Source: a virus (Duplodnaviria > Heunggongvirae > Uroviricota > Caudoviricetes). Taken from it: a stretch of DNA of 4,313 bases. The position numbers were made by a program, and so were the translations under genes. This document shows, in pieces, positions 1 to 4,313 of the stretch; within the stretch, counting starts at the first letter, position 1, and each line of letters opens with the position of its first letter. The DNA is taken from IMG/VR virus record IMGVR_UViG_2778261204_000004. One strand, given 5' to 3'. The notes beneath the pieces are model-generated. The model searched no databases. It saw only the letters and a program-made list of their open reading frames with translations, and had not been told where the DNA came from.

Positions 1-96
1 GACTTCACTGAGAACTGCGCCGATTTTGGTTTCAAATACGCCGCCGTCCAGCTCCCCGATAAATGCCTGCACATCAGTACTGCGTTCGCTAGCCAT
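1..96 (-). CDS. Hypothetical protein, N-terminal 32 codons only; gene continues past the left window edge. Sits at the head of the leftward operon (the position N occupies in lambda), but the visible N-terminus is not arginine-rich and I do not recognise the family.
   Basis: Reverse complement of 1-96 reads ATG GCT AGC GAA CGC ... = MASERSTDVQAFIGELDGGVFETKIGAVLSEV with no stop to the window edge. A strong SD (GAGGAG, complement of ~103-108) lies 6-7 nt upstream of the ATG at 96-94. Absent from the ORF track because it is truncated. Confidence 0.5.
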   Translation of the reverse strand, partial: MASERSTDVQAFIGELDGGVFETKIGAVLSEV

Positions 97-144
97 TTTG
101 CTGCTCCTCATCATATCGACCCTGCAAGGTCGGTTGGTTTCTCC

Positions 145-233
145 ACAAAACAGAGAAGAACACCTGCGGTGGCAGCCGCCCGGGTGGATTGGGTTATGAG
201 CCCGTCGTCCGGTGATGCTCTTCTCTGTTTTGT
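145..233 (-). other. Long imperfect stem-loop (15-bp perfect stem 145-159 / 219-233, plus 4 bp 161-164 / 211-214, GC-rich structured interior). Candidate cis-regulatory RNA element in the leader of the leftward gene; strand not certain.
   Basis: acaaaacagagaaga (145-159) is the exact reverse complement of tcttctctgttttgt (219-233); cacc (161-164) pairs with ggtg (211-214). The interior 165-210 contains further short GC stems such as gcgg..ccgc. No convincing ORF covers it. Confidence 0.3.
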
Positions 234-279
234 AAAAAGAGCGGTACCAGCCGGAAGCAAGTGTACAAACTGGTACCGC
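231..279 (-). terminator. Candidate Rho-independent terminator for leftward transcription: 10-bp perfect stem followed on the minus strand by a U-tract.
   Basis: gcggtaccag (241-250) and ctggtaccgc (270-279) are perfect reverse complements with a 19-nt loop. On the minus strand the hairpin is followed directly by TCTTTTTACA (complement of 231-240). There is no T-tract after it on the plus strand. Confidence 0.45.
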
Positions 280-691
280 CAAAGCAGTGGCTGTTGTGGT
301 GGGGTTGTCACTTAAGCGTATGGTCAACCTGACAACCCGGTGCCACTAATGGGGTAAGGATAACCCCGCCATACTTACCGCCGCGCCATTTCGCGGATTA
401 CCACAACGCTGAGAGCACTTAGCCAGTTATGGCACCACACTTTGTCGCGGCTCCATAAATGCCCTCATCGTTGCACCCTGGTCTCTTCCCAGGCGTCAAA
501 CCGAATCGCCACGCTGGTTAGGCGTCTTATCAGCATCATCATTGACTTGCACATTCCGGCTACCTGGTTTGTTTGCCCGAGCAAGGAGTGGATTGTCCCC
601 TTTAACGTCCCCAGACCGCTAACGACGCATGTGCCATACGCCGTGTTACAACCAACCTTTCGTTAACAACAGTCTGTTGTTTGTTCAGATA

Positions 692-735
692 ATAATGCTA
701 CTAAAAGTAGCAAAAATCAACAACAAAAAGTAGAA
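692..735 (-). promoter_or_regulatory. OL/PL-like module: leftward sigma70-like promoter (-35 TTGATT at 720-715, -10 CATTAT at 697-692, minus strand) with a 15-bp palindromic operator-like site (gctactaaaagtagc, 697-711) in the spacer, and a second AAGTAG half-site 23 bp away (728-733).
   Basis: The minus-strand 17-bp spacer tttgctacttttagtag is 15/17 identical to the spacer of the PR-like promoter at 3081-3097 (tttgctattttaagtag). Both are flanked by TTGnnn and CAT(C/T)AT hexamers. The palindrome has perfect 6-bp arms, gctact / agtagc. Confidence 0.45.
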
Positions 736-946
736 GTGTGTATTTAATTTTTAGTTTTCTATATAACGTTATGAATTAAAAGGTTTTTCACAGATGGGAT
801 GATGTGGCGTAGTTACATATAGAAAATATCGAGTGTCTTTTGTTTTGGTTTAATTATTAGGTTAATTAGATAGTAATAATTTGGGGGAAAATAGTGGGAA
901 CTATGGATACAACGGGTCAGGAACAGTGTTATTAAGCAGGCTACGA

Positions 947-972
947 GTATAAAACCCGACCGGTTGGTCGGG
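947..972 (-). terminator. Rho-independent terminator ending the leftward cI / ParA-like transcription unit.
   Basis: Perfect 7-bp GC-rich stem cccgacc (955-961) / ggtcggg (966-972) with a 4-nt loop. On the minus strand it is followed immediately by TTTTATAC. It lies 37 nt downstream of the stop codon at 1009-1011. Not a plus-strand terminator (no T-tract follows on plus). Confidence 0.6.
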
Positions 973-1008
973 CGAGAATTATGTTCGTTCTAAATCATAG
1001 TTATTGTA

Positions 1009-2094
1009 TTACAGACACTTGACTACTGTTGAAACATCAGATTCTAGTGCTTCAATTTGTGCTCTATTAGCTTGGGTCGCCATACCATAGATAGTGTAAC
1101 TCTTATGCTGCAGCCTACTTAAAGGGCATCCCTCATGGTTTATTATTGCTGCAAGAGTATTACCATCTTTGACATTTTGAACCCTCTCGAAAGTAGCCAC
1201 ATTTGTGAACAGATGAGGATGTGTATTTAACAGGTCATCAGTGATTCTTTTGATCTCTTCTGCATGTGATTTGAATGCTTTTGCTGCATCACTTTCATTA
1301 GTTCTTGAGCGGTTTTGTACGAAAAGGTGTAGTTCAGGTAGTTCGATAAGGTTTTGCTTTGCTTCTTTGTTGAAATCTAAGAACATTTCATCTTGTTCTG
1401 ACTTGTCAATAGACACTCCATAAATAAGTTTAACAAGGTTTTTTATTCCGCGAATTGATGCAGCATCGGCAGTGCAAGGGATAATTATTCTATTTGCCGC
1501 GACTACTCCCAATTCTGTGTAGCTGGCAAAACTTGGATTACAATCAATAAAAAATGTTTTTGCTCTGTCAGAAATGTTTTTATCGGCTTCAAAAGATGCT
1601 ATTAGATCTACCAGCAAAGATCGGCTTTTCTTCCATGCTTCTTTTACTGGGGATGAGCCAATGTGAGATATTAAGCGTGAACAGATATCAAGATCGACAT
1701 CACCAGGAAGAATATATAAGTTCTCTGGCATTTTTGCATTAACGTCATGGGCCCGTACAAAGTAAGAAGATTCATTTCCTAAACGAGACAAAGGAGATTT
1801 GCTAAAACGTTCCTTGATATAACCTGCGATTGTAACATTTCTGTCTCGCAATTTATTTAGATTTTCTTCCCCGGTACCATTGCCACCAAGAATAATTTCT
1901 GAAACGTTTGATTGAGGGCATGAGTCAATAACCACAACATCTTGATCCGGATGAGATATAGCAAACTCAACGGCAAGATTATATGTAAGAAAAGTTTTTC
2001 CTACACCACCTTTGTTGTTCCATACTAAATATTTTGTATTGGTGGAAATCATATCTGCTACCCCATCTGTCGCTTCAGTACGTTCATTAATCAT
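1009..2094 (-). CDS. ParA/MinD-superfamily P-loop ATPase (deviant Walker A), 361 aa, standalone. No ParB-like partner or centromere-like repeat array is visible.
   Basis: Deviant Walker A KGGVGKT (nt 1993-2013, residues 28-34); A-prime-like VVIDSCPQSN; Walker-B-like hydrophobic run ending in Asp (TFFIDCNPS). SD AGGA sits ~7 nt upstream of the ATG at 2094. An internal Met (2052) would give a more typical ParA N-terminus, so the start is slightly uncertain. There is a C-terminal extension of roughly 80-100 aa beyond a typical ParA core. Confidence 0.85.
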   Translation of the reverse strand: MINERTEATDGVADMISTNTKYLVWNNKGGVGKTFLTYNLAVEFAISHPDQDVVVIDSCPQSNVSEIILGGNGTGEENLNKLRDRNVTIAGYIKERFSKSPLSRLGNESSYFVRAHDVNAKMPENLYILPGDVDLDICSRLISHIGSSPVKEAWKKSRSLLVDLIASFEADKNISDRAKTFFIDCNPSFASYTELGVVAANRIIIPCTADAASIRGIKNLVKLIYGVSIDKSEQDEMFLDFNKEAKQNLIELPELHLFVQNRSRTNESDAAKAFKSHAEEIKRITDDLLNTHPHLFTNVATFERVQNVKDGNTLAAIINHEGCPLSRLQHKSYTIYGMATQANRAQIEALESDVSTVVKCL

Positions 2095-2318
2095 TATCGT
2101 ATCCTGTTGTATAGAATTGTCTATTATTTATGTTTTATTTTGTGTTAGTAACGCACCCAAAGATAACATATGGTCTTTATCTTTTCTTACTTAGGGTAAC
2201 AGCTCAGTGTTAATCCATTTTTATGGACCAATGTGCCAAATAAAATTTGTATAAAGATTTTCTATCCTTATCTTTTATCATCTGTGCTCGTTTGCTTTAA
2301 CGATTGCTAGATGCCTAA

Positions 2319-3059
2319 TTAAAGTCGATTATATTTAATCGACTCATGAATCAGTGCCTTACCCATAACATAAAGCTGATCTTGCGACTTCTCATCAATG
2401 TACCATTTCTCATAGGCGGGGTTATCCGAAAGAACAGCTAGTTTGTTGCCTTGCATTTGTAGACGTTTAACATGGAAAGTCTTACCGTAAACGAAAGAGT
2501 AAACTCCATCAGTCTGGAAGTGGCGAACGGAAATGTCGACAAACAATCGATCCCCGGAAACAAGAGTTGGGGACATACTATCTCCATTTACCGTCATAAC
2601 TTTTATATCATTCTGAGAACGGTTTCCGAAAAGAGAACGGGCATGTTCAGTTGTGAACTCAATGGCGTAGAGCACATCAACATAGTCTGAAAGCATATAG
2701 GTCCCAGGTCCTGCGCTAACGCTAAGATCCAAAACTTCTATCCTGTATACATCGGGCTTTGTTGGATTGGGGATGCTTGCCATTTCCTTACATTCCTCTC
2801 TATCTCCAACACCATATTCTAGATATGAAGCTGATACCCCAAGAGCCAACGCAAGTTTACTCATGACAGAGACACGTGGCTTCGCTGCGCCGATTGTGTA
2901 TCGACGAGCCATTTCATATGTAACGCCCACAAGACTTTTGAGTTGAGTGACAGAGATTCCTTTGATTGTCATCAATTCGTTTAGTCTCTTGGCGAAATCT
3001 GGATACTTCTGTTCTTCTACCATAGGTAGAAGATTACTCACATCACACGCGCTAGTCAT
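2319..3059 (-). CDS. Phage cI-like repressor: N-terminal XRE/Cro-CI type HTH plus C-terminal S24 (LexA/UmuD-like) self-cleaving peptidase domain.
   Basis: HTH-like segment FAKRLNELMTIKGISVTQLKSLVGVTYEMARRY. S24 catalytic dyad context: nucleophile Ser in VNGDSMSPTL and the general-base Lys in HVKRLQ. Divergent from a Cro-like gene. The track ORF begins at TTG 3080; I prefer the in-frame ATG at 3059 (protein MTSACD...), so the start is uncertain and the transcript may be leaderless. Confidence 0.88.
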   Translation of the reverse strand: MTSACDVSNLLPMVEEQKYPDFAKRLNELMTIKGISVTQLKSLVGVTYEMARRYTIGAAKPRVSVMSKLALALGVSASYLEYGVGDREECKEMASIPNPTKPDVYRIEVLDLSVSAGPGTYMLSDYVDVLYAIEFTTEHARSLFGNRSQNDIKVMTVNGDSMSPTLVSGDRLFVDISVRHFQTDGVYSFVYGKTFHVKRLQMQGNKLAVLSDNPAYEKWYIDEKSQDQLYVMGKALIHESIKYNRL

Positions 3060-3129
3060 TTCTATTTTAAGTAGTTGCAATTTGCTATTTTAAGTAGCAT
3101 CATCCCTCTGAATTTCAGAGGAGAAAGGC
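3060..3129. promoter_or_regulatory. OR-like divergent control region: two 13-bp direct repeats ctattttaagtag (3062-3074 and 3085-3097, spaced 23 bp) with partial dyad symmetry. PR-like promoter for the Cro-like gene: -35 TTGCAA 3075-3080, -10 CATCAT 3098-3103. Strong SD GGAG(A) at ~3119-3124.
   Basis: Repeats read directly from the sequence. The second repeat sits in the 17-bp spacer of the PR-like promoter, mirroring the arrangement at 692-720. On the minus strand a TAAAAT -10-like hexamer sits 4 nt upstream of the cI ATG, consistent with a leaderless PRM-like transcript. Confidence 0.6.
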
Positions 3130-3393
3130 ATGTCATCTCAAAACTACACAGAGAAAGCAGTAAAGGCTGCGGGAAAATCTTTATCTGAAGTAGCCCGTCG
3201 CTTTGGTTTTAAGTCCACTCAATCCGTCGCTAATTGGGTAATTAACAATCAAGTCCCGTCAGAACGGGTTTTACAACTTTGTGAGTTGGGAAACTGGTCC
3301 GTGACCCCTCATGAACTGCGTCCTGATATTTACCCCAATCCAAATGATGGATTACCTGAGTGCTATTCAAAAGTTAGCGGTTCAGCTGCGTAA
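3130..3393 (+). CDS. Cro-like small HTH DNA-binding protein (YdaS/Cro-type), 87 aa.
   Basis: Divergent from the repressor, with a strong SD. HTH-like segment SLSEVARRFGFKSTQSVANWV and a C-terminal ELRPDIYP motif that I recall from YdaS-type Cro proteins of Rac-like prophages. Recognition is from memory, not a search. Confidence 0.8.
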   Translation: MSSQNYTEKAVKAAGKSLSEVARRFGFKSTQSVANWVINNQVPSERVLQLCELGNWSVTPHELRPDIYPNPNDGLPECYSKVSGSAA

Positions 3394-3421
3394 ACGTAAC
3401 CACAGAAACGAGGAATTAACC

Positions 3422-4006
3422 GTGGGTAAAGAACCTGAATGGAAAGTTGATAAGCAACCAGCATGGCTGGTGGCAGCAATACGAAGAACGATTGCTGATT
3501 TACCTCATGGCTATGAGGAAGCAGCGGAAATTCTTGGTTTGTATAAATCTGATGATATCACCCCAGCGAAAGATCAATTGCATAACAGACTGCGTAGCGG
3601 TGGGGATCAAATTTTTCCACTTGAGTGGGCCATGGTTTTACAGGATGCCAGTGGTACCAGGCATGTAACGGATGCGATAGCGCGTCGTAGTAATGGGGTG
3701 TTTGTGCCGCTGGTGGACATTGATGACATTGACAATGGTGACATTAATCAGCGGCTGATGGAGTCAATAGAATGGATTGGCAAGCATTCCCAGTACTTAC
3801 GCAAGGCAACTGCTGATGGAGTTATTGACCAGGCTGAGCGTGAGCAAATCGAAGAGAACAGCTACCAAGTAATGGCGAAGTGGCAGGAGCATTTGACACT
3901 GTTATTTCGTGTTTTTTGTGCGCCGGAAAAGAGTAACGCCCGCGAGTGTGCAGCTCCGGGCGTCGTGGCGTCGATTGCTTCTGGTTGTGGAGAAACTAAC
4001 GCATGA
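3422..4006 (+). CDS. Phage CII-like regulatory protein (resembles the CP76 / phage regulatory CII family). Start assigned to GTG 3422; the track ORF extends upstream to ATG 3311.
   Basis: Long ORF immediately downstream of cro. GTG 3422 is the first start-capable codon after the cro stop (3391-3393) and has an ideally spaced SD GAGGAA (3410-3415). The upstream in-frame ATGs at 3311 and 3344 lack an SD and would overlap cro by 50-83 nt. The segment [54 protein letters not shown] resembles phage CII (CP76-type) proteins as far as I recall; family assignment is tentative. Confidence 0.7.
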
Positions 4007-4313
4007 ACAGTTTAACAACACACTACCGTCGCTCGCAACTGATTGCGCTTCCTGTACCGGGTGGAAAAGCGAAGGTGGAGTATTGCTATGCAGTGAATGT
4101 ACCAGGTGACAGGGAAATTGTAACCCACAGCTTTGCAGAGTGGGCTGTGGGTGATTTCAACCGGCAGAAGGAGACAGTCCTTTGCAACAAGTTAACCGCT
4201 GGTTCAAAGATCACTACGGAGTGCCCGTCAGAGTCATTCGTTGGGAACCGGAAACACAACGGGTTATCTACCTCCGCGAAGGCTATGAGCATGAGTGCTT
4301 CAGCCCGCTCGAA
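4003..4313 (+). CDS. Hypothetical protein, 5' portion only (103 codons, open to the window edge), translationally coupled to the CII-like gene. Possibly the first gene of the replication or late-regulation module.
   Basis: ATG 4003 overlaps the TGA stop 4004-4006 of the upstream gene (ATGA). GGAG at 3989-3992. About 103 sense codons with no stop in ~50 % GC DNA is unlikely by chance. Absent from the ORF track because it has no in-window stop. Protein begins [27 protein letters not shown]... Confidence 0.5.

Follow-up and report, generated by a model that had tools for sequence, protein, structure and literature searches.

Upstream of the first leftward gene of this prophage, a perfect inverted repeat followed by a U-tract is encoded on the minus strand, which raises the question of whether early-left transcripts end there and, if so, how the genes behind the barrier are reached. 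The analysis covers a stretch of 4313 nt, referred to as the window, whose sequence and gene content identify it as the immunity region of an SfV/cdtI/mEp460-type lambdoid Escherichia coli prophage. Its leftmost 665 nt are 97-98% identical to the phages cdtI, Ayreon, 2H10 and PhiR47_1, and the same degree of identity over this part is found for many Stx2c-converting phages and, in two pieces, for mEp460. Across the whole window, prophages of E. coli 30EVA1, O145:H28 RM12761 and others reach 99% identity, and 4819 of 5426 complete E. coli genomes match some part of it. The first leftward gene is yfdP, annotated as such in strain 30EVA1, followed by yfdQ and yfdR. From position 115 leftwards the sequence is 100% identical to K-12 yfdP; homology to the K-12 CPS-53 prophage begins only at this point, so that the leader and the terminator are absent there, and K-12 Term-seq data are therefore unusable for the locus. 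The features considered below are collected in Table 1.

Table 1. Features of the 4313-nt window, listed from left to right, with the strand and the basis or context of each assignment
Feature	Position	Strand	Basis or context
Small hairpin (134-115), Shine-Dalgarno GAGGAG (107-102) and ATG (95-93) of yfdP	93..134	minus	sequence
Very stable long hairpin directly 3' of the terminator	139..238	minus	fold
U-tract UCUUUUU	234..240	minus	sequence
Terminator hairpin; 10-bp perfect stem with 7 G-C pairs, 19-nt pyrimidine-rich loop	241..279	minus	inverted repeat and fold
STnc100-like structured RNA body ("module B"); closing stem GUUGUGGU/ACCACAAC around three hairpins	293..407	minus	fold
Connecting hairpin between module C and the STnc100-like body	409..465	minus	local fold
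"Module C", conserved pseudoknotted RNA element	466..644	minus	covariance model and covariation
PL-like early leftward promoter; -35 TTGATT (720-715), 17-nt spacer, -10 CATTAT (697-692)	692..720	minus	hexamers read from sequence
Operator TTGCTACTTTTAGTAG in the promoter spacer	713-698	minus	16-mer repeat search
ParA-like ATPase gene	1009-2094	minus	between cI and the left operator
cI-type repressor gene (HTH and S24 peptidase)	2319-3080	minus	gene/family calls
Cro/YdaS-type gene	3130-3393	plus	gene/family calls
CII (CP76)-type gene	3' of the Cro/YdaS-type gene	plus	gene/family calls

The direction of transcription across the hairpin follows from its surroundings. The -35 and -10 elements of the PL-like promoter are our own reading, the promoter scan listing none in 1-1000, and transcription would start near 685; the equivalent site of cdtI reads TTGACA-16-CATAAT. 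The operator 16-mer TTGCTAYTTTWAGTAG occurs in three copies, one at 698-713 on the minus strand and two in OR (3059-3074 and 3082-3097), against 0.08 expected, and none of 200 shuffles reaches three. Homology among phages of differing repressors begins at 655-665, just downstream of PL, as expected for an immunity-specific OL/PL. Since this operator is shared with OR, the cI/Cro/CII-type genes lie to its right and yfdP has its start codon at 95 (minus strand), the leader is assigned to minus-strand transcription. Comparison of mechanically defined open reading frames with Pfam gives no frame of a known family in 96-690, and none of them is credible; the cdtI and mEp460 records disagree on the frames annotated in this region. 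The leader (96-685) has about 55% G+C, versus about 30-39% in the AT-rich sequence to its right (approximately 700-2400), and it folds far better than its shuffles (z = -4.3). The lack of a family frame, the contrast in G+C and the strong folding together point to an untranslated early-left leader of about 590 nt. The order of a PL-like promoter, a long untranslated leader and a first leftward gene, as put forward in a sequence-only reading of the locus, is borne out by the operator shared with OR and by the start codon of yfdP, and the RNA of roughly 400-450 nt which that reading derived from the promoter agrees with the length of about 450 nt that a transcript ending at the hairpin would have. 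Inside the leader, neither the promoter scan nor inspection by eye revealed a sigma-70-like promoter able to drive the STnc100-like body; because no internal promoter was found, the leader RNA should be silent in the lysogen.

To the right of the left operator, the window carries a ParA/AAA_31-type ATPase gene of low G+C content (about 37%), inserted between cI and OL/PL in the slot that rexAB occupies in lambda. It has its own strong terminator-like site (973-954, minus strand) and is absent from cdtI; a PADLOC scan of this moron gene returned a marginal match only (Drt5, E 0.007).

The terminator hairpin is formed by the arms GCGGTACCAG (241-250) and CTGGTACCGC (270-279), which pair perfectly over 10 bp with 19 nt between them, and a G280-U240 wobble can lengthen the stem. 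Immediately 3' of the stem, the minus strand reads TCTTTTTAC (240-232), also written UCUUUUUAC, and the RNA 3' end is expected at about 234-236; on the plus strand no T-run lies beyond the hairpin. The folding energy amounts to -19.1 kcal/mol for the hairpin alone and -21.2 kcal/mol with its flanks, and the local fold of 76 nt around it has a z-score of -3.4. It is the sole perfect stem of at least 10 bp with a loop of at most 25 nt in the window. In 300 dinucleotide shuffles such stems arise at 0.11 per window, a value that falls to 0.017 if a T-tract is also required on either strand. The perfect 10-bp stem with its minus-strand U-tract upstream of the leftward gene start, as described in the earlier reading, is thus confirmed.

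Intrinsic terminators are recognized by a G+C-rich stem of about 5-14 bp, a loop of typically 3-8 nt and a U-tract 3' of the stem. The hairpin has such a stem, a U-tract on one strand only and a pairing that is kept while the sequence changes. Its loop of 19 nt lies outside the usual 3-8 nt and has no stable internal pairing; a loop of this size usually lowers the expected efficiency of termination without excluding the class, and the loops at the same site in homologues range from 4-6 nt up to 43 nt. The consensus terminator scan, which limits loops to 8 nt, missed the hairpin for this reason. The unusual size of the loop is one of the observations in favor of a different function, namely that the hairpin serves the structure or processing of the leader RNA (as a target of an RNase or of Hfq, or by presenting a seed in its loop) or is a DNA palindrome bound by a protein. 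The same reading gains from the pyrimidine-rich character of the loop (CUUGCUUCC, UCCUU, CCCUU), which is better conserved in the closest alleles than expected, and from the GGTACC present in each arm.

Comparison with related phages bears on this alternative directly. A set of 76 viral contigs that likewise have the long hairpin downstream keeps the terminator hairpin, and most of its variants are compatible with wobble pairing (G-U at the base, U-G). In the allele L096, GGTGCC/GGCACC replaces GGTACC/GGTACC, an A-U to G-C double change accompanied by a wholly different loop, and the allele L058 represents the G-U wobble intermediate. At the same position ST64B carries GUCGGCGUC...GACGCCGAC followed by CUUUUU, phiNP has the stem of ST64B with another loop, and phiES15 presents a textbook GCCCGC-UUUCGG-GCGGGC with U7. 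Over a set of 129 loci that share the upstream spacer UGCUGUGUGNAGUCYU, a hairpin (cutoff -7 kcal/mol or stronger) with an immediate T-run (U-run of at least 4) is found in 114, with at least 33 distinct stem starts. Among the closest alleles true compensatory changes are few, and the bulk of the evidence is the replacement of stems between mosaic modules. The comparison across these loci shows selection for a hairpin with a U-run at this place, not for this particular stem. A constant hairpin and U-run with differing stems is the signature of an intrinsic terminator, as the earlier reading had proposed for the minus strand.

The alternative function is accordingly an unlikely one. The feature kept across unrelated stems is the immediate U-run, on one strand only, and some homologues present classical terminators with short loops there (phiES15, GGCCCGGGCGCCCCGGGC with U7). 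A DNA palindrome would need no U-tract and would not tolerate complete replacement of the stem, and a role as an Hfq site would be an added function instead of a competing one, as a terminator can also serve in that way. Judged by its sequence features, this is an authentic intrinsic-terminator element, conserved and of a familiar type, whose setting has not been described before.

The same tail of the hairpin had been read as a boxA-like element. The minus-strand string CGCTCTTTTTACA quoted for it is correct and matches YGCTCTTTA at 8 of 9 positions, which might suggest that CGCUCUUUUUACA is the boxA of a nut-like site at which NusB/NusE, alone or together with a phage N-like factor, would assemble for processive antitermination. 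This match is at the level of chance, however: the window contains three matches of at least this quality where 1.93 are expected, and 61 of 200 shuffles reach the same result. The core also varies among alleles (CGCUCUUU, CGUCCUUU, CGCCCUUU), and distant homologues have different tails. In the closest alleles the tails are CGC-UCUUUUU (31 contexts), CGU-CCUUUUU (22) and CGC-CCUUUUU (6), so that the GCUCU letters become GUCCU or GCCCU in about half of them. Farther out these letters are missing, and the tails read GCC-CUUUUU, GCA-CCUUUUUU, GGC-AUUUUUUU and others, the U-run being the sole constant. Moreover, three nucleotides of the would-be boxA are base-paired in the terminator stem, no boxB-type hairpin with a GNRA-like pentaloop was found next to the site, and the ORF list and the family search of 96-690 gave neither an N gene nor an N-like arginine-rich frame in the leader. 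Some GCUCUUUAA-like strings were seen by eye 3' of a few loci carrying module C (described below), and YGCTCTTTA lies within 300 nt downstream in only 1 of 88 such loci. A perfect CGCTCTTTAACAG does follow the terminator of one homologue (L220); its AT-rich context is unrelated, and the case was set aside as coincidence. A functional boxA is therefore very improbable at this site, and the comparison of alleles indicates that the resemblance is an accident of one sequence variant.

The RNA that would precede the terminator provides a more specific context. Upstream of the hairpin, the fold of 281-410 (minus strand) reproduces the STnc100 architecture of a closing stem, internal hairpins, a spacer and a terminator. 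Module B belongs to a diverse family that is also found in other phages, where each copy is followed by its own hairpin and U-run (CCCUUUUU), sometimes in tandem with a sister type. In phage P1 the closing stem shows the compensatory change from GUUGUCA/UGACAAC to GUUGCCA/UGGCAAC. The sister module, with the same closing stem, occurs in SfV, SfII, SfIV, ST64B, phiES15, mEp460_4F5 and P1, and the leaders that carry it score 33.4-40.6 bits against the Rfam family STnc100 (RF02076), below the gathering score of 47. In mEp460_4F5, a close relative, the identical hairpin GGCGGUACCAG...CUGGUACCGCUCUUUUU with its U-tract is aligned as the 3' terminator of STnc100 (36.3 bits, E 1e-6 locally, terminator at model positions of about 170-206). 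For the window itself, Rfam searches at E <=1 over its whole length and at E <=10 over 215-450 gave nothing meaningful, and its own body has no STnc100 match. By the fold and by the alignment in the relative, the predicted terminator belongs to an RNA cassette of the STnc100-like type that forms part of the PL leader.

Two further observations concern the distribution of these modules. In mEp460_4F5 (L137), a small gene at 1988-2356 separates PL from the STnc100-like module within the leader; the window lacks this gene, the product of which resembles, by eye, an AlpA/excisionase-like helix-turn-helix protein. In P1 (L003), relatives of three leader modules are found in the ban operon at 4863-4956, 3496-3615 and 2487-2672, all on the ban strand and interspersed with three tRNA genes: the module-B-like element adjoins an annotated dicF-like region, the STnc100-like element follows upl/tciA and module C stands just before ban.

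STnc100, EcOnc27 and PasD are prophage sRNAs that associate with Hfq and end in intrinsic terminators; EcOnc27 was recognized as an RNA that binds Hfq, and the Pas sRNAs emerged from Hfq RIL-seq (bioRxiv 10.64898/2026.05.13.724894; PMC12711010; PMC8550237). In strains that carry them as prophages, canonical STnc100, EcOnc27 and PasD have been detected bound to Hfq (PMC8550237; PMC12711010). The leader RNA resembles STnc100, also known as EcOnc27/sRNA103, and the related PasD in its long closing stem (UGGUGAAU...CACCA), internal hairpins, spacer and GC-rich hairpin with a U-run, and it shares with STnc100 and PasD a prophage-borne, modular character. The location is different. Canonical copies of STnc100 and EcOnc27 lie in the late region downstream of stx2B (PMC12711010) and those of PasD near the Q antiterminator gene and lpxR (bioRxiv 10.64898/2026.05.13.724894), whereas the present cassette is placed in the PL leader, lacks a visible promoter of its own and leads into early-left genes. 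Unlike the canonical RNAs, it is expected to be silent in the lysogen. Identity with a named Pas sRNA of EPEC was considered and rejected: PasB maps between tail genes of prophage PP6, and PasA, PasC and PasD are late-region sRNAs (bioRxiv 10.64898/2026.05.13.724894).

The sequence-only reading had left two roles for the hairpin, a premature stop relieved by antitermination or the 3' end of a discrete noncoding RNA. The second gains the more direct support, in that the same hairpin aligns as the terminator of the STnc100 model in a close relative; relief by antitermination may also apply. What is shown directly is how the hairpin is built, that it exceeds chance expectation, how it is oriented with respect to operator and gene, that it is conserved although its stems change, and that it aligns with the STnc100 terminator in the close relative. 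It is likely that 241-279 and the U-tract constitute a minus-strand Rho-independent terminator, located about 450 nt into the PL transcript, which forms the 3' end of an STnc100-like leader RNA and attenuates the early-left operon. That transcripts actually end at the site, with what efficiency, and whether polymerases pass by passive leakage or by promoted read-through (for example by module C), are points that we infer.

In the proposed sequence of events, the repressor-controlled PL would fire leftward and the polymerase would meet the terminator about 450 nt later. A polymerase stopping there would release a noncoding leader RNA composed of module C, the connecting hairpin (local fold of 405-480 on the minus strand, -29.2 kcal/mol, z = -2.7) and the STnc100-like body, and this RNA may undergo further trimming. 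A polymerase reading through would transcribe the long hairpin and then yfdP-yfdQ-yfdR, continuing in cdtI to the excisionase gene. The terminator would in this way both make the RNA 3' end and attenuate the early-left operon. In concept, this arrangement is close to that of the StxS-type sRNAs, which Sy et al. (PNAS 2020) reportedly traced to a phage operon transcript that starts at the late promoter PR' and ends early, a stop overridden by Q: the idea common to both is that a terminator within the leader supplies a regulatory RNA and that the operon is expressed by read-through. The present promoter is PL instead of PR', and no antiterminator is known here, in contrast to Q.

Directly behind the terminator, the long hairpin has core arms at 145-169 and 209-233 and a perfect lower stem of 15 bp, and its 5' arm includes the U-tract; the fold of 139-238 reaches -48.3 kcal/mol with z = -7.05. 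By eye, a G-C to A-U compensatory change is seen in the lower stem in ST64B, and the apical part differs in phiNP and L096. By analogy, the element is a candidate RNase III processing site or a second barrier. The PL leader of phage lambda contains nutL, with boxA and boxB, and an RNase III-sensitive hairpin before N. The present locus is similar in having a long untranslated leader with a large hairpin just upstream of the ribosome-binding site of the first gene, and it differs in that no N gene, boxB or conserved boxA was found. To our knowledge, lambda has no terminator between PL and the first gene, whereas one is present here. As a separate observation, the 16-mer UUGUGGAGAAAC(C/U)AAC is found 3' of the long leader hairpin (133-148, minus strand) and again at 3985-4000 on the plus strand, ahead of the next rightward gene, whose start lies at about 4003, and may represent a ribosome-binding or junction sequence shared by module boundaries.

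The question of how the barrier is passed leads to the promoter-proximal part of the leader. Module C, an element of about 165-185 nt, is recognized in the window by a custom covariance model (R2) with 148 bits and E 1e-43. An alignment of 22 representatives below 94% identity contains the invariant blocks UGGCACAUG, AGCGGUC, GGUAGCCGGAAUGUGCAAG, CACCA...GGCG...GGUGUGA and GAAGAG. Its structure consists of four helices and a pseudoknot formed by CACC and GGUG, the P5 loop reading GAAGAGA, with 98.4% of cells paired and 10 pairs changed on both sides; the covariation is 0.287 versus 0.113 in shuffles (0/500) and at most 0.069 in slid controls. No match to module C was found in Rfam, and a literature search with its sequence strings found no paper. 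It is present as one copy per locus in prophages from no fewer than 12 genera of Enterobacterales, as well as in P1 and in phiV10-type phages, usually 30-90 nt after a promoter-like site. A hairpin with a U-run follows within 450 nt in 65 of 88 loci, at a median distance of 237 nt. In phiV10, module C is followed by tRNA-Arg, a terminator and a gene, in this order, and in P1 the element lies between tRNA-Ile and ban. These features make module C a candidate cis-acting element for read-through or processing. The leaders of ST64B (L134), phiNP (L135) and mEp460_4F5 (L137), which have no module C, contain another conserved 5' hairpin, GCGAACAGGCAGGACGCCCACGAAGUAGCC...GAUGAUUCGC, within the first ~70 nt after their PL-like promoters, and this may be an alternative promoter-proximal module.

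A put-like mechanism would account for passage of the terminator. According to this reading the terminator is a checkpoint that is normally overridden, module C modifying RNA polymerase soon after the start at PL, and only unmodified polymerases stop. HK022 offers the natural comparison: it is likewise a lambdoid phage without N function, and its putL region also combines a repressor-controlled PL, a structured leader RNA, one or more intrinsic terminators and early-left genes, with promoter, antiterminator RNA and terminators in the same order. The first hairpin of module C with adjoining sequence (623-648, minus strand) has three short blocks in common with HK022 putL (L127 6239-6313, minus strand), ACGGCG, CAUGCGUCGnnAGCG and CGG(C)AAUG, again in the same order; they may reflect distant homology or coincidence. 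The leader has no N-type gene that could be found, module C is a pseudoknotted RNA supported by covariation, and both its distance from promoter-like sites and the hairpins with U-runs downstream of it in most loci speak for this reading. In addition, terminator-ended cassettes stand one behind the other in operon leaders, an arrangement that needs read-through.

Other observations weaken this reading, which we regard as doubtful. A put covariance model (R1) built from seven putL sequences (HK022, phiEt88, UPF_BP1, CobraSix, S9-5, HK639 and PdC23) recovers HK022 putR as a positive control (E 2e-8) but gives nothing at E <=10 in the window leader; it finds no match in SfV-type, ST64B, phiNP, phiES15 or P1 leaders, and its best score in any related locus searched is E 0.087. 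Compared with put, at about 70 nt, module C is much longer and single-copy, and in the present locus the terminator stands about 230 nt further on, beyond another RNA module. Each phage region has one module C and none after PR, unlike putL and putR; in 16 kb spanning both operons no second copy after PR was found. No HK022-type put RNA was thus found in the leader. Furthermore, the leaders of ST64B, phiNP, phiES15 and mEp460_4F5 keep the terminator without module C, and in P1 module C lies downstream of a tRNA gene and not beside a promoter. Read-through may be merely partial. Only tentatively, then, can the PL leader be pictured as a modular RNA operon and not a passive UTR, in which module C, as a widespread new class of pseudoknotted phage RNA, would help transcription past 241-279 and past the terminators of tandem sRNA/tRNA cassettes.

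The preferred reading, in which the hairpin is the terminator of an STnc100-like leader RNA, has consequences for the biology of these prophages. Taken alone the terminator is ordinary; it fixes the expected end of the early-left leader RNA in a very common family of prophages of E. coli, Shigella and Salmonella, including those of the SfV, cdtI, mEp460 and Stx2c types. With it, the range of the STnc100/PasD-type sRNA cassette of prophages widens beyond the late region to an early leader close to the immunity genes. In these N-less phages a real barrier stands between PL and the first gene, and the way in which it is passed becomes a testable question, for which module C, just upstream, is the obvious candidate and the most interesting object nearby. 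If module C does influence RNA polymerase or RNA processing in cis, it would represent a second, larger put-like system in N-less lambdoid phages.

Follow-up and report, generated by a model that had tools for sequence, protein, structure and literature searches.

A putative OL/PL and OR/PR switch with a distinct operator sequence in the immunity region of an Escherichia coli prophage

Known lambdoid switches and the immunity region studied here

In phage lambda, the left operon, PL/OL, a set of accessory genes, cI, OR/PR, cro and cII follow one another in that order. The operators are 17-bp dyads, the repressor is of the S24 type, neighboring operators are 23 to 24 bp apart, OL and OR are separated by approximately 2.4 kb, and the slot between cI and OL is occupied by rexAB. 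In phage HK022, whose operators are annotated (X16093), the spacer of PL contains one OL site, and a second is found 24 bp away, immediately past the -35 element. The HK022 dyad reads TGAAC-N5-GTTCA. Among its OR sites, OR3 extends over the start codon of cI, a distance of 33 bp separates the third site from the middle one, and a further site is located downstream of the PR -10 element. HK022 has no N-type antiterminator gene. Its putL element is situated just after PL (PMC9378689). In phage HK639, the annotated pL and pR promoters share dyads of the form ATAAC-N4-GGTTAT, accessory genes lie between cI and pL, and the annotation includes a structured RNA downstream of pL.

The stretch of DNA analyzed here (4,313 nucleotides, hereafter the window) matches many E. 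coli chromosomes at 99% identity. In strain 30EVA1, it lies inside a prophage of approximately 42 kb that is integrated at dusA and that combines e14/HK022-like early genes with a contractile tail. Judged by its gene content and control sites, the window is very probably the immunity region of a lambdoid, e14/HK022-like E. coli prophage at dusA, and carries an OL/PL and OR/PR switch. Its left end holds the 5′ end of yfdP (1-96, minus strand), the leading protein gene of the left operon. This is followed by a gene for a ParA/MinD-superfamily ATPase (1009-2094, minus), with a terminator-like hairpin 3′ of it (954-973, minus) that would end transcription from the cI-ParA side before OL, and by a cI-type repressor gene (2319-3023, minus). 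A cro-like gene (3130-3393, plus), encoding a YdaS-family helix-turn-helix (HTH) protein of 87 amino acids, diverges from cI, and a gene for a cII-like regulator (3422-4006, plus; YmfL family, PHROG 101) comes after it, outside the immunity-specific segment.

This order is that of lambda, and the window shares with lambda the 17-bp dyad operators, the S24 repressor, the operator spacing (23 bp) and the OL-OR distance (2387 bp), with the ParA-like ATPase in the slot that holds rexAB in lambda. Unlike in lambda, however, the operator sequence and the recognition helix of the repressor are different, OL has only two recognizable sites, the third OR site lies 45 bp off and on the cI start rather than at 23 bp, and PL is followed by neither an N gene nor a nut site. 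We found no N-like ORF between 97 and 690, and the antiterminators of the prophage are of the Q type only. The window resembles HK022 in the placement of its OL sites (one in the PL spacer, the other 23 bp away), in an OR3-like site that overlaps the cI start codon and in the lack of an N-type antiterminator gene; its dyad is different. With HK639, it shares the accessory position between cI and PL and a structured RNA downstream of PL, whereas the dyad and the recognition helix differ.

Comparison with heteroimmune relatives sets the limits of the immunity region. Phage Ayreon is 97% identical to the window over 1-655 and unrelated beyond 655, while homology to mEp460_4F5 covers 1-301 and resumes at 3398 through 4313. 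The operators, cI and cro are thus exchangeable together as a single immunity module, the arrangement known from classical lambdoid phages. The module (656-3129) has a G+C content of 38%, compared to 54% for the stretch at 97-655. The annotated PL of Ayreon lies 42-69 bp past the junction, at the equivalent of window positions 697-724, and carries a dyad of its own, GATACATAATGTATC.

The repressor (234 amino acids from the RefSeq start) consists of an N-terminal HTH domain (HTH_3, 1.8e-5) and a C-terminal S24 autopeptidase domain (Peptidase_S24, 2.2e-16), and also matches PHROG 4. In the repressor alignment, the Ala-Gly cleavage site (A116-G117), the serine (S161) and the lysine (K198) of the S24 domain are invariant. 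The closest phage repressors are the CI proteins of HK639 (58% identity) and HK022 (43%, with a highly similar C-terminal domain), and with a best identity of 58% in the phage collection, the specificity of this repressor is absent from sequenced phage isolates. The arrangement described below is an ordinary lambdoid one; what is new is this operator specificity. Among complete E. coli genomes, 206 of 5,426 carry a cI of the window type, at a DNA identity of at least 99% in 71 genomes, 90-95% in 133 and 80-90% in two.

Paired putative operators in the left and right control regions

The original prediction was that two similar blocks in the window represent an OL/PL-like and an OR/PR-like site, at which a repressor controls two outward promoters from paired operators. 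At the level of sequence, every expectation of this reading that could be examined here was borne out. On the minus strand, 720-692 reads TTGATT-TTTGCTACTTTTAGTAG-CATTAT, and on the plus strand, 3075-3103 reads TTGCAA-TTTGCTATTTTAAGTAG-CATCAT, both exactly as proposed. The two 17-bp spacers are identical at 15 positions, as had been stated, and the whole 29-mers at 23. The dyad reported at 697-711 is indeed perfect and forms part of a full palindrome of 17 bp at 696-712, TGCTACT-AAA-AGTAGCA. The second sites expected 23 bp away were found at 721-733 (CTACTTTTTGTTG, minus) and 3062-3074 (CTATTTTAAGTAG).

We refer to these sites as putative operators. OL1 (696-712, core 698-710) fills the PL spacer and abuts the -10 element, and OL2 (719-735, core 721-733, minus), whose right half is degenerate, lies 23 bp from OL1 and just upstream of the PL -35 element. 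On the other side, OR1 (3083-3099, core 3085-3097, again CTATTTTAAGTAG) lies inside the PR spacer, and OR2 (3060-3076, core 3062-3074) is 23 bp away from OR1 and immediately precedes the PR -35 element. An additional perfect dyad, CTACCATAGGTAG at 3017-3029, had been overlooked in the original prediction. This OR3-like site (3015-3031, core 3017-3029; CTACC-ATA-GGTAG) lies 45 bp away from OR2 and extends over the start codon annotated for cI (3023-3021); it is likely to be autoregulatory, being placed to shut off cI at high repressor levels. An operator consensus can be derived from the sequences as anticipated, TGCTAYT-N3-AGTAGCA, and would provide, together with the promoter layout, a description of an immunity type carried by approximately 200 of 5,426 complete E. 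coli genomes. Its value would be practical, in annotating prophages, predicting superinfection immunity groups and planning induction or reporter experiments; no new principle is involved.

The two blocks come from an AT-rich region (656-3129, 38% G+C), and short dyads rich in A and T are frequent, which would suit a functionless, chance similarity between two intergenic stretches. The numbers are against it. The inverted repeat formed by 692-738 and 3057-3103 is the longest in the window, and its 36 identities out of 47 exceed the best 47-nt inverted match in each of 60 first-order Markov simulations (mean 29.9, SD 1.1, maximum 34). For the exact motif CTAYNNNNNGTAG, 0.17 strand-hits were expected and six were found, at four places, a count of six or more being reached in none of 200 shuffles, and with two mismatches allowed there are 12 hits against 1.31 expected. 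Over a 50-kb locus that holds the whole prophage, a motif search of the kind proposed with the original prediction found CTAY-N5-GTAG solely at OL1, OR1, OR2 and OR3, with no further copy. Moreover, the sites and their spacings recur in three prophage lineages amid diverged flanks (see below). Together, the statistics and the conservation exclude chance for any practical purpose. The similarity is not an att-site duplication either, an alternative that had been raised at the outset: the repeat is 47 nt long, inverted and internal to the prophage, the ends of which are approximately 42 kb apart at dusA, and its size, orientation and position are those of something else.

We propose that dimers of the cI-type repressor would bind the 17-bp operators through the core CTAY-N5-GTAG. 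One operator would fill the spacer of each outward early promoter, OL1 in PL and OR1 in PR, and the second, at a distance of about two helical turns, would sit just upstream of each -35 element; cooperative occupancy of these pairs would keep both early operons shut in the lysogen. The third site, over the cI start, would serve autoregulation. Repression would end when RecA stimulates the repressor to cleave itself at the conserved Ala-Gly, after which the cro-like protein would presumably use the same sites. The PL transcript would consist, in order, of a structured RNA of approximately 246 nt, some 300 nt more of leader, yfdP-yfdQ-yfdR and the following genes.

Conservation of sites and proposed promoters across prophage lineages

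For each diverged class of cI, one genome was fetched: EC11 (L006) and TUM9812 (L007), whose repressors are 96% and 83% identical to that of the window, respectively. All five sites are present in the three lineages at identical spacings of 23, 23 and 45 bp, whereas OL and OR are separated by different lengths (2387 bp in the window, 2247 bp in EC11 and 1667 bp in TUM9812). The left ends of the three lineages are unalignable save for an island of approximately 40 bp, TCTACTTTTTGTTGTTG(A/C)T(T/A)TTTGCTACTTT..GTAG, which corresponds to the two operators and the -35 element. Within it, a near-invariant run of 29 out of 31 columns covers window positions 734-704, with the match continuing to approximately 698, whereas elsewhere 21% of the columns are invariant. 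OL2 is invariant despite its unalignable flanks, the half-sites of OL1 are conserved, and the OR3-like site is identical in all three lineages, to which coding constraint from the overlap with the cI start may add. Differences between lineages sit in the dyad centers: CTA and GTAG are invariant in 12 of the 15 sites, and the exceptions to GTAG are the three OL2 copies, all of which read GTTG.

The left operators also co-occur with the repressor gene on a larger scale. With 656-1008 as the query, megablast returned the full OL region in 71 genomes and, in a further 103, a match to query positions 41-79 alone, that is, to window 696-734, which is exactly the operator pair. The OL region or its 39-bp core was thereby found in 174 of the 206 cI-bearing genomes; the core had no megablast match in the other 32, which the word size of 28 nt may explain (compare the mismatches in TUM9812). 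Among the matches listed for both searches (EC11, TUM13867, Ec-FL1-1X, ST69 and LR882493), the core lies approximately 1.45 kb beyond cI. Given the conserved island, the identical spacings and the separate dyads of the heteroimmune relatives, comparison supports the OL/PL and OR/PR reading well, and the two similar blocks most likely serve as the operator-promoter sites on the left and right of a lambda-type switch.

The proposed PL (692-720, minus) has the -35 hexamer TTGATT (720-715), a 17-bp spacer and the -10 hexamer CATTAT (697-692), with a predicted start near 685. The proposed PR (3075-3103, plus) has TTGCAA, a 17-bp spacer and CATCAT, with a predicted start near 3110, and is followed by the ribosome-binding sequence GAGGAG of cro at about 3118-3123. 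Each matches the sigma-70 consensus at 8 of 12 positions, and both were therefore left unlisted by a promoter scan that required 9 of 12. PR is conserved in the three lineages, the TUM9812 version being TTGATT-17-CATCAT. At the PL position, EC11 has TTGATT-17-CAACAT and TUM9812 has TTGCTA-17-TAGATT, so that the -10 sequence varies and only A2 and T6 are constant.

This variation, the score of 8 of 12 and the terminator-like call that the OL1 palindrome received on the minus strand could all be accommodated if the left block were no promoter but a distal accessory operator pair that aids OR by looping, with the left operon starting elsewhere. In phage 186, the flanking FL and FR sites assist repression by looping in this manner. 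Nevertheless, a -35 element and an A2/T6 hexamer separated by exactly 17 bp surround OL1 in all three lineages, point toward the left operon and mirror PR. From the ParA terminator to yfdP, the promoter scan detected nothing else promoter-like from which the left operon could start, and Ayreon, HK639 and HK022 all have an annotated PL at the equivalent position. The conserved -35/17/-10 geometry and the lack of an alternative promoter for the left operon make a purely looping role unlikely, and we favor PL as an authentic, repressor-controlled promoter. In EC11, the PL direction leads, approximately 90 bp past the OL island, to the start of a protein gene.

No convincing PRM was located. One candidate, listed by the promoter scan, TTAAAA-18-TAAAAT (3093-3064, minus), lies wholly beneath OR1 and OR2 and is not conserved in TUM9812. 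The other and better one, with the -10 hexamer AGTAAT (3038-3033), would be lambda-like in that OR2 is centered near -42, but it has almost no -35 element and its T6 is lost in TUM9812. Both were rejected.

The cro-like gene belongs to this conserved module as well, and the sites might in principle be bound mainly by its YdaS-family product or by another regulator, with the S24 repressor recognizing something else. The identity of the dyad, however, tracks the recognition helix of CI. This helix is identical or nearly identical across the window, EC11 and TUM9812 (TYEMARRY or THEMARRY), which share their operators, while HK639 and HK022 have other recognition helices and other dyads at equal architectural positions. 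The cI-cro intergenic region contains no other repeated dyad, and in characterized lambdoid switches the operators are common to CI and Cro. We consider it very unlikely that the cI-type repressor is not the principal ligand of these sites.

The original prediction had placed the ParA-like gene inside the immunity region. This proved to be the case, with the refinement that the gene is replaceable cargo. The equivalent slot of EC11 (L006 3879-4955) encodes another ParA-like protein that is 23% identical to that of the window, and the slot of TUM9812 (L007 3298-3972) holds two unrelated small ORFs without a family match; the slot between cI and OL thus holds interchangeable cargo. These replacements also bear on a different role for the dyads. 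As a ParA-superfamily gene lies between the two blocks and partition systems use repeated dyads, the sites could be parS-like partition or autoregulatory sites of the ATPase or of a partner protein. Yet TUM9812 retains all five sites without any ParA-like gene, and the sites of EC11 are unchanged although its ParA-like protein is so divergent. We found no ParB-like gene, the ParA-like protein scored 48.9 bits against a cut-off of 180 for the NCBIfam ParA partition equivalog, and three of the sites are located in the cI-cro intergenic region, where they overlap PR and the cI start. A ParABS assignment is not supported by these results, and a partition function for the dyads is hardly credible next to their proposed role as repressor operators.

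The slot between cI and OL is the usual home of lysogen-expressed accessory or defense genes, and that of the window resembles such a hotspot. PADLOC gave no credible defense assignment for the ParA-like protein (Drt5, E = 0.007). We also noted a promoter-like sequence, TAGACA-16-TACGAT (2123-2096, minus), from which transcription would begin within the 5′ end annotated for the ParA-like ORF, and a second ATG of this ORF at 2052-2050 that gives a usual ParA N terminus, MISTNTKYLVWNNKGGVGKT. Taken together, these two features suggest that the annotated start may be 14 codons too long and that the gene may have its own promoter.

The leader of the proposed PL and its structured RNA

The leftward gene at 1-96 had been predicted to be repressor controlled. 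No protein gene of the left operon precedes it, and it would be transcribed from PL, but it would not be the first element so transcribed: PL and yfdP are separated by a leader of approximately 590 nt, and a structured RNA of approximately 246 nt (401-646, minus) begins approximately 40 nt downstream of the proposed PL start. The leader contains no convincing ORF between 97 and 655, folds better than shuffled versions (z = -4.5) and is a mosaic of pieces that occur separately in many phages. E. coli K-12 is uninformative on the leader, because its prophage CPS-53 shares only bases 1-115 of the window.

The RNA is widespread. Exact 19- to 22-mers of 646-401 match more than 240 IMG/VR contigs among the matches listed, in which the copies form 53 clusters below 88% identity. 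Members of the family are found in 1,637 of 5,426 complete E. coli genomes (approximately 30%). In RefSeq, the family is not annotated as an RNA, the sole feature underlying the matches listed being an adjacent tRNA-Arg. Searched with Rfam 15, the window and the P7, phiV10-like, SPN1S and BUCT711 loci gave no match to the operators or the leader RNA besides tRNAs, and ARAGORN found no tRNA in the window. Literature searches on the leader RNA yielded nothing relevant, a preprint on the Pas sRNA being unrelated. In the ban operon of P1/P7, a copy of the RNA follows tRNA-Ile (P7 locus), and in epsilon15-like phages (SPN1S, BUCT711 and a phiV10-like phage) it belongs to a unit made up of a promoter-like sequence, the RNA, tRNA-Arg(UCU) and a terminator. 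Among the copies listed, 37 of 215 unique ones abut tRNA-Arg(UCU).

A five-helix structure, in which one helix forms a pseudoknot, was derived by hand and scored on 24 diverse members. It is 96% paired in these members, compared to 25-42% for versions in which the pairing partner was slid. Two-sided changes were found in eight pairs of the helices, a number reached by one of 500 shuffles, and in 27 cells, reached by none of 500. Counts over 215 RNA copies agree with the model and support a further, long closing helix.

In HK022, putL is found immediately downstream of PL, the position held by the RNA at 646-401 in the window. The arms of putL stem I (CGGCG/CGUCG, preceded by AUG) are matched by the first hairpin of the leader RNA. 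The second put stem, however, is absent from the family, whose members are approximately 250 nt long and contain other helices, so that the window has no two-stem put RNA of the HK022 type downstream of PL, and only the first hairpin resembles put. BLAST of the leader against put gave 9-nt words only. R1, the covariance model of the leader RNA, found nothing in the HK022 locus and had no match to putL or putR of HK022 or to putL of HK639 (filters off, E up to 10); the leader RNA of HK639 is putL-like and, by covariance-model search, unrelated to that of the window. Many copies of the RNA, moreover, are stand-alone units with a tRNA and a terminator at their end, a setting in which antitermination would serve no purpose. 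We therefore rejected homology to put, while a functional analogy is possible.

The RNA and the promoter are separable modules, as evident from EC11, which has the same PL without the RNA, from TUM9812, in which PL is fused inside the RNA, and from Ayreon, in which the RNA follows a different PL. In TUM9812 (L007 3038-3088), the immunity module is joined mid-RNA, and the PL -10 element is followed at once by what is left of the RNA, model positions 105-155 only. Recombination junctions at the left end can thus vary and truncate the RNA.

We tentatively suggest, as a possibility somewhat short of an even chance, that a structured phage RNA of a class not described before stands at the head of the repressor-controlled PL transcript and that the switch would directly gate an RNA effector of early development. 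The role of such an RNA might be tRNA related, directed against host defenses or exerted on transcription. The leader RNA may matter more than the switch itself. It is common, unannotated, placed directly beneath the putative repressor control and recurrent beside tRNA genes in very different phages.

Two other conserved pieces of the leader recur separately in other phages, for neither of which an explaining ORF or Rfam match was found. The piece at 407-285 (minus) is present in phage Evi, in PPompW-type phages and in an Actinobacillus phage, and the piece at 239-133 (minus), which contains a 25-bp hairpin with arms at 145-169 and 209-233, is present in ST64B and 118970_sal3. In the P7 ban operon, a sequence upstream of terB (L009 1560-1675) gave a near-threshold Rfam match to STnc100, a prophage sRNA (43 bits, gathering threshold 47), which has no bearing on the switch. 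Finally, the 3′ domain of the RNA, inside the closing helix, is variable. The window copy is without T-arm-like hairpins, which are present in this domain in several members (GGTTCGATTCC or GGTTCAATTCC; L132, approximately 1600-1725) and may represent decayed tRNA sequence or a tRNA-mimicking element.

Follow-up and report, generated by a model that had tools for sequence, protein, structure and literature searches.

The minus-strand gene at positions 1009–2094 of the window (the whole stretch of DNA analyzed here, 4,313 nt) encodes a ParA/MinD-fold ATPase, and this product is very probably the E. coli ortholog of the defense protein GiPD474. Its setting is a lambdoid prophage integrated in E. 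coli, where it is flanked by a cI-type repressor on one side and by OL/PL on the other. Taking all lines of evidence together, we regard it as likely that this is a gipd474 ortholog carried by the prophage as a cargo defense gene; the ATPase-dimer mechanism proposed below is far more tentative. It should be noted that the family, its slot at the side of the repressor and its anti-phage phenotype have already been published (PMC12724215), E. coli homologs included, and that as a discovery the E. coli gene adds little to this 2025 paper. What is added here are the invariant cysteine of the family with its parallel in BcsQ, the autonomy of the single gene across Phyla, and its repeated capture behind unrelated repressors.

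The immunity region and the ATPase gene

The following features were identified along the window, with the strand given where it applies:

692–738, cluster of OL-like operators that repeats OR in inverted orientation and delimits the immunity cargo slot on the left
954–973, minus strand, intrinsic-terminator-like hairpin, GCCCGACC-AACC-GGTCGGGT followed by TTTATA; the predicted end of the cI–ATPase transcription unit
1009–2094, minus strand, probable gipd474 ortholog; a 361-aa ParA/MinD-fold (SIMIBI) ATPase with an ATG start, based on ORF call, profile, homolog and AF2 evidence
2095–2318, minus strand, AT-rich spacer of 224 nt with ~30% GC, from the cI stop to the ATPase start
2319–3023, minus strand, cI-type repressor with HTH_3 and Peptidase_S24 domains, 234 aa from the RefSeq start
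3057–3103, OR-like operators separating the divergently oriented cI and cro, from a repeat search
3130–3393, plus strand, Cro-like repressor with a YdaS-family HTH
3422–4006, plus strand, CII-like/YmfL regulator with a GTG start, as in RefSeq

The slot occupied by the ATPase gene corresponds to the rexAB position of lambda, a cargo site. An OL-like module had been proposed from the sequence-only reading, and this was borne out: positions 692–738 form a 47-nt inverted copy of the OR-like stretch at 3057–3103 with a 77% match, and have at their core a 17-bp palindrome, TGCTACTAAAAGTAGCA, at 696–712. The OR-like stretch contains two direct 16-nt copies (3059–3074 and 3082–3097) at a spacing of 23 nt, and the open frame of the cI-type repressor reaches a TTG at 3080. 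The inverted OL and OR operators flank the unit of cI and ATPase genes. The same reading had assigned the ATPase gene a terminator of its own, which we find as a stem-loop at 973–954 on the minus strand, 36 nt beyond the ATPase stop codon, with eight pairs (six of them G–C) and a T-rich tail.

An AGGA Shine-Dalgarno sequence lies ~8 nt 5' of the ATPase ATG. Because terminator prediction on the minus strand found no terminator in the spacer between cI and the ATPase gene, cotranscription of the two genes is plausible, and read-through from the cI (PRM-type) transcript would be the most likely route of ATPase expression. A sigma-70-like site at 2123–2096 was dismissed as spurious: it overlaps the Shine-Dalgarno sequence and ends 2 nt short of the ATG. 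The gene and its flanks are indeed AT-rich, as previously described, with a GC fraction of 0.33–0.41 for the gene and 0.28–0.35 for the flanks, compared with 0.54 left of OL and 0.44–0.52 in cro/cII. No ORF of at least 40 aa is wholly contained in the flanks at 667–1008 or 2095–2318, and the window shows no iterated repeats besides OL/OR, in agreement with the earlier statement that the flanks hold neither a ParB-like ORF nor parS repeats. An Rfam scan of the whole window gave no match at E values up to 1.

The ORF itself, 1086 nt in length, is exactly as claimed in the sequence-only reading, encoding 361 aa with the motifs KGGVGKT, DSCPQ and FFIDC. The Walker A motif spans residues 28–34 (signature lysine K28; P-loop K33 and T34), the switch I/A' motif residues 57–61 (D57, C59 and Q61), and the Walker B motif residues 181–185, where a hydrophobic strand ends in D184 followed by C185; D184 is conserved at ≥95% in the family alignment. 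That 1009–2094 is a genuine gene is evidenced by the Pfam matches to AAA_31 (E=3e-16) and CbiA (E=1.5e-8), both exceeding the gathering scores, a match to PHROG 164 "ParA-like partition protein" (E=2e-46), 1041 database homologs, and the fold of the AF2 model (pLDDT 85). Placement by profiles and structure had been suggested beforehand, and a Foldseek search of this model against the PDB returned McdA, Soj, delta and ParA as the best matches with a probability of 1.0, with E values from 5e-10 to 1e-6 for McdA, Soj, ParA and MinD. All curated ParA/MinD-type subfamily models in the NCBIfam scan scored far under their cut-offs: ParA_partition (NF041546) reached 48.9 bits (cut-off 180), the MinD model TIGR01968 15.9 bits (cut-off 212.9), and the BcsQ model TIGR03371 21.1 bits (cut-off 157.85). 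PADLOC-DB v2 (2023; including RexAB, PD-T4/T7/lambda and Abi) has no significant model for the GiPD474-type ATPase, its sole match being a spurious one to Drt5 (E=0.007).

No separate C-terminal effector domain was detected in residues 236–361, for which the Pfam scan found no domain and a profile search against PDB sequences returned nonsignificant matches only; a LysM-like match between the VKDGNTLAAIINHEG motif of this region and LytE (E=1.1) was put down to chance. As there is no Pfam domain in this part, and as the Foldseek alignments to Soj and McdA cover most of the query, the modeled structure makes it more likely that the additional length represents insertions within the ParA fold rather than an appended domain. 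The C-terminal tail is acidic (…LESDVSTVVKCL) and without the amphipathic membrane-targeting helix of the MinD type, and no min genes occur near the ATPase gene in the prophage stretch.

Correspondence with GiPD474

GiPD474 is the product of STM474_RS13505, encoded in Gifsy-1 of S. Typhimurium 4/74 and in Gifsy-3 of strain 14028s, and was described in November 2025 (Bosma, Noireaux & Bowden, Appl Environ Microbiol 2025; PMC12724215). The E. coli ATPase is identical to a GiPD474-type protein (P0001) at 335 of 361 positions (93%), over the full length and without gaps, placing it among the GiPD474 homologs as delimited in that paper (≥70% identity and ≥70% coverage), and a cluster at 90% identity groups the window protein with S. 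Typhimurium proteins. The forward knockout arm, both cloning primers and the check primer of PMC12724215 were found as exact matches in the loci L096–L100 and L165, which encode P0001-type proteins (with the exception of the check primer in L099); the reverse knockout arm and the verification primer had no exact match in the loci examined. Both proteins have 361 aa, a gene of 1086 nt, the GGVGKT motif at residues 29–34 and the AAA_31/ParA-like fold, and the window gene lies, as expected of the GiPD474 family, in a prophage immunity region beside repressor, cro and cII, the slot being shared with GiPD474 in an integrated lambdoid prophage. The published E. coli homologs are likewise found beside repressor/cro/cII modules, with Escherichia falling within clade I (PMC12724215).

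The two differ by 26 substitutions, mostly in residues 2–17 and 298–302, and this clustering might alter the specificity of the E. coli allele. The switch I motif reads DSCPQ in the E. coli allele but DACPQ in GiPD474, and the partner repressor is a 234-aa cI with HTH and S24 domains here, whereas in Gifsy it is a 155-aa HTH-only protein.

Expressed alone from a low-copy plasmid, gipd474 reduced plating of the myoviruses FO1, Alf5 and T4 by ~5 logs in S. LT2 and E. coli K-12, and deletion of the chromosomal gene in native Gifsy-1 restored plating of FO1 (PMC12724215). No protection was seen against VpaE1, S16 and Jbel, which are close relatives of the sensitive phages, nor against T7-like and SP6-like phages; the gene is expressed at >500 TPM in exponential phase, and the authors tentatively suggest that the block acts after adsorption (PMC12724215). 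This phenotype of a 93%-identical protein supports the idea, raised from the sequence, of an anti-phage effector expressed in the lysogen. A described ParA-family gene at this slot, of which the sequence-only reading was not aware, does exist: GiPD474 has been characterized (PMC12724215), and a ParA-family annotation at this slot already existed in Pseudomonas phage phi297 and Klebsiella phage ST11-VIM1phi8.2. Our literature search on GiPD474 returned no follow-up work, and searches on the RefSeq accession, on orphan ParA proteins in defense islands and on ParA in the rexAB/immunity region returned no characterization of the family.

The switch-I cysteine and the distribution of the family

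The DSCPQ motif had been read as a ParA-like A' motif, which is correct as to its position in switch I; the part that does not carry over is catalytic, as the catalytic Asp known from ParA, Soj, MinD and McdA is replaced by Cys59. The water-activating Asp of the DxDPQ motif (Soj D44, HpSoj D41, MinD D40) is absent, and in the alignment with the Soj D44A and HpSoj D41A structures Cys59 falls on the residue that is mutated there. The cysteine is invariant (100%) across 113 aligned sequences of 30–100% identity; among 116 unique family members, DxCPQ is found in 111 and KGG[VT]GK[ST] in all. The same replacement of Asp by Cys at the water-activating position (D-A-C-P…) occurs in BcsQ, which forms stable ATP-loaded sandwich dimers with weak ATPase activity (PMC7840130), and by this analogy the invariant cysteine suggests a long-lived ATP-loaded dimer. 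The analogy is only partial with regard to slow hydrolysis, since BcsQ does not have the canonical Walker-A lysines, both of which are kept in the ATPase family, and BcsQ furthermore needs BcsR. No partner gene or bcs context accompanies the ATPase family; the window protein is encoded in a prophage and falls far under the TIGR03371 cut-off. Some family members are named "BcsQ" at JGI. Compared with ParA, Soj, McdA and MinD, the fold is the same (target-normalized TM 0.69–0.74, at the Foldseek probability given above), K28, K33 and D184 are kept and AAA_31 and CbiA are above threshold, but identity is only 13–17%, the ATPase is ~100 aa longer and has the cysteine in place of the catalytic Asp, and it comes without a ParB, MinE or McdB partner gene, a centromere or a membrane-targeting helix.

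At least 409 genome stretches encode relatives of the ATPase, their sources extending from phage phi297 of Pseudomonas to MAGs of archaea, and the range of the family is far wider than the Enterobacteriaceae. Within E. coli, 71 of 5426 complete genomes (~1.3%) carry the allele, including O157 and O145 STEC and APEC strains; 70 of these copies are chromosomal, and the remaining one belongs to the same prophage inserted in an F-type plasmid. To describe the neighborhoods, a survey also proposed in the sequence-only reading, all ORFs within 5 kb of the gene were clustered for 80 genomic loci from diverse Phyla: no conserved partner gene was found, no cluster being common to more than seven loci, and Pfam scans of the immediate neighbors in the genomic loci revealed neither ParB nor any other recurrent family. 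A minority of the immediate neighbors are defense or mobile genes (type I and III R-M, MADS, AriA, NsnA, PD-T4-2, HEPN, an AbiEii-type ATPase and IS1595). The majority of the distant homologs have no recognizable defense genes adjoining and do not lie beside repressors or prophage genes; a defense role for the entire cross-Phylum family is an extrapolation.

The prophage copies of the ATPase gene repeatedly follow immediately behind repressors of many unrelated kinds. Of 83 phage and IMG/VR loci, 77 have a gene of the same orientation immediately upstream of the ATPase gene, and these upstream genes fall into 24 distinct clusters at a threshold of 60% identity, 13 of which are HTH+S24 repressors, with HTH-only proteins among the rest. 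The same arrangement is seen in ST11-VIM1phi8.2 (83% identity of the ATPase) and, by ORF layout, in Salmonella phage S.Inf 5-2 (30% identity). The "ParA-like partition protein" gp27 of phi297 is a family member with DxCPQ and 38% identity over 99% of the length; the host differs and the sequence is distant, but gp27 is likewise encoded directly downstream of a CI-like repressor. It has been discussed solely as a possible partition gene without parB (Krylov et al.; PMC3564109).

Proposed mode of action and alternative explanations

Carried as cargo between cI and OL/PL, the gipd474 ortholog would most likely be transcribed in the lysogen by extension of the repressor transcript, which would stop at the terminator behind the ATPase gene. 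As both Walker-A lysines and the Walker-B aspartate are kept, ATP binding and an ATP-sandwich dimer are predicted. We tentatively propose that the lysogen contains a preloaded, slowly hydrolyzing ATP dimer with the function of a trap or a switch. Some component specific to the phage, in all likelihood a protein, may engage this dimer in the manner of ParB, MinE or McdB peptides and would either be sequestered by it or trigger it, so that phage development is blocked after DNA entry; as no separate effector domain is detectable, the dimer itself, alone or on DNA, would be the effector. A more far-reaching version, which we consider unlikely, sees in the family a distinct and ancient ParA/MinD clade (WNNKGGVGK[ST] with DxCPQ, Cys for Asp) that has spread horizontally across bacterial Phyla and archaea as a partner-less single-gene immune module, working by a new principle in which phage proteins that mimic ParB/MinE-type activator peptides are caught by a trap dimer with permanently bound ATP, or set it off. 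If true, the GiPD474-type clade would be the first ParA-family sensor-effector of innate immunity.

The same phenotype could arise by abortive infection, in which a ParA/MinD-like dimer triggered by infection would turn against the host, for example against the nucleoid, which it might coat or condense, or against division or chromosome segregation, which it might block, so that growth stops before phage release; this recasts the suggested MinD/ParA mimic as an output of defense. The ParA/MinD fold in the absence of a separate effector domain is compatible with this, as is the position in the rex slot, which classically hosts abortive-infection systems such as RexAB and BstA (PMC8585504), and abortive sensors that depend on a trigger typically discriminate between phages in the way seen here, where T4 is blocked but S16 and Jbel are not, and Alf5 and FO1 are blocked but VpaE1 is not. 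Expression at >500 TPM in growing cells with no toxicity reported (PMC12724215), the acidic tail in place of a MinD-type membrane-targeting helix, and scores far under the cut-offs of the MinD and partition models all speak against it, and we hold this explanation to be rather doubtful; a MinD/ParA mimic acting on the host, as suggested in the sequence-only reading, may form part of the mechanism but has no support. Another alternative is a regulator that controls the prophage switch, replication or induction, or host physiology, with phage resistance as a side effect of plasmid expression. Such a role would agree with the tight and repeated linkage to many types of repressor in prophages, and Soj-type ATPases have known regulatory roles, for example that of Soj on DnaA and Spo0A. 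The phenotype is not due to overexpression, however, since it is lost upon chromosomal deletion in Gifsy-1, as judged by FO1 plating, and the gene is active in E. coli K-12 without the prophage (PMC12724215); with the majority of the distant homologs lying away from repressors and prophage genes, this alternative is very unlikely.

That the protein is the ParA of an extrachromosomal element such as a plasmid-prophage, whose ParB and parS would lie elsewhere, was also among the initial suggestions and is reflected in the labels "ParA family" and "ParA-like partition protein" in RefSeq, PHROGs and phi297, for which the idea was raised by Krylov et al. (PMC3564109). It is rejected here as extremely improbable: neither ParB nor a repeat array occurs in the window, over the ~44 kb of prophage, or next to the gene in the 160 loci surveyed, 70 of the 71 E. 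coli genomes have the prophage in their chromosome (the other has it in the F-type plasmid), the ParA_partition score is low, the catalytic Asp required for ParB-stimulated turnover is missing, and the gene alone confers phage resistance (PMC12724215). A type I ParABS system in particular is effectively refuted by the chromosomal replicon and the lack of an adjacent ParB/RHH gene and of iterated parS. The gene is therefore an orphan and not part of a partition operon, as had been supposed.

As a defense gene, the gipd474 ortholog can further be compared with the cargo of the cI–N hotspot, such as BstA and RexAB of lambda, which shares the position, co-oriented downstream of the repressor within the OL–OR bracket, and the logic of lysogen-expressed defense against other phages (PMC8585504). 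There is no kinship in sequence or fold, the single soluble ParA-fold ATPase differing from the two-protein sensor and membrane system of RexAB and from the KilA-N protein BstA. The presence of the allele in STEC and APEC could alter the susceptibility of these strains to T4-like and Felix O1-like phages used in therapy or biocontrol.

Organization of the Immunity Region

The window contains a lambdoid prophage's immunity region. Here the OL-like operators repeat the OR-like ones in inverted orientation (77% over 47 nt, including a 17-bp palindromic core), so that the ATPase gene and the cI-type repressor both lie within the operator bracket, the position held by rexAB in lambda.

96-1, minus strand: 5' end of yfdP
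97-690: stretch of 594 nt without a credible ORF, between yfdP and OL/PL
692-738: OL-like operator cluster
between the OL-like cluster and the terminator hairpin: AT-rich gap
973-954, minus strand: terminator hairpin
2094-1009, minus strand: ATPase ORF, 361 aa
between the ATPase ORF and cI: AT-rich spacer, 224 nt
3023-2319, minus strand: cI-type repressor, HTH_3 plus Peptidase_S24
3057-3103: OR-like operators
3130-3393: cro
3422-4006: cII/YmfL-like gene

Read from the sequence, the ATPase gene would belong to the transcription unit of the repressor: no terminator is predicted between cI and the ATPase gene, a good one is predicted 3' of the latter, and the gene has its own AGGA Shine-Dalgarno. 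The GC content is 0.54 to the left of OL, drops to 0.28-0.41 over the cargo, and reaches 0.44-0.52 in cro/cII. The sequence-only reading had described an ATPase gene in the rex slot, with its own terminator and in AT-rich DNA, and each element was borne out: the quoted motifs are found at residues 28-34, 57-61, and 181-185, neither flank wholly contains an ORF of at least 40 aa, and the window has no iterated repeats apart from the operators. The feature is real and was correctly read.

The cI open frame (2319-3080, minus strand) extends 19 codons past the RefSeq ATG at 3023, up to a TTG at 3080 that falls within the OR operators; the shorter product of 234 aa is the plausible one.

In the direction transcribed from PL (minus strand), the ORF-less stretch at 97-690 (54% GC) has an unusually stable predicted RNA fold (MFE -233 kcal/mol, z = -4.5 against shuffles), including a long, near-perfect hairpin around 140-235. 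It has no match in Rfam and is 80-99% conserved in 95 phage records of differing immunity types (cdtI, Ayreon/phi80-like, and Stx2c phages). It may serve lambdoid phages without N as a structured leader or RNA element, such as one for put-like antitermination.

GiPD474 as the Published Counterpart

A full-text literature search led to one paper, by Bosma, Noireaux and Bowden (Appl Environ Microbiol 2025; PMC12724215), on GiPD474, a ParA-like prophage protein of Salmonella. The one gene responsible for the poor plating of phage Felix O1 on S. Typhimurium 4/74 is gipd474 (STM474_RS13505; 1086 nt, 361 aa), which lies in the immunity region of Gifsy-1; its product has an AAA_31 domain, GGVGKT at residues 29-34, and ParA, MinD, and Soj as structural neighbors (PMC12724215). 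Deletion restored plating, and with the gene on low-copy pWKS30, S. LT2 or E. coli K-12 showed a reduction of about 5 logs for FO1, Alf5, and T4; the Salmonella allele is sufficient as a single gene, functional across hosts, and phage-specific (PMC12724215). It is expressed at >500 TPM in exponential phase, and repressor/cro/cII modules adjoin all homologs (at least 70% identity), which form three enterobacterial clades, clade I comprising Salmonella plus Escherichia (PMC12724215). The authors left the mechanism open and only suggested that GiPD474 acts after adsorption (PMC12724215).

The window protein aligns without gaps to P0001, a database protein of GiPD474 type, with 335 of 361 residues identical (93%), and both share a 90%-identity cluster with S. 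Typhimurium entries. Of the published oligonucleotides, the forward knockout arm, the two cloning primers, and the insert-check primer (the last not in L099) match exactly to loci L096-L100 and L165, which encode P0001-type proteins, and the two knockout arms, when translated, give the N- and C-termini of such a protein. Upstream in these loci lies a 155-aa HTH-only repressor, which in our reading fits a Gifsy-type immunity region. Given the identity, the shared cluster, and the primer matches, the window gene is the E. coli ortholog of GiPD474, and very probably a defense gene of this type. It is therefore already known, as a named and experimentally characterized defense gene with E. coli homologs in the original paper. 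The earlier suggestion of a lysogen-expressed defense is supported by those experiments on the near-identical Salmonella protein. Our analysis adds the recurrent capture behind repressors, the wider family, the solo nature of the gene, and its changed active site.

Distribution and Genomic Context

In 77 of 83 phage and IMG/VR loci with family members of 30-100% identity, a gene in the same orientation directly precedes the ATPase gene. These upstream genes form 24 distinct clusters at a 60% identity threshold, including 13 HTH+S24 repressors and several further HTH-only ones. The gene is annotated directly downstream of cI in Klebsiella phage ST11-VIM1phi8.2 (83% identity) and Pseudomonas phage phi297 (38%), and the unannotated record of Salmonella phage S.Inf 5-2 (30%) has the same ORF layout. 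For phi297, earlier discussion treated the gene solely as a parA lacking parB (PMC3564109).

Near-identical ATPase alleles lie beside differing repressors (IMG/VR loci L085-L164): a 253-aa S24 cI with the 100% allele, a 155-aa Gifsy-type repressor with the 93% allele, and at least eight repressor types with the 83-86% alleles. Recombination evidently shuffles the gene between immunity modules, always downstream of the repressor.

Database searches returned 1041 homologs, with relatives in at least 409 stretches of a species-representative genome collection. Those listed at 35-60% identity come from Campylobacter, Aggregatibacter, Acinetobacter, Gallionella, Azospirillum, and cable bacteria, as well as Planctomycetes, Verrucomicrobia, Spirochaetes, Rickettsiales, and archaeal MAGs. 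In 80 such loci, a minority of immediate neighbors are mobile or defense genes (IS1595, type I and III R-M, MADS, AriA, NsnA, PD-T4-2, HEPN, and AbiEii-type ATPases). The members in archaeal MAGs (L053, Methanoperedenaceae; L064, Hodarchaeota), for which binning errors are possible, and in intracellular or host-associated bacteria (Rickettsiales, L024/L026/L027; Akkermansia, L022) share 38-49% identity and are always lone genes, which suggests wide horizontal transfer.

A prophage with 99% identity to the window is integrated in E. coli strain 30EVA1, and combines a CPS-53/e14-like early region with an HK97-like head and a contractile tail. Of 5426 complete E. coli genomes, 71 carry the ATPase gene, without exception as a single copy of at least 99% identity accompanied by the rest of the immunity module. 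In the one "plasmid" copy, this prophage has inserted into a conjugative plasmid of F type: in APEC strain E18005 (L166, NZ_CP126947.1, 140810-185141), the whole prophage with its immunity module adjoins the tra operon of a 205-kb plasmid, so that this defense-carrying prophage can travel by conjugation.

Active Site and Proposed Mode of Action

The profile and structure searches suggested earlier place the protein in AAA_31 (E=3e-16) and CbiA, both over gathering scores, and in PHROG 164, "ParA-like partition protein" (E=2e-46). None of the curated NCBIfam subfamily models (ParA_partition, BcsQ, MinD, ArsA, and others) came near its cut-off, and PADLOC-DB v2 has no model for the family. A confident AlphaFold2 model from 21 homologs (pLDDT 85, pTM 0.87) matched McdA, Soj, pSM19035 delta, ParA, and MinD best in the PDB (13-17% identity, target-normalized TM 0.69-0.74). 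We found no separate effector domain, and neither Pfam nor PDB sequences gave a significant match to residues 236-361.

Whereas ParA, Soj, and MinD carry a catalytic, water-activating Asp in switch I, Cys59 takes exactly this position in HMMER alignments to the Soj D44A and HpSoj D41A structures. The Cys is invariant in an alignment of 113 sequences (30-100% identity), and 111 of 116 unique members have DxCPQ; the family keeps both Walker-A lysines and the Walker-B Asp. The same change is documented for BcsQ, a weak ATPase that is purified as a stable sandwich dimer loaded with ATP (PMC7840130). The substitution is not mentioned in the consulted text of the GiPD474 paper (PMC12724215).

As the deviant Walker A motif has its signature lysine intact, the protein would bind ATP and form a sandwich dimer, which because of Cys59 may hydrolyze ATP poorly on its own. 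We tentatively propose that this ATP-dimer could itself be the effector, as a primed switch or trap for a phage component. S16, Jbel, and VpaE1 are resistant to GiPD474, whereas their close relatives T4, FO1, and Alf5 are sensitive (PMC12724215); this points to recognition of a particular phage protein or to phage-encoded inhibitors, and argues against a general DNA feature. An alternative of slightly lower probability than the switch or trap is abortive infection through toxicity to the host nucleoid or division. A purely regulatory role is unlikely, since deletion of the native gene shows the plating phenotype and the gene functions without the prophage. Plasmid partition, raised in the sequence-only reading, is essentially excluded: neither ParB nor any conserved neighbor gene family was found in 80 genomic loci of relatives, and 70 of the 71 E. 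coli copies are chromosomal. What is still of interest is how the protein works, its invariant Asp-to-Cys substitution, and the spread of a ParA-fold protein without partners across phyla.

One of the family's best-conserved C-terminal motifs, residues 305-327 of the ATPase (VQNVKDGNTLAAIINHEGCPLSRL), has a weak, non-significant, and probably chance likeness to LysM (LytE repeats, E=1.1).
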